Shown in pieces: positions 1 to 51,451 of a stretch of DNA of 51,451 nucleotides. The notes beneath the pieces were generated by a model. That model was not told where the DNA came from and searched no databases. It saw only the letters and a list, made by a program, of their open reading frames with translations. How positions within the stretch are numbered: position 1 is the stretch's first letter; every line of letters begins with the position of its first letter. The stretch comes from an uncultured Gammaproteobacteria bacterium (GTDB lineage: Bacteria; Patescibacteriota; Patescibacteriia; Patescibacteriales; GWC2-42-12), in the NCBI GenBank assembly GCA_964526325.1, contig CAZGKM010000009.1, positions 1 through 51,451 of the forward strand. Direction: 5' to 3'. The translations under genes were made by a program, and so were the position numbers.

Positions 1-192
1 AAAAATTTATTATATTATGGTTATATTATAACAAGTTTAATAATTTATGTAAAACTTATTTTATATAATTAAATTATACTCAATTTTCAAATTTATGTAA
101 ATAGATATATATGCCTTAAAACTACTATTCAAGCATAATAAAATTGATTAGAAAACTAAAACGCAGTCAAAAATAAAAAATAATAAATTGCT

Positions 193-3192
193 TTATTCTG
201 CCATAAAAGAATAGCGGCAATATATGGTTGTATTGGGATAATTACCATCACTTGCCCAAATCTGAGAATAAGGCAGGTAATTTCCTGGCCTAATTCCTGC
301 GCTACCTACAATTACGGCCGTTGGCCAGGATGAATCATTATAATTAATTTGGTTCCATCCTGACCCTGGGTTTATAGTGCATTTCCAAGCGGATGCAGTA
401 TTCGTATTCATGCTAGTGCAATATCCTCTATTAAGAGTGGCCGAAAAGCCGTAAATAGTGCCCCAATCCCAAGCTTTAATAGCCATGACATTTTTACCAG
501 GCGCTATCTGAACCGGAAAGGACTGCACTGAAGACCAGTCAGCTGCCGTGGAAACAAAATTGCCATTAAAATAAGTTTCATGGGCATTGTCAGCGCAGAC
601 TTGTATATCTGCCGTTATTGGGCAGCATTGTCCGGCGCTACAAATATTAGGAGCTGTGCATATGCCGCAAGTGCCGCCGCAGCCATTGCTACCGCAAACT
701 TTGCCGCTACAATCAGGTGAACAGCAATCAGCCGGACAGTTTGTTATATTTTCGTTGGCGGAATAACAAACCCCATCCCCGCACCAATAATTGGCTTTAA
801 CATGGATAACAAAATCTTTCGTGGCCACAACCTGGCAGCCGTTAGCGGTTGTGGCTTTAACCGTAACGGTTTTATCTCCGGGGTCGGCAGTGTTATTGGT
901 GGGCGTGCCCTGGATAGCGCCGGTATTGGGATTAATGGTCAGCCAGGCCGGACTATTAACTAAGCTGTAGGTTACGGGCGTAGGCGTAGTTGCACTGGCC
1001 TGGGCGTTGAATTGCACCGGACCGTAATACAAAGGCAAAGTAGCTCCGGTCGGATAGACGTAGATTGTGTCATTGGCAATAGACAGGTTGACCGCAAAAT
1101 TCTCATTCACTACCGGCACAGTGAAATTTTTGGCGGTTTCGGCCGAATAAGGAGAGATTGTTTCGTTGTAGAATTGATCTCTGGCTATGACGGTAAAAGC
1201 ATGATCGCCGGCCGGTACGGTTGGTATACCGGTAATCTTGCCGCTGTCATCGGCCGACAATCCGGCCGGCAGATTGGTTATGATAAATTTATCAACATTA
1301 TGCAGATCCGGGTCACTAGCCAGCATTTGGTATGTATAACTGCCGGCGCAACCGATAATAGGAGGCAAAGTCTGGTCGGGTAAAATGGGCGGATTGTTAA
1401 TTAGGGTAATTTTTATATTCATAGGAGCAGAAACAGCATTGTATTTGTCAGTTGCCGTAATAGTAAAATTATAGTCTTTGGTCTGGTCAACCAGCGTCCC
1501 GCTAATAACGGCGTCATGATTATTGACGGCCGTGACCGCGCCCAAACCATTGGGTTGATTGCCGCCGATAGTAAAAGTAAGAGGATAATGCACAGCGCCG
1601 TCAGGGTCGGAAGCCTGAACGGTAAAAGAAAAGGGGCGGCCGATGGTTATGGTTTGGTCGAATATCGGACTAATTGTTGGCGGCTGGTTGGTAACATGAA
1701 TAATGAAAGTTATGGGCGCTGATTGGCCGCGGTAATAATCAATGGCCGTAACGGTTATATTGTAATCTTTAAATTCGCCAATAACAATGCCGGAAATTTT
1801 GTTGTCATGGCCGTTAATTAAAACAGTATCGGTTAAACCGTCGGGCAGACCGGTAATTTCATAAGTTAGCGGGTATTGGCTGTCGGCTTCATTGGCTAAA
1901 ATGGTAAAAGTCAGGTCCTCGCCCACGACTACCGTTTGGTCGGCTACCGGCTGGATTAGCGGCAGATTGGCGTTAGTGACGTTAATGGTGAAATTCTGAG
2001 TAGCGGCCAAGCCGCCCGACCTGATGGTTATGGCCACCAGACAATCCCCGGCCACGCCGGCCTTATCGGCGGTGATTTTCCTTTGCGTGGGTACGACTGT
2101 TGACAGTAAACGCAAATTACTCCATAAATCACAGCCAGAAACCACGGCCATGGACCAGGTCAGGCCGTCGCGATCCGCCTGAATAAAGCCTTGGTAGTTT
2201 TTACCCGAATAGGCTTTAGGCAGATTAGAGCCGGTAAAAAACGGGGTTTGCCCGGGAATTGACACGGTGGGATTGGTGTTAGGGTCGACTTCCGAGCAAG
2301 CGCCTTGGGCAATGTTTACATAGTCTGATTCCATATTGGCGCACAGGCCGTAGCTTAAACCGTCGCCCGAGGCGCTATAGGCATAGGTCAGGCTGCCCGA
2401 CGGCAAAGCGGTCGGTATGGTGCCGTCAAATTTTTTATTCTTATCGTCCCAACAGGTGCCGGGATCAAAATTAGCATTGCTGCAGGCACCCAGTTTATTA
2501 ATAGGGTCAAGAGGCGGAATAATGCCCAGTAGCTTGCCTAGAGTCTCCCGCCAGCTCGGCCAGACCGACAGAGTCTGATTAGGCAGATACGAGCCGGCTG
2601 ACATGGTGGGAAATTTGCTGTTTTTATTCTTGTAGTTATCCAGGGCGATATTCATGTCGGCCAAATCAGACAAACGCTTGGTATCGCGGATAACCCTGGC
2701 TTTTTCACTTAAACAATATTCGTTGGTTGGGCAGTCTTCGGATTTAGAGCAATTTTTTTCCGCGGTTTTAGAGCAATTGCCTGATTGATTGATATTAATA
2801 TTGAATTTCCAATGGGACAGTATCTGACCGAAAATATCCACTGTGGCATCGGTTGCTTCTTGGTTATATGAAATAATGTAGATATTGGTGTAAAAATTAT
2901 CATCAACAACATTGGCCGCGTTAACGTAGACCGTACGGCCGTCTCTGACGGCTTCATAGCCGTCTACGATTAGGGTCTGGGGAGAACCTTGAACTTTGAG
3001 ATTCTTTTTGTACCAGGTTAAAGGAGAATAATGGTCAGGATTGGGCAGAGCGCGGATGGCGATAGCGTCAGGGCTTGCCCCAAGGGCGATTAATGGAGAA
3101 AAAACGGGAAACGAATAGTCTGCTGACAACAGCAAAATAACCGATATTAAAATCAGCTTATAAGTTATGATTAATTTGCGATTATCAAACAT
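193..3192 (-). CDS. Large secreted/cell-surface protein: signal anchor, 4-5 cadherin/Ig-like (He_PIG/dystroglycan-type) repeats, Cys-rich linker, C-terminal jelly-roll (sugar-binding-like) domain
   Basis: 999-aa ORF. Hydrophobic N-terminus LIITYKLILISVILLL. Repeated ~95-aa blocks (PLTYEITGLPDGL, PLTFTIGGNQPNGL, FIITNLPAGLSADDSGKITG, YSLVNSPAWLTINPNTGAIQG). Cys cluster CGDGVC..CSPDCSGKVCGSNGCGGTCGIC. Confidence 0.8.
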   Translation of the reverse strand: MFDNRKLIITYKLILISVILLLSADYSFPVFSPLIALGASPDAIAIRALPNPDHYSPLTWYKKNLKVQGSPQTLIVDGYEAVRDGRTVYVNAANVVDDNFYTNIYIISYNQEATDATVDIFGQILSHWKFNININQSGNCSKTAEKNCSKSEDCPTNEYCLSEKARVIRDTKRLSDLADMNIALDNYKNKNSKFPTMSAGSYLPNQTLSVWPSWRETLGKLLGIIPPLDPINKLGACSNANFDPGTCWDDKNKKFDGTIPTALPSGSLTYAYSASGDGLSYGLCANMESDYVNIAQGACSEVDPNTNPTVSIPGQTPFFTGSNLPKAYSGKNYQGFIQADRDGLTWSMAVVSGCDLWSNLRLLSTVVPTQRKITADKAGVAGDCLVAITIRSGGLAATQNFTINVTNANLPLIQPVADQTVVVGEDLTFTILANEADSQYPLTYEITGLPDGLTDTVLINGHDNKISGIVIGEFKDYNITVTAIDYYRGQSAPITFIIHVTNQPPTISPIFDQTITIGRPFSFTVQASDPDGAVHYPLTFTIGGNQPNGLGAVTAVNNHDAVISGTLVDQTKDYNFTITATDKYNAVSAPMNIKITLINNPPILPDQTLPPIIGCAGSYTYQMLASDPDLHNVDKFIITNLPAGLSADDSGKITGIPTVPAGDHAFTVIARDQFYNETISPYSAETAKNFTVPVVNENFAVNLSIANDTIYVYPTGATLPLYYGPVQFNAQASATTPTPVTYSLVNSPAWLTINPNTGAIQGTPTNNTADPGDKTVTVKATTANGCQVVATKDFVIHVKANYWCGDGVCYSANENITNCPADCCSPDCSGKVCGSNGCGGTCGICTAPNICSAGQCCPITADIQVCADNAHETYFNGNFVSTAADWSSVQSFPVQIAPGKNVMAIKAWDWGTIYGFSATLNRGYCTSMNTNTASAWKCTINPGSGWNQINYNDSSWPTAVIVGSAGIRPGNYLPYSQIWASDGNYPNTTIYCRYSFMAE

Positions 3193-3222
3193 AATTAATT
3201 GGTTAAATGATTATATTATAAC

Positions 3223-3252
3223 AAAAAAAGCCGTTTTTTAGAAACGGTTTTC
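3223..3252. terminator. Hairpin (CCGTTT/AAACGG) flanked by A-run and T-run; terminator after the methyltransferase gene
   Basis: aaaaaaagCCGTTTtttagAAACGGttttc, located between the stop at 3278 and the next gene's start at 3192. Confidence 0.55.
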
Positions 3253-3277
3253 TTATCGCCTCATAAAGAAAAATATT

Positions 3278-4003
3278 TTAAATTTTATTTTCTATAATTA
3301 AATAATAATTATATTTATCTTTATATATTCTCTCTAATTTAAAACCTGCGGCGGCAACAAGCTTTTTTAAATTATTTTTTGTAAAAATATGATAATAGCG
3401 GCTGCTGATTTTTTCGCCCTTATTATTTTTCCAGTCAAAAAGAATATCGCCGAAGTCCATTGTATTTTTATTTACTAATTTAAGCCAGCTATATTTTATA
3501 ATCAATTTTCTGAATTTCGCCCGGCTCCATAAATTCCAAACGGTAATAATAATTTTACCTCCAGGTTTTAATTTTCTTTTCATCTGTCCAAGCGCCTTAA
3601 GCCGCAGTTCATTTCCCGGCAAATGGTGCAAGACCGCGATGCAAAAAATATAGTTAAAATTATTTTCTTGAATTTTATCCAATTCCAAAACATCGGCAAC
3701 TTGAAATTTGCATTTTGTATTTTGTATTTTGTTTGAAAATTGAAAATTCTTATCAGCCGCCTCAATCAGCTTCTCGCTACTATCTATTCCCAAATAATAA
3801 ATATTTTTATCAATAAAGGCTCCGGCCAGCCTGCCGTTTCCGCACCCCGCGTCCAGCACTCTGTCCCCGTCCTTAATCATGCCGGCTAATTTTACTAATT
3901 CCGGCCATAAATATTTTTTTCTGGTTAGATCAAAATCATCGGCAATTTCTTGATAATTCTGCCTGACTAAATCCAATAAATTTTTTTGCGTTTGTTGGTC
4001 CAT
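3278..4003 (-). CDS. Class I SAM-dependent methyltransferase
   Basis: Motif I VLDAGCGNGRL. Start moved to the internal Met (MDQQTQ..., cat at 4001-4003) because the upstream 20 codons lie in a TTGTCATT-type repeat. Confidence 0.8.
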   Translation of the reverse strand: MDQQTQKNLLDLVRQNYQEIADDFDLTRKKYLWPELVKLAGMIKDGDRVLDAGCGNGRLAGAFIDKNIYYLGIDSSEKLIEAADKNFQFSNKIQNTKCKFQVADVLELDKIQENNFNYIFCIAVLHHLPGNELRLKALGQMKRKLKPGGKIIITVWNLWSRAKFRKLIIKYSWLKLVNKNTMDFGDILFDWKNNKGEKISSRYYHIFTKNNLKKLVAAAGFKLERIYKDKYNYYLIIENKI

Positions 4004-4010
4004 AAACTTA

Positions 4011-4090
4011 TTGTCATTCCCGCAGAGACACTCTGTTTTCTTTTTCAGCACCGAGGCTAGCACAGAGGAGCAATCCAGGAGTGTTCGCGC
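4011..4090. repeat. Degenerate TTGTCATT-type palindromic repeat (family A relative)
   Basis: Starts TTGTCATTCCCGCAGAGACACTCTG (CAGAG/CTCTG hairpin) and contains GAGCAATCC. Lies between recQ stop and methyltransferase start. Confidence 0.4.
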
Positions 4091-4100
4091 TAAATATAAT

Positions 4101-6161
4101 TCATTTCTTACTCCGCATCTTCGCCATTACCAATTTTATCTCGTCCCAGCTATAATCATCGCCTAACGCTTCGCGAATCGGCGTTAGCTTGTCCGCGCCT
4201 ATTTTTTTAACCGCGGCCATGATTTTTTTCTGCCGTTCGGGCTTTACCAGCTTGCTGATATTAACGCCCAATCCTTTTTCCGCCAAAAAACATAAATGCC
4301 CAACAATCGTGCCGACCGTAAGCTCGCGCGCTTCGGCGATTTTTTCCAGGCTTAACCCCTTATTCCATAATTCCAAAGTTTCCAATTGCGTTAATTTAGT
4401 GGACAGGCCGGAAGTTTTCTTTTTGTTTCTGGTTTCAACCTGCGCTTTTTCTATTTCACCCATATTTTTTACCAAGCAATTATCGCACTTAGCGCATTTT
4501 TTAGATTCAAAATCGCCGAAATAATCCAAAATATATTTTTGCCGGCAATCAAAATGATAAATATAATTTTCCATCAAATCCAATTTTTTATAAGCATGCT
4601 TTAATTTATATTTTAACGCCGCGAAATCAAGCTTAACTTCTTCGCCACCGACGCGTTTTAAAATTTTTAATTCCGTACCGCGAAATGGCGGCATATACTC
4701 CAGTAAATTCAAATCTTTTACTTTCTTAATTAAGCGCAGTAAAGTGTCTTTTTTAATTTGCAAAATATCGGCTATTTCTTCCATATTGGCGTACATGCCG
4801 GCCTCAAGTTCATGCCCATACTTATCAAACAATTTTTTTATCGTCTCGCGCTGTTTTTTATTATTAATTAAACTTTCCGTTTTTAACTTTCCGCTTTTAA
4901 CTTTTAAATACGCCTGCCCGACGCGATCATGCGAACGGGCAACGTAGCCTTCGCGTTCCAAAATTTTTATAGCCGTGCCTACGGCCATTTCCGGCGCCTT
5001 ATCGGAAAGCATCTCTGAAATTTCAGCATAAGTGATTAAAATCGTTTCCGTTTCGTAATTTTTTAAAATTTCATAAATTTCTAAAATCATTTCCGGCGGC
5101 GGATTATCGCCTTTTATAAAAAACTCTTGGAGATAGCGGTCGCGCGGGCTATAAAGCAAAAGGCAAAAACTCTGCTTGCCGTCGCGGCCGGCCCGGCCGG
5201 CTTCCTGGTAATATGCTTCAATCGTGCCCGGCATATCGTAATGGATGACGAACCTGATATCGCGCTTATCTATGCCTAAGCCGAAAGCGTTGGTGGCCAC
5301 GATAACTTTGGCTTTGCCTTTCATAAAATTTTCCTGCACCCATTTCCTGTCTTGCGTATCCATGCCGGCATGATAGCTCACGGCTTCAATATTATTGGCG
5401 AGTAGCGTCTGCAGAAGTTCGTCGGCTCGCGATCTTGTGCCAACGTAAATTATGCCCGTACCGTCCGGCACGCTTGAAATCGCGTCTAAAACAAACTGCG
5501 GCTTACGGCTATCTTGAGTATTAATTACCCCGAACTGTAAATTCGGCCGGGCAAACCCCGTAATCACTAAATTAGGATTAACCAAGCCGAGCTGTTTAAT
5601 AATATCATCTCTGACTTCCAGCGTGGCCGTAGCGGTTAAAGCCACGACCGCCGGACTGCCTAAAAATTCAATCGCGCTTTTTAATTTAATGTAGCTTGGC
5701 CTAAAATCATGCCCCCATTGGCTTATGCAGTGCGCTTCGTCAACCGCGAATAAACTTATTTTTATTTCTTTCAAAGCGGCCGTAAATTCCGCGCTGTAAA
5801 ATCTTTCCGGCGCGATATATAGCAGTTTATATTGCCCGGCTTTAACGGCTTCTACGCGGTTAACGGTTTCAGCCTGGCTGATAGAAGAATTAATAAAAGT
5901 AGCCGGTATGCCGATTTTTTGCAAACCGTCGACTTGATCTTTCATTAAAGCGATCAAGGGGGAAATTACTAAAGTTACTCCGTCCAATACCAGCGCCGGC
6001 AATTGATAACATAACGACTTGCCGCCGCCGGTCGGCATAATTACTACGGTTGATTGGCCGGCTAAAATATTATCGATTACTTTTTCCTGGCCGGGCCTAA
6101 ACGACGAAAAACCGTAATGTATTTTAAGTAACTCCAGAAGTTGTTGTTTTTGATTATCCAT
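4101..6161 (-). CDS. recQ: RecQ-family ATP-dependent DNA helicase with C-terminal HTH-like extension
   Basis: PTGGGKS Walker [16 protein letters not shown], zinc-binding C..C..C..C region ([18 protein letters not shown]), 686 aa. Confidence 0.92.
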
Positions 6162-6166
6162 ATATA

Positions 6167-6200
6167 GGCCCCCTTTAGCAAAGGCGGGTTAGGGGGATTT
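6167..6200 (+). repeat. Family C G5/C5 hairpin repeat, intergenic copy
   Basis: GGCCCCCTTTAGCAAAGGCGGGTTAGGGGGATTT; near-identical to 13359-13391 and 24190-24220. Confidence 0.75.
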
Positions 6201-6301
6201 GACTTTATTCCATTAATAAACTAATTTAAGATTAACATAATGAAAAAATTAAGACAAAAAACTTAAAATAACCGGTCTTTACAACTTGTTAAGGAGGTAA
6301 T

Positions 6302-7333
6302 ATGAAAGAAATTTTGTTAAGGCAACCTGATGACTGGCATGCGCATCTGCGTGAAGGATCTTTAATGGAAAGCGTTATCGACCTATTTAATGTTTATGGC
6401 CGGGTCGTCTGTATGGGCAACTTGGCCGAACCGGTGGACACGGCGGAAAAAGCTTTGGCTTACCGAAAAAAATTATCGACTCTGGGAAATTTTATGCCGA
6501 TAATCGGAATTATGCTGACAAAAAATTCAACCGTAAAAAAATGGGAAAGCATCATTGATCAATTCGATAAACTGGCGTTTATTAAATACCTGCCCAAGGG
6601 CCTAACCACGAATTCACAATTGGGCATCCCTTGGACAGAGTTGGAAAATTACTGTCCAATTCTTGAATTGGCGCAAAACAAAAAAATTCCCTTATTGATT
6701 CATGCGGAAACCGATTATAGTTTTATGACGGATGAAAAACTCGACGAAATATATCGGGAAGAAGAAACCGTGGCTTTTATTGAGGAGATGGCGCTAGCGC
6801 TACCTGAAATGAAAATCAACATTGAACACGTCAGTACGGCAGCAATGATTAATTTAATTAAAAAATATGATAATCTTTCCGGTTCAATTTCGCCCAACCA
6901 CCTGATCCATTGCTACGAAGATGTTTTCGACGAGAATGGAGAACTTATTAATGCCTATAAATATTTCAAACCGGTAGCTAAAAACCAAAATGACCGAGAC
7001 GCAGTAATTACCGCGACGCTAAGCGGCGATGAAAAATTTTTCTTCGGCTCTGACGCGGCGCCCCATCTTAAAATAGATAAAGAAGTGCATGGAAAGGCCG
7101 GAGCTTTCAACGCCCTAACGAATTTAGCCTATCTTTGCGAATTTTTTGAAAAACAAGGAGCAATGGATAAATTTGAACCGTTCGTTTCCGAGCATGGAGC
7201 TAGAAGATACGGCTTTCCGCTAAATACCGAGATAATAAGATTAAAAAAACAAGCCTGGGAAGTGCCGGCCGTTTATCGCGGTATCGTACCGGACTTAGCC
7301 GGACGAAAAATGGAGTGGCAAATAGTTGAATAA
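6302..7333 (+). CDS. pyrC: Dihydroorotase, E. coli PyrC-like type
   Basis: N-terminal DDWHAHLREG (E. coli PyrC has DDWHLHLRDG), 343 aa, strong SD aaggaggtaatATG. Confidence 0.85.
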   Translation: MKEILLRQPDDWHAHLREGSLMESVIDLFNVYGRVVCMGNLAEPVDTAEKALAYRKKLSTLGNFMPIIGIMLTKNSTVKKWESIIDQFDKLAFIKYLPKGLTTNSQLGIPWTELENYCPILELAQNKKIPLLIHAETDYSFMTDEKLDEIYREEETVAFIEEMALALPEMKINIEHVSTAAMINLIKKYDNLSGSISPNHLIHCYEDVFDENGELINAYKYFKPVAKNQNDRDAVITATLSGDEKFFFGSDAAPHLKIDKEVHGKAGAFNALTNLAYLCEFFEKQGAMDKFEPFVSEHGARRYGFPLNTEIIRLKKQAWEVPAVYRGIVPDLAGRKMEWQIVE

Positions 7334-7343
7334 ATTAAAATTT

Positions 7344-7390
7344 AAAAAAGAGGTCGGTTTGTATCATGACAAACCGACCTTGTTTTATTT
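7344..7390. terminator. Bidirectional intrinsic terminator between convergent pyrC and pyrK-pyrD
   Basis: 12-bp stem AGGTCGGTTTGT/ACAAACCGACCT flanked by an A-run and a T-run. Confidence 0.8.
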
Positions 7391-7403
7391 TATAAACTTA
7401 GTT

Positions 7404-9161
7404 TTACATAATTTGCGACCCGACCAGCTCTTCTGCGCCGGCCATGCCGTAACCGGAAATAATTTCCCTCAACCGAATTTCAGTTTCAGATACCGCTCTC
7501 GGGTTGTAAAATAAAGCTGTGCCTATGCCAACGGCTTGGGCGCCGGCGATTAGATATTCAGCCGCGCTATCGCCGCTATCTATCCCGGTTTGTCCGATTA
7601 AAGGTATGCCTAAATTCATCTCATAAAGTATTCTTAATTTCCTTAGCGCTAACGCCATGGCTCCGGGGCCGGAATAACCTCCGTAAGTATTGCCTAAAGC
7701 CGCCCGCCTGGTTTTTATGTCAATCTTTAAGCCGGGATGAGTATTGAAGCAGGACAAAGCGTCGGCGCCGCCTTCAATGGCCATTTGAGCGATTTTTTTC
7801 AAATATTCGCCGTCCGGTATGGGAGAAAGTTTTACGATGATAAAAGCTTCGGGCGCCGCAAGTTTAACCGCTCTGACCACGCTATAAGTAGCGGCCGGAA
7901 ATAAACCGAAAATTTTCTCCTTCTTTTTTTTGTTAGGGCAAGAGATATTTACTTCAAAAACTCTTACGCCGCGCTCATATAATATTTCCGCCAAATCAGC
8001 ATACTCATCCACGCTATTACCAAAAATATTAACGATTAAGGTTTTCTTAAAGCTCAGCCAGCGGGAGAGCTTGTCTTTTAAAAATTCTCCCAAACCCACA
8101 TTCTCAAGGCCAATGGCATTAAGCATGCCTCCGGGTATCTCTGCTATCCTCGGGCCTGCGTTACCGGTACGCGGCAATAAAGATAAACCTTTAGTGGTAA
8201 TAGCTCCGGCCTTGCTTATGTCTAAAGACCCGGCTTCAATCTTCTCTAAGTCCAGACAGCCGGCGCAAGTAATAATCGGACCGGATAAAACCAATTTTTT
8301 GCCTTCTTGCCCGGCTAGTATGGTTTTCATTTTTATCTTTTCAGCCGGTTTACGCTCTTTTTTTGGCACAATAACGCCAATATTTGACTGCATTAATTTT
8401 TCCCAATCAATTAATATGCCGGGTAAAAACGGACCATCTTCGCAAAGATGATAATGCCTGCCGCCCTTTTTTGGTATGACGCAGCCCTTGCAAGCGCCTT
8501 CACCGCAAGCCATAAGCGTTTCCATGCCGAGCTGGCAATTTATTTGGTGCCTTAAAGCCATTACGGCAACTTTTTCCAGCATGGCGTTAGGTCCGCAAGC
8601 GATGATAATGGAATTGGTTTTATATTCGCCTGTTTTTAATTCTTCCGCCAGCAAATCGGTTACTAGCCCATTTTTTTCAATAATGGTTTTTCGACGACAG
8701 CCGTAAAGTTTTAGCCATTTTTTATCTTCTTCGTTGCATTGATCCTTACTGCCATAAAGGCAAATCATTTCAGTGGATGAATCTTTCAGCTTTGAAGCTA
8801 GGAGCATTATCCCGGCAATACCGGCGCCTCCGGCTACCAATATTACTTTCTGAAAATAATTAGAGATTTTAATCGGCTTGCCTAACGGTCCTTTAGCGGA
8901 AATTTTATCGCCCGGTTTCCGGCTTGAATAATACTCGGTATTTTCCCCCTTGACCAAAATTCTAATAACGAAAAAATTGGAGTATTGGATAAATACTGAA
9001 AACGGCCGCCACCAAATTTTACTGGCGCAAAATGATTCCAGCATGACGAATTGGCCGGGCTTTGCTTCAAGCGGTCTTTCCGTTCTTAACGTAAGATAAA
9101 AAACGCCGGCTACCCGATCACCTGTACAGCTTATTACTGTTGCCATAAAAATTTTCTTCAT
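7404..9161 (-). CDS. pyrD: Fused dihydroorotate dehydrogenase class 1B: PyrK-like electron-transfer domain (FAD/NAD, 2Fe-2S) N-terminal, PyrD catalytic domain C-terminal
   Basis: RPFSV, LVAGGAGIAG, MACGEGACKGCV...HLCEDGP (2Fe-2S), then GNAGPRIAEIPGGMLNAIGLENVG, EVNISCPN, GGYSGPG, QTGIDSG..AGAQAVGIGTA. SD aggaggggg. Confidence 0.88.
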   Translation of the reverse strand: MKKIFMATVISCTGDRVAGVFYLTLRTERPLEAKPGQFVMLESFCASKIWWRPFSVFIQYSNFFVIRILVKGENTEYYSSRKPGDKISAKGPLGKPIKISNYFQKVILVAGGAGIAGIMLLASKLKDSSTEMICLYGSKDQCNEEDKKWLKLYGCRRKTIIEKNGLVTDLLAEELKTGEYKTNSIIIACGPNAMLEKVAVMALRHQINCQLGMETLMACGEGACKGCVIPKKGGRHYHLCEDGPFLPGILIDWEKLMQSNIGVIVPKKERKPAEKIKMKTILAGQEGKKLVLSGPIITCAGCLDLEKIEAGSLDISKAGAITTKGLSLLPRTGNAGPRIAEIPGGMLNAIGLENVGLGEFLKDKLSRWLSFKKTLIVNIFGNSVDEYADLAEILYERGVRVFEVNISCPNKKKKEKIFGLFPAATYSVVRAVKLAAPEAFIIVKLSPIPDGEYLKKIAQMAIEGGADALSCFNTHPGLKIDIKTRRAALGNTYGGYSGPGAMALALRKLRILYEMNLGIPLIGQTGIDSGDSAAEYLIAGAQAVGIGTALFYNPRAVSETEIRLREIISGYGMAGAEELVGSQIM

Positions 9162-9200
9162 TTCCCCCTCCTATTTTTAAATTGTAATGTACGGTTATTT

Positions 9201-9231
9201 AATAAAAAGCTTAACTACCTTGAGTTAAGCT
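9201..9231 (-). terminator. Intrinsic terminator after folD
   Basis: AGCTTAAC/GTTAAGCT stem followed by TTTTTATT on the minus strand. Confidence 0.6.
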
Positions 9232-9256
9232 CCTTGTTTAATTTTGTTTTTTTATC

Positions 9257-10120
9257 TTACTTCATCCGCCGTTTTTTGTAAATCTCCAGCGTATTTTTAA
9301 ACGCCATGGCGATAGTCATAGGCCCAACCCCGCCCGGTACGGGCGTAATATAGCCGGCCTTGTCTTTAACCTCATTAAAGTCAACATCGCCAACAGCTTT
9401 ATTATTTTGCTTAGTGATGCCGATATCAATAACTACCGCGCCTTCTTTTATCATGTCTTTCTTTATGAACCTGGGCCTGCCCACGGCCGTGATTAAAATA
9501 TCGGCCTGGCTGGTTTTAGCCCCTAAATTTTTATCATCGGCTTTAACCGCTTGCGCTTTAGCGCCCCGGCAGATTAAAACATGGGCTAAAGTTTTTCCGA
9601 AAATATCCGAGTTGGAAATTATTACTGCTTGCTTATATTTAATTTCATAATTTATGCTCTTAAGCATTTCTAAAACCGTGGCCAACACCGGCGACATTAA
9701 GCCGGAGAAATCGCAGCCGGAAAGCAGTTTTTCCAGATTGTCCGGATGAAAGCCGTCAACGTCTTTGGCCGAATCAAGCGCCATAATAATCGTATCCGCG
9801 TCAATTCCCTCGGGCATTGGCATCTGCACTAAAATCGCGTCGATTACTTTGTCTTCATTTAAGCATTTTATCATTTCTAAAATTTCCTGTTCGCTGGTAT
9901 TTTCCGCGCATCTGTATAGATGCGTATCTATTCCGACTTTTTTAGCTTCACTCTCTTTTAATCTTACGTACAATTCAGAATCCGGACGCTGACCGATTAA
10001 AACAATCGCCAGGTTCGGCCTAGTGATATTGTAGATATTTTTATTTAAGCTGATAATTTCTTTAACAATTTCATCCTTGATTTTTTCAGCTAGTTTTTTT
10101 CCATCGATGATTTTAAACAT
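9257..10120 (-). CDS. folD: Bifunctional methylene-THF dehydrogenase / methenyl-THF cyclohydrolase
   Basis: 287 aa; LVQMPMP, DVDGFHP, PVPGGVGPMTIAM. Confidence 0.93.
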   Translation of the reverse strand: MFKIIDGKKLAEKIKDEIVKEIISLNKNIYNITRPNLAIVLIGQRPDSELYVRLKESEAKKVGIDTHLYRCAENTSEQEILEMIKCLNEDKVIDAILVQMPMPEGIDADTIIMALDSAKDVDGFHPDNLEKLLSGCDFSGLMSPVLATVLEMLKSINYEIKYKQAVIISNSDIFGKTLAHVLICRGAKAQAVKADDKNLGAKTSQADILITAVGRPRFIKKDMIKEGAVVIDIGITKQNNKAVGDVDFNEVKDKAGYITPVPGGVGPMTIAMAFKNTLEIYKKRRMK

Positions 10121-10155
10121 ACTAAGGCGCTTCCATCGCGAGGAATTATTTTATT

Positions 10156-10265
10156 TTGCTATTGCGGGCCTGCCGGCAGGTAATCCAGTAGCTTGTTCAG
10201 ATCGTTAAAGCTGGATTCCGGCATCCTGTATCAAGCGCGGGGCAGGCCACGATCGGAATAACAGG
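10156..10265. repeat. Palindromic ~110-nt MITE/REP-like element (family A2: TTGYTATTSCG termini, GGAATCCAG core)
   Basis: Left arm TTGCTATTGCGGGCCTGCCGGCAGGTAATCCAG. The reverse complement of the right arm reads CTGTTATTCCGATCGTGGCCTGCCCCGCG...GGAATCCAG. Lies between glyA stop and folD start. Confidence 0.65.
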
Positions 10266-10270
10266 AAAAA

Positions 10271-11518
10271 TTAAATTGAAGGTATGGGAAACTCCAAGCA
10301 CATCTCTTTAACTTCTTCTCTAATGCTATCCAGCATCTCGGCTTCATCTTTTTGTTCAATCGCCGAGTTAACCCAGCCGACAATTTTCTTTATTTCCGCC
10401 TCTTTCATGCCGCGCGTAGTTATGGCCGGAGTGCCGAAACGCACGCCCGACGGATTCATGGGCGGATTCGGGTCGTTCGGTATAGTTGAGCGCGAAACCG
10501 AAATGCCGCATTTTTCTAAAATAATTTCCGCTTCTTTGCCGCTAATATCTTTTGAAGTCATATCAACCACCATCAAATGATTATCCGTGCCGCCGGAAAT
10601 TACCCGATAGCCTGATTTTATGAATTCCTCGGACATGAGCTTGGCGTTAGCGATTACCTGTTTGGCATATTGCTTAAACTCCGGGCGCAGCGCTTCGCCG
10701 AAAGCCACGGCTTTAGCCGCGGTAATATGATCATGCGGCCCGCCTTGCATGCCCGGGAAAACCGCGCGGTCAACAAATTTTGCAAATTGCTCTTTGCACA
10801 TTATCATGGCGCCGCGCGGACCGCGCAAAGTTTTATGAGTAGTCGTTGAAACTACGTCGAAAAACGGCACCGGATTATCCATTTCGCCGGCCGCGATTAA
10901 ACCGGCCGTATGGGCGATATCGGCGAAAGTAAACGCGCCGACTTCATCGGCAATATCCTTGAATTTCCGCCACTCAATTTCTCGCGAATAAGCGCTGTAG
11001 CCGGCCACGATCATTTTCGGTTTTTCGCGCAAGGCGATCTCGCGAACTTTTTCCATATTTATTTTTCCGGTCTCGGTATCCACTTCGTATTGCGTAAAAT
11101 TATATAGTATGCCGGAAAAATTCACCGGATGGCCGTGAGATAAATGGCCGCCATGGTCTAAGCGCAAGCCTAAAACTTTATCGCCCGGCTTTATGAAAGC
11201 GAAATAAACCGCCGCGTTGGCCGGCGAACCGGATAAAGGCTGGACGTTAACATGCTCGGCTTGAAATAATTTTTTCGCCCGCTCGATGGCCAAATTTTCC
11301 ACTTCATCGATTATCTGATTCCCGCCGTAATAGCGATGGCCGGGAAAACCTTCCGAGTATTTATTTGTCAGTACCGTCGCCATGGCTTCCAATACGGCCT
11401 TGGAAACATAATTTTCCGAAGCGATTAATTCCATTTCCTCAACTTGCCTATGCATTTCCCGTCTGACTACGGCCATGATTTCCTTATCCTCTTCGCTTAG
11501 ATTTTTATAATTTAGCAT
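10271..11518 (-). CDS. glyA: Serine hydroxymethyltransferase
   Basis: 415 aa; TTTHKTLRGPRG (PLP lysine), GGHLSHG. Confidence 0.95.
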   Translation of the reverse strand: MLNYKNLSEEDKEIMAVVRREMHRQVEEMELIASENYVSKAVLEAMATVLTNKYSEGFPGHRYYGGNQIIDEVENLAIERAKKLFQAEHVNVQPLSGSPANAAVYFAFIKPGDKVLGLRLDHGGHLSHGHPVNFSGILYNFTQYEVDTETGKINMEKVREIALREKPKMIVAGYSAYSREIEWRKFKDIADEVGAFTFADIAHTAGLIAAGEMDNPVPFFDVVSTTTHKTLRGPRGAMIMCKEQFAKFVDRAVFPGMQGGPHDHITAAKAVAFGEALRPEFKQYAKQVIANAKLMSEEFIKSGYRVISGGTDNHLMVVDMTSKDISGKEAEIILEKCGISVSRSTIPNDPNPPMNPSGVRFGTPAITTRGMKEAEIKKIVGWVNSAIEQKDEAEMLDSIREEVKEMCLEFPIPSI

Positions 11519-11555
11519 ATTATTAAAAGTTAAAATTAAAATTTATTTTCTTACT

Positions 11556-11738
11556 AAGGCGAGCCTAGAAAAATTTAGGAAAAAATTTATGGCAAAATTT
11601 TTTACAAAATTTTCTTGTTTGAGCCGTTAGGCGAGTTGAAAATTTTGTTAGAAATTATTGACATAAATTCCTAAATTTTTCTCCAGCTCGCGATTTTTGC
11701 GCCGCTTTTTCTAAAAAATCGGCCCCGCGGAGCGAAAA
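11556..11738. mobile_element. Family B MITE-like element (~183 nt) with ~25-nt terminal inverted repeats, copy 1
   Basis: GCGAGCCTAGAAAAATTTAGGAA ... TTGTTTGAGCCGTTAGGCGAGTT ... TTCCTAAATTTTTCTCCAGCTCGCG ... CCGCGGAGCG. Second copy at 20124-20306. Confidence 0.75.
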
Positions 11739-11791
11739 CTCTTTAAACAAAACTCTATAATTTAATACTACTTCCCGCCACCCTTTTTGTC

Positions 11792-11826
11792 AAAAAAAAA
11801 GAGGGACAAGCTTCTGAGCTTGCCCC
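11792..11826 (-). terminator. Strong intrinsic terminator closing the 12469->11800 transcript
   Basis: Minus strand reads GGGGCAAGCTcagaAGCTTGTCCC followed by a 9-nt T-run. Confidence 0.85.
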
Positions 11827-12075
11827 GATTAAAATGATTAACGTTTTCCGCTAAGAGCGGATTGCCTTTGCCAAAGGAGAGCGGACCTATTTATGCCGCA
11901 TCTCTTGATTTAATACCACGCGCGAAGCATTGGTTTGCTTCTGAACCCCTCTTTGTAGGGCTACGCTCCGATACATGGATAAACGCTGTTCGCAGGAGGA
12001 TTCTGCATCAAAGAAGAGAAAATGGTCGGAAACTTAAGGCTATCATACCCCCGTAAAATACCGGAAACCGTTTTT
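11827..12075 (-). ncRNA. Unclassified structured, GC-enriched non-coding region (candidate cis-regulatory leader or sRNA) upstream of glyA
   Basis: No credible ORF. Local hairpins (GAAGCA/TGCTTC, CCGCT/AGCGG, CCTTTG/CAAAGG), duplicated TCCGCTCT, and it ends in a canonical terminator. Confidence 0.35.
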
Positions 12076-12102
12076 AAATTCGTCGCTTCTCGCCGATTTT
12101 TT

Positions 12103-12342
12103 TTACATAAACAACACATAAGATGAATCCTTTCTTGTTAAGGTTTCGAAAAATGTGTTTCCGCTTCTGCCTCGCCAAACAAAGCCTGCAGCCTTGCGGT
12201 CGCCACAAATGCGGAATATTTTAGCCTTTGGCAGGCGCAATATAATACCAGCTTGCCTTGCTTTAAGATAATCAAGCAAAACGATGTCGGAACCCCGAAC
12301 AACGGTCAATATCGGCCGCCAAACTTTAATCGCAAAAAGCAA
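12103..12342 (-). CDS. Hypothetical small protein (79 aa from TTG; the track ORF extends to ATG at 12390)
   Basis: SD GGAGGTG lies 6 nt upstream of the TTG at 12340-12342; no recognisable motif. Confidence 0.4.
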   Translation of the reverse strand: MLFAIKVWRPILTVVRGSDIVLLDYLKARQAGIILRLPKAKIFRICGDRKAAGFVWRGRSGNTFFETLTRKDSSYVLFM

Positions 12343-12440
12343 TACCTTCACCTCCTCTCGTAAAAATTTATTGTTTGTACAATTTTGCATAATTAATTAC
12401 GATGACTATAATGATGATGATAAAGAACGATAATATTTAA

Positions 12441-12469
12441 ATATTATTATAAAAATTTTAGCCTGTCAA
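12441..12469 (-). promoter_or_regulatory. Sigma70-like promoter TTGACA-17-TAATAT
   Basis: Minus strand: TTGACA at 12469-12464 and TAATAT at 12446-12441, just downstream of the HD gene stop. Confidence 0.5.
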
Positions 12470-12478
12470 ATTAAAAAA

Positions 12479-13069
12479 TCATTTTATTTTTTTATAAGTC
12501 ATCTTTTTTAAACCTACCCACCAATCGGTAAATTTAATTTTTTTCATCTCGACTAAAAGCAATTTCGCCGACTTCGTTTCTAAAGCTTTCTCTACATTAT
12601 TAATCCAATCCTTGGCGGATTCGTAGCCTGAATCGGCATATTCTTTAGCCTGGAAAGCTTGCTCCAGCCAATCAGCATCTTTAGCGACAATACCCTCTTT
12701 AGTATTTCTATTTTCAAATTCATTAAAATATTTTTTCCATTTTTCGCTTATCGCATATCCTAATTGATTTAATTGATCGCTAAAAGCATGGTGTTCGGCC
12801 GCTTTAGTATCGAAGTATCTGGCTGAAACTTTATGGTGGTCGCCGATTCTAATTTCTCCATTATCATGAATTAAAACCATGGCCGCGACTTTTTCCGGAC
12901 TTTTTATGCCCTCCATTACGGCTAAGATATAACCGATTTGCGCCGCGCGCATAACATGCTCGGCGATACTGTCAGGATCTTTAACTCCGCATAATTTAAA
13001 ACCATTATGCTTCAAACGTTTTAATTGATTTAATTCAAAAATAAAATTTGCCGTATCTTTTATATTCAT
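12479..13069 (-). CDS. HD-domain hydrolase (YfbR-like 5'-nucleotidase family)
   Basis: H..HD..D pattern: SIAEHVMR, LIHDNGE, KDADWLE; 196 aa. Confidence 0.75.
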   Translation of the reverse strand: MNIKDTANFIFELNQLKRLKHNGFKLCGVKDPDSIAEHVMRAAQIGYILAVMEGIKSPEKVAAMVLIHDNGEIRIGDHHKVSARYFDTKAAEHHAFSDQLNQLGYAISEKWKKYFNEFENRNTKEGIVAKDADWLEQAFQAKEYADSGYESAKDWINNVEKALETKSAKLLLVEMKKIKFTDWWVGLKKMTYKKIK

Positions 13070-13106
13070 ATTTTATTGTCTAAATTTAAAATATTTTACA
13101 CTAATA

Positions 13107-14816
13107 TTATATCAAATTCTTCGCCATATAACTACCCTGTAATTTATAGCCTAATTTCCGATAATATCCTCTTACGCCCACGCCGGCGATCACGACCATT
13201 TTTTTATAACCTTTAAGCCGCGCGATTTTTTCCGCCTCGGCCATTAGCATTTTACCCAAACCGGCATGCTGAACTTTTTTCGCCCGCGTTGAGTTTGCCG
13301 AAGCGCCAACAGAAACAAGCTCGCCGTAAACATGAAGCTCCCGAATTAATGCTGTTTTGCCCCCTTTAGCAAAGGGGGACAGGGGGAATTTCATGTTTTG
13401 CTTCACTAATCTTAACCGGCAAAATCCATATAAAATTTTTCCATCCTTAGATTCATAACTTAAGAAATATTCTTCACCAAATGAAGCTTTATATTTTATA
13501 ATTTTTAACTTTATACTTTTAACTTTAAACTTTTGATCTCCGGCTTCCCGGCATCTAATGCATTTACAGGCCACGCCGCGGTCTTTCATTACTTGCCTTA
13601 AATTAGTTATTAAATTACCGGCCATAATCGATTCGCCAGGAATATCGCGGATCAACCTGATAATACGCACATACTGCGGCACTATTTTTTTGCACTCTAC
13701 GATTAAATTCTGTAAAACTTTATCGGAATATGGCTTATACTTTCCGGCGCGCCACCATTTATATAATAAGCTGCCGCGCGTTACCACGGTCGGATAAAAT
13801 TTTAACTGGTCGGGTTGAAACCGCTGGTCGAAAAATAATTTTTTAAACATGGTTAAATCTTTTTTCGCCGTGGCGCCATAGAGACCGGGCATAATATGAT
13901 AAGTCACTTTAAAGCCGAAATTTTTTAAAAGTTCGGTGGCGCCGACGATTTCCGCCACTCCATGTCCGCGCTTATTTAATTTTAAAATTTTATCATCAAC
14001 CGCCTGCACGCCGAGTTCTACTCGCGTCGCGCCCAGCTCGCGCATTTCCAGTAATTCTTTATCATTAATATAATCCGGACGCGTCTCAAGCGTTATGCCG
14101 ATAATTTTATATCTGGCGCTTTCATTTTTTTTCTGTTCAGATAACAATTGTTGTTTCAATTTTTGCTTGTCCTCCGAAACTTTAGCGGAGGAGGAAATTT
14201 TTTTGTGATTTGGGATTTTTTTTCTAAAATCATTCGCCGCCTTAAAGCACCGCGTTATATACCAATACTTATAATTTTCCGGCAATACCGACCAAGTGCC
14301 GCCAATAACAATCAATTCGATCTTCGTCGGCTCATGCCCGTTAGCTTCTAAAGCGCGCAAGCGCAACTCTACCTGTTTATACGGATCATAACCGCAGCGA
14401 ATTGCGCGCATAACCGCCGGCTCGTTAGACAGATAGCTTTGCGGCACGCCGGATTCGCTAGGGCAATAAGCGCACCGGCCGGGGCAGGGATAGGACTTGG
14501 TTAAAACCGCTACTGACGCGATGCCGGATAAAGTTCTGACCGAACGCTTGCGCAAAATTTTTTCCAATTCAGCTGAACTCCGCATCATGCCGGTTATTAA
14601 ACGCTTTTTATATTCGCTTAATATTTCCGAATTCAATAAAATACTGACTCCGTACTTTTTCGCCAGCTTTCTTTTAATCGCCATCAATTCGGCGCGCGAT
14701 TTTATTTTGTCTTTTAAGAGTTCATTAATGGCATCAATCCTCTTTTGTTTTTCCTTGATTGTCATTTCTTGGCGTGTTATTATTAAAACATGCAAATTTA
14801 ACCAAAATCTATTCAT
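13107..14816 (-). CDS. elp3: Elp3-like radical-SAM / GNAT acetyltransferase (tRNA U34 modification family)
   Basis: CPGRCAYCP (Cx3Cx2C) and C-terminal GNAT motif QHAGLGKMLMAEAE. Alternative start Met18 at 14765. Confidence 0.82.
   Translation of the reverse strand: MNRFWLNLHVLIITRQEMTIKEKQKRIDAINELLKDKIKSRAELMAIKRKLAKKYGVSILLNSEILSEYKKRLITGMMRSSAELEKILRKRSVRTLSGIASVAVLTKSYPCPGRCAYCPSESGVPQSYLSNEPAVMRAIRCGYDPYKQVELRLRALEANGHEPTKIELIVIGGTWSVLPENYKYWYITRCFKAANDFRKKIPNHKKISSSAKVSEDKQKLKQQLLSEQKKNESARYKIIGITLETRPDYINDKELLEMRELGATRVELGVQAVDDKILKLNKRGHGVAEIVGATELLKNFGFKVTYHIMPGLYGATAKKDLTMFKKLFFDQRFQPDQLKFYPTVVTRGSLLYKWWRAGKYKPYSDKVLQNLIVECKKIVPQYVRIIRLIRDIPGESIMAGNLITNLRQVMKDRGVACKCIRCREAGDQKFKVKSIKLKIIKYKASFGEEYFLSYESKDGKILYGFCRLRLVKQNMKFPLSPFAKGGKTALIRELHVYGELVSVGASANSTRAKKVQHAGLGKMLMAEAEKIARLKGYKKMVVIAGVGVRGYYRKLGYKLQGSYMAKNLI
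13359..13391 (+). repeat. Family C G5/C5 hairpin repeat inserted in frame in elp3
   Basis: GCCCCCTTTAGCAAAGGGGGACAGGGGGAATTT encodes FPLSPFAKGGK on the minus strand. Confidence 0.75.
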
Positions 14817-14890
14817 CCCGTTAAATATTTATTATGGTTGCCATTTATTAAAATGTCAAATCAAAATAATTGTTTTACGGGCGAAAATAT

Positions 14891-16051
14891 ATGAAAAAAA
14901 TAAAATTTAACGGTGTAAAAAAAACAATACTAACGGCCTGTTTGGCCATCTTGCTGTTGCCTTTAGCGGCTTCAGCTTACAGTATTAAAAAAGGCGATTC
15001 GGTTTATGTTTCAAAAGACGAAGTGGTCGAAGGCAATCTTTATGCCGTTGGCGCCAGCTTAACCATTGAAGGCAAGGTCACGGGCGACGTTATCTGCGCC
15101 GGGCAATCTATCAACATTAACGGCGATGTGGCCGGCGACGTTATCTGCGCCGGGCAATCTATCAACATTAACGGCAAGATCGGCGGCAATCTGCGAGTAG
15201 CCGGAAACTCCATTAATTTTAACGGCCAAGCGGCGCGAAACGGCATAATTATAGGCGCGACTATCGTAACCGCGGCTAGCTCAACTATCGGCTGGGACTT
15301 ATTGATTTTAGGCAATGTTTTTGAATTAAGAGGCGACGTTGGCCGCGACTTATACGGCGGAGCGGGAAAAGTCAACGTAGCCGGACAAATTGGAAAAGAT
15401 ATTGATCTTAATTTTGGTTCGCAAAACAATTATGCTAATCCCTTAACAATCGCCGGTACGGCTAAGGTTAACGGTCAAGTAAAATATAAATCGGACAAAA
15501 ACGCGGCCATTGATTCTAACGCAGTTATAAACGGCGAAACAATCCATAATTTTCCAACCGCGGCAGCCAAAAAATCAGATTTGGCCGATTTAGGCTGGTG
15601 GTGGGGAAAATTAATTTCCATATTTTCCGCGTGGGTTTTAGGTTTGGTTCTGATTAGTTTCTGGCGCGAGCAGATTATTAAAATTACCGATTTAATGCTG
15701 ATTAAAGCCGGGCCGAGCTTTGGCTGGGGAATTTTAGCCCTGCTATTAACTCCGCTTATTGCAATTATTTTATTAATTACCATTATCGGCATTCCTCTGT
15801 CCCTTATTTTAATTACACTGTGGTTAATCGCATTGTACGTAAGCAAAATTTTAGTCGGCATCTTAATCGGCCGCAGTGTATTAAATAACTACTGGCCCAA
15901 GAAAAAAGACTCTTTGATTTTAGCCATGATTATCGGTATCGCAATCGCGTATTTAATTTTCGCTCTGCCTTTAATCGGCTGGCTAATAGCTCTTCTGGCC
16001 GTACTCTATGGGCTAGGCGGAATTTTCATGTCATTAAAAAAACAATCTTAA
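14891..16051 (+). CDS. Membrane-anchored bactofilin-like (polymer-forming beta-helix repeat) protein
   Basis: Signal-like N-terminus, repeats GDVICAGQSININGxxxG, C-terminal multi-TM block. Start taken at MKKIKFNG (14891). Confidence 0.7.
   Translation: MKKIKFNGVKKTILTACLAILLLPLAASAYSIKKGDSVYVSKDEVVEGNLYAVGASLTIEGKVTGDVICAGQSININGDVAGDVICAGQSININGKIGGNLRVAGNSINFNGQAARNGIIIGATIVTAASSTIGWDLLILGNVFELRGDVGRDLYGGAGKVNVAGQIGKDIDLNFGSQNNYANPLTIAGTAKVNGQVKYKSDKNAAIDSNAVINGETIHNFPTAAAKKSDLADLGWWWGKLISIFSAWVLGLVLISFWREQIIKITDLMLIKAGPSFGWGILALLLTPLIAIILLITIIGIPLSLILITLWLIALYVSKILVGILIGRSVLNNYWPKKKDSLILAMIIGIAIAYLIFALPLIGWLIALLAVLYGLGGIFMSLKKQS
15083..15175 (+). repeat. Perfect 42-nt direct repeat (period 51 nt) inside the bactofilin-like CDS
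   Basis: ggcgacgttatctgcgccgggcaatctatcaacattaacggc occurs at 15083-15124 and 15134-15175. Confidence 0.95.
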
Positions 16052-16064
16052 AAAATTATTTTAT

Positions 16065-17402
16065 ATGCAAGTAATCGCAAATATTTTCAAAGCTTACGAC
16101 GTCCGAGGAATTTTTCCTAATCAATTAGACGAAGAAACAACGCGGGCCATAGGCTTTTGCTTCGCTAAAATTATTAAAGCTAAGCGAATTATTGTGGGCA
16201 GAGATATGCGCCTTTCTTCAAACATACTATTCAATGCTTTGGCTAAAGGCATAAATCAGGCCGGCGCCGAAGTGATTGATATTGGCATGGTCTCAACCGA
16301 TGCAACTTACTTCGCTTCTGGAAAATTAAGTTTGGCCGCCGTTATGATAACGGCTTCTCACAACCCCAAAGAGTGGAACGGCTTCAAGCTGACTAAAGCC
16401 GACGCTATTCCTTTTGGCGAAGATGATATAAAAAAACTTAAACAAGCGGTTATAAAATATAAAATAAACACAAAAAACACCAAACGAAAAATCAAAAAAA
16501 TTAACATCTCTCCGGGGTATATCAAAAATGTCTTAAGTTTTATTGATAAAAATAATATAAGCAAACTGAAAATAGCTGCTGATGCCGGCAACGGCATGGG
16601 CGGAAAAGTATTATCGGAAATTTACGCGAAACTTCCCTGTAAAATCGTACCTTTATATTTTAAGCCTGACGGTTCTTTCCCTAACCATCAGCCCAGCCCG
16701 ATTGAAAGTAAAAACTTAATTGATTTGCAAAAAAAAGTCAGGCAGACAAAAGCTGATTTCGGCATGGCTTTTGACGGCGATGCCGACAGAGTATTTTTTG
16801 TTGACGAAAAAAGCAATTTAGTGAACGGCGGTTCAATTGTCGCCGTCTTAGCGGAATATTTTTTAAAACAACATAAAGGAGAAAAAATAATTTACGATTT
16901 GCGCTGCAGCCACTTTATTCCGGAATTAATCAAGACTAACGGCGGCCAAGCGCTGATTTCCAGAGTCGGCCACAGTTTTATAAAAAAATTAATGAAAGAA
17001 ACCCAAGCTGTTTTCGGCGGTGAAATTTCCGGCCATTATTATTTCCGCGACAACTACCGGGCCGATAGCGCTATGATAGCGGCGGTAATTATTACGCAGA
17101 TACTTTCGGCCGGTAAAAAAAGTTTTTCGGAAATGATAAAAGATTATGTTAAATATTTCCAAATAGAAGAAACCAACAGCGAAGTTAAAAATAAAGATGC
17201 CAAATTAAAAGAAATAAAAAGAAAATATAAAGACGGAAAAATCTATAATATTGACGGCGTTACCGTTGAATACAAAGATTGGTGGTTTAATGTCAGAAAA
17301 TCTAATACCGAGCCGGTCTTACGCCTAAATTTAGAAGCAAAAACTAAAAAATTATTGAAGGAAAAAAAAGACGAACTATTAAAATTAATCAGAAAAAATT
17401 AA
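16065..17402 (+). CDS. Phosphomannomutase/phosphoglucomutase
   Basis: TASHNPKEWNGFK (active-site Ser), FDGDADR, GGEISGH. Confidence 0.9.
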   Translation: MQVIANIFKAYDVRGIFPNQLDEETTRAIGFCFAKIIKAKRIIVGRDMRLSSNILFNALAKGINQAGAEVIDIGMVSTDATYFASGKLSLAAVMITASHNPKEWNGFKLTKADAIPFGEDDIKKLKQAVIKYKINTKNTKRKIKKINISPGYIKNVLSFIDKNNISKLKIAADAGNGMGGKVLSEIYAKLPCKIVPLYFKPDGSFPNHQPSPIESKNLIDLQKKVRQTKADFGMAFDGDADRVFFVDEKSNLVNGGSIVAVLAEYFLKQHKGEKIIYDLRCSHFIPELIKTNGGQALISRVGHSFIKKLMKETQAVFGGEISGHYYFRDNYRADSAMIAAVIITQILSAGKKSFSEMIKDYVKYFQIEETNSEVKNKDAKLKEIKRKYKDGKIYNIDGVTVEYKDWWFNVRKSNTEPVLRLNLEAKTKKLLKEKKDELLKLIRKN

Positions 17403-17412
17403 ATTTTCATAA

Positions 17413-17447
17413 CAAAAAGTTGAGATATCAAATCTCAACTTTTTTTA
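17413..17447. terminator. Bidirectional intrinsic terminator
   Basis: AGTTGAGAT/ATCTCAACT stem with flanking A-run and T-run, between convergent genes. Confidence 0.8.
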
Positions 17448-17455
17448 TTTATCTT

Positions 17456-17752
17456 CTATTTTTTAAATAATCCCAAAATTTCTTTTATATCCGCCAAATC
17501 TTCTTCGGTTAAATTCAATTTTATCCTGTCCTGATGAAGCTTGTAAATTTCCCGCTCGGCCACGGTTGACGATATGCCGTAGCCGTTATGAATATTTGAT
17601 AAATGTTTTTTAATAATTCCCAAAACTATTTTCCAGTTGGCCTCGTCTAAATTGCTATAGCGGTAATTTTCCCTGACTAAAGTATTTAATTTTTGCGCGA
17701 ACCGGTCAAAAGTTTGCATTTTAGCCGTAGCCAAAAGTTCTTGGATATCCAT
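17456..17752 (-). CDS. Hypothetical protein, 98 aa, helical
   Basis: ORF only; tightly packed after the gdh stop; no recognisable motif. Confidence 0.45.
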   Translation of the reverse strand: MDIQELLATAKMQTFDRFAQKLNTLVRENYRYSNLDEANWKIVLGIIKKHLSNIHNGYGISSTVAEREIYKLHQDRIKLNLTEEDLADIKEILGLFKK

Positions 17753-17774
17753 ATAAATAAAAATGTTATTTATC

Positions 17775-19013
17775 CTAAATTCCTCTAACTTTTAACGCTT
17801 TAATCAATCTTTCCGCCGCTACCATATAGGCCGCGGTTCTCATATCGTTACCACATTGGCTTTCCATAACCTGCCAAACTTTATTAAAAGCGCCGACAAT
17901 CTGCTTTTCAAGATTAGCTTCAACTTTAGCCTGCTCCCAATAATAATGCCTTAAATTCTGCACCCATTCGAAGTAAGAGACTATCACGCCTCCGGCATTG
18001 ACTAAAACATCCGGCACGATTAAAACGCCTTTTTTCTGCAGTTTAACCTCGGCTGGCTGCGCTACAGGGCCATTGCCTAATTCTAGAATTACTTTAGCTT
18101 TTATTCGGCCGGCATTCTTCTCGTCTATAACATTTTCCAGCGCCGCCGGCGCGAGGACATCAACCGGCAATTCCAATAATTGCCGGTTGGTAATATTTTT
18201 TAAACCGTTAAAATTAATAACCGAGCCGGTAGTTTGCTTATGGGATAAAACCTGTTCAATATTTAAGCCTTGTTTGTCGTATATAGCGCCACGCGAATCC
18301 GATACGGCTACGATTTTATAGCCGGCCGCGTAAGCGATAACCGCAAAATTCATACCGACATTGCCAAAGCCTTGTATGGCCAAACTTATTTTATTTTTAT
18401 TAATTTTTTTCTTTTTTAAAACCTGCTCAAAAACAAAAAAACCGCCAAGGCTTGTCGCCGTATCGCGGCCGAGCGACCCGCCGATTTCCACCGGCTTGCC
18501 GGTTACTACGGCCGGCGTATTTTCACCTTTGATATGGCTGTATTCATCCATCAGCCAAGCCATAATTTGCGGATTGGTATAAACGTCCGGTGCCGGCACA
18601 TCTTTATACGGACCGATAAAATCAGCGAAGCCTCTGGCGTACGCTCGGGTTAACCTTTCAAGCTCGCCCCGGCTTAATTTTTTTGCATCCACGGTCACTC
18701 CGCCCTTGCCTCCGCCGTAAGGTATATCGGCTACGGCGCATTTTATGGTCATCCCAAAAGCCAAAGCTTTTACTTCGTCCAAATTAACTTTAGGGTGATA
18801 TCGAATTCCGCCCTTATACGGTCCGCGGATATTATTATATTGTACACGATAACCGGTAAAGACTTTAATATGGCCGTTATCCATCATCACCGGTAAAGAT
18901 ACTTCGATTATTCGGTCAGGTTTTCTTAAAATCTCCAGCTCATCATATTCAATCTTCATAATCTCACAGGTCTTATTCAATTGTTTTATAACGCCCTTGA
19001 ACTGTTCTGCCAT
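17775..19013 (-). CDS. gdhA: Glutamate dehydrogenase (Glu/Leu/Phe/Val dehydrogenase family)
   Basis: KGGIRYHP, PYGGGKGG, GFGNVG Rossmann motif. Confidence 0.9.
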   Translation of the reverse strand: MAEQFKGVIKQLNKTCEIMKIEYDELEILRKPDRIIEVSLPVMMDNGHIKVFTGYRVQYNNIRGPYKGGIRYHPKVNLDEVKALAFGMTIKCAVADIPYGGGKGGVTVDAKKLSRGELERLTRAYARGFADFIGPYKDVPAPDVYTNPQIMAWLMDEYSHIKGENTPAVVTGKPVEIGGSLGRDTATSLGGFFVFEQVLKKKKINKNKISLAIQGFGNVGMNFAVIAYAAGYKIVAVSDSRGAIYDKQGLNIEQVLSHKQTTGSVINFNGLKNITNRQLLELPVDVLAPAALENVIDEKNAGRIKAKVILELGNGPVAQPAEVKLQKKGVLIVPDVLVNAGGVIVSYFEWVQNLRHYYWEQAKVEANLEKQIVGAFNKVWQVMESQCGNDMRTAAYMVAAERLIKALKVRGI

Positions 19014-19018
19014 ATTAA

Positions 19019-20050
19019 TTAGTTAATGCCTAATTTTATCTTGGCATTTTTTAATGTCTCTTCGGCTATTGGCCTGATTTTATCCGCGCCGTCTTTTAGA
19101 ATTCGCCTAACTTCATCATCCGTAAAACTATTATATTTAATTTGAAATTCAATTAAAAAGTTCTTTACAACTTCGGCCAAATCTTTTTTAAATTCGCCAT
19201 ACTTGCCCGCCGAAGCCTTAACGAAGGCGGAGCCTTTATCTTGATAATTTTTTTCCAGCTCTTTAACGCCGGTGCCGGATAACAAGGAAAAAATAGTTAA
19301 CAAGTTGGCAATTGCCGGTTTTTTCTTCGCATCATATTTTATTTCCGAGCCGGAATCCGTAACCGCGCGCATAATTTTTTTAGCCGCTACTTCCGGCGCG
19401 TCGGTTAAAGCGATATAATTAGCTGATGAGCTCGCGCTTTTGCTCATTTTTTTTGCCGGGTCGTCTAGCCCCATAATGCGCGCGCCCTGTTTTCTGACCG
19501 CCACTTCGGGAATTTTAAAAACCTGCCCGTATTCGCGATTGAATCTCTGGGCTAAGGTTCTACAAAGTTCCACATGCTGAACCTGGTCATCGCCGACCGG
19601 CACGGCGTCGGTATTATAAAGTAAAATGTCCGCGGCCATTAGAACCGGATAATCAAAAAGACCAGCGCTAACCGATTCTTTATTGACTCCTTTTTCTTTA
19701 AACTGCGTCATTTTATTTAAATCCGCCATGCGCGCGGCCGCGCAATTTAAAATCCAAGCTAATTCCGTATGTGCGGTTATATCCGACTGCTGAAAAATTA
19801 CAGCCTTCTCCGGATTAATGCCGGACGCTAAATAAGTTTTTACCACATCAATAATGCGGCGAGATAATTCTTTGGGTTCCTGCTTGACTGTGATGGCATG
19901 ATAATCCACTACACAGAAAATACAGTTATATTGATTCTGCATTTCCACCCATTGCGATAGCGCGCCGAGATAATTGCCTAAATGTAAAACACCCGAAGGT
20001 TGAACTCCGGAAAATACGGTTTTTTTATTATTGTTAGTCATTAAATCCAT
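19019..20050 (-). CDS. trpS: Tryptophan--tRNA ligase
   Basis: SGVQPSGVLHLGNYLG (HIGH-type motif), KMSKS, 343 aa. Confidence 0.93.
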   Translation of the reverse strand: MDLMTNNNKKTVFSGVQPSGVLHLGNYLGALSQWVEMQNQYNCIFCVVDYHAITVKQEPKELSRRIIDVVKTYLASGINPEKAVIFQQSDITAHTELAWILNCAAARMADLNKMTQFKEKGVNKESVSAGLFDYPVLMAADILLYNTDAVPVGDDQVQHVELCRTLAQRFNREYGQVFKIPEVAVRKQGARIMGLDDPAKKMSKSASSSANYIALTDAPEVAAKKIMRAVTDSGSEIKYDAKKKPAIANLLTIFSLLSGTGVKELEKNYQDKGSAFVKASAGKYGEFKKDLAEVVKNFLIEFQIKYNSFTDDEVRRILKDGADKIRPIAEETLKNAKIKLGIN

Positions 20051-20123
20051 GCATTTATTCTATATTTATTTTACTCCTCTGGCAAGGGGGTAAGTTTAGT
20101 TACCAGCGAGCATTTTCATTTTA

Positions 20124-20306
20124 ATGCGAGCCTAGAAAATTTAGTGGAATTTTTAGGCGAAAGCGAGGTTAGATAATTTATCTGTTTGAGCCGTATAGGT
20201 GAGTTATAAATTATCCCAAGCGTAGCCTAAAAACTCCCTTAATTTTCTCCAGCGAGCGACTTTTTGGTTCTTTTTCTAGAAAAAGAACCCCGAGCGGAGC
20301 GGAAAT
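20124..20306. mobile_element. Family B MITE-like element, copy 2
   Basis: GCGAGCCTAGAAAATTTAG ... CTGTTTGAGCCGTATAGGTGAGTT ... TTTTCTCCAGCGAGCGA ... CCCGAGCGGAGCGGAAA, collinear with 11556-11738. Confidence 0.75.
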
Positions 20307-20367
20307 ACTTAAATGGTAAAACTGCCAAACAAAAATAAAAAATATTCAAATGTTTTACTAAAAAACC

Positions 20368-20434
20368 AGAGATTGCTTCGCTGCGCTCGCAATGACAATA
20401 CAAATTCTGGATTCTCGCTTTCGCAGAAATGACA
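20368..20434 (-). repeat. Two tandem solo arms of family A/A2 repeats
   Basis: Minus strand reads TTGTCATTTCTGCGAAAGCGAGAATCCAG followed by TTGTCATTGCGAGCGCAGCGAAGCAATCTCT. Confidence 0.65.
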
Positions 20435-20467
20435 AAAAGAGGGGCGGAAAAATCCGCCCCTATTTTT
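20434..20467 (-). terminator. Intrinsic terminator after trpB2
   Basis: AGGGGCGGA/TCCGCCCCT stem followed by CTTTTT on the minus strand; abuts the stop codon. Confidence 0.8.
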
Positions 20468-21759
20468 TACATCTTCCCTTCTAAATAATTCCCATACGAC
20501 CCCATATCAAAATGCCCATGGCCGGACAAATTAAATAAAATAACTTTTTCCTCTCCGGACAAACGGCATTTTTCCGCTTCATCAAAAACTGCCTTGATGG
20601 CATGCGCTGATTCCGGCGCCGGAATGATTCCCTGATTGCGGGCGAATTTTACCGCCGCGTCAAAAATATCTTTTTGCTCGTACGCCACGGCTTCAATCAA
20701 ACCTTCGTCTTTTAACAAGCTGACGATCGGCGCCGCGCCATGATAGCGCAAGCCGCCAGCGTGAATCGGCGACGGAACAAATTCGTAGCCCATAGTATAC
20801 ATTTTTATGAGCGGCGTTAATCCAACCGTGTCGCCGAAATCATATTTATACTCGCCTTTAGTTAAACTCGGGCAGGAAGCCGGTTCGGCCGCTAAAACCC
20901 GCAAATTTTTCTTTTGGCCTTTTAGCTTATCGCGTAAAAACGGAAAGGCAATGCCGGCTAAATTACTGCCGCCGCCATGGCAGCCGATAATTATATCCGG
21001 ATAATCCCCGGCGATTTCCATCTGCTTCATAGCTTCTTGACCGATGATGGTCTGATGGTGCAAAACATGATTTAAGACCGAGCCTAAAGCGTATTTAGCG
21101 TCATCATGCTTGCCAGCGTCTTCAACCGCTTCGGCGATAGCCATGCCTAAACTGCCGTGAGTATCTGGATTTTTCTTTAATATTTTTTTTCCGACCTCGG
21201 TTAAATTGGACGGACTGGAAATACACTCGGCGCCGTAAATTTTCATTATTGTTTTGCGGTAAGGCTTCTGCTCATAACTTATTTTAACCATATAAACGGT
21301 TAAGGCCAAGCCAAAATAATTGCAGGCAAAACCTAAGGCCGAGCCCCACTGTCCAGCGCCGGTTTCAGTGGTTAATCTTTTAACACCGGCCTCTTTATTA
21401 TAATAAGCTTGGGCTAGAGCCGTATTTAATTTATGGCTGCCCACCGGGCTGGCGCCTTCATATTTATAATAAATCTTGGCCGGAGTTTTTAACTCTTTTT
21501 CCAAACGAGCCGCCCTGATTAACGGGCTGGGGCGATAAAGCATATAAGCCTTTCTGACTTCTTCTGGTATTTCTATCATATTTTCGCCAGACATCTCCTG
21601 CTTAATTAATTCTTCGGGAAATAACGGCGCCAAATCTTCCGGCTTTATCGGTTTTTTAGTTCCTGGATGAAGCGGCGGATCCAGCGGCCTGGGCAGATCC
21701 GGAGTTATATTATAGTAATGCGTCGGCGCATCTTTTTGATCTAAGAATATTATTGGCAT
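20467..21759 (-). CDS. trpB: TrpB2-type tryptophan synthase beta-like PLP enzyme
   Basis: [19 protein letters not shown]-terminus typical of TrpB2, GSHKLNTA (PLP Lys), GGGSN. Start set at Met22 (cat 21757-21759). Confidence 0.85.
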
Positions 21760-21857
21760 ATGTTTCTGATTAAAATTAATAATTAAAAACTCATAGTTAG
21801 TATTAACTTCGCCAGAATTCACTCGCTCTATTTTTATAAAAATATTTCATACTGTTA

Positions 21858-21961
21858 TTGTAATTGCGAGGAGCGCCAGCGACGAAGCAATCTCACGAAC
21901 TATTAACTTAACTAATTGTCCGTTAGATTGCTTCGCTCCTTTCAGTCGCTCGCAATGACAT
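21858..21961. mobile_element. Family A palindromic MITE/REP-like element (~105 nt)
   Basis: TTGTAATTGCGAGGAGCGCCAGCGACGAAGCAATCTCACG ... AGATTGCTTCGCTCC...GCTCGCAATGACA. Confidence 0.8.
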
Positions 21962-21998
21962 GTTTTAATTTTATATTAAATTCATTAATTTTAAGATT

Positions 21999-22031
21999 GG
22001 CGGGGGAACGAAACATAATTTCGTCCCCCGC
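21999..22031 (-). terminator. 13-bp GC-rich hairpin directly after the zinc-ribbon ORF (no clear U-tract)
   Basis: GGCGGGGGAACGAAAcataaTTTCGTCCCCCGC. Confidence 0.45.
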
Positions 22032-22039
22032 GCTTTGGT

Positions 22040-22210
22040 TCACTGCCAGCCGGCTCGGCCCGCTGAAAAAATAACTTGGCCATTACCGCCCTTACTTGCC
22101 TGCATAAGTACTTTTTTACATTCCGGGCATTCCAGTTTACTTTCGTTGCCCCAGCCGATCGCCATTTCCCTAATTACCATTTCAACTCCATGTTTTTGGC
22201 ATTTTTCCAT
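22040..22210 (-). CDS. 56-aa zinc-ribbon-like mini-protein (below the ORF-track cutoff)
   Basis: MEKCQKHGVEMVIREMAIGWGNESKLECPECKKVLMQASKGGNGQVIFSAGRAGWQ. SD aaagggaggg lies 8 nt upstream of ATG; a hairpin follows the stop. Confidence 0.6.
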   Translation of the reverse strand: MEKCQKHGVEMVIREMAIGWGNESKLECPECKKVLMQASKGGNGQVIFSAGRAGWQ

Positions 22211-22252
22211 TTAATAACCCTCCCTTTTTATAAAGATCATTTTAAGAAACAA

Positions 22253-22553
22253 AAAAGCTCCCCATCTCTTAAATATAGTAAAAACTATATCTAAGGGACG
22301 GAAAGCTTTCCGCGGTGCCACCCTAATTTTGATTTTGAAATAAACGGCAGATTAACAAAAAATCCGCCAGTAAAACGGATTTCAAAACCACTTTTACTGA
22401 CTCGTGCTTCGCGCTAAGCGAAAGACATCAGTTATCCTATGATTACGGAGGAAGCCGGATCAACACTAACGCATTGACCATCCATTATGCTTAAGCCCAA
22501 TCCCCGCGGATTAACGCGAGGACTCAAGCGGATTTTATAGTTGTTGAAGTTCT
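22253..22553 (-). promoter_or_regulatory. T-box riboswitch leader (candidate Trp-specific) with terminator/antiterminator
   Basis: Minus strand reads AAAATTAGGGTGGCACCGCGGAAAGCTTTCCGTCCCTTAG (T-box sequence plus the typical CGTCCCT), then a terminator hairpin and GAGCTTTTTTG. Short stem GCTTGAG..CTTAAGC with the internal loop AUUGGG. Confidence 0.75.
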
Positions 22554-22559
22554 GTATAC

Positions 22560-22587
22560 AGTATAACAGAAATAAAATATTTGTCAA
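22560..22587 (-). promoter_or_regulatory. Sigma70-like promoter TTGACA-16-TATACT driving the T-box leader
   Basis: Minus strand: TTGACA at 22587-22582 and TATACT at 22565-22560. Confidence 0.6.
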
Positions 22588-22655
22588 AAGCCCGCCCGCT
22601 TGCCCATCGCCGAATTTTGCGCCAGCGAAACTGGCGCGCTACCCGTATGTAATCA

Positions 22656-23096
22656 TTATTTTACCAAATTTTCTGTTCGTTTATAAAAAAAGTCAAATGT
22701 AATTTCTATTACATATAAAAAAATAAAAAACAAAGTTATATATTTCAAATTGATGCTCAAAAAATTATACAGAAATTTATTATTAATAATAATTATTGAT
22801 TTGATGTTATAAAAAAATAAATAAAATTGGGTACCGAAAAATAAAATTAAATATATTAATCCAACAAAAATATTGTCAGTGATTTTTCGCCACCTTGCTC
22901 TTAATTTTTCAATCTTATAGTGTGCCTTTCCATATTCTTCCCAAACTTTATGACCCTCAATTGAATTTAATATTTCTTTCTTTTTGATTTCTTTCAAATG
23001 GGTAAATATTCTATATGAATTGGCAACCCGTACTTGATTTTGACGCCACAATAAAATTAATGAAGGCATAAAATTTATTAAAAAAATGCCAAGCAA
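22656..23096 (-). CDS. Hypothetical membrane protein in a very AT-rich segment (TTG start in the track; first ATG at 23069)
   Basis: ORF with hydrophobic stretches; low-complexity, Ile/Phe/Lys/Asn-rich; no motif. Confidence 0.35.
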   Translation of the reverse strand: MLGIFLINFMPSLILLWRQNQVRVANSYRIFTHLKEIKKKEILNSIEGHKVWEEYGKAHYKIEKLRARWRKITDNIFVGLIYLILFFGTQFYLFFYNIKSIIIINNKFLYNFLSINLKYITLFFIFLYVIEITFDFFYKRTENLVK

Positions 23097-23343
23097 AATA
23101 TTTTTATAATAATCATCAGTTACTATAGTAAATAACTTTAAAAATAAAACTTGAACAATCTAATAATAAAACCAGTAAATATTTTTTAACCAAATATTTT
23201 TTGTCCAACTACTTAATAAAAAAATCAATATTAATATAAAAATGATTGAAAAAAAACTCAAGCAAAGAATGATTATTGATAAATTTTATAATAAAAAACT
23301 GTACATAAGAATCGCGTTTGTACTATTTTGTTAATTTAAAAAT

Positions 23344-24432
23344 TTATGTCAACTCCTGATTCGCATCCGCTTTTAACTTCTGCCAAGGCGTAAATTTTTT
23401 CCTTTTAGCGTTAAAGTATCCGGCCGCGGCAATCATAGCAGCGTTATCCGTGCAATACTTAAAGTCGGGAATTAATAATTTCGCGCCGGTCAATTTTTCT
23501 CTAACCGCGCTTTCCAGCCGGCTGCGCAATTCTTTATTGGCCGCCACGCCGCCGGACAGCATAATATTCTGGCAGCCATATTTTATGGCCGCTTTAACGG
23601 TTTTATGGACCAGCACTTCAGCCACGGCTAGCTGAAATTCATAAGCATATTCAGAAATTTTCTTTTTCCAATTTTTATCTCTTTGCACTCCATATAATAA
23701 CGCGGTCTTAAGTCCGGAAAAGGAAAAATTGAAATCACCGGAATTTATCATTGGCCGAGGCAGAGTAATTTTTAACTTTTCACTTTTAACTTTTAACTTT
23801 GCCGCCTCGGAGGCAATTGCCGGTCCGCCGGGGTAGCCTAAACCTAAAAGTTGGGCCGCTTTATCAAAAGCTTCTCCGGCCGCATCGTCACGCGTCTGGC
23901 CTAAAACTTTATATTTACCGTGTCCGCTCATCAGTATCAGCATGGTATGCCCGCCGGAAACGGTTAAAATAAGCGCTGGAAATTTTATTTTATTTTTGAC
24001 ATTTGTCATTTGACATTTGTCATTGCTAATTGGCTCCAGCCAATTAGCGTAGATATGCCCTTCAATGTGATTAACCGCCACAACAGGAATGCGCCAGGCA
24101 TAAGCTAAAGTCTTAGCCGTTTCCACTCCAACCAGTAAAGAAGTTATAAGGCCAGGCCCGACCGTAACCGCAATCGCATCGAGCTTATTGGCCCCTCTTG
24201 CAAAGGAGGGATGGGGGGTTAAACCCGCTTTCTCTATCGCTTCATTAACCACCGGCAAAATATTTAAAACATGCTCTCGCGCCGCTACCTCCGGCACTAC
24301 GCCGCCGTATTTTTTATGTATCTCGATTTGCGACGAAACAATATTTGACAATACCTTAACTTTTCCGCCGTTGCCTTTAACTACCGAAACGGCAGTTTCA
24401 TCGCAAGATGTTTCTACTCCTAATATAATCAT
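23344..24432 (-). CDS. tsaD: tRNA N6-adenosine threonylcarbamoyltransferase
   Basis: ILGVETSCDET, GPGL, NHIEGH, VSGGHT, DDAAGEAFDK, LPRPM..FSFSGLKT, CTDNAAMIA. Confidence 0.93.
   Translation of the reverse strand: MIILGVETSCDETAVSVVKGNGGKVKVLSNIVSSQIEIHKKYGGVVPEVAAREHVLNILPVVNEAIEKAGLTPHPSFARGANKLDAIAVTVGPGLITSLLVGVETAKTLAYAWRIPVVAVNHIEGHIYANWLEPISNDKCQMTNVKNKIKFPALILTVSGGHTMLILMSGHGKYKVLGQTRDDAAGEAFDKAAQLLGLGYPGGPAIASEAAKLKVKSEKLKITLPRPMINSGDFNFSFSGLKTALLYGVQRDKNWKKKISEYAYEFQLAVAEVLVHKTVKAAIKYGCQNIMLSGGVAANKELRSRLESAVREKLTGAKLLIPDFKYCTDNAAMIAAAGYFNAKRKKFTPWQKLKADANQELT
24190..24220 (+). repeat. Family C G5/C5 hairpin repeat inserted in frame in tsaD
   Basis: GGCCCCTCTTGCAAAGGAGGGATGGGGGGTT encodes TPHPSFARGA on the minus strand. 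Confidence 0.7.
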
Positions 24433-24441
24433 AAAATTTAA

Positions 24442-26421
24442 TTATTTCGTTAAAAACTTATAAATTCCATCCCAATCGTCTGCCGGCGGATTGGCGATAA
24501 ATTCCCTTGACCTGTCCAGATAAATCTTACTGCTCAAATCATCCGGATTATTTTTAACCAATTCGCTAAAAACTTCCAAGGCTTCATTGAAATATCGCTT
24601 AAAATATAAATTTGTCCCTTGATTAAATTTTTCAATATAATTCTTAATTTCACCGCTAATTTCATCTTTAACGCAAACCAATTCATAAATCTCTACCGCT
24701 TCTTTTTTACCTTTAACCGCCACTCTGTCCAAAAACCGATAAATAAATTTTTCTCCGGCTTTAATTTTCGTAAACTGGCTGATCAAAATTTTAACTCCGT
24801 ATTGCTTGGTTAAACTTTCCAGTCTTGACGCCAGATTGACGCTATCGCCCATGATCGTATAATCAAATCTTTTATCCGACCCCATATTGCCTATAACCGC
24901 TTCGCCGGTATTAAGGCCAATGCCAATATTTACTTCAACATCATATTGTTTCCGCCACTCGGGCTGTTTAGCTTTAAGCTTCTTTATCATCTCTAAAGAA
25001 GCGAGGCAAGCGATCTCCGCGTGCCTGCCTTCGTCTATCGGCGCCCCCCAAAAAGCCATAATCGCATCTCCGATATATTTATCGATTACTCCGCTCAATT
25101 CCATAATAGTATCGGTCATAGCAGTCAAATAATTATTTAATAAGGCAACCAAATCTTCGGGAGAAAGTTTTTCCGAAATTGTGGTAAAGCCGCGTACATC
25201 GGAAAAAAGAATTGTCAACTCTTTTTTCTGGCCGCCCAATTTTAATTTTTCCGGATTAGCGGTTATCTCGTCAATAATTTCCTGGGAGACGTATCGGCTG
25301 AAAGTATTTTGGATAAACTTTTTCTCTTTAGCCGTAAAAAAATATTTCATCACTACTAGAGATAAATAAGAAAAAATTACTACGACAATAAAATAAAAAA
25401 TGTCCAGTACAAATCCGCGGTCAAATAAAATTATCGCGGCAACAAGATAAGCGAAAACCGATATTAACGCGAATACTGCGCTAAGCCTTATCTTGCCAAA
25501 ACATATCGTTAAGCCCAATAACATCGGTACGATTAAAAAAATTAATATTTGATAAAAATTCTTTAGCGGCTTTAAAAAATTCTGAGAAATAATGGTTTTA
25601 ACCGCGTTGGCATGAATTTCCACGCCGCTCATTAATACGCCGCTGGAGGTTGGTACTAGCTGCTCATCATGCAAATCCGGGGCGGTTGCCCCGATTAGTA
25701 TAATTTTATCCTTAATTTGCTCCGAAGTTGCATTTCCGCTCAGAATATCGGCCGCCGAAATTACTGAAAAATTTTTTGGCCCGCCGGTAAAATTGATAAT
25801 CATTTTGCCGTTTTTGTCGGTTGGTATTTGCACTATTGATTTGCCTGATTGCGCTAAATAGCGATTGGCGATCAAATTGGCAAAAGATATCTCGGCTTGG
25901 CCTTCCTGATTATAAATTATCACCGGTAATTTTCTGAAAACTCCGTCCTGATCCGGCGGAGTATTGGTTATGCCCAGGCCGGCAGCGGCGCTTTTTAAAG
26001 ACTCGATCGGCAATAATAAATTATTAACTTTTAATTTATTCTTATTTATGCTTAAATCGGCTTCTTTCGGTAAAATAACATTTCCGGCTTTTTTAACGGC
26101 TTCAGCCAATAAAGCATCCGAATCTTCGCTTGATTTTTCCGGAAAATTTACGTCATAACCGATTACCGCCGGCTGAAGCTGGCCTATTTTTTCAATTAAA
26201 TTAGCGTGAATTTTACGATCCCATGGCCAGCGGCCGATTTTTTGCAGACTATCATTATCAATAGCTATAATAACAATTTCCGAACCGGCCTCGCGCGTAA
26301 AAAATAGCCGGTCGGTAAATTTCAAGCGCCAAGTATTAAAAAATCCTGCCACAAAAAGCAGGGATAATAAAAAACTGGCAACCAGGCCGGCTAAAATAAT
26401 TTTTAAAAAATCTTTTTTCAT
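24442..26421 (-). CDS. CHASE2 sensor-domain class III adenylate/guanylate cyclase
   Basis: N-terminal TM, periplasmic CHASE2-like region, 3 TM segments, then LTILFSDVRGFTTISE...GDAIMAFWG...GLNTGEAVIGNMG...DYTIMGDSVNLASRLE. Confidence 0.88.
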   Translation of the reverse strand: MKKDFLKIILAGLVASFLLSLLFVAGFFNTWRLKFTDRLFFTREAGSEIVIIAIDNDSLQKIGRWPWDRKIHANLIEKIGQLQPAVIGYDVNFPEKSSEDSDALLAEAVKKAGNVILPKEADLSINKNKLKVNNLLLPIESLKSAAAGLGITNTPPDQDGVFRKLPVIIYNQEGQAEISFANLIANRYLAQSGKSIVQIPTDKNGKMIINFTGGPKNFSVISAADILSGNATSEQIKDKIILIGATAPDLHDEQLVPTSSGVLMSGVEIHANAVKTIISQNFLKPLKNFYQILIFLIVPMLLGLTICFGKIRLSAVFALISVFAYLVAAIILFDRGFVLDIFYFIVVVIFSYLSLVVMKYFFTAKEKKFIQNTFSRYVSQEIIDEITANPEKLKLGGQKKELTILFSDVRGFTTISEKLSPEDLVALLNNYLTAMTDTIMELSGVIDKYIGDAIMAFWGAPIDEGRHAEIACLASLEMIKKLKAKQPEWRKQYDVEVNIGIGLNTGEAVIGNMGSDKRFDYTIMGDSVNLASRLESLTKQYGVKILISQFTKIKAGEKFIYRFLDRVAVKGKKEAVEIYELVCVKDEISGEIKNYIEKFNQGTNLYFKRYFNEALEVFSELVKNNPDDLSSKIYLDRSREFIANPPADDWDGIYKFLTK

Positions 26422-26430
26422 TTAATTAAA

Positions 26431-28260
26431 TTACCGCTCGACAGTTAGCGCTGTAAATGTTGGCGAACTGCCTCTAACGGTTACTCCGTCTTCCGAATAA
26501 CTGGCGCTAACAGTGCTAACGCCTCCGTCTTGATCGCTCTGAAGTAGGCCGCCGGCAGAAATACTGCCGATATCTCCGCTCAAACTCCATTGGGCAAGGC
26601 TCGTAACATCCTTAGTCGAACCATCGCTATAAACAGCTGTCGCGACTACCTGTTTCGAAGCCAAGGCGATTAGATTATATTTATCTGCGGTTACCGTTAA
26701 TTTCGCCAAAGTCGGCTTCGTTTCTATCGGCGCCGGTTTTTCGACCGGAGCTACCGCCGGTTGGCCTAAAAGATTGATAGTATCGGTATCAACGGCCGGC
26801 TTAACCGCCGGCTTAGGCGCAACTTGTTCTGATGCTGCCGCCGGTTTTTCGTTATTGGTTTTACTTTCTTCCTTTAACGATTCTGGGGCGATATTATTGT
26901 TGCCGATAATCTGACTTTTTATAATATTTAATCTTTCGATACAATCATAAGATTTTCTTTCTTCCAAGCTTTTAACCAAAGACTGAAATTCAGCCATAGT
27001 TTTCTCATACAAATCGTTTTCTCCTTGATTTAACAGCAATCGCGCTTCTTTTAGCCTAGCTTTGGCTTGCTGGTACAGCAAAAATTCTTTTTCGCTCTCC
27101 GGTGAAATTTTTACCTGTAAATCTTCTATTAATCTTTTAACTTTATAAGCCGATTGGCCAAGAGTGATTTGATCCATTAAATTTTTCTGCAGTTCAAGCT
27201 GATTCTTTAAAATCGCCATTAATTGAGTTTTATCTTCAATGCTAAGCCGATTCAGATCACCGGTAAGCCTTTGTAGCGCCTCGCTGTTTTCTTGGATTAT
27301 CTGATAAGCCAGCTCGACTTTTCCTATGGCCAGCAACGACTGCGCCTCAGCCAAGCGGTGGACTAAAAATGAAACCGCTAATTTTCGTTTAGCCGCCGGA
27401 TCCCGCTCTAAAGCCGATTTAATCTTTTCGGCCAGCTGTTTTAAGCCGTAAAAACTTTCATCCGGTAAAATTCCGGCCACGGCTTTATTTTCTTCCGCCT
27501 GTTTATTCTTAATTTCACTTTCAATTTTATTGTCTTCTAAAATATTGGTTTTAAACCAATCGCTATTTTTTTCTTCCGCCGATAAAGGAGAAATCGTCGG
27601 TGAAATTATTTCATCTGTGCTCGTGCCTTTTTCTACTTTAGCCACTTCGTTGGGTAAAACTTTTATTGTTTTTAAAACTTTCTGGATAGTTTTTTTCTGG
27701 CCGGTTTCTTTATTTAATTCTTCGGTTGTTTGAACCGATGAAACCGCAACTGAATTTTCGATTGAACTCACCTCGGTGGCATTATTGGAGTTCACCAGAA
27801 AATCAAAAACGGTTCCGCGGACGGTAGCTACGGTGTTGCTTGAACTTACTTCATACGTTGCTTCCTTATCGGCCAATTGCATAATTCTCGACCAGATACG
27901 GCCAATTTGGACCGAAAGTTTAACTTTGGTTTTACTGAAATCTTTTTGATCAATATTTAATTCGGATAATTTTATATTACTGTTTGAACCGACATGGGCG
28001 ATTGAGTTATCAAAAAATACGATTGAAACTTTGCCGTCATCGCCGGTCTTTACCTCGCTATCGCTTTTTAATTCATCGTTAACTTTAGCCATAAGCCATT
28101 CGCCGTCTTCGCCAAGCTTTATTTTAACATCTCCGGTTACCGCTGCAATATAAGTTTTTGGCCGAGGTAAATTATTAGCTCCGGCCATGGCCAAAACAAA
28201 ATTTGCGCTTAAATAAACGACGACTGCCAAGATAATAAATATTGCGATGGCTTTTTTCAT
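26431..28260 (-). CDS. FecR-domain protein with coiled-coil middle region and C-terminal Big_2 Ig-like domain
   Basis: TM anchor; VTGDVKIKLGEDGEW...GDDGKVSIVFFDNSIAHVGSNSNIKL (FecR-like); C-terminal VATAVYSDGSTKDVTSLAQWS. Start set at MKKAIAIF (28260). Confidence 0.75.
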   Translation of the reverse strand: MKKAIAIFIILAVVVYLSANFVLAMAGANNLPRPKTYIAAVTGDVKIKLGEDGEWLMAKVNDELKSDSEVKTGDDGKVSIVFFDNSIAHVGSNSNIKLSELNIDQKDFSKTKVKLSVQIGRIWSRIMQLADKEATYEVSSSNTVATVRGTVFDFLVNSNNATEVSSIENSVAVSSVQTTEELNKETGQKKTIQKVLKTIKVLPNEVAKVEKGTSTDEIISPTISPLSAEEKNSDWFKTNILEDNKIESEIKNKQAEENKAVAGILPDESFYGLKQLAEKIKSALERDPAAKRKLAVSFLVHRLAEAQSLLAIGKVELAYQIIQENSEALQRLTGDLNRLSIEDKTQLMAILKNQLELQKNLMDQITLGQSAYKVKRLIEDLQVKISPESEKEFLLYQQAKARLKEARLLLNQGENDLYEKTMAEFQSLVKSLEERKSYDCIERLNIIKSQIIGNNNIAPESLKEESKTNNEKPAAASEQVAPKPAVKPAVDTDTINLLGQPAVAPVEKPAPIETKPTLAKLTVTADKYNLIALASKQVVATAVYSDGSTKDVTSLAQWSLSGDIGSISAGGLLQSDQDGGVSTVSASYSEDGVTVRGSSPTFTALTVER

Positions 28261-28323
28261 ATTTTTAACAAAAACTGCTGAATATGTAGGCATTATAACA
28301 TAAATTCCCATATTTTCAAGGCC

Positions 28324-28384
28324 TTGACAACCTAAAATAAAGTGCTATACTTTACCTTATACCCATACCCCAGGTATAGGTATA
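28324..28384 (+). promoter_or_regulatory. Promoter (TTGACA-16-TATACT) plus CsoR-type palindromic operator
   Basis: TTGACA 28324-28329 and TATACT 28346-28351. Inverted repeat TATACCcATACC-cca-GGTATaGGTATA at 28358-28384. Confidence 0.7.
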
Positions 28385-28422
28385 AAGACTATCAGACTAA
28401 TAATTAATTATACCTTAAACTT

Positions 28423-28695
28423 ATGACCCCGCAAAAAAACAAAGCTTTAATCAGCCTTAAAAAAACCAAGAGCTTAATGGAAAAAATTATTCAAATGGTG
28501 GAAGCCGACGAATATTGCATAAATATCATGCAGCAAAATTTAGCGGCTATCGGCTTACTGCGCTCCGCCCATGAGATGCTTATGGAAGGCCACTTAAACA
28601 GCTGTTTTAAATCCGCTTTTGAAACAAAAAATTCTAAAAAACAAAAAGACATGACCAGCGAAATTTTAAAAGTGACTAAATTATTTAATAAATAA
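28423..28695 (+). CDS. csoR: CsoR/RcnR-family metal-sensing repressor
   Basis: 90 aa; C-H-C ligand pattern (EYC ... GHLNSC). Confidence 0.85.
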   Translation: MTPQKNKALISLKKTKSLMEKIIQMVEADEYCINIMQQNLAAIGLLRSAHEMLMEGHLNSCFKSAFETKNSKKQKDMTSEILKVTKLFNK

Positions 28696-28701
28696 AAATA
28701 T

Positions 28702-28929
28702 ATGATGTACTTTAATCCGTTTTTTTCCGGCCTGTTTATGCCGTTTTTCATGATAATGTTTTGGCTTATTGTTATCGCCGGACTCGCGCTTTTAATTAAC
28801 TGGTCGGCTAAGCAAAGCCGATTAGATAAAACCAATAATAATTCTGCTTTGAACATTTTAAAAGAACGGTATGCCAAAGGTGAAATTGACCAAAAAGAAT
28901 TTGAGGCAAAGAAAAAAGATTTAATATAA
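28702..28929 (+). CDS. Small membrane protein with SHOCT domain
   Basis: TM segment plus LKERYAKGEIDQKEFEAKKKDL. Confidence 0.75.
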   Translation: MMYFNPFFSGLFMPFFMIMFWLIVIAGLALLINWSAKQSRLDKTNNNSALNILKERYAKGEIDQKEFEAKKKDLI

Positions 28930-28935
28930 TTAAAT

Positions 28936-30300
28936 ATGTCTAGTCTAAAAAAATTTATCATACCTATAAACGGCCTGCATTGCAAGTCGTGCGAGATTCT
29001 GGTTGAAGATCAGCTGAAAAAAATAAACAGAGTAGCTAAAGTTTCGGTTAACCACCGCCGGAACATGGCGGAAATTTATTATGAAAATGAAAAACCAGAA
29101 CTTAACCAAATAGCCGAAGCGCTAAAAAAAACCGGCTATAGCTTGGGCGAAGAAAAAAAGATTGAAAATTTAATAAGTAAAAATCTGACCGACTACAAAG
29201 ACCTGGGAGTAGCATTTCTCTTTTTATTCGGCCTATATTTTATGCTTAAAGGTCTGGGCTTCATTAACATAAATATTTTGCCTTCAGACAATGGCAGCGT
29301 TACAATACCGCTGGTTTTACTTATCGGCTTAACCGCCGGCGTCTCAACTTGCATGGCTTTAGTCGGCGGCTTAATTCTCGGCCTTTCGGTTAAGCATAAC
29401 GAACTTCACCCCGAAGCCACGGCTATGGAAAAATTCAGGCCGCATTTATTTTTTAATTTGGGCCGGATTATTTCTTTCGCCTTTTTCGGAGGGCTTCTGG
29501 GCTTAATAGGCTCTACTATCCAGATCCAAAGTTTCGCTTTAGGCATTATTACTATTTTCGTCGGCCTGATTATGCTGGCTATGGGCTTACAATTAATCGA
29601 CATATTCCCCTGGGCGCATAAATTAAAACTAAGCTTGCCGAAAAATTTAAGCCGAGTGCTGGGATTAAACGAACGGCAAAAAGAATACAGCCTTAAAAAC
29701 TCAAGCCTGCTGGGCGCTTTAACTTTCTTTTTACCCTGCGGTTTTACCCAGGCCATGCAAGTACTGGCCGTAAGTACGGGCAGTCTGTTTTACGGCGCGG
29801 CCGTTATGAGTTTATTCGCTTTAGGCACGATGCCGGGATTACTGAGCATCGGCGGCTTAACCGCCGTGGTTAAAGGGCCTTTGGCTAAAAAATTCTTTAA
29901 GTTTTCCGGCTTGGTAGTTATATTTTTCGCCATCTTTAATATTTCTAACGGTCTGGGCTTGACCGGATTAAATTTAGCTTATAGCCAAAGCCAAGACGTA
30001 AAGCTAATCGACCGGAACGTCACCGCGGAAAACGGCGTGCAGATTGTCCGGATGAAGGAATTGGCTAACGGCTATTCGCCAAATAATTTTACTATTAAGC
30101 TGGGCGTTCCGGTAAAATGGATAATAGACGCCCAGGCGCCTTATTCCTGCGCCGCCAGCCTGGTTATGTCAAAATATAATATCAGAAAAAACCTGGTTAA
30201 AGGTGAAAATATAATTGAGTTTACGCCAAATCAAACCGGCCGAATTCCTTTTTCCTGCTCTATGGGCATGTATGCCGGCGTCTTTAACGTGGTTGAATAA
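28936..30300 (+). CDS. HMA-domain / DsbD_2 (TauE-UreH-like) multi-TM protein with C-terminal cupredoxin-like domain
   Basis: N-terminal INGLHCKSCEILVE, ~6 TM segments with LPCGFTQAMQ, C-terminal beta domain ending FSCSMGMYAGV. Confidence 0.7.
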   Translation: MSSLKKFIIPINGLHCKSCEILVEDQLKKINRVAKVSVNHRRNMAEIYYENEKPELNQIAEALKKTGYSLGEEKKIENLISKNLTDYKDLGVAFLFLFGLYFMLKGLGFININILPSDNGSVTIPLVLLIGLTAGVSTCMALVGGLILGLSVKHNELHPEATAMEKFRPHLFFNLGRIISFAFFGGLLGLIGSTIQIQSFALGIITIFVGLIMLAMGLQLIDIFPWAHKLKLSLPKNLSRVLGLNERQKEYSLKNSSLLGALTFFLPCGFTQAMQVLAVSTGSLFYGAAVMSLFALGTMPGLLSIGGLTAVVKGPLAKKFFKFSGLVVIFFAIFNISNGLGLTGLNLAYSQSQDVKLIDRNVTAENGVQIVRMKELANGYSPNNFTIKLGVPVKWIIDAQAPYSCAASLVMSKYNIRKNLVKGENIIEFTPNQTGRIPFSCSMGMYAGVFNVVE

Positions 30301-30309
30301 ATTACTTTT

Positions 30310-30420
30310 TTGTCATTGCGAGCCCCGTACTCGTGGCGAAGCAATCTCCGGTAAAACCCACGCCTTTACCGCTTAATTAGAGATTGCTTCGTCGCTTAAT
30401 TACATACCCCTCGCAATGAC
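30310..30420. mobile_element. Family A palindromic MITE/REP-like element
   Basis: TTGTCATTGCGAGCCCCGTACTCGTGGCGAAGCAATCTCC ... AGAGATTGCTTCGTCGC ... CCCTCGCAATGAC. Confidence 0.8.
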
Positions 30421-30430
30421 CTTAAATCAT

Positions 30431-32677
30431 ATGTCCAATAAAATCATTCTAAACATATCCGGCATGCACTGCGCTTCGTGCGCGGCCAATATCGAGCATG
30501 GATTAAAAAAAACTGACGGAGTCGTCTCGGCTAACGTTAATTATGCCACGGAAAAATTAAATTTAGAGTATAATCAGGATAAAATCAATCTGGAAGACAT
30601 TAAAAAGCAAATAAAAAAAATCGGTTACGAAATTTTTGACCTGACCGCCGAGGAGCATAATTCCGGACATAATTACGCCGCTGCTTCAATCAAAAAATTA
30701 AGAAAAATTTTTATTTTTTCCGCTCTTTTAGGCTTGCCGGTTTTTTATTTAGCCATGGGCGGAATGTTCGGACTGCCGCAACCGCCATTATCCCTTAAAA
30801 TCGGAGTCATTATTCAATTTGCGATTACTACGATTATCATGGCTATAAATTACCCTCTCTATGTATCCGGCCTGAAAAAGCTGATTCAACTCAATCCCAA
30901 TATGGATTCATTAATCGAGACCGGAACCTTGGCCGCTTATTTTTACAGTTTAATTATTTCTTTGTTGATTTGGTTTAAGCCTGATTATACCGCCGATCAT
31001 TTATATTACGAAAGCGCGGCTTTTATTTTAATTTTTATTACCTTAGGCAAATATCTTGAAGCCGTGACTAAAGGCAAGGCCGGCGCGGCTATAAAAAAAT
31101 TAATCGGCTTGCAGCCCAAAGAAGCAACCATCGTCAAAGACGGCGAAGAAATAATTATTCCCATTTCCGAAGTTAAGGTCGGCGACATTATCCTGATTAA
31201 ACCCGGAGAAAAAATTCCGCTTGACGGCGTTGTAATAGCCGGCCATACAAGCGTGGACGAAAAAACCATTACCGGAGAAAGTCTGCCCATAGAAAAAAAT
31301 ATCGGCGATAATGTTATCGGCGCCACGATCAATAAAAATGGCAGCCTGAAAATTAAAGCCTTAAAAGTCGGCGACGATACCATGATAGCGCAGATTATAA
31401 AAATAGTTGAGCAAGCTTTAGCCACCAAAGCGCCAATTCAGCTTTTAGCCGATAAAGTTGCATTCTACTTTGTGCCAACGGTTATTGTTATCGCGCTAAT
31501 TACTTTCGCCGTCTGGCTGATTCTGGGATTTTCCTTCGTCTTTGCTTTAACCGCTTTTGTCTCGGTTTTAATCATCGCCTGCCCTTGCTCTTTAGGGCTA
31601 GCCACGCCCACGGCCGTGATGATGGGTACGGGGTTAGCCGCGGCTAAAGGAATCTTAATAAAAAATAGCCGGGCGCTAGAAACCGCTAAACGCATTACCA
31701 TGGTGGTCTTTGATAAAACCGGAACGCTGACTAAAGGCGAACCGGCCGTAACCGATGTTATTCCAATCTCCTCTATTGTCTCAAAGACAGCAAAAAATCA
31801 CTTAAATATAAACCAGCTACTCCAGCTCGCCGCTTCCATTGAAAAAAATTCCGAGCATCCTTTGGCCGATGCTATCGTTAAAGAAGCTAATGAAAAAAAA
31901 TTGCAACTTTTGCCGGTGCAAAATTTTCTGGCCATACCGGGCAAAGGCGTGCGCGCCCTAGTAAACGGACAAAATATTATTCTTGGCACGAAAAAATTAA
32001 TGCTTGAAAGCCAAATTGAGACTTTAGCGATTGAAAATAAAACGGCCGAGCTGGAAAAGCAGGGTAAAACCACCATGATTTTAGCCGTTAATAAAACTAT
32101 TGTCGGTTTAATAGCTTTAGCCGATACTTTAAAAGATAATTCCCGCGAGGCTCTAATCAAGCTTAAGGCCATGAATAAAAAAATCGCTATGATTTCCGGA
32201 GATAATAAACGAGTGGCCGAAGCTATAGCTAAGGAATTAGCTATTGACTATGTTTTAGCCGAAGTAATGCCCGAAGATAAAGCTAATGAAATTAAAAAAT
32301 TGCAAGCGCAAGGCGAAGTCGTTGCCATGGTAGGCGACGGCATTAATGATGCGCCGGCGCTGGCGAGCGCCGATTTAGGAATTGCCTTAGGCTCGGGTAC
32401 GGATGTGGCCATGGAAACAGGTGAAATTATTTTAATTAAGGACGATTTAAGAGACGTAGCCGCGGCTATTAATTTAAGCGCTTTTACCTTAAAAAAAATC
32501 AAACAAAATTTATTCTGGGCGTTTTTCTATAATATTGTCGGCATTCCGATAGCGGCCGGCGTTTTATACCCTTTAACCGGCTGGCTTTTAAGCCCGAGCG
32601 TGGCCGCCGCAGCCATGGCTTTTTCTTCTGTTAGCGTAGTTTTAAATTCCTTATCCATGAAAAATTATAAAGCGTAA
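30431..32677 (+). CDS. copA: Copper-translocating P1B-type ATPase
   Basis: GMHCASCA, TGES, CPCSLGLATP, DKTGTLT, GDGINDAP. Start set at MSNKIIL because the upstream codons lie in the repeat. Confidence 0.93.
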   Translation: MSNKIILNISGMHCASCAANIEHGLKKTDGVVSANVNYATEKLNLEYNQDKINLEDIKKQIKKIGYEIFDLTAEEHNSGHNYAAASIKKLRKIFIFSALLGLPVFYLAMGGMFGLPQPPLSLKIGVIIQFAITTIIMAINYPLYVSGLKKLIQLNPNMDSLIETGTLAAYFYSLIISLLIWFKPDYTADHLYYESAAFILIFITLGKYLEAVTKGKAGAAIKKLIGLQPKEATIVKDGEEIIIPISEVKVGDIILIKPGEKIPLDGVVIAGHTSVDEKTITGESLPIEKNIGDNVIGATINKNGSLKIKALKVGDDTMIAQIIKIVEQALATKAPIQLLADKVAFYFVPTVIVIALITFAVWLILGFSFVFALTAFVSVLIIACPCSLGLATPTAVMMGTGLAAAKGILIKNSRALETAKRITMVVFDKTGTLTKGEPAVTDVIPISSIVSKTAKNHLNINQLLQLAASIEKNSEHPLADAIVKEANEKKLQLLPVQNFLAIPGKGVRALVNGQNIILGTKKLMLESQIETLAIENKTAELEKQGKTTMILAVNKTIVGLIALADTLKDNSREALIKLKAMNKKIAMISGDNKRVAEAIAKELAIDYVLAEVMPEDKANEIKKLQAQGEVVAMVGDGINDAPALASADLGIALGSGTDVAMETGEIILIKDDLRDVAAAINLSAFTLKKIKQNLFWAFFYNIVGIPIAAGVLYPLTGWLLSPSVAAAAMAFSSVSVVLNSLSMKNYKA

Positions 32678-32732
32678 AATTTATTTACCCTCTGAAACTT
32701 CAATAAAAAAACGGAAAATATAAAAAGTAATT

Positions 32733-32760
32733 TTGCATTCGCCTGAAAGTCGGCTATAAT
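32733..32760 (+). promoter_or_regulatory. Promoter TTGCAT-16-TATAAT ending 6 nt before the sufS ATG (leaderless-type arrangement)
   Basis: TTGCAT 32733-32738, TATAAT 32755-32760, ATG at 32767, no SD. Confidence 0.55.
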
Positions 32761-32766
32761 ATAATT

Positions 32767-33978
32767 ATGAATTTAGAAAAAATAAGACAAGACTTCCCAA
32801 TACTCCAAAAAAATATAAACGGCCAGCCGCCGGTTTATTTTGATAATGCCTGCATGAGCTTAAAGCCCCTGCCAGTAATTAAAGCTATTAATGAATATTA
32901 TTATGAATACCCGTCTTGCGGCGGCCGGAGCGGGCATAAATTCGGAGAAATGGTAACTAAAAAAGTTGAAGCGGCAAGAATAGCCATGGCCGAATTTATC
33001 GGCGCTAAATATGCGCATGAAATAATTTTTACGCGCAACACTACCGAAGGCATTAATTTAATTGCCCACACTCTTAAATTTAATTCCGGCGACATAATTT
33101 TAAGCACGGATAAAGAGCATAATTCAAACTTAATCCCCTGGCAAATTTTATCTGAAAAAATAGGCGTTATCCATAAAGCCGTAGAATCAAAGCCGGATAA
33201 TACTTTTGATCTGGCTAAATTTGAATCTATGATGACCGACCGGGTTAAATTAGTTTCTATGGTGCAGACTTCAAATCTTGACGGCGTAAGCATTCCGGCC
33301 AAAGAAATAATTAAAATAGCGCATAAGCGCGGCGCCTTAGTACTACTCGACTCGGCTCAATCCGCGCCGCACCAAAAAATTAACGTCGCCGATTTGGACG
33401 TTGATTTTCTGGCTTTTTCCGGGCATAAAATGCTCGGACCGACCGGTACCGGAATACTATATGGAAAAAAACATTTACTGGAAAAACTGGAGCCGTTCTT
33501 AACCGGCGGAGAGACGGTTGAATATTCAACTTATAGCGATCATAAGTTGCTCCCTAGCCCGGAAAAATTTGAAGCCGGACTGCAGGATTACTCCGGCATA
33601 ATCGGTTTGGGCCGGGCGGCCGAATATTTAAAAACCATCGGCTACGCCGATATGGCCGAACAGGAATACAAATTAAATAAATATATAACGGACGAAATAA
33701 TTAAAATTCCCAAATTAAAAATTATCGGCCCGGCCGACCCGCATCAAAGAACCGGCATCATCTCTTTTTATATTGAAAACATAGATTCGCACCAAATCGC
33801 CATACTGCTTGACGAAACCGCTAACATAATGATAAGAGCCGGCCAGCATTGCGTTCATTCCTGGTTTCATGCCCATCGCATAAAAAATTCTGCCAGGATT
33901 TCCCTGTATTTCTATAATACGATGGAAGAAGCGGAAATATTCGTCAGTAGCTTAAATAAAATAATGAAAATATTATAA
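32767..33978 (+). CDS. sufS: Cysteine desulfurase, SufS/CsdA-like class V aminotransferase
   Basis: FSGHKMLGPTGTG (PLP Lys), RAGQHCVHSW (catalytic Cys loop). Confidence 0.85.
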   Translation: MNLEKIRQDFPILQKNINGQPPVYFDNACMSLKPLPVIKAINEYYYEYPSCGGRSGHKFGEMVTKKVEAARIAMAEFIGAKYAHEIIFTRNTTEGINLIAHTLKFNSGDIILSTDKEHNSNLIPWQILSEKIGVIHKAVESKPDNTFDLAKFESMMTDRVKLVSMVQTSNLDGVSIPAKEIIKIAHKRGALVLLDSAQSAPHQKINVADLDVDFLAFSGHKMLGPTGTGILYGKKHLLEKLEPFLTGGETVEYSTYSDHKLLPSPEKFEAGLQDYSGIIGLGRAAEYLKTIGYADMAEQEYKLNKYITDEIIKIPKLKIIGPADPHQRTGIISFYIENIDSHQIAILLDETANIMIRAGQHCVHSWFHAHRIKNSARISLYFYNTMEEAEIFVSSLNKIMKIL

Positions 33979-33981
33979 CGA

Positions 33982-34130
33982 TTGTCATTGCGAGGAGCGA
34001 CTGAGCGACGAAGCAATCTCACGGACAATTTAAAAAATATAAACGTCATTTTTACTAACAAACTATACTATCAATAAATAGTTCGCGAGATTACCACGTC
34101 GCCCCAGGCACGTGCCTCCTCGCAATGACA
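33982..34130. mobile_element. Family A palindromic element, long variant (~150 nt)
   Basis: TTGTCATTGCGAGGAGCGACTGAGCGACGAAGCAATCTCACGG ... CGCGAGATTACCACGTCGCC...CCTCCTCGCAATGACAG. Confidence 0.8.
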
Positions 34131-34140
34131 GAAAAATTCT

Positions 34141-35079
34141 ATGTTCTGCGTTCTCGCTTTAATCGTTTTTTCATTTTTAGGCGTCTTTAGCGCCACTCAT
34201 CGCGCTTTAGCGCGCCAGGCTTTAGATTGCGTTTTTAGAAGAGTGACTTTCCGGCCTTGCAATACCGGTTTTAAGGAAAAAATTAAAAATAAAATCCTGG
34301 CAAAACTCTTAAACCGCTCCGACTTGGTCGCGCGGCTATTCAACAAACACTTTGAACTTTTATCCTGGATTTTCTTTATATTAATGATAACCAGCACTTT
34401 TTGGATAGTTAGGGGCGGCTATAATTTTTATTTATACGGAAGCTGCAACGGCCTTAACCAATCCGGCTTTTGCGCTTTTGACCCGAACGGCGAAAATAAT
34501 AAAGTAACCGAGCTGAACGCCGTCGGTATCTGCAGCCCGAAAGAACAAAGCGAAAAAAATATAACGCTTTCCGGCGTAGATTTATACGACTTCCCGAGAA
34601 TAAGCACCGGCGCAAAAGACACCATTATCTTTATCGGCTGTTATGAATGCGATTACAGCCGCAAAGCTTATCCGGAAATCCGCGAGCTGGTAAAAAATGA
34701 AAAGACCAATTTAATTTTCGCCCATTACCCGGCTATCGCCAATACGGATTATTTATCGGAAATAACATATTGCGCTTACCGCGAAAATCAAGAAAAACTT
34801 TGGCCCTTAAACGATTACCTGTTTACCGCCGACAAAAAATTAATATCAGATCAAGCTTTTATTAATCAAGCTTTAGAAGCTTTCGGTTATAACGCGGATG
34901 AAATAAATCAATGCGTAAACAGCGCCGAAGCAAAAAGCGCAGAAGAAAAACAAATAAAAGAACTGCAAAAAACCGGTCTTTACGGCACGCCGACGATTTT
35001 CATAAACGGCCAAGTTTTCGTTGGACCAAAACCTTACCGGGTTTACAGGAGCGCGCTGAAAAAATTTATTTTCTTTTAA
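34141..35079 (+). CDS. Membrane-anchored DsbA/thioredoxin-fold protein
   Basis: N-terminal TM segments, CYEC redox motif, GTPTIFINGQ. Confidence 0.72.
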   Translation: MFCVLALIVFSFLGVFSATHRALARQALDCVFRRVTFRPCNTGFKEKIKNKILAKLLNRSDLVARLFNKHFELLSWIFFILMITSTFWIVRGGYNFYLYGSCNGLNQSGFCAFDPNGENNKVTELNAVGICSPKEQSEKNITLSGVDLYDFPRISTGAKDTIIFIGCYECDYSRKAYPEIRELVKNEKTNLIFAHYPAIANTDYLSEITYCAYRENQEKLWPLNDYLFTADKKLISDQAFINQALEAFGYNADEINQCVNSAEAKSAEEKQIKELQKTGLYGTPTIFINGQVFVGPKPYRVYRSALKKFIFF

Positions 35080-35100
35080 AAAATTCGATTTAGATTAATA

Positions 35101-35132
35101 AAAAAAACTCGGCTCTTAAGCCGAGTTTTTTA
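35101..35132. terminator. Bidirectional intrinsic terminator
   Basis: aaaaaaACTCGGCtcttaaGCCGAGTtttttt, between convergent genes. Confidence 0.8.
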
Positions 35133-35147
35133 TTTATAAAACTAAAA

Positions 35148-35882
35148 TCATATTAATAAAAGCGCTAAATAAACGAGCGTGCCGCCGCCGACACCGAATA
35201 AAAAAGTTTTAATCTGATGATATTTAAAACTTTCCGGAAGGAGTTCATGGACGGCGATAAAAAGCATGGCGCCGGCCGCCAAAGACAAAAAAATAGAATT
35301 AAGATTTTTAAAAATAGCCAATAAATTAATGGCTAAAACCGAGCCCAGAAAAGTAGCCAGCATAGAAAGCGTAGCGGCTTTATGGCAAAAACTGCGTCCG
35401 CCTGATTTTGGCTCAGACATAGTTAGAATATAACCTTCAGGAACGTTGTGAATAAAAGTAGCGAGCACTACTAAAAGGCCGAGCGACTCCGAACCGCTAA
35501 ACGAGCTAGTAATAGCAAACCCTTCCGGGAAATCGTGCAAAATCAAGCCGATAGCGATAAGATAGGACATTCGCGCCAAATATTTATCTTGGCATTTTTT
35601 TATTTCTTTTACCGAATGTAAATGCGGAATAATCCAATCAGCCAGCCAGATGACAAAAATTCCCGATAAAACCCAAAAAAATAACTTTCCCGCGCTGATA
35701 TTTTTGGCTGCAGCCGGGATTAACTCAAATATTGATATTAAAATCATTAAGCTGGCGGCGAAACTCGCGCTAAAAATAATGTTCTTTTCCGTTTTCTTGA
35801 ATAAACTGCCGAAAAAAACTCCGACTAAAGTTGCAAAACCGGCCAAACCGGCTAAAAATAATATGTTTGTATTAGACATCAT
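35148..35882 (-). CDS. zupT: ZIP-family divalent metal transporter
   Basis: HDFPEGFA and HNVPEG motifs, ~8 TM segments. Confidence 0.85.
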   Translation of the reverse strand: MMSNTNILFLAGLAGFATLVGVFFGSLFKKTEKNIIFSASFAASLMILISIFELIPAAAKNISAGKLFFWVLSGIFVIWLADWIIPHLHSVKEIKKCQDKYLARMSYLIAIGLILHDFPEGFAITSSFSGSESLGLLVVLATFIHNVPEGYILTMSEPKSGGRSFCHKAATLSMLATFLGSVLAINLLAIFKNLNSIFLSLAAGAMLFIAVHELLPESFKYHQIKTFLFGVGGGTLVYLALLLI

Positions 35883-35967
35883 AAAGCTTTATGTTCTATT
35901 TATGTATTAATTTTACTACAAAAAAATTTAAAATCCTATAGCGGCCAGAAACGTGATTATAAGGCTA

Positions 35968-36004
35968 AATAAAAACCCCATATCTGATAAATCCGATATG
36001 GGGG
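35968..36004 (-). terminator. Intrinsic terminator after the 78-aa ORF
   Basis: Minus strand CCCCATATCggatttatcaGATATGGGG followed by TTTTTATTT. Confidence 0.75.
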
Positions 36005-36021
36005 CGCTAAAATTTAAAAAA

Positions 36022-36258
36022 CTAATACCATTCAAAAACCCGGCTTTTCTTTTTGAGCATTTTTCCAATATGCTCTTTCTGCGCAATGTCTATTATTTGA
36101 AACATATAAATTAAATTGTACTTTCGGCCTTTAATTATTACCGGCCTTATGCCGTCTTCAATTTCCATTTCCATAATAATATCGGCAGAAATATTATTTT
36201 CGCGAAAAATCTTTTTTAAATTTTCGGCCTTCAAATTTTTAACGGCTAAAACCGCCAT
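36022..36258 (-). CDS. Hypothetical protein, 78 aa
   Basis: Strong SD aaggaggt 8 nt upstream of ATG, own terminator, no recognisable motif. Confidence 0.6.
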   Translation of the reverse strand: MAVLAVKNLKAENLKKIFRENNISADIIMEMEIEDGIRPVIIKGRKYNLIYMFQIIDIAQKEHIGKMLKKKSRVFEWY

Positions 36259-36430
36259 GACTTTTTACCTCCTTATTTTTAAGGTTCAAAATTATATATA
36301 AAACGCTGTATTATTTAATATTAAAAAATAGCACGCAAAGTGCTATCAGTCAATGGTAGACTATTGTATTGAGAATTGGAACACTCTTTATTATGAATTA
36401 AGGTGTTAGGACGTGGAAAAAATATTAAAA

Positions 36431-36471
36431 AGAAAAACGGTTAAAACAAAATTGTCTTAACCGTATTTTTA
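36431..36471 (-). terminator. Intrinsic terminator after the HIT gene
   Basis: ACGGTTAA/TTAACCGT stem with flanking T-runs. Confidence 0.7.
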
Positions 36472-36493
36472 TTCTGCGAAAGAGTTTCTTTTT

Positions 36494-36994
36494 TTATTTG
36501 CTCTTTCCCTTAATCCAAGCTCTTGCCATTTCATCAACTTTTTCTGTCGTATATCCATCAGGATCTGAATATATAACACTAAATTCTTCAAACATCTCTT
36601 TTAACTTTTGCATATCTGCGACGGGGATAAAAGGTCTTTTATCTGAAGGTAAGTATCCAGCATCATCATTTAATATCGGATGAAAGTGTTGATGAGAATG
36701 AGGCAAAGTTCGTCTTTTGTCATTAGCCGACAAATTGAAGACTGCGAAATCGACAAAACCTTCAACTTCAAACATTTTCTTAATTGCTTTTAAAATATCA
36801 TTGAGCTTAACAACTTGCTTTTTTTGAAGCATATGAATTTCAGTGATATGCTCCTTAGGAACTATTAGCAGATGGCCAAATTTCACTGGCTTTATGTTTG
36901 CCAAAATATAGAATTTATCATCCTCCCACAACAAGGGCAAATCCCGTCCCTTAACAGGATCCTTTCTCGTACAAAGAAAGCAATTACTCTTCAT
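36494..36994 (-). CDS. HIT (histidine triad) family protein
   Basis: KPVKFGHLLIVPKEH and HSHQHFHP triad; SD ggaggga. Confidence 0.75.
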   Translation of the reverse strand: MKSNCFLCTRKDPVKGRDLPLLWEDDKFYILANIKPVKFGHLLIVPKEHITEIHMLQKKQVVKLNDILKAIKKMFEVEGFVDFAVFNLSANDKRRTLPHSHQHFHPILNDDAGYLPSDKRPFIPVADMQKLKEMFEEFSVIYSDPDGYTTEKVDEMARAWIKGKSK

Positions 36995-37052
36995 TTTCTC
37001 CCTCCTTCAATTTGATGTAAATGTACTTGTATTTGTTTTTACCCAATGTAAT

Positions 37053-37081
37053 ACATTACCAGAATCAAGGGTAATTGTCAA
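37053..37081 (-). promoter_or_regulatory. Promoter TTGACA-17-TAATGT for the HIT gene
   Basis: Minus strand: TTGACA 37081-37076 and TAATGT 37058-37053. Confidence 0.55.
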
Positions 37082-37090
37082 CTCTGAAAC

Positions 37091-37119
37091 AAAAAATCAC
37101 CTAAAATTAGGTGATTTTT
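37091..37119. terminator. Intrinsic terminator after the tRNA locus
   Basis: aaaaaATCACCTAaaatTAGGTGATtttt. Confidence 0.75.
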
Positions 37120-37125
37120 ATCTTG

Positions 37126-37344
37126 TAGCCCCTAGGAGAATCGAACTCCTATTACCAGGCCTGCCCCGCATCAAAATAATAATTTTCAGTACCGCTACGG
37201 GGAATCGAACCCCGGTTACCAGGATGAAAACCTGGTGTCCTAACCACTAGACGATAGCGGCATAATAATTCTAAACTACTGCAATAATAATTTTGGTGCG
37301 GGGATGAATAAAACCTGGTGTCCTAACCACTAGACGAAGGGGCC
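37126..37344 (-). tRNA. Interrupted tRNA-Glu-like gene: 5' half 37344-37314 and 3' half 37159-37126, separated by 154 nt that contain the tRNA-Glu above
   Basis: 5' half GGCCCCT-TC-GTCT-AGTGGTTA-GGAC-A-CCAGG. 3' half CCTGG-TAAT-AGGAG-TTCGATT-CTCCT-AGGGGCT-A. The acceptor stem (7 bp) and anticodon stem (5 bp) are fully complementary across the gap. Confidence 0.6.
37190..37261 (-). tRNA. tRNA-Glu (anticodon UUC), 72 nt, no encoded CCA
   Basis: GCCGCTA-TC-GTCT-AGTGGTTA-GGAC-A-CCAGG-TTTTCAT-CCTGG-TAAC-CGGGG-TTCGATT-CCCCG-TAGCGGT-A. Full cloverleaf with G1-U72 and A73. Confidence 0.9.
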
Positions 37345-37377
37345 AAAAATTATTAATTGTAAAATTTAACTTCTTTT

Positions 37378-37821
37378 TTACTCTCCAATTATCACTAAAG
37401 AAATTTGTCTCCCTCGAGACCGGTCAAGCTCAACGGCAAAAACTCTTTGCCATTGCCCAAGACCTAAACCGTTATTAACAATATTTAGCATAACCGAAGT
37501 CGGCAAATGTATTGCCTTGGCATGGGCATGGCCGTTATCGCACTCGCCATCGCACATATTAACTGTCCTGACTTCAAAATTGTCATGAGCGTATTCGGAA
37601 GTCCGGGGCGCCAGCTTTTCCAAAGACTTTTTTAAATCGGAGATTAAAAGCGGCTCAGCTTCATTAACCAATACGGCCATAGTCGTATGCAGGCTTTGGA
37701 TATTAATAATACCTTCAGTAATGCCCGCCTCCTTAATTTTCTCTTGAATTTTCTCGGTGACATCAATAAAATCTAAAGTTGTGGCAGTTTTTAAATCAAT
37801 GGCATATTTAATTACTTTCAT
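37378..37821 (-). CDS. yjbQ: YjbQ/UPF0047 family protein (secondary thiamine-phosphate synthase-like)
   Basis: 147 aa; SLHTTMAVLVNE, NGHAHAKA. Confidence 0.8.
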   Translation of the reverse strand: MKVIKYAIDLKTATTLDFIDVTEKIQEKIKEAGITEGIINIQSLHTTMAVLVNEAEPLLISDLKKSLEKLAPRTSEYAHDNFEVRTVNMCDGECDNGHAHAKAIHLPTSVMLNIVNNGLGLGQWQRVFAVELDRSRGRQISLVIIGE

Positions 37822-37882
37822 GTTTTAGCAATCGCTCAATACGCTAATTTAAAAATAAAAAGCCCCGTAACGGACTAAAAAA

Positions 37883-37911
37883 ATTATAATCTAAAATGAT
37901 AATTAAGTCAA
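37883..37911 (-). promoter_or_regulatory. Promoter TTGACT-17-TATAAT for yjbQ
   Basis: Minus strand: TTGACT 37911-37906 and TATAAT 37888-37883. Confidence 0.6.
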
Positions 37912-37967
37912 TTCTTTAGCATCTTACCTTAACAGCGCTTGCCTAATATAGGCCGTATCATGAATCG

Positions 37968-38579
37968 TTAAACCTCTGTTTTTAAAAATTTATTCTGTAA
38001 TTTACTGAATAGTGAAATAGCTATTATTGCGCCGATAAGGCACATAAACATATCCCATTGCGTATCCCAGACATCGCCCTGCGCTCCCAAAAAAGCCATT
38101 GAGGCTTCGCCGGTTAAAAGCGCAACCCACCATTCAAAAAATTCATATAAAGCGCTACCGCCTAAAATTGCCATGATAATAAAAGCAGATAACCATTTCC
38201 GGCTGTTAAAAACAATTTTACGAATAACTATTTCCCGCAAGACTAAGGCCGGACCGAAACCCTGGAAAAAATGGCCGACGCGATCGTAATTGTTACGCGC
38301 CATATTAAAAGTTTCTTTAAGCCAGTTAAATAAAGGCACTTCGGCATAAGTCCAATGCCCGCCAATCATTAAAATTATTGAATGAGTCAGGATTATAAAA
38401 TAAGAAAAATTGGAAAAACGAAATTTTTTAAAAGTCAGGGCTAAAATTATGAAAGCCACTATCGCCGGCGCCACTTCTAAATACCAGGTAAGCCGGTCAT
38501 GAGGGTTTATCCCGGACCATAAAAGAGTTATAAAAAATATAACAACATACGAGATTAAAATTTTACTGCCTCTAAGCAT
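37968..38579 (-). CDS. yjdF: DUF2238 / YjdF-like inner membrane protein
   Basis: 6 TM segments; NNYDRVGHFFQGFGPA motif as I recall it for DUF2238. Confidence 0.7.
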   Translation of the reverse strand: MLRGSKILISYVVIFFITLLWSGINPHDRLTWYLEVAPAIVAFIILALTFKKFRFSNFSYFIILTHSIILMIGGHWTYAEVPLFNWLKETFNMARNNYDRVGHFFQGFGPALVLREIVIRKIVFNSRKWLSAFIIMAILGGSALYEFFEWWVALLTGEASMAFLGAQGDVWDTQWDMFMCLIGAIIAISLFSKLQNKFLKTEV

Positions 38580-38582
38580 AAA

Positions 38583-38651
38583 TTATTTTTTTCTTAATCG
38601 TTTTCTATGCCCCGCGCCTTTATGCTTGGACGGTTTTTTAATATTAGCCAT
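38583..38651 (-). CDS. 22-aa highly basic peptide ORF, translationally coupled to yjdF
   Basis: MANIKKPSKHKGAGHRKRLRKK. SD aaggaggg 4 nt upstream of ATG; its stop lies 3 nt before the yjdF ATG. Confidence 0.45.
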   Translation of the reverse strand: MANIKKPSKHKGAGHRKRLRKK

Positions 38652-38745
38652 TCTCCCTCCTTATTTATAATAAATTTATGTTTTAATTTTACCACTTTTA
38701 CCCCTAAAAATCAAACTATTATAAATTTAAAATAACAATCCTTAA

Positions 38746-38783
38746 TAAAACAGACCCTATCTTTTAGGAAAGGGTCTTTTTTC
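38746..38783. terminator. Hairpin terminator
   Basis: AGACCCTatcttttaggaaAGGGTCT followed by TTTTTTC. Confidence 0.65.
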
Positions 38784-38802
38784 TGCCGAACAAATTTCTG
38801 TC

Positions 38803-39018
38803 CTATTTTTTTTCATACGTAGACTTGCCGTCAGAAGTGTTATGAGTCACGCCGGTAATTGCGCCGGCGCGAACACTGCCAAAGGACAAATGAGCCTCCT
38901 GATGAATAGTATCCGATGAACCGTCTCTGTGCAGCTCAACCGTATCCTTGCCGACTATAAACGATCCGCTTTGTACAATTGACTCTTTACTCCCTACTAT
39001 ATCACTACCCTTTTTCAT
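38803..39018 (-). CDS. Hypothetical small protein, 71 aa, Ser/Gly/Thr-rich
   Basis: SD aaggaga 7 nt upstream of ATG; no recognisable motif. Confidence 0.5.
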   Translation of the reverse strand: MKKGSDIVGSKESIVQSGSFIVGKDTVELHRDGSSDTIHQEAHLSFGSVRAGAITGVTHNTSDGKSTYEKK

Positions 39019-39142
39019 AATCTTTCTCCTTTTCCGTCAAAAATTAACCGTTAATTGGTATTTTATAATCCAACCCATTTGAATGTGCCATAGAAAAAGT
39101 AGCATATTATTAATTTTAAATCAAGAAAATTTAGCCAAAAAT

Positions 39143-39174
39143 AAAAGAGCGCCTTGATAACAAAGCGCTCTTTT
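39143..39174. terminator. Bidirectional hairpin terminator
   Basis: AAAAGAGCGCcttgataacaaaGCGCTCTTTT. Confidence 0.7.
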
Positions 39175-39205
39175 ATTAGATTGTAAAAACTTCAATAAAT
39201 GAAAG

Positions 39206-39230
39206 GGGGTTGAAATAAATTTCAAACCCC
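39206..39230 (-). terminator. Hairpin after the 53-aa hydrophobic ORF
   Basis: GGGGTTGAAATaaATTTCAAACCCC, starting 7 nt after the stop. Confidence 0.6.
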
Positions 39231-39236
39231 TTGTCT

Positions 39237-39398
39237 TTATTGGAGTGGCAAGCTGCCGGCCGAATCGAGAAGTTTACTGATAATCAGTAAAACCTTCATA
39301 ACGATTTCGACTGCAATCATGCCGACTTCGGGCAGGGCCAAACGCAGGATCAGAATGGTCAGAACCAGCGAAAATGCCCCGCCTAATGATTTGGCCAT
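39237..39398 (-). CDS. 53-aa hydrophobic mini-protein (below the track cutoff)
   Basis: MAKSLGGAFSLVLTILILRLALPEVGMIAVEIVMKVLLIISKLLDSAGSLPLQ. Two hydrophobic helices; followed by a hairpin. Confidence 0.5.
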   Translation of the reverse strand: MAKSLGGAFSLVLTILILRLALPEVGMIAVEIVMKVLLIISKLLDSAGSLPLQ

Positions 39399-39530
39399 AT
39401 ATTTCTCTTAATTTAAGAGAAGGGTTTCGCCGGTCGACTACTCCGGTCCTTTGAATGCTTTTTAGCATCGCCCTTCCGACAACTTGGGGTATAAACCCGA
39501 AAGTATCGAAAGGTTTTGGACTAGAGATTA
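39399..39530 (-). promoter_or_regulatory. Structured GC-enriched 5' leader, including a hairpin that covers the only SD-like sequence
   Basis: TCTCTTAaatTAAGAGA perfect 7-bp hairpin 5 nt before ATG; further stems GATGCT/AGCATT and CGACCGG repeats. Confidence 0.35.
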
Positions 39531-39711
39531 AAACATTAGATTATTAAGGAACATATCACTATAACATAACTAATTAATTATGTCAAAAGTTGTAATATTA
39601 ATAATAGTTTTATCTATTTGTTTATGATAAAATTATTAATATGATAAAAAATAATAAAATTGGTTTACCTCGTTAGAAATATTTTTATACTAAAAAATAA
39701 AATTTTAAAAT

Positions 39712-40242
39712 ATGCTAAGCGAAAACAAAGTTAAAAACAATTTAAATAAAAATAAATTTCTAACGGGGTTTACCCTGATGGAAATTCTGGTGGTTATAGG
39801 CATAATCGGCCTGCTAGCCGCTATTTCGGTTGTTTTACTTACACCGGCTTTAAAGAAGGGCCGGGACGCTAAGAGAAAAAATGACCTGGCGCAAATCGGC
39901 AGATTTTTGTCTTTGTCCTGTTATTCGCCTGATGCCGGCGACGGCGAATATGACTTAGCTTCATTATTTGAAGAGATAAAAATAAAAAACCCCCAGATTT
40001 CTAATTTTATAAAAAGCTCGCCTAAAGATCCGTTAATAGGCACGGATAGCCAATCTTTTTATATTTATAAAATAACGGACGGAGGCAAAAAATGCGTTTT
40101 ATACGCTAATTTGGAAAATAACGGCGAGCCGATCACTCTGCCGTCTATTTCCGCGCCTACTCCGGGCGGCGGCACCGGAGTTTACGAAGCCGGCGCGGCC
40201 GGCTGGAATAATACGGCTAAATTTTTTCAATTCTCAAATTAA
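39712..40242 (+). CDS. Type IV pilin / pseudopilin with prepilin N-methylation motif
   Basis: G|FTLMEILVVIGIIGLLAAI preceded by a 17-18-aa leader. Confidence 0.85.
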   Translation: MLSENKVKNNLNKNKFLTGFTLMEILVVIGIIGLLAAISVVLLTPALKKGRDAKRKNDLAQIGRFLSLSCYSPDAGDGEYDLASLFEEIKIKNPQISNFIKSSPKDPLIGTDSQSFYIYKITDGGKKCVLYANLENNGEPITLPSISAPTPGGGTGVYEAGAAGWNNTAKFFQFSN

Positions 40243-40343
40243 TAAACAAAACATCTTGACGTCTTTATTTTTTCATGTTTAACTATAATATTGCTCTATA
40301 AAACATAATAATCAACTATTAAAAGCAAAAAGGAGAAAATGGT

Positions 40344-40553
40344 ATGATAGAGGAGAAAAATATACTTAAAACAACAACGGCCTCCTGCGAATTTTGTGGT
40401 TGTCCAAAATGTGGCAGTTGTCTTTTAAACGAAGAACAGACGGAAGCTTGGGATGATTATCTGCTTGAGGATCATATGAGCACAGAGCGAGTTATAAAAT
40501 GCAGTTTATGCGGGCATAGTGTTGAAGTCACTCTGCTACCATTTAAAACTTAA
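40344..40553 (+). CDS. Cys-rich zinc-ribbon-like small protein, 69 aa
   Basis: CEFCGCPKCGSC ... CSLCGH; SD aaggaga. Confidence 0.55.
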   Translation: MIEEKNILKTTTASCEFCGCPKCGSCLLNEEQTEAWDDYLLEDHMSTERVIKCSLCGHSVEVTLLPFKT

Positions 40554-40596
40554 CCCATTACAATAAATTAATATTATTTAACAGTTTTTATTACTG

Positions 40597-40626
40597 CGCC
40601 CGGCGAAAAAATCGTCGGGTTTTTTA
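40597..40626 (+). terminator. Intrinsic terminator
   Basis: GCCCGGCGaaaaaatCGTCGGGT followed by TTTTT. Confidence 0.65.
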
Positions 40627-40655
40627 AAAATTATTAAGCGACAAATTTAACAATT

Positions 40656-40686
40656 TAAAAACACCCCGCAAATTCGGGGTGTTTTT
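40656..40686. terminator. Bidirectional intrinsic terminator
   Basis: aaaACACCCCGcaaatTCGGGGTGTtttt. Confidence 0.75.
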
Positions 40687-40698
40687 AAATTGCGCTAT

Positions 40699-40893
40699 TT
40701 ATTTCTTCTCTTCTTCTTCTTTCTCGCCAAGCCAGCTGCAACAACCGTCGCCGCCTTTTTTTCTCAACATATTCAACCCGATGAGAATCAGAATCACCGG
40801 CCAAATCACCGACCAATTCAGCCAGGAAATAAAGCCCAAATTTTCCAAAAGAAAAATTGTTCCTAAAATAATTAACAGCCAAGGCATAAACAT
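40699..40893 (-). CDS. Small two-TM membrane protein (LiaF-TM/DUF5668-like) with acidic/basic tail
   Basis: WLLIILGTIFLLENLG..WPVILILIGLNML. Preferred over the overlapping track ORFs 40679..40933 and 40685..40882. Confidence 0.55.
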   Translation of the reverse strand: MFMPWLLIILGTIFLLENLGFISWLNWSVIWPVILILIGLNMLRKKGGDGCCSWLGEKEEEEKK

Positions 40894-40913
40894 AAAATTA
40901 TATTTAAGAATTA

Positions 40914-41990
40914 TTATTTCAATTCTTTCTTAAACCAATCCACCCAGGGGATTTTAACTGGATTCAAATTATTTAACATAGCCAAATAATATGAAACCCA
41001 GGCGCCAAGCTGCAGCATTTCAAAAGCTTGCATAAATTTTGTACTGCCGTTTAGCTTATGTTCAACATACTGAATTTTATTCTGCTTAACCACCTGTTTG
41101 GTTAAATCGGCCCGCTTGCCGACGCGCGGATGATAGAGCAAAGAATCAAAAAACAAAAATATCAAATTTTCTTTATTGCTTTTTGGATTGACCAAACTCT
41201 CTAAGGCATAATGATTTAAATCCGGAAGCTCTAAGTAAGCGGCAAAATTTTTGCTGGTTTCGTTTATTTGATTTCTTAAAATATTTAAGTTGCCGGTTAA
41301 GAATTCCGCGCCGATTAATACCGGAATCCGGCCGTATAATTTAGCCGCGATTTTTTTAGCTTGATTATTTTTTAAAGGCACGAGCGGACCTAGCCGGCAG
41401 TCAGATAATCTAAGTTTATCGATTATTTCCGCCATGTCTTTTTTCTTTATTTCAAACAGCCCGGCTTTAGAAAGCAAAATGGCCGCGCCGAAAACCGAAT
41501 AGCCCAGCCCTAAGCGAGGCTGGCCGCTTGGATTAAATTCCGGCTTAAACATAAACCCGGGGATTTTATCTTTTATCATCAAGCGCGCCAATTTGCCTGC
41601 TCCGGCCTCGGTAATAGCCATAATTTTAGCGCCGCGTTTTTTTACTTGCGTATAAACGCTTAACGGTTCTTCGGTAGTGCCCGAATAAGAAGAAATTAAA
41701 TACAAAGTGTTTTTATTTACCGAGGCCGGCACCTGATACCCCGGAGTGATGCTGATAGGCACTTTTATTTGATCGCTTAAAGCCGCTTTGACCAGGCCGA
41801 TGCCGATGTTAGATCCGCCCATGCCGTTAACCACAACCTGCGTCACGCGGCTATACTCGCGCGGCACTTTTATTAAGTGCGCTTGATCAAAAACCTGCTT
41901 CATCTGATCGGCTAAAGATTGAATGGATTCGGCTACCTTGTCGGTGTCTAATTTTTTATAAATTTTTTGGTCGTCTAAATTGAATGTCAT
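40914..41990 (-). CDS. SIS-domain bifunctional phosphoglucose/phosphomannose isomerase (archaeal type)
   Basis: VVNGMGGSNIG, ISSYSGTTEE; 358 aa. Confidence 0.72.
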   Translation of the reverse strand: MTFNLDDQKIYKKLDTDKVAESIQSLADQMKQVFDQAHLIKVPREYSRVTQVVVNGMGGSNIGIGLVKAALSDQIKVPISITPGYQVPASVNKNTLYLISSYSGTTEEPLSVYTQVKKRGAKIMAITEAGAGKLARLMIKDKIPGFMFKPEFNPSGQPRLGLGYSVFGAAILLSKAGLFEIKKKDMAEIIDKLRLSDCRLGPLVPLKNNQAKKIAAKLYGRIPVLIGAEFLTGNLNILRNQINETSKNFAAYLELPDLNHYALESLVNPKSNKENLIFLFFDSLLYHPRVGKRADLTKQVVKQNKIQYVEHKLNGSTKFMQAFEMLQLGAWVSYYLAMLNNLNPVKIPWVDWFKKELK

Positions 41991-42121
41991 AATATTAAAA
42001 TTTTATTGTGTTTTTATTATAACATAACCTTGATTTTTGTCTAAACTTCTGTTAGATTAATTTCATCAGCCATAAGCTGATTTTTGGTAAATATACTAAT
42101 AACAAATTCATAATTCGCTTT

Positions 42122-42844
42122 ATGTCAGGACACTCCAAATGGGCTACAACTAAAAGGCAAAAAGCCGTAGTGGACGCTAAAAAAGGAGCGATTTTTACAA
42201 AAATCGCCAAGTTGATCACTATTGCGGCGCGCAAAGGCGGCGACCCGGCCGTTAATTTCAGCCTGCGCATAGCTATTGATAAAGCCAAGGCGATCAATAT
42301 GCCTAAAGACAATATTGATCGCGCGATTAAGCGCGGCACCGGCGAATCTGGCGGCGCGCAAATCGAAGAATTTATTTACGAAGGCATCGGTCCGTCTAAA
42401 GCGCAATTTATCGTTAAATGCTTAAGCGACAATAAAAACCGCACGGCCGCGGAAATCCGCCATGTATTTTCTAAATATAACGGTTCGCTAAGCACTGTTA
42501 TGTGGAATTTCTCTCAGCTCGGAATAATTATGATCGAAAATGAAGAAATAAAAAATAAAAAACTAACTGACGAAAATTTTGAGCTTGAACTGATTGACGC
42601 CGGCGCCGAAGACATAAAAAGAGAAGATGAAGGCATGACTATTTATACCGCCCCGGCAGACTTCCAAAAAACCAAACAATTTTTGGAAAGTAAAAGCATT
42701 AAAACCGAATCGGCGGAAATTGAATACGTTGCCAAAGAAACCATGGACTTAAACGATGAAGAAAAAAACCAATTGGAAAAATTTATTGAAGAGCTGGATA
42801 ACAATGAAGATGTTTCGGACTATTATACAAACGTCAATATGTAA
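42122..42844 (+). CDS. yebC: YebC/PmpR family DNA-binding regulator
   Basis: MSGHSKWATTKRQKAVVDAKKG. Confidence 0.92.
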   Translation: MSGHSKWATTKRQKAVVDAKKGAIFTKIAKLITIAARKGGDPAVNFSLRIAIDKAKAINMPKDNIDRAIKRGTGESGGAQIEEFIYEGIGPSKAQFIVKCLSDNKNRTAAEIRHVFSKYNGSLSTVMWNFSQLGIIMIENEEIKNKKLTDENFELELIDAGAEDIKREDEGMTIYTAPADFQKTKQFLESKSIKTESAEIEYVAKETMDLNDEEKNQLEKFIEELDNNEDVSDYYTNVNM

Positions 42845-42856
42845 ATTAAACTTATT

Positions 42857-42961
42857 TTGTCATTGCGAGCGACCGGAGGAAGCGAAGCAATCTCACGTAC
42901 TCGGAGTTTAACCAAAGATTGCTTCGTCGCCCCGCAGATGCTGGACTCCTCGCAATGACAA
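42857..42961. mobile_element. Family A palindromic MITE/REP-like element
   Basis: TTGTCATTGCGAGCGACCGGAGGAAGCGAAGCAATCTCACG ... AAGATTGCTTCGTCGCC ... CTCCTCGCAATGACAA. Confidence 0.85.
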
Positions 42962-42970
42962 ATTATTATA

Positions 42971-43474
42971 ATGATTAATAAACAAAATAATTCAATTATT
43001 TTAGGCATAGACCCGGGTATCGCCGATACCGGTTTTGGCGTAATTTCTAACGAAAAAAACAAATTAACCTGTCTTGATTACGGCTCCATAAAAACTTCGG
43101 CTAAACTTATTCTCGCCGACAGGCTGGAAATAATAAACCTGGAATTAACCAAACTGATTAAAAAATATAAACCGGATTTAATCGCTATTGAAGAATTATT
43201 TTTTTGCAATAACGCTAAAACCGCGATTATCGTCGGCCAAGCCAGAGGAGTCGTGGTCTTAACGGCCAAACTGAATAAAATTAAAAGCGTGGAATTCACG
43301 CCTTTCCAGGTAAAACAAGCCGTCTCGACTTACGGCCACGCGAAAAAAAATCAAGTGCAAAGAATGGTTAAATTAATTTTAAACCTTGAAGAACTGCCGA
43401 AAGACGATGCGGCCGACGCCTTAGCTATTGCGATTTGCGCCGTTAATTCATGTAATATATTATCAAATAAATAA
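42971..43474 (+). CDS. ruvC: Holliday junction resolvase RuvC
   Basis: ILGIDPGIADTGFGVI, AIEELFF, DAADALAIA. Confidence 0.9.
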   Translation: MINKQNNSIILGIDPGIADTGFGVISNEKNKLTCLDYGSIKTSAKLILADRLEIINLELTKLIKKYKPDLIAIEELFFCNNAKTAIIVGQARGVVVLTAKLNKIKSVEFTPFQVKQAVSTYGHAKKNQVQRMVKLILNLEELPKDDAADALAIAICAVNSCNILSNK

Positions 43475-43480
43475 CAAATC

Positions 43481-44950
43481 ATGTCGAAACCGCTAAAAAT
43501 TGTTTCTATTACTTCCGAAGTTTCCCCGTTTTCTAAGACCGGCGGCCTGGCTGACGTGGCCAGAAGCTTGCCTAAAGCCCTGAAAAGATTAGGCCATGAA
43601 ATAATTATTATTACTCCGCTTTACGGCCAGGTAACCGATACTAAAGAACATAATTTAAAATTAATTCAGGAAAATGTGGGCGTCTACTTAAATTCGGTCG
43701 ATAAAATCGTGGTTAATTTTTGGCGGGGCGAATTAATGAAAAATTTACCGGTTTATTTTATTGAAAATAAAAAATATTTTTCCGCCAGAAAAAATATTTA
43801 TGGCTCATCGCATGAAAATGCCCGTTTTTTGGCTTTTGACGTGGCCGCGCTTAAACTAATATCATTTCTTAAATTTGAAGCCGATATTGTGCATTGCCAT
43901 GACTGGCATACCGGCCTAATTCCCTACTACTTAAAAACCGATTTCCAATATTCAAAAACTTTAAGCAAAACTAAAACCATTTTTACTATTCATAATTTGG
44001 CTTTTCAGCTCGGCCATAGCTGGTGGGAAATACCCAATAAAGATAAAGATTACGGCCGCAGCCGCCTGCCCCATCAAGATGATCCAAAAATAGAAACAAT
44101 TAACTTCGCCAAACGAGCGATACTTTCCGCCGATATTATCAATACGGTCAGCGAACAATACCGCGAAGAAATTTTAACAAAAAAATTCGGCCAGGACTTG
44201 CACCGTATTTTAGGCAACCGCGAGGATAAGCTTTACGGCATAATTAACGGCATTGACTATAAAACTTATAACCCGGAAAACGATCAAGGCTTATTTAAAA
44301 ATTATAATTACCAAAAAACGCACCGTAAAAAATTAAATAAAGAATATTTACAAAAAAAAGTCGGACTGCCCGTTGATAAAGAAGCGCCGATAATCGCCCT
44401 GACTTCAAGGGTTACCTTCCAAAAAGGTATGGATTTAGTGTTGGAAATAATAGAGCCCTTGGTTAAATTAGGCGTGCAAATCATAGTTATGGGCGACGGA
44501 GATAAAAATTATATTACCGAACTTAAAAAATATAATAAAAAATACCCGAAAAAAATCGTTTGGCTGTCTTTTAATGAAAATCAAAATTTAGAAACTTTGG
44601 TTTACGCCGGCGCGGATATTTTCCTTCTGCCGTCGCATCATGAACCTTGCGGTATCAACCAATTAATCGCCATGCGCTACGGCTGCATCCCGGTAGTCAG
44701 AAGAGTCGGCGGACTATACGATACTGTCACTAATTTTAATCCCAGGACTAACCGCGGCACCGGCTTTAATTTTGCCGGTTTTGATAAATATTCTCTGTTT
44801 GCCGCCGTTATCAGGGCTTTGGAAAACCGCCAATATAAAAATACTTGGCGCGGATTGATAGTCAGGGCGATGCAAGAATCCAACAGCTGGGAAATACCGG
44901 CCAAAAAATATGTATCCCTATATCGGAAAGCCATGAAAAACGGCAAATAA
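43481..44950 (+). CDS. glgA: Glycogen/starch synthase (GT5), paralog 1
   Basis: EVSPFSKTGGLADV, HDWHTGL, PSHHEPCGINQLIAMRYG. Confidence 0.9.
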   Translation: MSKPLKIVSITSEVSPFSKTGGLADVARSLPKALKRLGHEIIIITPLYGQVTDTKEHNLKLIQENVGVYLNSVDKIVVNFWRGELMKNLPVYFIENKKYFSARKNIYGSSHENARFLAFDVAALKLISFLKFEADIVHCHDWHTGLIPYYLKTDFQYSKTLSKTKTIFTIHNLAFQLGHSWWEIPNKDKDYGRSRLPHQDDPKIETINFAKRAILSADIINTVSEQYREEILTKKFGQDLHRILGNREDKLYGIINGIDYKTYNPENDQGLFKNYNYQKTHRKKLNKEYLQKKVGLPVDKEAPIIALTSRVTFQKGMDLVLEIIEPLVKLGVQIIVMGDGDKNYITELKKYNKKYPKKIVWLSFNENQNLETLVYAGADIFLLPSHHEPCGINQLIAMRYGCIPVVRRVGGLYDTVTNFNPRTNRGTGFNFAGFDKYSLFAAVIRALENRQYKNTWRGLIVRAMQESNSWEIPAKKYVSLYRKAMKNGK

Positions 44951-44979
44951 TTTTTTAATTTTTTTTATAAAATTCCCAT

Positions 44980-46149
44980 ATGCCAAAAATAACCTGGATT
45001 AACTTTCTTCACTTTTATCAGCCGCCGACTACCGACAATGAAACCATTATTGAGGCGGCCGAAATAAGCTATAAAAGAATAATCGGCGCCCTAAAAAGAA
45101 ATCCAAAAATCAAATTTACCCTTAATATAACCGGCTGCCTCTTGGAAAAGCTGGAAATTTTAGGCTATAAAGAACTGATTAACGATTTAAAGGAAATGTA
45201 CTTTCGAAAGCAAATTGAACTGACAGGTTCGGCCGCTTTTCATCCCGTGCTGGCGCTACTGCCTGACGAAGAAATTATCAGGCAAATTAAAATTAACGAA
45301 AAAATTTTAAAAAAATATTTCGGACAAAATTTTAAAACACCGGGCTTTTTTATCCCCGAAGCGGCTTACTCGGTTAAAGTCGCTAAAATAGTAAAAAAAT
45401 TAAATTACCGCTGGACAATGCTTGACGAAATAAGCGCGGACATAAAAACAAACAAGCTCGACTTCTCCGATCTTTATATTGATAAAAATTCCGGCCTTAA
45501 AATACTTTTTCGCCAAAGACAAAATTCAAAAAAATACGCGCCGCAAACAATTTTTAATTTAATTAACGAACAAAAAATCGAAACGGTTATTACGGCTACC
45601 GACGCCGAGCTTTACGGCTTAAGGCATAAAGATTTTAGCGGTACTTTTGAAAAACTGCTAAAGCGTCCGGAAATCAAAACTTTGACCGCCGGCGAATTTC
45701 TGACCGAATTAAGCAAACGGAAAAAAATAACTCTGCGCGCTTCTTCTTGGGAATCTACCGAAAAAGAAATAAAAAATAATTTGCCGTACTTTCTTTGGTT
45801 TAATAAAAAAAATAAAATTCAAACAATGCTTTGGCAATTGGCTTATGCCGCCATCGCCAATATCAATAAATACCCGAAAGACCAAAATTATTTTTGGTCA
45901 AGACAGCATTTGGATAAAGGCTTGGCCAGCTGCACTTTTTGGTGGGCTAGCGCTCATGATTTCAGACTCTACGGGCCGATTTCCTGGAATCCCGACGAAA
46001 TAGAAAAAGGCGTAAACGAATTGATCAAAAGCATCCGCGCCATAGGCGACCCGAAAACAAAACAAGCAAAAATTAAAGCGGAAAAATTATACATAAAAAT
46101 AAAAAAACTTATATGGCATAAACATTGGCATTATTATTGGCTAAAATAA
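44980..46149 (+). CDS. Glycoside hydrolase family 57 protein
   Basis: FLHFYQP, IELTGSAAFHPVLALL, FFIPEAAYS (nucleophile Glu region), TATDAELYG (acid/base Asp region). Confidence 0.75.
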   Translation: MPKITWINFLHFYQPPTTDNETIIEAAEISYKRIIGALKRNPKIKFTLNITGCLLEKLEILGYKELINDLKEMYFRKQIELTGSAAFHPVLALLPDEEIIRQIKINEKILKKYFGQNFKTPGFFIPEAAYSVKVAKIVKKLNYRWTMLDEISADIKTNKLDFSDLYIDKNSGLKILFRQRQNSKKYAPQTIFNLINEQKIETVITATDAELYGLRHKDFSGTFEKLLKRPEIKTLTAGEFLTELSKRKKITLRASSWESTEKEIKNNLPYFLWFNKKNKIQTMLWQLAYAAIANINKYPKDQNYFWSRQHLDKGLASCTFWWASAHDFRLYGPISWNPDEIEKGVNELIKSIRAIGDPKTKQAKIKAEKLYIKIKKLIWHKHWHYYWLK

Positions 46150-46198
46150 TATTCGCCCGGTCAGATTTTTAATATCTGCCGGAATTTAATAAAAAAAT

Positions 46199-47290
46199 AT
46201 GGCAGACCAAGTAAGTAAAAATTTAAACGAAGGCGTTCAACCGTCCAACAAAACAAACAAAATCTATAATTTACTGGACGAAAATTTTATTACCGGCTTA
46301 TTTAAAGAAAAAATCTTGCCCGAGTATCCGGAATTTTCCGAAATTCAGCAAATAAAAACTCATTTAATTAAAGACAATATCTGGACCTCTACTTATCATG
46401 TGGTAATTGAATATCAAACAACTTTTATTGATCCGGAAAAAAATTTACATACTTTGCCTATTTATTGCACGGCTCATAGCGATGAACCGCGCCTTAATTC
46501 TTTTGAAGCTTTAACTTTTCTTTGGCAAAACGGTTTTAACAAAGGAAATTTAACCATACCAAGGCCGCTTTTTTATTCGCCCGATTTTAACGCTTTTTTT
46601 TATGAAGGAATCAGCGGCCAGAATCTTTATCAATATATACGCCAGAAAGACATGAAAGCCGTAGAATCAATCGTAATTAAAGCTGCTGCCTGGTTTGCCA
46701 AATTGCATCATCTAAGCGCCACCGCCGTTAAAGCAAAAAACTTCAATCCCTTAAACAGCCTGATTGAAACTATAATTCCGGGCATGGCTAAAGCCATAGC
46801 AAAAGTTCAGGCCCATGAGCCGCGCTATTATGAAATTTGCCGCCAAGCCTATAAAATAATAAATCAAGCGGAAAAAGATTTTCTTGAGTCTACCGAACGG
46901 CGCTGGTTAATTCATGGCGATGCCCATCCGGAAAATGTTATTTGCATAGATAAAAACAAAATCGGCGTTATAGATTTCACCGATATTTGCCTGGCCGATT
47001 ACGCCCGCGACCTTGGCGCTTTTTTGCAGCAATTGGAGTTTATGATTCTCCGTAAAATCGACGATCAGCCTGAGGTAGAAAAAATAAAAAAGCTTTTCTT
47101 AAATAATTATTTAAAAAATGCTAAAATAACTTTAGACGACAATCTGCAAAAAAGAATTAATAATTATTATAACTGGACCGCTTTGCGCACCGCGATTTTT
47201 TTTCTGCTTAAAGATAAAGCCGAGCCGGAGCGAGCTCACGGCCTCTTAATTAAAATAAGCCAAAACTTGCAATTAGACATAACCATTTAA
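46199..47290 (+). CDS. APH/choline-kinase-fold phosphotransferase (maltokinase-like?)
   Basis: LIHGDAHPENV (catalytic loop), VIDFTD (Mg-binding). Confidence 0.7.
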   Translation: MADQVSKNLNEGVQPSNKTNKIYNLLDENFITGLFKEKILPEYPEFSEIQQIKTHLIKDNIWTSTYHVVIEYQTTFIDPEKNLHTLPIYCTAHSDEPRLNSFEALTFLWQNGFNKGNLTIPRPLFYSPDFNAFFYEGISGQNLYQYIRQKDMKAVESIVIKAAAWFAKLHHLSATAVKAKNFNPLNSLIETIIPGMAKAIAKVQAHEPRYYEICRQAYKIINQAEKDFLESTERRWLIHGDAHPENVICIDKNKIGVIDFTDICLADYARDLGAFLQQLEFMILRKIDDQPEVEKIKKLFLNNYLKNAKITLDDNLQKRINNYYNWTALRTAIFFLLKDKAEPERAHGLLIKISQNLQLDITI

Positions 47291-47294
47291 AATT

Positions 47295-48158
47295 ATGTTA
47301 ATTGATTTACAGGTTCATTCAACTTATTCCGACGGCTATCTGACGCCTAGCCAATTGGCTGATTTTTTATCGGCCAATAATATAAAAATCGCTTCCTTAA
47401 CCGACCACAACACGGTTGGCGGTCTTAAAGAATTCGAACTTGCTTGCAGAAATAAAAAAATTAAAACTATCAACGGCGTAGAGCTTTACGTAAAATACGG
47501 CCATAAAAAATTTAATATCTTATGGTATAACTTTAACCAACATGACCCGGGATTGCATAGCCTTTTAAGAACCAGCCAAGCCAGGCGCCGCCGTCAGATA
47601 AGAAACGCTTTATTAAAATTAAAAAAGCGTGGCTTTCAAATAGACGAAAGCCGTCTATTGGACAAATTTACCCACTACATTCCGCTTAACCATCTGATTG
47701 ACTGCATTTCTAAAATATCGGCCAATAAAAAATTGATAATTAAAAAATTAAAAACAGCCAACCCCAGCCAGGATGAAGTATTGGTTAACATTTTTAAAAA
47801 TCCGGCCTTTGCTAAAATCAGCGAAGGCTATATCGGATTAAAGCAAATTTTAAACTTAAGAAAAAAAATCGGCGGACAATTGATTTTAAACCATCCGGGT
47901 AAGCACAGTCGCCTGGACAGAAAATTCATCATTAGTATTAAGCGGCTCGGCTTAGACGGCCTGGAAATTGTCACGCCGCACCATTCCATAGGCGCAGTTA
48001 TGCATCTCCAGCGCTTGGCCAGAGAATATAAATTAATTATGACCGGCGGCTCTGATTTCCATCGTTTTGAGCCGCCGCCAGCCGACCTTAATAGCTGTTA
48101 CAATTATTTTAAAATTGACTCCGATTACTTAACCGATATTAATAAAATAATCGGCTAA
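47295..48158 (+). CDS. PHP-domain phosphoesterase
   Basis: IDLQVHSTYSDG, LTDHNT, GGSDFH. Confidence 0.8.
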   Translation: MLIDLQVHSTYSDGYLTPSQLADFLSANNIKIASLTDHNTVGGLKEFELACRNKKIKTINGVELYVKYGHKKFNILWYNFNQHDPGLHSLLRTSQARRRRQIRNALLKLKKRGFQIDESRLLDKFTHYIPLNHLIDCISKISANKKLIIKKLKTANPSQDEVLVNIFKNPAFAKISEGYIGLKQILNLRKKIGGQLILNHPGKHSRLDRKFIISIKRLGLDGLEIVTPHHSIGAVMHLQRLAREYKLIMTGGSDFHRFEPPPADLNSCYNYFKIDSDYLTDINKIIG

Positions 48159-48172
48159 GCGGATTGTCGCAC

Positions 48173-48748
48173 ATGAAACCACATCATTTAATTTTTGAGG
48201 GCGCGGAACTGTCGGGCAAAAGCTGGCTGATGTCCGAAATCTATAACCGCCTTGAGCCGAAATACAATAAAAGCGGCTATTTGCTTGATGGCTGCCACTG
48301 GTTTAATTGCGATGTCGGCGTTTACGGATCAAAATACGGCAAGTCAATAGTTAAATCATATCTAAAAATCTTCACTGAATTAAAAAACAGCAACCTTTTA
48401 GTGGAAAAATTTTATTTATCCGACATTGTTTATAACCGCCTGCACCGCCGTCAAGAAATAAATTATAAAGACACGGAAAAATATTTAAAAAAACTTGGCT
48501 TTAAAATAATTTTAATAACTTTACCGCCCGATAAAAAAATAATTCAAGAAAGAATTAACGACCGGTTAGAACTTTATCCGCACTATAAACGAATCTTGCG
48601 CCGGCCGAGCTGGTATATAAAACAGCAAGAGGAGTATCTTAAAGAAATTAAAAAAACTTGCTTGCCTTATCTGATAATCGAAACCAAAAAACTGCCGAAT
48701 AATAATTTAACCGATAAAATACTTAAATGGATAAAAGAAATAAAATAA
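48173..48748 (+). CDS. P-loop kinase-like protein (dNK/thymidylate-kinase fold?)
   Basis: FEGAELSGKS Walker A-like motif. The track ORF starts at TTG 48164; the first ATG is at 48173. Confidence 0.55.
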   Translation: MKPHHLIFEGAELSGKSWLMSEIYNRLEPKYNKSGYLLDGCHWFNCDVGVYGSKYGKSIVKSYLKIFTELKNSNLLVEKFYLSDIVYNRLHRRQEINYKDTEKYLKKLGFKIILITLPPDKKIIQERINDRLELYPHYKRILRRPSWYIKQQEEYLKEIKKTCLPYLIIETKKLPNNNLTDKILKWIKEIK

Positions 48749-49929
48749 AAGATAAGACAATAGAAGAATGTTATAAAAAATCCATTGCCTTACTTTTAAA
48801 TAATTCCGGTAATTATGGCATTTTAGCTAGCGCGCCGTCAAAAAGAGCTAAGCGAAGAAATTATTTAAGCATCTTCGGCCGGGACGCTGCAATTTGCTCT
48901 TTAGGAATGGTGGCCGGTAAAAATTTGGAATTAACAGCCATCGCGGAAAAAAGTTTAAAAAATCTGGCCGCTTACCAGGCTAAAAACGGCCAAATCCCCA
49001 ATTATATAAAACCGGAAACTAAAACTACCGACTTTTGGTATTTAGGCTGTATTGACGCGACTTTATGGTGGTTGATAGCCATTAAATTTTTTGATAAATA
49101 CTCTATAAAAAAATCATTACTGGAAAATCAGCTAAAGAAAAATATAGCTAAGGCAATTTCTTGGTTAGAGGGGCGTGAACATCAAAAATTTTATCTGATT
49201 GAGCAAGGCGAAGCCAGCGACTGGGCGGATATTATGCCCAGATCGGGCTTTGTGCTTTATTCAAACGTTTTATGGATTTGGGTAAAAAAATTATACAAAT
49301 TAAAAACTTTAAATAAAACCAAAAAAAATTTCAATTTCCTTTTTTACCCATGGCAAAAAATACCATTAAACTACTTTAAAAAAAATCACCGCGCCAAAAA
49401 ATTTATAGGGTTCGTGAAAAACGGCAGTAATAAATTACCTCATTATCTTAGTTTTGTTAATTACTCTTTCTGGGGCGAAGATGCTGACGTTTATGCTAAC
49501 CTGCTGGCTTGCTTGCTTGATTTGCCGGACAAAAAACTTAAGTATAAAATTATTAATTTCTGCCAAAAAGAAAAAAATAATTCTTCTTTACCGATAAAAA
49601 ATTGCTTTAAACCGATTAAAAAAAACGACAAACTCTGGCGGCTGTATATGCTGACGCATAAACAAAATTATCCCGAGCAATATCATAATGGCGGAATTTG
49701 GCCGTTTATCGGCTGCCTTTGGCCCATGCTGATTTATAAAACCGGCAAAAAAGACAAAGCCTGTGAAGAATTAAAAAAGGTGGCGTTGGCCAATAAGCTA
49801 AATAATTGGGAATTTAACGAATGGCTGCATGGCAAAACCGGAAAACCCCTAGGCATGGCCGGCCAATCATGGAATGCCGGCATATTTCTTTTGGCATATC
49901 ACTATTTAAATAATGAAATAAAAATATAA
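48727..49929 (+). CDS. (alpha/alpha)6-barrel glycosidase, GDE_C / GH100-like (debranching or invertase-like)
   Basis: FGRDAAI, EASDWADIMPR, QYHNGGIWPFIG. Overlaps the upstream gene by 22 nt. Confidence 0.65.
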   Translation: MDKRNKIKDKTIEECYKKSIALLLNNSGNYGILASAPSKRAKRRNYLSIFGRDAAICSLGMVAGKNLELTAIAEKSLKNLAAYQAKNGQIPNYIKPETKTTDFWYLGCIDATLWWLIAIKFFDKYSIKKSLLENQLKKNIAKAISWLEGREHQKFYLIEQGEASDWADIMPRSGFVLYSNVLWIWVKKLYKLKTLNKTKKNFNFLFYPWQKIPLNYFKKNHRAKKFIGFVKNGSNKLPHYLSFVNYSFWGEDADVYANLLACLLDLPDKKLKYKIINFCQKEKNNSSLPIKNCFKPIKKNDKLWRLYMLTHKQNYPEQYHNGGIWPFIGCLWPMLIYKTGKKDKACEELKKVALANKLNNWEFNEWLHGKTGKPLGMAGQSWNAGIFLLAYHYLNNEIKI

Positions 49930-51386
49930 TGCTTAATAAATCAAAAATTAAAGTTTTATTTCTTTCGGCCGAAGTCGCGCCCTTAGCTAAGGTCGGCGGC
50001 TTAGGCGATGTGGCCGGAGCCTTGCCTCAAGCCTTAAATAAATTAGGATTAGATATTAAAATTTGTTTGCCTTATTACGGCTTAATAGACACAAAAAAAT
50101 ATCCGGCAAAAAAAATTATCGGCAAACTGGAAGTGCCAACCGGCAAAAAAAATGAAACTATCGACGTTTGGGAGACTAATCTCCCGGGAACAAAAATTCC
50201 TATCTATTTAATAAAGCATAGTTTTTTCAACTTTAAAGATATATATTTAGGCAAACATGCCAAGCAGCCGGATAATTCAAAAAGGTTCGCTTTCTTTACT
50301 CGTTCTGCCCTGGAAATCGTTAAAAAAATTAACTTTAAACCGGACATAATCCATGCCAACGATTGGCATACCGGTCTGACCGCTGATTTTATTAAAACAT
50401 TAAACCAAAAAAATAATTTTTTTGCCAAAACCAGAACTCTCTATACAATTCATAATTTGTCCAGCCAGGGTATAACCAGGCCGGATATAGTCGCCTACAC
50501 AAAAATTGACCCGAATCTGGCGATTATTAAAGTTGACGCCGAAGACGGCGATATAAATTTTATGGTTCAGGGAATTTTGGGTTCGGATTTAATTAACACG
50601 GTTAGCCCGACTTATGCCAAGGAAATACTTGAGCATTATCAGGGAGCAAATTTAGAAAAAATTCTTAAAAAAAGGAAAAAAGATCTTTACGGAATTTTGA
50701 ACGGTATTGATACCGGCTTTTTTAACCCGGCTGCGGATAATTTAATCAGCCAAAAATATTCGCTTAAAAGTTTAGAGAAAAAAACAGACAATAAGCTGGC
50801 TTTACAAAAAAAATTAGGCCTGCCGATTGATAAAAATATCGCTTTAGTCGGTTTGGTTTCCCGTTTAGTCTGGCAAAAAGGCCTGGATTTAATTACTGAA
50901 AAATTCAGCCGTTTAAATTGCCAATTCGTCTTTCTGGGCACCGGCCAAGCCGAGCTTGAACAACAGCTAATAAATTTATCTAAAAAATTCCCGAGTAAAT
51001 TTTGCACCCAAATTAAATTTGACGAAAAATTAGCTCACTTAATTTACGCCGGCTCCGATATTTTTTTAATGCCGTCGCGCTTTGAACCTTGCGGTCTTGG
51101 CCAAATGATCGCCATGCGCTACGGAACCGTACCGCTGGTGCGTGCTACCGGCGGACTGGCCGATACGGTTAAAAATAAAAACGGTTTTATTTTTAAAAAA
51201 TATTCCAGCGAAGAATTATATAAAACTATCGATAAAGCGCTAACTGTTTTTTATACAAATAGAAAGCTCTGGCGTCGGCTAAAAGTTAATGGTATGAAAA
51301 ATAATTTTTCCTGGGACAAACCGGCTTATGAATATTTAAAACTTTATAAAAAATTATCAAACGGCAAATCCGAAATAAAAAAGTAA
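49929..51386 (+). CDS. glgA: Glycogen/starch synthase (GT5), paralog 2
   Basis: EVAPLAKVGGLGDV, NDWHTGL, PSRFEPCGLGQMIAMRYG. The ATG overlaps the upstream stop (TAATG). Confidence 0.9.
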   Translation: MLNKSKIKVLFLSAEVAPLAKVGGLGDVAGALPQALNKLGLDIKICLPYYGLIDTKKYPAKKIIGKLEVPTGKKNETIDVWETNLPGTKIPIYLIKHSFFNFKDIYLGKHAKQPDNSKRFAFFTRSALEIVKKINFKPDIIHANDWHTGLTADFIKTLNQKNNFFAKTRTLYTIHNLSSQGITRPDIVAYTKIDPNLAIIKVDAEDGDINFMVQGILGSDLINTVSPTYAKEILEHYQGANLEKILKKRKKDLYGILNGIDTGFFNPAADNLISQKYSLKSLEKKTDNKLALQKKLGLPIDKNIALVGLVSRLVWQKGLDLITEKFSRLNCQFVFLGTGQAELEQQLINLSKKFPSKFCTQIKFDEKLAHLIYAGSDIFLMPSRFEPCGLGQMIAMRYGTVPLVRATGGLADTVKNKNGFIFKKYSSEELYKTIDKALTVFYTNRKLWRRLKVNGMKNNFSWDKPAYEYLKLYKKLSNGKSEIKK

Positions 51387-51451
51387 AAAAATTAATCCAT
51401 ATTGACAAAATGCGTAATTTTTGCTAATATATAGTTAGAGAGCTAAAAATA

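Follow-up and report, generated by a model that had tools for sequence, protein, structure and literature searches.

The 51,451-nucleotide stretch of DNA analysed here (the window) encodes, on its reverse strand, a recQ-type helicase, the tRNA uridine-34 modification enzyme Elp3 and the tRNA threonylcarbamoyltransferase TsaD. Each of these genes is associated with one copy of a short repeat made of C-runs and G-runs; one copy is intergenic and two are in frame within coding sequences (table 1). The true start of elp3 is probably 17 codons downstream of its first ATG, judging from homologue P0121 (552 aa).

Table 1. Genes and repeat copies discussed in the text (window coordinates).
Feature	Position	Strand	Description
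recQ-type helicase gene	4101..6161	-	Pfam DEAD, Helicase_C, RecQ_Zn_bind, HTH_40
recQ-leader copy (intergenic)	6168..6200	-	AAATCCCCC-TAA-CCCGCCTTT-GCT-AAAGGGGG, then CCTATAT and ATG
elp3 (radical-SAM/GNAT tRNA uridine-34 modification enzyme)	13107..14816	-	solved Elp3 structures E=4e-119; homologues named Elp3
elp3 copy, canonical, in frame	13359..13391	-	AAATTCCCCC-TGT-CCCCCTTT-GCT-AAAGGGGG; reads K-F-P-L-S-P-F-A-K-G-G
tsaD (tRNA N6-adenosine threonylcarbamoyltransferase), 362 aa	23344..24432	-	solved TsaD structures E=5e-80; homologues PF00814, named TsaD
tsaD copy, diverged/sister type, in frame	24190..24222	-	TTAACCCCCC-AT-CCCTCCTTT-GCA-AGAGGGGCC; (L)T-P-H-P-S-F-A-R-G-A, residues 72-81

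Repeat Copies in the Window

Clustering of the window places the elp3 and tsaD copies in one repeat family with the recQ-leader copy (82% for elp3, 73% for tsaD). An earlier note on this DNA had described them as three copies of a single module, which holds without reserve for two. A 19-nt core (CCCCCTTTAGCAAAGGGGG) allowed up to three mismatches matches the window only upstream of recQ and in elp3, where 0.02 matches are expected by chance, and a family HMM built from 237 independent copies outside the window yields E values of 1.6e-8 for elp3, 5.5e-4 for the recQ-upstream copy and 8.6 for tsaD. The canonical copies of elp3 and the recQ leader greatly exceed chance expectation, whereas the tsaD copy is not significant alone. 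It is accepted as a member because relatives have canonical copies at the same codon (L081, L083, L322, L323, and L326, HMM E of ∼1e-6 to 5e-11; the match in L324 is weaker, E=0.024). The tsaD copy resembles a sister hairpin, ACCCC..CCCTCTCCTTGGCAAGGAGAGGG (peptide LTPTLSLARRG), that is present at that site in L322. A further weak copy proposed at 20074-20094 has to be dropped, with no HMM match at E<=10 and no convincing hairpin. The suggested check of motif frequency against composition came out in favor of the repeat, which is far commoner than composition predicts; plain runs of G5 and C5 show no enrichment (10 and 10 observed versus 11 and 22 expected).

The 8-bp hairpin ascribed to the module is perfect in the elp3 copy only and is damaged in the tsaD and recQ copies, the latter consisting of a left outer arm and an inner hairpin with one mismatch. 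Folding energies of the window copies are unexceptional relative to shuffles (z of -0.3 to -1.8), a comparison that is uninformative either way, since shuffled sequence also lets C-runs pair with G-runs. The imperfect hairpins in two of three copies and the plain folding energies are points against reading the copies as mobile palindromes. Arrays of the heptamers (AAAGTTA)n and (TGTCAAA)n are located in the same window genes as the copies.

As had been claimed, the two copies within genes have the same orientation and frame, giving PLSPFAKGG in Elp3 and PHPSFARGA in TsaD, and both are presumably translated. Alignment and the predicted structure indicate that the segment in TsaD is genuinely an additional loop, as originally proposed. 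It is ∼8 residues longer than its counterpart in T. maritima TsaD and distant Patescibacteria, which have the short loop KAGIKPEKLDAIGVT, as presumably does E. coli TsaD. The search of genome contigs for TsaD had few close relatives among the matches listed and was used only for this ancestral short loop. In the AlphaFold model, the insert is within a coil at residues 69-85, with pLDDT <50 at residues 76-81. In Elp3, by comparison with solved structures, the segment adds no net loop, the protein of Dehalococcoides being just two residues shorter at this position; some Patescibacteria orthologues are nevertheless without the loop. Both loops vary greatly, with lengths of 8-44 aa in TsaD and of 6-50 aa in the hypervariable loop of Elp3 (120 homologues each). 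The TsaD of L322 has tandem or nested copies at the loop and double inserts are frequent among TsaD and Elp3 homologues, while "empty" TsaD orthologues resemble secondary deletions that left a K-G footprint.

The third copy sits in the 5' leader of recQ rather than at a 3' end, because the flanking genes are divergent; judged by a promoter-like sequence on the reverse strand (6292-6265), it would fall in the 5'UTR. An orthologous copy is located upstream of recQ in L327 (15660-15686). Both genomes retain the G-run at its distance from the ATG and show decay of the complementary C-arm, and the copy may now serve as a ribosome-binding site. The suggestion that the G-run doubles as a Shine-Dalgarno sequence is thus plausible, though only ∼3 of 39 window genes have any such sequence. 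We also considered and rejected an intrinsic terminator, given that the recQ copy is in a 5' leader, the other two are inside genes, and terminator-like calls were as frequent as expected (1 found versus 0.9).

A Palindromic Family in at Least Four Phyla

The full element has the consensus WAAT-C5-6-N2-3-C5-6TTT-N3-AAAG5-6-N2-3-G5-6-ATTW, in which short spacers without pairing lie between the outer stem and an inner hairpin. Its core is 35-40 nt, or ∼44 nt with flanks, and sizes over the family range from 33 to 45 nt. The stems are kept, loops and spacers are variable, the ends WAAT and ATTW are conserved (46 full copies), and no frame of the palindrome includes a stop codon. Copies in the window comprise three quarters of this form, namely the inner hairpin and a single outer arm.

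Searches of metagenome and viral sequence with the pattern CCCCCNNNCCCCCTTTNNNAAAGGGGG, which has 21 fixed bases, matched at least 120 metagenome stretches and 116 viral stretches, in contigs with a GC content of 31-70%. The flanks AAAT and GGGGGATTT are conserved among matches though the pattern left them free. Hosts include Patescibacteria, Chloroflexota, Nitrospirota, and Thermodesulfobacteriota, at least four phyla, as well as phage contigs. More than half of the matches (150 of 268; 56%) are within stop-free ORFs of at least 150 codons, and all six frames are used. Some contigs have subfamilies and tandem arrays of their own (L247, L233, L288, and L309, the last with 15 copies in 6.2 kb), and one identical element-bearing host protein was found on 49 contigs from NCBI, JGI, ENA, and Logan. 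Pairs of proteins that are 87-88% identical are polymorphic for the element. A Nitrospirota DUF1957 protein has it in one member of a pair and lacks it in the other (P0341 vs. P0346), and two Mu-like portal proteins (P0372 vs. P0375) differ at the element. The difference between the portals resembles segment replacement more than pure insertion, a point against reading it as a mobile insertion.

A BLAST search with a 43-nt consensus against annotated plasmids and phages returned three marginal matches only (Nostoc, Microviridae, and a Helicobacter prophage), and the family is essentially absent from these collections from cultured organisms. Rfam 15 identified a single tRNA in the window and, in five loci with full palindromes, two spurious and far sub-threshold microRNA matches. 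Literature on the peptides, on palindromic repeats and MITEs of Patescibacteria, on DUF559, and on Vsr homing yielded no account of the element or of the DUF559 link described below.

Age and Maintenance of the Copies

All three window sites are common to relatives whose proteins are 70-83% identical, and the insertions are therefore old rather than recent. The site in elp3 is also occupied in L322, L323, and L327. The check on lineage specificity that had been proposed for the copies is consequently answered in two ways: distant orthologues have the short loop, but the sites are not confined to this genome. Copies in relatives are nearly confined to loops 1 and 2 of tsaD, the elp3 loop, and the recQ leader, with one other in L083 (position 15543). 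This confinement to few sites is a point against active selfish spread, and a site-specific function would fit it too.

Identity of the element between orthologues is 0.80 in tsaD (28 pairs) and 0.85 in elp3 (6 pairs), versus 0.55 and 0.50, respectively, at third positions of flanking conserved codons. It is therefore the DNA that has been maintained and not the peptide. The motif is also read in different frames at the same tsaD codon, as PPLLKG in L081 and L083 and as PFxKGG in L323, L326, and the window. In three of three genomes, copies within the genome share their type of inner stem (C5 or C6) and orthologues do not, which hints at recopying inside genomes.

Association with DUF559 Genes

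Elements elsewhere in the family are physically associated with small genes of DUF559 (PF04480), which encode Vsr-like PD-(D/E)XK endonucleases. The element is at the 5' end of all four DUF559 genes in element-bearing loci, compared with 245 of 6038 other ORFs (Fisher p=2.8e-6). Among 120 independent DUF559 homologues, 17 have N-terminal extensions, in at least 11 of which the reading frame runs through the element (e.g., ..PPLEKGGRGDLK-MLPYNK..). In L337, L347, and L349, an intact element directly follows the DUF559 stop codon; upstream of the ATG, an element is 9-13 nt away in L337 and L347, and an outer-arm remnant is all that is left in L349. Every inspected DUF559 gene of this subfamily is flanked by the element. 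Less closely related DUF559 genes have C/G-rich hairpins of other sequence at their flanks, so that nuclease and hairpin co-vary. Stem sequences across subfamilies are C5TTT/AAAG5, CCCCTCC/GGAGGGG, and CTTCCCCTT/AAGGGGAAG. Proteins ∼70% identical are encoded in Planctomycetota, Nitrospirota, Syntrophales, and Omnitrophota, a cross-phylum range that matches the spread of the element.

In an all-against-all clustering of 6042 ORFs around copies, there were only phage structural and ordinary housekeeping genes, and no transposase family was enriched. Likewise, a Pfam scan covering 20 window ORFs (positions 193-32677) revealed no transposase. Neither the 51-kb window nor ∼300 kb of loci from Patescibacteria relatives has a DUF559 gene or remnant detectable with tblastn and jackhmmer, and for this lineage the link to the nuclease is by analogy only. 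We infer from the flanking arrangement that the DUF559 protein is the mobilising enzyme. Alternatively, DUF559 genes could carry or target such hairpins, for instance as landing pads or terminators, and play no part in their mobility.

On balance, the sites in the window are probably orphans of a palindromic mobile element associated with DUF559; two of them are canonical copies and one has diverged. The copies of elp3 and the recQ leader belong with the proposed family through the HMM, and that of tsaD only through orthology. The home configuration would be a small DUF559 gene with the element at both ends. Long ago, copies would have inserted into TsaD at a surface loop, into the acetyltransferase domain of Elp3, likewise at a loop, and into the leader of recQ. 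They may have survived because the element is free of stops in all frames, encodes a flexible peptide rich in Pro, Gly, and Lys, and is at sites tolerant of insertion. The upkeep of the motif is most likely due to a homing-like process, driven by a nuclease, that repeatedly recopies, converts, or re-inserts the copies in place.

A wider version of this scenario is more tentative and somewhat less likely than not. It supposes that palindrome and DUF559 gene form a previously undescribed, horizontally promiscuous element in which cognate hairpins bracket the nuclease gene. Cleavage and repair driven by the nuclease would insert, recopy, and stack stop-free orphans of 33-45 nt at hot-spots, thereby writing Pro/Gly/Lys loops of 11-15 residues into essential and phage structural proteins of at least four phyla.

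Comparison with Known Systems

Rickettsia palindromic elements (RPEs) are ∼100-150 bp in size and confined to Rickettsia. They reportedly are selfish palindromic repeats found between genes and in frame in conserved, even essential, protein genes, with placement in surface loops compatible with protein function and copies common to related species. We know of no enzyme associated with them. The likeness to RPEs drawn in the earlier note is apt as regards behavior, given that copies here are between genes as well as in frame at tolerated sites, both in TsaD and Elp3 and in the majority of family matches that fall in long ORFs. Identity with RPEs does not follow: in place of 100-150 bp with long arms, window copies are ∼33 nt and full elements ∼44 nt. 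With a size of 33-45 nt, an apparently different sequence, hosts in at least four phyla and phages, and a place beside DUF559 genes, the element is set apart from RPEs as they are described. The host of the window copies is a member of Patescibacteria, judging by the names of homologues, rather than of Rickettsiales.

The SDR4-6 repeats of cyanobacteria, reportedly 21-27 nt in size and restricted to Nostocales, are by description similar in being tiny hairpin repeats that act as mobile insertions in conserved sequence, genes included. Nested or adjacent insertion and tandem heptamers in the same genes, the latter said to be known as STRRs, are further similarities. The element described here is larger, has a wider range of hosts, and is associated with a DUF559 gene; to our knowledge, no gene has been reported for SDRs.

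REP and REPIN sequences and their RAYT transposase (TnpA-REP, HUH Y1) offer a comparable arrangement of enzyme and repeat (PMC3116915, PMC3733652). As with REPs, the element is an imperfect palindrome in the size range of 20-45 nt with conserved stems and variable loops; copies border a single gene whose enzyme is their presumed mobiliser, and numerous orphans lie elsewhere. There are also differences. The head is WAAT rather than GTAG or CGTC (PMC3733652), and the flanked gene encodes a Vsr-like PD-(D/E)XK protein of DUF559 rather than an HUH tyrosine transposase. REPs are extragenic, whereas two of three window copies and 56% of family matches are inside ORFs, and REP families are species-specific, whereas this element is conserved across phyla. 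The element is a member of neither the RPE nor the REP families. Relative to MITEs, the whole element is a single palindrome, and the ORF clustering found no parent IS near copies.

The clade of Vsr and DUF559 already includes a homing endonuclease (PMC3424549). Homing endonucleases of the Vsr-like EDxHD family, I-Bth0305I among them, are free-standing or located in introns. DUF559 has a nuclease fold of the same clade, and both are small selfish genes that spread horizontally. By analogy, if cleavage and repair led to copying, the upkeep of the motif, conversion, and hot-spots of insertion would be accounted for. In contrast to that system, there is no intron or intein context here, the repeat is dispersed as orphans without the gene, and cleavage by DUF559 is putative.

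Alternative Explanations

Purifying selection on a functional cis-element, such as a parS-like protein site or an mRNA hairpin that tunes how well tsaD, elp3, and recQ transcripts are translated or how stable they are, would account for a nucleotide motif far better conserved than neutral sites, with stems kept while loops and spacers vary. Such a function would also suit the same three or four sites being filled across relatives with few copies elsewhere, and the recQ G-run at Shine-Dalgarno distance in two genomes. Yet many close orthologues are without the motif, other repeats occupy the same loop (the LSLARRG hairpin, an ..EMT palindrome, and heptamer arrays), the window tsaD and recQ hairpins are damaged, and Rfam has no match. 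Polymorphism, tandem arrays, and entry into unrelated and phage genes of other phyla are typical of mobile DNA, and we regard a cis-element as unlikely. An equally unlikely alternative is that the copies are dead, the remains of ancient one-off selfish insertions that decay neutrally in tolerated loops and resemble each other through ancestry. The copies are indeed orthologous and old, that of tsaD is visibly decayed, none of the scans described above found a nuclease or transposase nearby, and empty TsaD orthologues have the look of secondary deletions. Neutral decay, however, predicts an identity of ∼0.50-0.55 and the elements are at 0.80-0.85; the motif is intact even where frames differ among orthologues, and stem types agree within rather than between genomes in all three cases.

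The remaining readings have far less in their favor. An ancestral or convergently selected protein motif, P-x-x-P-F-x-K-G-G, perhaps in a Lys/Gly loop that contacts nucleic acid, has some appeal in that nucleic acids are substrates of all three host proteins and that archaeal Elp3 (M. infernus) has DPYKPFRK at the equivalent position. It is largely refuted by orthologues that translate the same DNA in different frames to give different peptides. One copy is moreover intergenic, C-runs and G-runs persist at synonymous positions, and elsewhere the element is translated in six frames in unrelated proteins; selection on the peptide is thus very improbable. Least credible of all is an artefact of chance, composition, or assembly. 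G5 and C5 runs without overall enrichment would fit it, but it is practically dismissed by two sites where 0.02 were expected, HMM E values down to 1e-8, the insert-bearing protein recovered identically on 49 contigs from four sources, and reading frames preserved across the insert.

Implications for DUF559 and Loop Variation

If the link between element and nuclease is true, DUF559, a large bacterial family of unknown function, gains a role in mobilising or homing on a cognate palindrome. Beside REP and RAYT, there would then be a second system of enzyme plus palindrome, with a different catalytic fold. Orthologous copies that are 80-85% identical beside saturated synonymous sites point to some maintaining process at work. 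The loops of TsaD and Elp3 differ by up to ∼40 residues among close Patescibacteria relatives, variation for which the element accounts, and more generally the element supplies essential and phage proteins across phyla with loop insertions that keep the frame. Its copies also inflate and fragment metagenome assemblies, yield spurious N-terminal extensions (PPLxKGGxGDL) in gene calls, and perturb alignments used for the phylogeny of streamlined genomes.

Copies of the Element in the Window

The window contains three copies of the palindromic element, two of them canonical and one diverged. All three sequences described in the earlier note are found where it had placed them (table), with every host gene on the minus strand, and a repeat search of the window assigns them to a single family. 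The 19-nt core, with up to three mismatches, occurs at two sites versus 0.02 expected; within the window, G5 and C5 runs per se are not enriched and the folding energies of the copies are unremarkable relative to dinucleotide shuffles. A perfect 8-bp hairpin is retained only in the elp3 copy. The distinction between canonical and diverged follows from a family HMM, built from 237 independent copies found elsewhere and then run on the window, which matches the elp3 copy at E=1.6e-8 and the copy upstream of recQ at E=5.5e-4 but the tsaD copy at only E=8.6. It detects nothing at 20074-20094 and no additional copy anywhere in the window; the weak fourth copy once listed there is not real and is dropped.

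Host genes, repeats and other features of the window
Feature	Position	Strand	Details
recQ-type helicase gene	4101-6161	-	Pfam DEAD, Helicase_C, RecQ_Zn_bind
elp3	13107-14816	-	E=4e-119 vs solved Elp3 structures
tsaD	23344-24432	-	E=5e-80 vs solved TsaD structures
Element, recQ leader	6168-6200		single repeat family
Element, elp3	13359-13391		same family, 82%
Element, tsaD	24190-24222		same family, 73%
(AAAGTTA)n heptamer arrays	4871-4910 (recQ), 13499-13534 (elp3), 23766-23800 (tsaD)	coding strand	in frame; peptide K-[LF]-K-V-K-S-x-K-L-K
(TGTCAAA)x4 heptamer array	23995-24024		tsaD codons ~136-146; peptide NDKCQMTNVKN
Larger palindromic family	~20371-20396 (partial), 21855-21960, 30312-30420, 33984-34129, 42859-42960		intergenic throughout
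51-nt tandem repeat	15064-15189		2.5 copies, 82% matches; inside bactofilin-like gene 14870-16051
Single tRNA gene	37190-37261	-	sole Rfam match in window

A Family of Stop-Free Palindromes across Phyla

The element is a small stop-free palindrome whose orphan copies sit in loops and leaders that tolerate them. Searches of metagenome and viral contigs with the 21-base pattern CCCCCNNNCCCCCTTTNNNAAAGGGGG returned at least 120 metagenome stretches and 116 viral-contig stretches, on contigs of 31 to 70% GC. Positions left free by the pattern are nonetheless conserved, namely a 5' AAAT and, in many copies, a 3' N2-3-GGGGG(G)ATTT. The consensus of 46 complete copies is WAAT-C5-7-N1-4-C5-7TTT-N3-AAAG5-7-N1-4-G5-7-ATTW, with a core of 35-40 nt (mode of 38). 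Its fixed parts have a stop codon in no frame, and 150 of 268 family matches lie inside ORFs that run for at least 150 codons without a stop, with all six frames represented and typical peptides of PPxPPLxKGG, PPFxKGGxGGF, and PLWKRGAGG. Hosts include QueA, polyprenyl synthase, an E2 acyltransferase linker, and Mu-like phage portal proteins; exact look-up identifies carriers in Chloroflexota/Dehalococcoidia, Nitrospirota/Thermodesulfovibrionales, and Thermodesulfobacteriota/Syntrophaceae. Run on 1.2 Mb of named non-Patescibacteria loci, the family HMM finds no member; annotated plasmids and phages contain almost none, and no Rfam family matches.

In other lineages, the palindrome has been gained and lost. 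Presence versus absence or replacement among close homologues is seen in two clusters; a pair of Nitrospirota DUF1957 proteins (88% overall identity) has SEPNPPSPPFCKGGMGGFSDGNFRFQC versus NEHNELQR, and a Mu-like portal pair (87% identity) has EIPPASPPPFEKGGMGGIYE versus AAGTVTGDPVGPFVD. Polyprenyl synthase orthologues in loci L090 and L183 have a first element in common followed by differing additional elements, indicating successive insertions at one site. Some contigs carry their own subfamily in many near-identical copies, plus tandem arrays; L309 (IMG/VR, 6.2 kb), noted together with L328, has 15 copies. It is a phage-like contig with a terminase, an anti-repressor-like gene, and a DUF559 gene; its copies include intergenic tandem arrays (period of ~42 nt) and, immediately upstream of DUF559, a tandem run of three.

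Loops of TsaD and Elp3

Homologues of TsaD and Elp3 bear the names Patescibacteria, Falkowbacteria, or Parcubacteria. The tsaD copy encodes an extra loop, as had been proposed, since segment P73-A81 is missing in TsaD of T. maritima and distant Patescibacteria have a short canonical loop, KAGIKPEKLDAIGVT. Loop length ranges from 8 to 44 residues across the 120 closest homologues. In the AlphaFold model (mean pLDDT of 78.6), the insert is in a coil (69-85) between a helix (48-68) and a strand (86-93), with pLDDT below 50 at residues 76-81. Seemingly empty close orthologues (NEAL-KGVKKIDAIAV) retain a K-G footprint, and the empty state can be derived from the filled one via deletion between TTAAAG direct repeats. 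TsaD of Falkowbacteria CG10_43_10 (L008) has another hairpin subtype at the same loop, AGCTCCCCCTCCTTACTAAGGAGGGGGCT, with peptide SSPSLLRRGLEGG.

The Elp3 loop, between FCRLRL and IRELHVYG, varies from 6 to 50 residues and is almost nil in about a dozen Patescibacteria orthologues. Because the loop in Dehalococcoides and archaeal Elp3 structures is similar in length to that of the window, it is an insertion within the clade but not relative to all Elp3. Archaeal M. infernus Elp3 (PDB 6iad/6iaz) has DPYKPFRKEIDDKT where residues 476-490 of the window Elp3 are FPLSPFAKGGKT. The likeness may be coincidental or may reflect a separate palindrome insertion. Coding palindromic repeats are a known feature of Methanocaldococcus.

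Conservation at Orthologous Sites

Palindrome DNA is maintained at orthologous sites in loci of relatives (L081, L083, and L321-L327), all syntenic with the window. At the tsaD site, L081 and L083 have a canonical copy, AAA TCC CCC TTA CCC CCT TTR TTA AAG GGG G, in frame PPLLKG, and in L323 and L326 the motif is shifted by one base in reading (PFxKGG), the frame used in the window. L322 has two adjoining elements there, first the sister hairpin ACCCCAACCCTCTCCTTGGCAAGGAGAGGG and then a canonical copy, and the window copy (LTPHPSFARG) is similar to this sister type (LTPTLSLARRG). The elp3 site is filled in L322, L323, and L327, with two frames used, and the recQ leader of L327 is AAATTCCCCCTCACTTCCTTTGCTAAAGGGGGCAAGTGCAAT-ATG. 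Copies in the clade of the window are old and orthologous; the expectation that they would be lineage specific needs correction, as the sites are also filled in syntenic relatives.

Mean identity of the element among orthologues is 0.80 for tsaD (28 pairs) and 0.85 for elp3 (six pairs), versus only 0.55 and 0.50, respectively, at third positions of strongly conserved flanking codons. Therefore, it cannot be the peptide that is under selection. In each of three genomes (window, L322, and L323), copies share one inner stem type, C5 or C6, whereas orthologous copies differ in type, which hints weakly at recopying inside genomes.

Association with DUF559 Nucleases

The palindrome brackets genes of DUF559 (PF04480), a Vsr-like PD-(D/E)XK endonuclease, and this candidate partnership is the principal new lead. 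Transposases show no enrichment near element copies. Across the full set of loci, a jackhmmer search identified four small genes of the DUF559 family, and the element touches the 5' end of all four, versus 245 of 6038 other ORFs (Fisher p=2.8e-6). Independent samples, comprising 120 homologues from a protein search and three further loci (L337, L347, and L349), extend this pattern. N-terminal extensions occur in 17 of the 120 homologues, and in at least 11 of the 17 the extension results from reading through the element, as in LPPLEKGGRGDLK-MLPYNK. In all three loci, an intact element is directly behind the DUF559 stop codon; upstream, the element is present in L337 and L347, and L349 has only an outer-arm remnant. 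The layout of the unit is [(left arm)+hairpin+right arm]-9..13 nt-ATG..stop-0..7 nt-[left arm+hairpin].

In L337, DUF559 and its two flanking palindromes (1850-2315, ~450 bp) are placed in short spacers of an operon in which a large upstream ORF is followed by genes for 4Fe-4S (Fer4_11) and NrfD-type subunits, a gene order reminiscent of psrABC. The arrangement is the same in 10 of the 10 places listed, each from another metagenome sample. DUF559 proteins of ~70% identity in Planctomycetota, Brocadiales, Nitrospirota, Syntrophales, and Omnitrophota indicate horizontal spread in parallel with the element. More distant DUF559 genes (41-45% identity) have other C/G-rich flanking hairpins, for example, CCCCTCC-N3-GGAGGGG and CTTCCCCTT..AAGGGGAAG, which suggests that nuclease and hairpin co-vary. 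The Vsr/DUF559 clade includes a homing endonuclease (PMC3424549). A literature search found no description of a DUF559-palindrome association.

Proposed Mechanism and Relation to Known Repeats

As the most likely mechanism, we suggest that DUF559 recognizes and cuts the hairpin or cruciform, and that repair from another copy would then insert, refresh, or stack copies. Such a process would explain the sequence-specific conservation of stems across phyla, the variable unpaired spacers, frame differences among orthologues, and both the stacking of tandem or nested copies in shared loops and the occurrence of replacement-type alleles. Within genes, survival would be limited to copies that restore the reading frame, and the Pro/Gly/Lys peptide is predicted to be flexible and tolerated at surfaces. 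Alternatively, the hairpin could have a site-specific function or be a dead insert. Both are possible mainly because, in this clade, copies occur at only a few shared sites and neither the window nor the Patescibacteria loci examined have a DUF559 gene or remnant. For a dead insert, simple neutral decay of an ancient sequence is insufficient to yield the observed conservation of the element.

The element is filed among small non-autonomous palindromic repeats. The analogy to Rickettsia palindromic elements is right in behavior, that is, in-frame palindromes inside essential genes, but assignment to that family needs correction because size and taxon differ. Like REP/RAYT systems, an enzyme gene is flanked by its own palindromes and orphan copies are elsewhere; unlike them, the element lacks a GTAG/CGTC head, an exclusively extragenic location, and an HUH transposase. 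The element parallels cyanobacterial small dispersed repeats in behavior, including heptamer arrays alongside. New are the candidate Vsr-like nuclease partner and the distribution across phyla, and the finding is real and of more interest than ordinary repeat annotation.

The recQ Leader and Neighboring Repeats

In two genomes, the recQ leader retains the right arm, AAAGGGGG, 7-10 nt ahead of the ATG, whereas the pairing C-arm has decayed; this fits secondary use as a putative ribosome-binding site. Only ~3 of 39 window genes have a recognizable Shine-Dalgarno sequence (starts at 6302, 9161, and 36994) and most start codons have A/T-rich leaders; therefore, initiation appears largely independent of Shine-Dalgarno pairing. 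In RecQ, ~190 residues (~330-520) separate Helicase_C (ends at 328) from the zinc-binding domain (starts at 520), whose match covers only profile positions 21-66; this segment may be another inserted or repeat-rich one.

The (AAAGTTA)n arrays occupy exactly the three genes with the hairpin element, a coincidence with a chance of ~7e-5 if each feature is in 3 of ~45 genes. An 18-mer of the heptamer, with up to three mismatches, has 10 matches versus 0.5 expected, eight of them in recQ, elp3, and tsaD. At the tsaD array site, L083, L324, and L325 have a hairpin element in place of heptamers. The (TGTCAAA)x4 array adds a second loop that T. maritima TsaD lacks; across residues 124-145, modeled pLDDT is below 50. 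In elp3 of L322 (7405-7435), (TCGCAAT)x4 heptamers (peptide SRNSQFAIRN) directly adjoin the hairpin element, and the RNSQLATRN peptide type is at the Elp3 loop in 39 of 120 homologues, at times in tandem.

Members of the larger palindromic family (~100-145 nt) have the form GTCATTGCGAGGAGCG..CGAAGCAATCTC..loop..GAGATTGCTTCG..CGCTCGCAATGAC. A related palindrome, GTCATTCCGACGAGCG...CGGTCGAAATGAC, with peptide VIPTSVCEEESL..FLPSVEMTN, is in frame at the elp3 loop of L081 and in a TsaD homologue (P0035). The 51-nt tandem repeat is probably an ordinary protein-domain repeat.

Follow-up and report, generated by a model that had tools for sequence, protein, structure and literature searches.

The identical 25-nt segments present in recQ, in an elp3-like gene and in tsaD are not discrete 25-nt inserts. 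Each of them is the core of an array of about 35 nt that consists of five heptanucleotide units, AAAGTTA-like on the sense strand. These arrays belong to a class of 7-nt repeats, they are kept in frame in a way that avoids stop codons, and their units have been replaced at the three orthologous sites in relatives. In our view, the three 25-mers are probably the best-matching cores of (AAAGTTA)n arrays that form part of a genome- and lineage-wide population of 7-nt repeats, shaped by selection and by a process that we infer to work in a 7-nt register.

The original prediction was that a 25-nt pattern recurs in three unrelated genes in the same reading frame. This is correct for the pattern, the genes and the frame. 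The pattern TTTTTAACTTTNNNCTTTTAACTTT has exact matches on the plus strand at positions 4880-4904, 13502-13526 and 23769-23793 of the window (the whole stretch of 51,451 nucleotides that was analyzed), and TTTTTAACTTT-NNN-CTTTTAACTTT starts on this strand at 4880, 13502 and 23769. The ORF translations place the three matches in the frame that had been given, which in tsaD yields the peptide KLKVKSEKLKI. The "extra TAACTTT" that had been remarked upon next to the tsaD copy is a third TTTTAACTTT (23791-23800). The 25-mer occurs three times in the 1.12-Mb genome (40 contigs, 38% G+C), and every copy lies inside the window. No match was found in 100 dinucleotide-preserving shuffles, and 200 rounds of synonymous-codon shuffling, carried out separately in each of the 974 crude ORFs, gave on average 0.005 matches (maximum 1) against the three observed. 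Thus, amino-acid sequence and codon usage fail to account for the 25-mer, as had been suspected. The peptide KVKS.KLK, for its part, occurs four times versus 0.005 times in residue-shuffled proteins. It had further been argued that the three copies share one strand; they do, but this carries no weight because the minus strand carries every long ORF in the interval 193-28311. Likewise, the confinement of the exact copies to 19 kb is a threshold effect, since near-matches with one or two mismatches are located on other contigs (C2, C5, C6, C7, C11, C15 and C30). It should be noted that the genome is a 40-contig MAG and that the gene calls are crude ORFs.

The arrays and their host genes are listed in Table 1. 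The three AAAGTTA-type arrays are located 632-1292 nt downstream of the start codons, inside the ORFs. The window contains two further arrays built of other units, one of which is also present in tsaD.

Table 1. Heptanucleotide arrays in the window and the genes that contain them
Feature	Position	Strand	Units	Encoded peptide	Repeat or domain evidence
recQ array	4870..4904	-	AAAGTTA AAAGCGG AAAGTTA AAAACGG AAAGTTT		TRF period 7 and period 14 x2.4, 4871-4907
Elp3-like gene array	13499..13534	-	AAAGTTT AAAGTTA AAAGTAT AAAGTTA AAAATTA	KFKVKSIKLKII	TRF period 7 x5.1
tsaD array	23766..23800	-	AAAGTTA AAAGTTA AAAGTGA AAAGTTA AAAATTA	KLKVKSEKLKI	TRF period 7 x5.0, 89% matches
Second tsaD array	23995..24024	-	Other class, AATGACA/AATGTCA	NDKCQMTNVK	12-aa insertion versus solved TsaD
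Array in class-I methyltransferase ORF (3278-4063)	3707..3732	-	ACAAAAT-type
recQ host gene, RecQ helicase	4101..6161	-			DEAD, Helicase_C, RecQ_Zn_bind, HTH_40
Elp3-like radical-SAM/GNAT host gene	13107..14816	-			Radical_SAM, Radical_SAM_C; GNAT matches weak, one just over the Pfam cut-off
tsaD host gene	23344..24432	-			Pfam TsaD, E 9.5e-87

Because 7 is not divisible by 3, each unit of an array is read in a different frame from the one before it, all three frames being used in succession. In a perfect AAAGTTA array, TAA hence recurs once per 21 nt whatever the frame, and the same applies to its complement. Every third unit of an array inside a gene must therefore vary at its last bases, since the perfect array would have an in-frame TAA. 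A forced variant between two consensus units gives the "NNN" of the original prediction and reproduces the exact 25-mer. Most variants found in the family avoid TAA by a single-base change, as in GTGA (Ser-Glu), GTAA (Ser-Lys) and GTCA (Ser-Gln).

Repeats with this period abound in the genome as a whole. Firstly, three successive AAAGT units are found 26 times at period 7 against 0-1 times at periods 5, 6 and 8-13, and 12 period-7 triples of AAAGT were observed versus 0.075 under synonymous shuffles. Secondly, TRF detects 253 arrays of period 7 genome-wide versus 88, 143 and 189 of periods 6, 8 and 9, respectively, and at scores of at least 40 the numbers are 83 versus 9, 23 and 20. Several unit classes coexist among them, including AAAATTG, AAAAATT, AAAAAAT, AAATGAC and AAAAGTT. 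Based on the crude ORFs, 115 of the 253 period-7 arrays are intergenic and 33 extend across an ORF edge, non-coding DNA making up about 11% of the genome. Intergenic arrays are frequently arranged as inverted pairs. Thirdly, stringent arrays in the 631 ORFs of at least 200 aa amount to nine of period 7 (in eight genes), five of period 12, two of period 9 and one of period 6; none has a period of 4, 5, 8, 10 or 11. Among the period-7 arrays, the length distribution has a second mode at 30-32 nt and then falls abruptly, versus a monotonic decay for periods 6, 8 and 9, which suggests that tracts have a set length. The spectrum of exact-run lengths was uninformative, the arrays of this genome being imperfect.

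Three or more AAAGTNN-like units, defined by a regular expression, form 20 arrays in the genome: 11 in sense orientation in ORFs, three antisense and six intergenic. The sense arrays, one of which lies at an ORF end, are present within at least ten housekeeping genes and have as hosts recQ, elp3, tsaD, RsmA and AhcY-, CCA-adding-, PolA-, Tgt-, CysS- and UvrD-like genes. PrmC and the membrane protein Lgt contain two of the antisense arrays, whose T-rich reading results in hydrophobic peptides. Among these other hosts, Pfam confirmed RsmA, PrmC and Lgt only, the remaining names having been read from the translations. Within this family, the recQ, elp3 and tsaD trio is not special. The tsaD array, for example, has 26 consecutive bases in common with the array of the CCA-adding-enzyme-like gene (contig C6), which encodes KLKVKSEKLKVK.

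Arrays are also present at the orthologous sites of related genomes, where they are often built of other units. We collected the three genes from 30 relatives, of which 10 belong to the same genus, eight to the same family and 12 to the same order. The TsaD linker between YPGGP..A and LPRPM is hypervariable among them and contains, for instance, (GAATTAC)4 in G004, (AAATTAC)4 in G007, (AAAGTCA)4 in G025, (AAACTTC)4 in G019 and (AAAATAC)3 in G010; the TsaD array of G005 is homologous to the AAAGTTA array described here. In the 102 orthologues obtained from these relatives and further public loci, 19 TsaD linkers have a self-match of at least 18/21 at a shift of 7, and none reaches this value at shifts of 5, 6, 8, 9 or 10. 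At the RecQ site, genus and family relatives have (AACTCGC)4 (G004 and G006), (AATATCC)4 (G015) and, elsewhere, GAATTAA/GAATTAC. The Elp3 site is occupied by (AATTTTC)3-4 in G004, G008 and G010, and also by (AAAGTTT AAAGTTG)2, GAATTAC-type and CAATTTA/CAATTAA arrays. Taken over site-by-genome cases, a period-7 signal is present in 35 of 85, and a signal of any other period in one of 85. Wherever the site was recovered, the reading frame of the relative is open through it, a few hits being fragmentary or stopped elsewhere. Arrays of the AAAGTT type are common to several congeners at the RecQ, Elp3 and TsaD sites, and, judging from this sharing at all three sites, they are probably old within the genus.

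Comparison of individual arrays indicates how they change. The TsaD arrays of G004 and G007 are of equal length and differ at one position in every unit (G versus A), and the RecQ arrays of G000 and G002 show parallel differences in both 14-nt half-repeats. Units within an array are more alike than units at the same position in different species, the mean identities being 0.66 versus 0.51 for RecQ and 0.74 versus 0.67 for Elp3. The arrays thus undergo concerted evolution without net change in length. Furthermore, unit families recur across loci and genomes with an abundance that is specific to the genome. Three GAATTAC units, with up to two mismatches, occur in 23 of the 31 relatives; G017 has 45 such hits and G000 has one, and the reversed GAATTAC control gave no hit in any of the 31. 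Three AACTCGC units are present in five of the 31, with 27 hits in G006; in G004 they are found at the RecQ site only. The genome-wide load of heptamers correlates weakly with the presence of arrays in RecQ, Elp3 and TsaD (Spearman 0.27, p 0.14; the relatives are not independent). In contigs from four public runs of one study, in which rare variants are invisible, no array shows an indel, and the RecQ and Elp3 arrays are bridged identically. At the TsaD array these contigs either stop or match the array alone (loose ends at 23766 and 23799; T>C at 23769); the array-only matches probably derive from similar arrays at other loci.

An AlphaFold2 model of TsaD based on 38 sequences has a mean pLDDT of 90. 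In this model, the AAAGTTA array encodes the last part of helix 202-214 together with the coil that follows, and the block of ten residues 211-220 has a mean pLDDT of 70. Residues 136-147, encoded by the second heptamer array, and residues 74-80, encoded by a C-run/G-run insert, have values below 50. The arrays are thus located in tolerant parts of the protein.

How could such arrays arise and persist? A mutational process in a 7-nt register, for which polymerase slippage and short-patch template switching are candidates, would repeatedly make and homogenize tracts of about 30-35 nt, and selection would retain only the stop-free, in-frame versions in tolerant linkers. That the three copies are identical would then result from the favored unit and the frame constraint that they share, and not from transposition of a module. 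Some observations fit less well. Simple slippage does not account for the homogenization of four to five units at constant length, because steps of plus or minus 7 nt shift the frame of the gene. In addition, the recurrence of the same heptamers over many loci and genomes is at odds with purely local slippage of arbitrary sequence, which predicts otherwise, and both the length mode and the weak correlation between load and sites also count against this explanation.

It is possible in principle that the copies stem from a tiny mobile element, a module of 25-35 nt that inserts in frame like Rickettsia palindromic elements or cyanobacterial small dispersed repeats. We consider this unlikely. That one unit family occupies many loci in many genomes speaks for such a module, but the copies lack common ends (the flanks, over 60 nt on either side, show no similarity outside the repeat units), and they differ in unit number and sequence. 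The in-frame mini-insertion family that had been proposed thus survives in part: a repeat at the DNA level is read in frame and its family recurs in housekeeping genes, but the supposed 25-nt unit is an array of about 35 nt in 7-nt steps, its flanks are not shared, and seven or more different heptamers occupy the orthologous sites. The recombination hotspot that had been named as an alternative finds no support in these data. Length is equally telling. Insertion would lengthen the host proteins, and this fails for RecQ and Elp3, for which no length difference exists among orthologues; at these two sites, relatives at the family and order level have sequence of equal length that is ordinary and lacks periodicity. 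The tsaD linker, on the other hand, is indeed longer, as had been said: it has 19 aa here versus a baseline of 15 aa in many other Patescibacteria, and the alignment with solved TsaD (6nak_B) has a gap of four residues opposite the array. This favors an insertion, but the four residues lie within a linker whose length varies from 13 to 46 aa among those extracted. Finally, true insertions do occur in relatives, which speaks for a module. Small GC-rich hairpin inserts are found at the TsaD linker of other relatives, and hairpin inserts have landed within arrays of G009 (RecQ and TsaD), G012 (TsaD) and G017 (Elp3). The arrays themselves have no hairpin potential, their DNA folding as a single strand no better than shuffles (z +1.0 and -0.67), in contrast to the C-run/G-run insert of Elp3, which folds at -8.2 kcal/mol (z -2.3).

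The arrays could also be functional sites, recognized on DNA or mRNA by a protein that reads a 7-nt register and kept by selection, as has been proposed for the TAACTGA repeats of Beggiatoaceae. The A-rich phase that recurs each 7 nt over up to eight units in RecQ of G005, G007 and G008 would be consistent with this, as would the recurring unit families, the 30-32 nt length peak and the inverted pairing often seen for intergenic arrays. However, the sequence of the units is not kept at orthologous sites, and the three arrays are internal to ORFs instead of upstream of starts. Moreover, five genomes of the same order (G024, G026, G027, G028 and G029) do without arrays at all 15 of their sites, with one or two hits genome-wide in G024, G026 and G028. 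We therefore think it improbable that the arrays serve as such sites.

Most host proteins act on DNA or RNA (RecQ, Elp3, TsaD, RsmA, the CCA-adding enzyme, Tgt, CysS, PolA and the UvrD-like protein), and one could argue that lysine-rich KxKxKS loops have been selected in nucleic-acid enzymes and that the DNA identity is a by-product. This is very improbable, because peptide-preserving synonymous shuffles abolish the DNA pattern. In addition, the halves of a repeat are read in different frames, orthologues have non-basic peptides at the sites (KLQITNY, KFSIFNFQ and KYPISNIQ), and intergenic arrays are built of the same units. Chance in an AT-rich, lysine-rich genome can practically be dismissed: the sequence is of low complexity and the G+C content is low, but neither type of shuffle reproduces the pattern and the excess is confined to period 7. 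Phase-variable contingency SSRs were considered as well; here the hosts are housekeeping enzymes, not dispensable surface, antigen or R-M genes, and their frames are open through the array in relatives wherever the site was recovered.

The dominance of period 7 extends to many genomes of the phylum Patescibacteria. In 151 phylum-wide genomes, four AAT-containing units in succession give about 6812 hits at period 7 versus about 765 at period 8, and, counted by hand, 49 of the 151 have at least 30 such hits at period 7 versus four at period 8. Octamers are favored in a few genomes, among them G094 and G041. Loss of mismatch repair was tried as a cause of these repeats and rejected. The MutL domain PF01119 was found in none of the 31 relatives, heptamer-rich and heptamer-poor alike. 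In the phylum sample, in which 28 of the 151 genomes have this domain, it separates the two groups weakly, 6 of the 28 MutL-positive versus 43 of the 123 MutL-negative genomes being heptamer-rich by the same threshold (a hand count and a weak trend among relatives that are not independent).

A further-reaching proposal may be put forward tentatively, although we doubt it somewhat ourselves. Many Patescibacteria might possess a form of repeat writing or conversion that is locked to a 7-nt register, lays down or homogenizes tracts of about 30 nt in spacers and genes at constant length, is independent of MutL-type mismatch repair, and is a main generator of lineage-specific loops in essential proteins. 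If true, the mechanism would be distinct from classical slippage by one unit and could be, for example, short-patch template switching, the polymerase having a footprint of 7 nt.

An excess of heptanucleotide SSRs in bacteria, with slippage as the proposed origin, is attributed to Mrazek et al. 2007 in two later papers (PMC4679880, PMC4692102). The long SSRs described there resemble our arrays in that they consist of tandem 7-nt units, that period 7 exceeds other periods, that they are dispersed over many loci and are mostly intergenic, and that slippage is invoked. In contrast to that description, many of the arrays reported here lie in frame inside conserved housekeeping genes; they are short, with about four to five units, and show turnover of units at fixed orthologous sites. 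Direct repeats of the heptamer TAACTGA, in two to six copies, have been described in marine Beggiatoaceae, some Cyanobacteria and Bacteroidetes (MacGregor 2015, PMC4679880). One strand of these repeats has stops in all frames, which restricts how they can be oriented inside ORFs, and their unit resembles the complement of ours, TAACTTT. They are found mainly a few nt upstream of starts, the cases in ORFs being mostly protein ends or hypotheticals, whereas our arrays are internal to essential enzymes and draw on many different units (PMC4679880). Fast-evolving tandem repeats in ORFs that give rise to low-complexity or disordered peptides are also known from Borgs, whose repeats create disordered protein regions (PMC9879509). 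In our case the unit is 7 nt, which causes each array to be read in all three frames.

The cyanobacterial STRR heptanucleotide repeats are a known class (PMC4692102). Those repeats are from another phylum, and in our case coding sequence is overwritten in tiny genomes. Elhai et al. are said to have described, in 2008, cyanobacterial small dispersed repeats, small hairpin elements embedded in heptamer arrays. The relatives analyzed here are similar to these cyanobacteria in having several heptamer families per genome and, in G009, G012 and G017, GC hairpins inside arrays. Rickettsia palindromic elements, which are found in frame in genes, are palindromes with defined ends; they measure about 100-150 bp and lengthen the sequence that receives them. 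They have in common with our arrays that selfish-looking repeats are tolerated in frame on surface parts of essential proteins; unlike them, our arrays consist of direct repeats that span about 35 nt, they lack defined ends and a hairpin, and in two of the three cases they leave the length unchanged. Literature searches on heptamer repeats together with CPR or Patescibacteria yielded no relevant paper. As far as these searches go, the presence of arrays inside essential genes, at fixed orthologous sites and without change in length, is new; the heptamer excess itself is known.

Heptamer repeats are known as a peculiarity of certain bacteria. With fixed sites that can be aligned within essential genes of dozens of related ultra-small genomes, the birth, homogenization and decay of such repeats become countable. 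Some low-complexity loops and lineage-specific insertions in CPR proteins are explained by the arrays. Caution is thus needed in annotation and structure prediction, where such loops should be regarded as mutational by-products and not as functional motifs.

Besides its AAAGTTA-type array, tsaD carries a second heptamer array (a short tandem repeat with a 7-nt unit), which encodes a 12-aa insertion relative to a solved TsaD; this segment is predicted from its low model confidence (pLDDT <50) to be disordered. The tsaD gene and the Elp3-like gene also each contain an in-frame mini-insert of the form C-run ... C-run ... G-run, and the DNA of the Elp3-like copy folds with -8.2 kcal/mol (z -2.3). 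In three relatives (G015, G016 and G017), a C-run/G-run insert of this kind lies at the site of the TsaD linker, the variable stretch before LPRPM. Furthermore, relatives have in-frame GC-rich hairpin modules of 21-33 nt embedded in their TsaD, RecQ and Elp3 heptamer arrays. Heptamer arrays of cyanobacteria likewise house hairpin small dispersed repeats. In the PrmC-like methyltransferase gene, the heptamer-derived segments encode ITNYKLL, LAFNFQLSTFNF, KYIIHNTKYI and KKYIIHNT.

Features discussed, with positions in the window unless a genome, contig or locus is named
Feature	Location	Strand	Remarks
RecQ segment between Helicase_C and zinc-binding match	4602-5171	-	residues about 330-520, about 190 aa
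C-run/G-run hairpin mini-insert, Elp3-like gene	13360-13386	-	in frame, FPLSPFAKGG
Second tsaD array, AATGACA/AATGTCA class	23995-24024	-	encodes NDKCQMTNVK
C-run/G-run hairpin mini-insert, tsaD	24192-24218	-	in frame, TPHPSFARGA
PrmC-like methyltransferase	whole genome (G000), C6:27657-28571	+	304 aa, four heptamer-derived segments
Intergenic heptamer arrays	G000, C1:46013-46088, C2:15377-15491, C6:31781-31889, C11:13414-13518, and others
GC-rich hairpin modules within heptamer arrays	relatives' loci L010 and L038 (G009), L029 (G012), L069 (G017)

RecQ has a further feature of its own. Its Helicase_C domain extends to residue 328; the zinc-binding match covers residues 520-563 and profile positions 21-66 only. 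The intervening segment, for which Pfam gives only weak winged-helix/MarR-like matches (E about 0.002), is conserved order-wide and possibly represents an extra domain that interrupts the zinc-binding region.

Outside genes, the heptamer arrays of the genome frequently form inverted pairs with a spacing of 20-60 bp, and an AAATGAC-based composite element of about 50-58 nt is nearly identical at four loci, with shorter forms at several more. These pairs and composites may be heptamer-built hairpin or terminator-like elements. Separately, breaks or divergence at window 21876-21961 were seen in the contigs of all four runs (public contig sets from one study), with loose contig ends at positions 21925 and 21960/21961; one run also skips 34 nt. 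This intergenic spot may thus vary between strains or be repeated.

Genome-wide, arrays of period 7 show a second length mode at 30-32 nt (47 arrays), followed by only 9 arrays at 33-35 nt; those of periods 6, 8 and 9 decay monotonically in length. In the 151-genome phylum sample, octamer arrays, for example of the AATAACGG or AATAAGCA types, are numerous in some Patescibacteria, with 77, 69 and 102 period-8 matches to the AAT x4 search pattern in G094, G041 and G142, respectively. The preferred repeat register is therefore not universal across Patescibacteria.

What the first reader, a model, noticed from the sequence alone, without database searches (positions are those of the whole stretch)
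37126..37344. A complete tRNA-Glu nested in the anticodon loop of a second, interrupted tRNA-Glu-like gene
Two tRNA pieces appear on the minus strand. Positions 37344->37314 read GGCCCCU-UC-GUCU-AGUGGUUA-GGAC-A-CCAGG: acceptor 5' strand, D arm and anticodon-stem 5' strand. Positions 37159->37126 read CCUGG-UAAU-AGGAG-UUCGAUU-CUCCU-AGGGGCU-A: anticodon-stem 3' strand, variable loop, T arm, acceptor 3' strand and discriminator. The two pieces complement each other as one cloverleaf, with 7/7 acceptor pairs (including G1-U72) and 5/5 anticodon-stem pairs, yet 154 nt separate them. Those 154 nt contain an independently folding 72-nt tRNA-Glu(UUC) at 37261->37190. Its positions 8-35 (UCGUCUAGUGGUUAGGACACCAGGUUUU, 28 nt) are identical to the outer 5' half, and it shares the unusual G1-U72/A73 end. 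The insert is closed by a 7-bp helix CCCCGCA/UGCGGGG (37303-37297 with 37170-37164). That helix continues through near-complementary AAAAUUAUUAUU tracts, so the inner tRNA sits at the tip of a ~20-bp hairpin resembling terminal inverted repeats. The outer anticodon-loop remnants (UUUUAUUCAU on the 5' side, CAGG on the 3' side) cannot be joined into a canonical 7-nt Glu loop by simple excision. I could not draw a bulge-helix-bulge motif. I see three possible explanations. (a) A hairpin MITE carrying its own replacement tRNA inserted into a resident tRNA-Glu gene. (b) This is a new kind of bacterial tRNA intron that hosts another tRNA. (c) RNase P/Z release of the inner tRNA leaves two halves that re-associate as a split tRNA, as in Nanoarchaeota. 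I know of no described bacterial example of any of these.
Basis: seen in the sequence. Interest (0 to 1): 0.85.

Follow-up and report, generated by a model that had tools for sequence, protein, structure and literature searches.

The report
Replacement tRNA inserted into broken tRNA
In an ultra-small (CPR/Patescibacteria) bacterium, the resident glutamate-tRNA gene has been split by about 147 bases of inserted DNA that carries its own complete, foreign-type glutamate-tRNA gene; this looks like a nuclease-less relic of a recurrent selfish DNA that invades this tRNA gene and supplies a spare copy.

Summary
On the minus strand, two halves of one tRNA-Glu (37344-37310 and 37159-37126) enclose a complete tRNA-Glu(UUC) at 37261-37190. 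Independent assemblies support both junctions.

It is a DNA insertion, not an intron. Three syntenic relatives (YjbQ 84-87% identical) carry an uninterrupted tRNA-Glu at the same spot after yjbQ. It matches the outer halves at 35/35 and 33/34 bases.

The filled site has two lesions: +ATT between nt 35 and 36, and a 142-nt insert flanked by a duplicated CC (nt 39-40). No single excision restores a 7-nt anticodon loop. ARAGORN in intron mode and Rfam find nothing beyond the inner tRNA.

The inner tRNA is the ordinary stand-alone tRNA-Glu of other CPR lineages, so it is probably foreign here.

The pattern recurs. About 18% of 114 sampled CPR tRNA-Glu loci carry relic fragments. Many have the layout [nt 1-35][conserved two-hairpin insert][CATCCT][GIY-YIG nuclease ORF][intact tRNA-Glu]. 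The breakpoints are the same as in the window, or within 1-2 nt of them.

My best reading: the window holds a nuclease-less member of a cassette family that invades tRNA-Glu genes and brings a spare tRNA. The inner tRNA works and the outer halves are a relic. The insertion mechanism is inferred, not shown.

The parts
37310..37344 (-). Outer (resident) tRNA-Glu, nt 1-35: GGCCCCTTCGTCTAGTGGTTAGGACACCAGGTTTT
   Evidence: It is 35/35 identical to the uninterrupted orthologous tRNA-Glu after yjbQ in L165, L166 and L168.
37307..37309 (-). 3-nt insertion ATT between nt 35 and 36 of the outer anticodon
   Evidence: Comparison of the filled site with the empty site CCAGGTTTTCATCCTGG. The related cassettes carry their two-hairpin insert at this same position.
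37302..37306 (-). Outer tRNA nt 36-40 (CATCC); the last CC is also the start of the 7-bp helix
37160..37301 (-). Inserted DNA proper (142 nt), flanked by a duplicated CC (nt 39-40 of the outer tRNA)
   Evidence: Absent from the orthologous site in L165, L166 and L168. Coordinates.
37283..37303 (-). Left arm of the inverted repeat: CCCCGCACCAAAATTATTATT
   Evidence: the repeat finder I3: 21 nt, 86% complementary. CCCCGCAC also starts the insert in the broken tRNA-Glu of L090.
37164..37184 (-). Right arm of the inverted repeat: AATTATTATTTTGATGCGGGG
   Evidence: ATGCGGGGCAGGC is identical to the 3' end of the L090 insert. The reverse complement GGCCTGCCCCGCATCAA matches a second L090 copy at 16/17.
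37190..37261 (-). Inner, intact tRNA-Glu(UUC), acceptor GCCGCUA/UAGCGGU, discriminator A; no encoded CCA
   Evidence: ARAGORN; Rfam 66.8 bits. It is 72/72 identical to stand-alone tRNA-Glu genes in 8 metagenome loci.
37283..37294 (-). Direct repeat AAAATTATTATT, copy 1 (upstream of the inner tRNA)
37175..37186 (-). Direct repeat AAAATTATTATT, copy 2 (downstream of the inner tRNA)
37160..37163 (-). CAGG at the right junction; it forms the palindrome CAGG|CCTG with outer nt 39-42
37126..37159 (-). Outer (resident) tRNA-Glu, nt 39-73: CCTGGTAATAGGAGTTCGATTCTCCTAGGGGCTA
   Evidence: 33/34 identical to the orthologue (TAAC -> TAAT).
37092..37119 (-). Terminator hairpin plus T run that closes the transcription unit
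   Evidence: 13-bp perfect inverted repeat I7, followed by TTTTTTG. Relatives have a terminator in the same place.
37378..37821 (-). yjbQ (UPF0047), the gene just upstream; the likely co-transcript that defines the orthologous locus
   Evidence: Pfam PF01894, E = 6e-29. Synteny in L165, L166, L168 and L185.
37883..37911 (-). Promoter-like site TTGACT-17-TATAAT upstream of yjbQ; the probable start of the transcript that carries the nested tRNAs
   Evidence: 11/12 match. Sequence.

Best explanation
This is a DNA-level insertion scar.

The tRNA-Glu(UUC) gene that normally follows yjbQ in this Falkowbacteria-like CPR lineage was broken at two points: in its anticodon (35/36) and at the loop/stem border (about nt 40). 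A 142-nt cassette was inserted there. The cassette consists of a complete tRNA-Glu gene of a foreign type, with short AT-rich flanks, bracketed by the arms of a GC-rich palindromic element.

How it works now (inferred). The whole nest is transcribed from the resident signals: the promoter upstream of yjbQ and the terminator at 37119-37092. RNase P and 3' processing plus CCA addition release the inner tRNA, which is the working tRNA-Glu. The outer halves are left as leader and trailer and are a dead gene.

How it arose (inferred from related loci). The window holds a nuclease-less member or derivative of a cassette family that is widespread in CPR bacteria. The typical member is [tRNA-Glu nt 1-35][conserved two-hairpin insert][nt 36-41][small GIY-YIG endonuclease ORF][intact tRNA-Glu]. 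These cassettes target the nearly invariant nt 8-47 core of tRNA-Glu genes. They survive in genomes that depend on this gene because they bring a spare copy. I propose that a GIY-YIG-type staggered break, followed by copying or joining of the cassette, accounts for the 2-nt CC duplication and the palindromic CAGG|CCTG junction.
For: SHOWN

1. Empty sites. L165, L166 and L168 (YjbQ 87, 86 and 84% identical, with conserved PGI..yjbQ..DsbA-SufS-ATPase synteny) show the uninterrupted sequence about 35 nt after the yjbQ stop. L166 and L168 carry the complete gene GGCCCCTTCGTCTAGTGGTTAGGACACCAGGTTTTCATCCTGGTAACAGGAGTTCGATTCTCCTAGGGGCTA. The L165 contig ends at nt ~51 of it.
2. The outer halves match that gene at 35/35 and 33/34.
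3. The inner tRNA is 72/72 identical to stand-alone tRNA-Glu genes with their own promoters in 8 loci of other lineages. It differs from the resident type in 6 of 7 acceptor pairs and in the T stem.
4. It is not an intron: ARAGORN in intron mode; Rfam; two separate lesions.
5. The pattern recurs. Of 114 intact CPR tRNA-Glu copies, 12/105 have a 5' relic and 13/104 a 3' relic within 800 nt. GIY-YIG ORFs (PF01541) lie within 260 nt in 11 of 120 loci.
6. Blind test. Three GIY-YIG homologue clusters, chosen without regard to tRNAs, all sit in the same layout next to tRNA-Glu.
7. The family breakpoints (35/36 and 41/42) coincide with the window's (35/36 and 40/41).
8. The window's hairpin termini recur. 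ATGCGGGGCAGGC and CCCCGCAC bound an insert in the broken tRNA-Glu of L090, and GATGCGGGCAGG ends the 9/10 insert of L133.
9. The same orthologous site is hit differently in another relative, L185: a 5' relic with a GC-rich insert at 9/10, followed by an intact tRNA.
10. In the MFE fold the inner cloverleaf forms with an unpaired 5' leader.

BACKGROUND. Endonuclease 'mobile ORF' elements that bring a foreign replacement gene part and leave the native part as a relic are documented in fungal mitochondria (PMC3630166). A GIY-YIG homing endonuclease acts in the T4 tRNA gene cluster and makes 2-nt 3' overhangs (PMC2330249).
Against: - There is no endonuclease, transposase or integrase gene in or next to the window's insert. 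No GIY-YIG ORF turns up anywhere in the 51 kb. The link to the GIY-YIG cassettes therefore rests on shared breakpoints and shared hairpin termini.
- The window lacks the two-hairpin insert; it has only ATT at that position.
- I found no donor locus with the same flanks.
- An architecture-specific metagenome scan found no second copy of exactly this nest.
- The outer halves are almost undecayed (1 substitution). That could mean a recent event, but also retention for some function.
- An intact inner tRNA should itself be a target of a nuclease that recognises tRNA-Glu, so how the cassette avoids cutting itself is unexplained.
- The roughly 80-aa GIY-YIG proteins have no obvious DNA-binding domain.
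- There are no RNA data, so 'inner works, outer dead' is an inference.
Confidence: 0.7

Rival explanations
1. Local rearrangement with no dedicated mobile element. A second tRNA-Glu gene, acquired or duplicated, was joined into the resident gene by illegitimate or microhomology-mediated repair of an accidental break. The hairpin arms are an unrelated GC-rich palindrome that happened to be there.
For: There is no mobility gene in the window. The two tRNAs share 28 + 12 identical bases that could guide repair. 12-nt direct repeats AAAATTATTATT flank the inner tRNA segment. No second identical nest was found in metagenomes.
Against: The breakpoints coincide with, or lie within 1-2 nt of, those of a recurrent GIY-YIG cassette family. 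The hairpin termini are shared with other broken tRNA-Glu genes: a 13-mer in about 0.84 Mb, with about 0.03 matches expected by chance. About 18% of CPR tRNA-Glu loci carry relics. The same orthologous locus is hit independently in L185.
Confidence: 0.15
2. The outer halves have a function at the RNA level. After, or instead of, release of the inner tRNA they stay paired through the acceptor stem, the anticodon stem and the about 20-bp hairpin. In that form they serve as a processing scaffold or clamp for the inner tRNA, or as a two-piece tRNA-like RNA.
For: The nested fold is very stable (z = -4.8). The outer halves are nearly intact: 35/35 and 33/34. In related cassettes the 5' piece plus two-hairpin insert is conserved, with strong covariation: 99% paired, 7 of 12 pairs with double changes, 0 of 500 shuffles.
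Against: Relatives manage with a plain tRNA gene. The outer molecule has no anticodon loop, so it cannot decode. Relics in other loci are truncated at varied points and often lack the 3' half. Near-intactness is equally expected after a recent insertion.
Confidence: 0.07
3. A new bacterial tRNA intron that hosts a tRNA. The outer tRNA is spliced and both tRNAs are functional.
For: The position is in or next to the anticodon loop, and a closing helix brings the ends together.
Against: There are two separate lesions, so no single excision restores UUUUCAU. The best single excision gives an 8-nt loop, UUUUCAGG. ARAGORN in intron mode gives no call. Rfam gives no group I/II or other match even at E <= 10. 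At 147-154 nt the insert is shorter than known group I introns (my own knowledge). I could not draw a bulge-helix-bulge motif. Orthologues lack the insert. Related GC-rich inserts occur in both orientations (L133), which points to a DNA-level rather than an RNA-level origin.
Confidence: 0.03
4. Assembly or chimera artefact caused by the shared 28-mer.
For: Logan contigs L002, L003 and L164 break exactly at the end of the shared repeat.
Against: Both junctions are unique sequences that a repeat-mediated mis-join cannot create. Each is covered by independent contigs from several runs (L001; L004-L006), identical to the window.
Confidence: 0.02

Closest known systems
Mobile endonuclease ORF elements (mORFs) of fungal mitochondria that carry a foreign replacement gene end (Allomyces macrogynus atp6; Glomus atp6/atp9/cox2/nad3)
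   Same: A selfish insert lands inside an essential gene, brings a foreign copy of the part it destroys, and leaves the native part downstream as an unexpressed relic. The native relic matches close relatives and the inserted copy does not (PMC3630166). One of these elements encodes a GIY-YIG enzyme. The Allomyces genomes also hold small mobile double-hairpin elements (Paquin et al. 2000, cited in PMC3787672; the content is from my own knowledge).
   Different: Here the host is a free-living-type bacterial chromosome (CPR). The target is a tRNA gene. A whole gene is supplied, so it sits nested inside both relic halves. The window's copy has no endonuclease ORF.
Free-standing GIY-YIG homing endonuclease SegB in the phage T4 tRNA gene cluster
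   Same: A GIY-YIG endonuclease gene sits among tRNA genes. It cuts the tRNA gene region of a related genome, giving mostly 2-nt 3' overhangs, and drives co-inheritance of its flanking tRNA genes (PMC2330249).
   Different: SegB does not split a tRNA gene or leave nested relics. The CPR proteins are only about 80-90 aa (catalytic domain only), and their activity is untested.
Integrative elements (phages, ICEs, genomic islands) that integrate into tRNA genes and rebuild the gene
   Same: A tRNA gene is the target. The element carries tRNA sequence that keeps a functional gene, and a duplicated tRNA fragment marks the far end. (Established knowledge, e.g. Williams 2002, from memory.)
   Different: Those use a tyrosine or serine integrase, duplicate only the 3' part as a direct repeat, and are kilobases long. 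Here there is no integrase. A complete tRNA of a different sequence lies between a 5' and a 3' relic, and the insert is 142 nt.
Archaeal BHB tRNA introns, split and permuted tRNA genes (Nanoarchaeum, Caldivirga, Cyanidioschyzon)
   Same: tRNA genes are interrupted at loops and junctions, and halves are held together by added helices.
   Different: Those are processed by a splicing endonuclease at bulge-helix-bulge motifs into a canonical tRNA. Here there is no BHB, no canonical product is possible, and the organism is bacterial.
Bacterial group I introns in tRNA anticodon loops (cyanobacterial tRNA-Leu/fMet, Azoarcus tRNA-Ile)
   Same: An interruption in the anticodon region of a bacterial tRNA gene.
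   Different: There is no group I core (Rfam), the insert is too short, and the exons cannot be rejoined into a 7-nt loop.
MITEs and GC-rich palindromic insertion elements (yeast mitochondrial GC clusters, Rickettsia palindromic elements, Correia elements)
   Same: A short insert bounded by inverted repeats, GC-rich arms in an AT-rich genome, an empty site in relatives, and related termini at other sites and in both orientations.
   Different: The element carries a functional gene as cargo. Copy number in this genome is unknown: only one further 12-nt terminus match in 51 kb. No cognate transposase is known.

Membership tests
Group I intron in a bacterial tRNA gene | Conserved catalytic core (P3-P8, G-binding site) detectable by the Rfam group I model | tested here: not met
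   Rfam gives no match at gathering threshold or at E <= 10 on 36950-37450.
Group I intron in a bacterial tRNA gene | Excision of one contiguous segment restores a canonical 7-nt anticodon loop | tested here: not met
   There are two separate lesions: +ATT at 35/36 and a 142-nt insert with a CC duplication. ARAGORN -i does not call the outer tRNA.
Archaeal-type BHB intron / split tRNA | Bulge-helix-bulge motif at both exon-intron borders | tested here: not met
   The MFE and centroid folds show a 7-nt/1-nt asymmetric internal loop followed by a continuous helix, not 3-nt bulges separated by 4 bp.
Archaeal-type BHB intron / split tRNA | Splicing endonuclease (EndA) and ligase encoded by the organism | not testable with these tools
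   Only 51 kb of the genome is available.
MITE / palindromic insertion element | Terminal inverted repeats | tested here: met
   21-nt arms, 86% complementary (I3).
MITE / palindromic insertion element | Empty site in related genomes | tested here: met
   The site is uninterrupted at the orthologous position in L165, L166 and L168; L166 and L168 carry the complete tRNA-Glu and the L165 contig ends within it.
MITE / palindromic insertion element | Target-site duplication | tested here: inconclusive
   Only a 2-nt CC duplication (nt 39-40), which could arise by chance.
MITE / palindromic insertion element | Multiple copies in the genome and a related autonomous element | tested here: inconclusive
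   No further copy of the arms in 51 kb at up to 3 mismatches. There is one 12-nt terminus match in an 82-nt GC-rich element at 10167-10248. Related termini occur in L090 and L133.
Endonuclease 'mobile ORF' cassette with replacement gene copy | Insert inside a host gene, bringing a foreign functional copy and leaving the native sequence as a relic | tested here: met
   The native halves match the relatives (35/35, 33/34). The inner tRNA is of another lineage's type.
Endonuclease 'mobile ORF' cassette with replacement gene copy | Endonuclease ORF within the insert | tested here: not met
   None in the window. It is present in related loci: 11 of 120 metagenome loci and 3 of 3 blind GIY-YIG contexts.
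Endonuclease 'mobile ORF' cassette with replacement gene copy | The endonuclease cuts the uninterrupted target gene | not testable with these tools
   Needs biochemistry.
Integrase-mediated integration into a tRNA gene | Tyrosine or serine integrase gene, and direct repeats of the tRNA 3' part at both element ends | tested here: not met
   There is no such ORF between or next to the halves. The arrangement is nested (5' relic, full foreign tRNA, 3' relic), not attL/attR.

The most novel reading that the evidence does not exclude
CPR/Patescibacteria harbour a previously undescribed family of selfish cassettes that home into the almost invariant nt 8-47 core of the tRNA-Glu gene. An autonomous member would encode a minimal, roughly 80-aa GIY-YIG nuclease preceded by a tRNA 5' half and a structurally conserved double hairpin, and would carry a complete spare tRNA-Glu. 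That spare lets it invade genomes that depend on this gene, and lets it replace the host's tRNA-Glu across lineages. The window would hold a minimal, non-autonomous member: only the spare tRNA between palindromic arms. Under this reading, tRNA-Glu genes in these bacteria turn over horizontally, driven by a parasite of the gene itself.
Probability: 0.35. Interest if true: 0.8.

Novelty: new variant of a known kind. Interest (0 to 1): 0.6.

Why it matters
The window's feature on its own is a relic: one working tRNA inside a dead one. It still matters for three reasons.

1. It is a clean, comparatively dated case of a bacterial tRNA gene destroyed and functionally replaced in one step by inserted DNA, with the empty site preserved in relatives.
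2. It led to a recurrent architecture in CPR bacteria: broken tRNA-Glu, conserved double hairpin, tiny GIY-YIG nuclease, intact tRNA-Glu. I could not find this described in the searchable literature. It would explain why tRNA-Glu acceptor and T stems differ sharply between otherwise close CPR genomes.
3. It warns annotators that tRNA finders report only the inner gene, and that short-read assemblies break at these loci.

If the nuclease link holds, the cassettes offer a testable system for how a homing element can target a tRNA gene its host depends on without killing the host.

Tried and rejected
1. A protein-synteny scan of genome contigs with YjbQ. The 13 relatives at 36-78% identity do not keep a tRNA-Glu after yjbQ; only L012 has a tRNA-Gln there. 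It identified the phylum but gave no orthologous tRNA. Closer relatives had to be reached through the search for homologous proteins and the look-up of encoding contigs.
2. A metagenome scan for the exact architecture (T loop, 31-60 nt, outer 3' half) gave 0 hits.
3. Viral-contig scans. The outer T-arm/acceptor pattern found only ordinary tRNA-Glu genes, which was useful as a control. The two-hairpin junction pattern gave 0 hits. The 14-mer ATGCGGGGCAGGCC gave over 120 hits that are chance matches in GC-rich phage DNA, so I discarded them.
4. A brute-force list of GC-rich inverted repeats in the window was too noisy to use.
5. A control for relic frequency with non-Glu tRNAs is confounded, because neighbouring tRNAs in clusters share T- and D-loop words.
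6. ARAGORN in intron mode, including relaxed thresholds, produced only spurious low-score calls apart from the inner tRNA.
7. A search for a donor locus with the same flanks as the inner tRNA found none among the 8 loci with an identical tRNA.
8. Literature searches for tRNA introns or GIY-YIG-tRNA cassettes in CPR/Patescibacteria found nothing relevant.
Full report
**1.

On the minus strand the window reads as follows:

| Coordinates (minus strand) | Sequence / feature |
|---|---|
| 37344-37310 | GGCCCCTTCGTCTAGTGGTTAGGACACCAGGTTTT |
| 37309-37307 | ATT |
| 37306-37302 | CATCC |
| following | CCGCACC-AAAATTATTATT-GCAGTAGTTTAGAATTATTAT |
| 37261-37190 | 72-nt inner tRNA |
| 37189 onward, ending 37160 | CTG-AAAATTATTATT-TTGA-TGCGGGG-CAGG |
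| 37159-37126 | CCTGGTAATAGGAGTTCGATTCTCCTAGGGGCTA |
| 37119-37092 | terminator hairpin |

- ARAGORN and Rfam both call only the inner tRNA-Glu(UUC), at 66.8 bits.
- Inner nt 8-35 equal the outer 5' piece, 28/28.
- The closing helix extends to 21 nt at 86% complementarity.
- The MFE fold of the precursor is the nested double cloverleaf, z = -4.8.

The one correction is that the outer gene carries two lesions, not one. The first is +ATT between nt 35 and 36. The second is the large insert after nt 40, with the CC of nt 39-40 present on both sides.

**2. It is not an assembly artefact**

Both junctions are unique sequence. Independent Logan contigs from four runs cover yjbQ through the left junction into the inner tRNA (L001). 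Others run from the inner tRNA through the right junction into the HIT gene (L004-L006). All are identical to the window. Other contigs stop exactly at the shared 28-mer, as expected for short-read graphs.

**3. Organism and locus**

The flanking genes are:
- yjbQ/UPF0047 (37378-37821), upstream on the same strand
- a HIT-family gene (36494-36994), downstream
- DUF2238, ZIP, DsbA-like, SufS-like and a P-type ATPase nearby

YjbQ relatives place the window in CPR/Patescibacteria. The closest named genome is a Candidatus Falkowbacteria MAG. A promoter-like site (TTGACT-17-TATAAT) lies upstream of yjbQ. The tRNAs are therefore probably co-transcribed with yjbQ and terminated at 37119-37092 (inference).

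**4. The decisive comparison**

Three relatives with YjbQ at 87, 86 and 84% identity keep the synteny PGI..yjbQ..DsbA-SufS-ATPase. These are L165, L166 and L168. About 35 nt after the yjbQ stop, L166 and L168 have an uninterrupted tRNA-Glu(UUC) followed by a terminator:

GGCCCCTTCGTCTAGTGGTTAGGACACCAGGTTTTCATCCTGGTAACAGGAGTTCGATTCTCCTAGGGGCTA

The L165 contig ends within this gene, at ...CATCCTGGTAACAGG, but already runs uninterrupted through the insertion point.

The spacer upstream of the tRNA is alignable with the window. The window's outer halves are this gene: 35/35 and 33/34 identical. The empty site is CCAGGTTTTCATCCTGG. The filled site is CCAGGTTTT+ATT+CATCC+[142 nt]+CCTGG. So the outer tRNA is the resident gene and the 142 nt are an insertion.

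**5. The inner tRNA is of a foreign type**

A metagenome scan with the shared 26-mer returned 120 loci. The exact inner sequence stands alone, with its own TTGACT..TATAAT promoter, in 8 of them. The resident type stands alone in 2.

The two types share nt 8-47, as do dozens of other CPR tRNA-Glu variants. They differ in 6 of 7 acceptor pairs and in the T stem. The resident type is identical among the three syntenic relatives over the sequence available. The inner gene was therefore most likely acquired from another lineage (inference). The G1-U72/A73 end is ordinary for this tRNA-Glu class.

**6. It is not an intron or a split tRNA**

- No single excision restores UUUUCAU; the best gives an 8-nt loop.
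- ARAGORN with introns allowed does not call the outer gene.
- Rfam finds no intron or other family, even at E <= 10.
- The fold shows no bulge-helix-bulge motif.
- Joined halves would carry a long helix instead of an anticodon loop and could not decode (inference).

**7. The arrangement is one case of a recurrent pattern**

*Frequency.* I examined 114 intact tRNA-Glu copies in the metagenome loci. Of these, 12/105 have a fragment of their own 5' part within 800 nt upstream. 13/104 have a fragment of their own 3' part downstream (two of these hits are doubtful).

*Nuclease genes.* Eleven of 120 loci have a small ORF within 260 nt that is a GIY-YIG catalytic domain (PF01541).

*Typical layout*:
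[tRNA-Glu nt 1-35][about 30-nt two-hairpin insert][CATCCT = nt 36-41][a few nt][ATG..GIY-YIG, 78-90 aa][intact tRNA-Glu]

Sometimes the nuclease ORF lies after the intact tRNA instead (L055, L090, L140). Sometimes a 3' relic lies further downstream (L065, L109, L133, L140). L133 is a complete nest like the window, and L140 is nested twice.

*Blind test.* I took homologues of one such GIY-YIG protein and looked up three clusters without regard to tRNAs. All showed the same layout next to tRNA-Glu, in Parcubacteria, Falkowbacteria and Moranbacteria MAGs.

*The two-hairpin insert is a conserved structure.* Across nine loci, 99.1% of cells are paired. 7 of 12 pairs show changes on both sides, and 0 of 500 shuffles reach the observed covariation.

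*Other inserts.* Further GC-rich hairpin inserts sit at nt 9/10, 12/13, in the D loop, at 25/26 and in the T loop of the broken copies. They occur in both orientations (L133), which argues for DNA-level events.

**8. Links between the window and this family**

- The window's lesions at 35/36 and 40/41 coincide with the family's lesions at 35/36 and 41/42.
- The window's arms are shared. L090 has an insert GGAC|CCCGCAC...TATGCGGGGCAGGC in its broken tRNA-Glu. It also has a second copy, GGCCTGCCCCGCACCAA, which is 16/17 identical to the reverse complement of the window's right arm. The 9/10 insert of L133 ends in GATGCGGGCAGG.
- L090's intact tRNA differs from the window's inner tRNA by a single base pair.
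- At the same orthologous site after yjbQ, another relative (L185, YjbQ 88%) has a 5' relic with a 45-nt GC-rich insert at 9/10, followed by an intact tRNA-Glu of yet another type. This locus has therefore been hit more than once.
- Relic loci without a nuclease ORF also exist elsewhere (L048, L082, L088, L074 and others).

**9. Mechanism: what is shown and what is inferred**

*Shown:*
- insertion into the resident gene
- the inner tRNA is of a type not found at this locus in the relatives
- recurrence of the pattern, and its association with GIY-YIG genes
- shared breakpoints and shared termini

*Inferred:*
- The inner tRNA is released from the yjbQ read-through transcript by RNase P and 3' processing, with CCA added afterwards. 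This is standard bacterial tRNA maturation. The leader is unpaired in the fold.
- The outer halves are dead.
- The event was a nuclease-made staggered break followed by copying or joining of a cassette that carries a spare tRNA. GIY-YIG homing enzymes leave 2-nt 3' overhangs (SegB, PMC2330249). That would fit the CC duplication, and the CAGG|CCTG palindrome looks like an end-processing footprint.
- A synthesis-dependent repair model could account for several features. In it, the left end of the break pairs with the cassette's 5' piece. Only products that copy the whole donor tRNA remain viable when donor and recipient acceptor stems differ. This would explain why nests with different acceptors (window, L055, L061, L169) keep a complete inner tRNA. 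This model is speculation.

*Unexplained:*
- how the intact inner tRNA escapes the nuclease
- what the conserved double hairpin does
- why the window has ATT in its place

**10. Rivals**

| Rival | Confidence | Main point |
|---|---|---|
| Accidental local rearrangement without a dedicated element | 0.15 | Cannot be excluded for the window alone, but does not explain the shared breakpoints and termini |
| RNA-level role for the outer halves | 0.07 | Possible but unsupported |
| Intron | 0.03 | Effectively excluded |
| Assembly artefact | 0.02 | Effectively excluded |

**11. Comparison with known systems**

The closest analogue in logic is the mitochondrial mobile endonuclease ORF. It inserts into a gene together with a foreign replacement for the part it displaces, and leaves the native part as a silent relic (PMC3630166). 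T4 SegB shows that a GIY-YIG enzyme can drive inheritance of tRNA genes. Integrase-borne islands also rebuild their tRNA target, but in a different way. The window fails the defining tests for group I introns, BHB introns and integrase att sites. It meets some of the MITE criteria, but not all.

I found no description of nested tRNA genes, or of GIY-YIG/tRNA-Glu cassettes, in CPR bacteria in the searchable literature. That library is incomplete.

**12. Verdict**

The feature is a real, explained insertion scar with a working tRNA inside a dead one. It is a new variant of a known strategy in which selfish DNA carries a spare copy of its target. It also points to a wider cassette family that deserves a systematic survey.

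Noticed in passing
L055, L061 (two copies), L065/L073, L090, L140, L169, L175, L179 (alignment A3): A two-hairpin insert of about 30 nt sits exactly between nt 35 and 36 of a truncated tRNA-Glu 5' piece. It is always followed by CATCCT and then, usually, by the start codon of a GIY-YIG ORF. The stems covary strongly: 99% paired, 7 of 12 pairs with double changes, 0 of 500 shuffles. Its function is unknown (DNA hairpins for a nuclease, or an mRNA leader).
   Followed up: partly
L061, L065, L175 (GIY-YIG ORF ends): The GIY-YIG reading frames run into the 5' end of the intact tRNA-Glu; the stop codon lies inside or 1-6 nt before the tRNA. RNase P cleavage would therefore remove or abut the stop codon, which may couple nuclease expression to tRNA processing.
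   Followed up: no
L140, minus strand, about 620 nt either side of the tRNA at 8096-8167: A doubly nested locus: 5' relic, GIY-YIG no. 1, second 5' relic with three GC-rich inserts plus the two-hairpin insert, intact tRNA-Glu, GIY-YIG no. 2, then a 3' relic with a partial two-hairpin and a large T-loop insert. Short flanks of the tRNA (ATACCAT.. and ..CCAATCAA) are duplicated with the relics.
   Followed up: partly
L065, L097, L109, L179 (two copies), and also L074, L079, L112, L132, L145, L161, downstream of the intact tRNA-Glu: GC-rich segments of 100-170 nt follow the tRNA terminator. They end in a 3' relic that starts in the T loop (..GATTCCCC + acceptor 3' strand). Several begin with an inverted copy of the T loop (GGGGAATCGAA..). 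Rfam gave no match in the loci scanned (L065, L097, L109, L179); the other six were not scanned.
   Followed up: partly
window 10167-10248 (spacer between glyA 10271-11518 and folD 9257-10120, minus strand): An 82-nt GC-rich element bounded by GGCCTGCC/GGCAGGCC. One end, GGCCTGCCCCGC, is identical over 12 nt to the right terminus of the tRNA insert; about 0.006 such matches are expected by chance in 51 kb. It may be a second copy of the same palindromic element family. Its fold is not unusually stable (z = -1.3).
   Followed up: partly
window 35148-37090 compared with L166 and L168: The window has three extra genes (HIT family, a 78-aa ORF, a ZIP transporter) between the tRNA-Glu locus and the DsbA-like gene. 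In the relatives the tRNA terminator is followed directly by the DsbA-like gene. This is a second indel next to the tRNA.
   Followed up: no
L185 (GCA_005795785.1), 1637-1870: At the same orthologous site after yjbQ there is a 5' relic GGCCCCATC | 45-nt GC-rich insert at nt 9/10 | GTCTAATGATTAG. About 50 nt further on is an intact tRNA-Glu whose anticodon and T stems differ from the type in L166 and L168. tRNA-Glu at this locus appears to turn over between close relatives.
   Followed up: partly
L181 and L183 compared with L179 (Moranbacteria MAGs, same GIY-YIG protein): The 'intact' tRNA-Glu is truncated after ..AACAGGGG and joined to the terminator region, and ARAGORN finds no tRNA. These are either real deletion alleles or assembly collapse at the repeated GGGG..CCCC segments.
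   Followed up: no
window 37850-37911; L046, L084, L099, L110, L119 upstream of tRNA-Glu: The same promoter-plus-leader motif (TTGACT..17..TATAAT TTTTTTAGTCC..hairpin..TTTATTTT) precedes yjbQ in the window. In other CPR lineages it directly precedes the stand-alone tRNA-Glu genes.
   Followed up: no
L012 6457-6530: In a more distant relative (YjbQ 68%), the gene directly after yjbQ is a tRNA-Gln(UUG), not tRNA-Glu.
   Followed up: no
L050, L066, L138 (tRNA-Lys, tRNA-Leu): Possible 3' relics of tRNAs other than Glu turned up in the control scan. The phenomenon may not be limited to tRNA-Glu, but the control is confounded by tRNA clusters.
   Followed up: no
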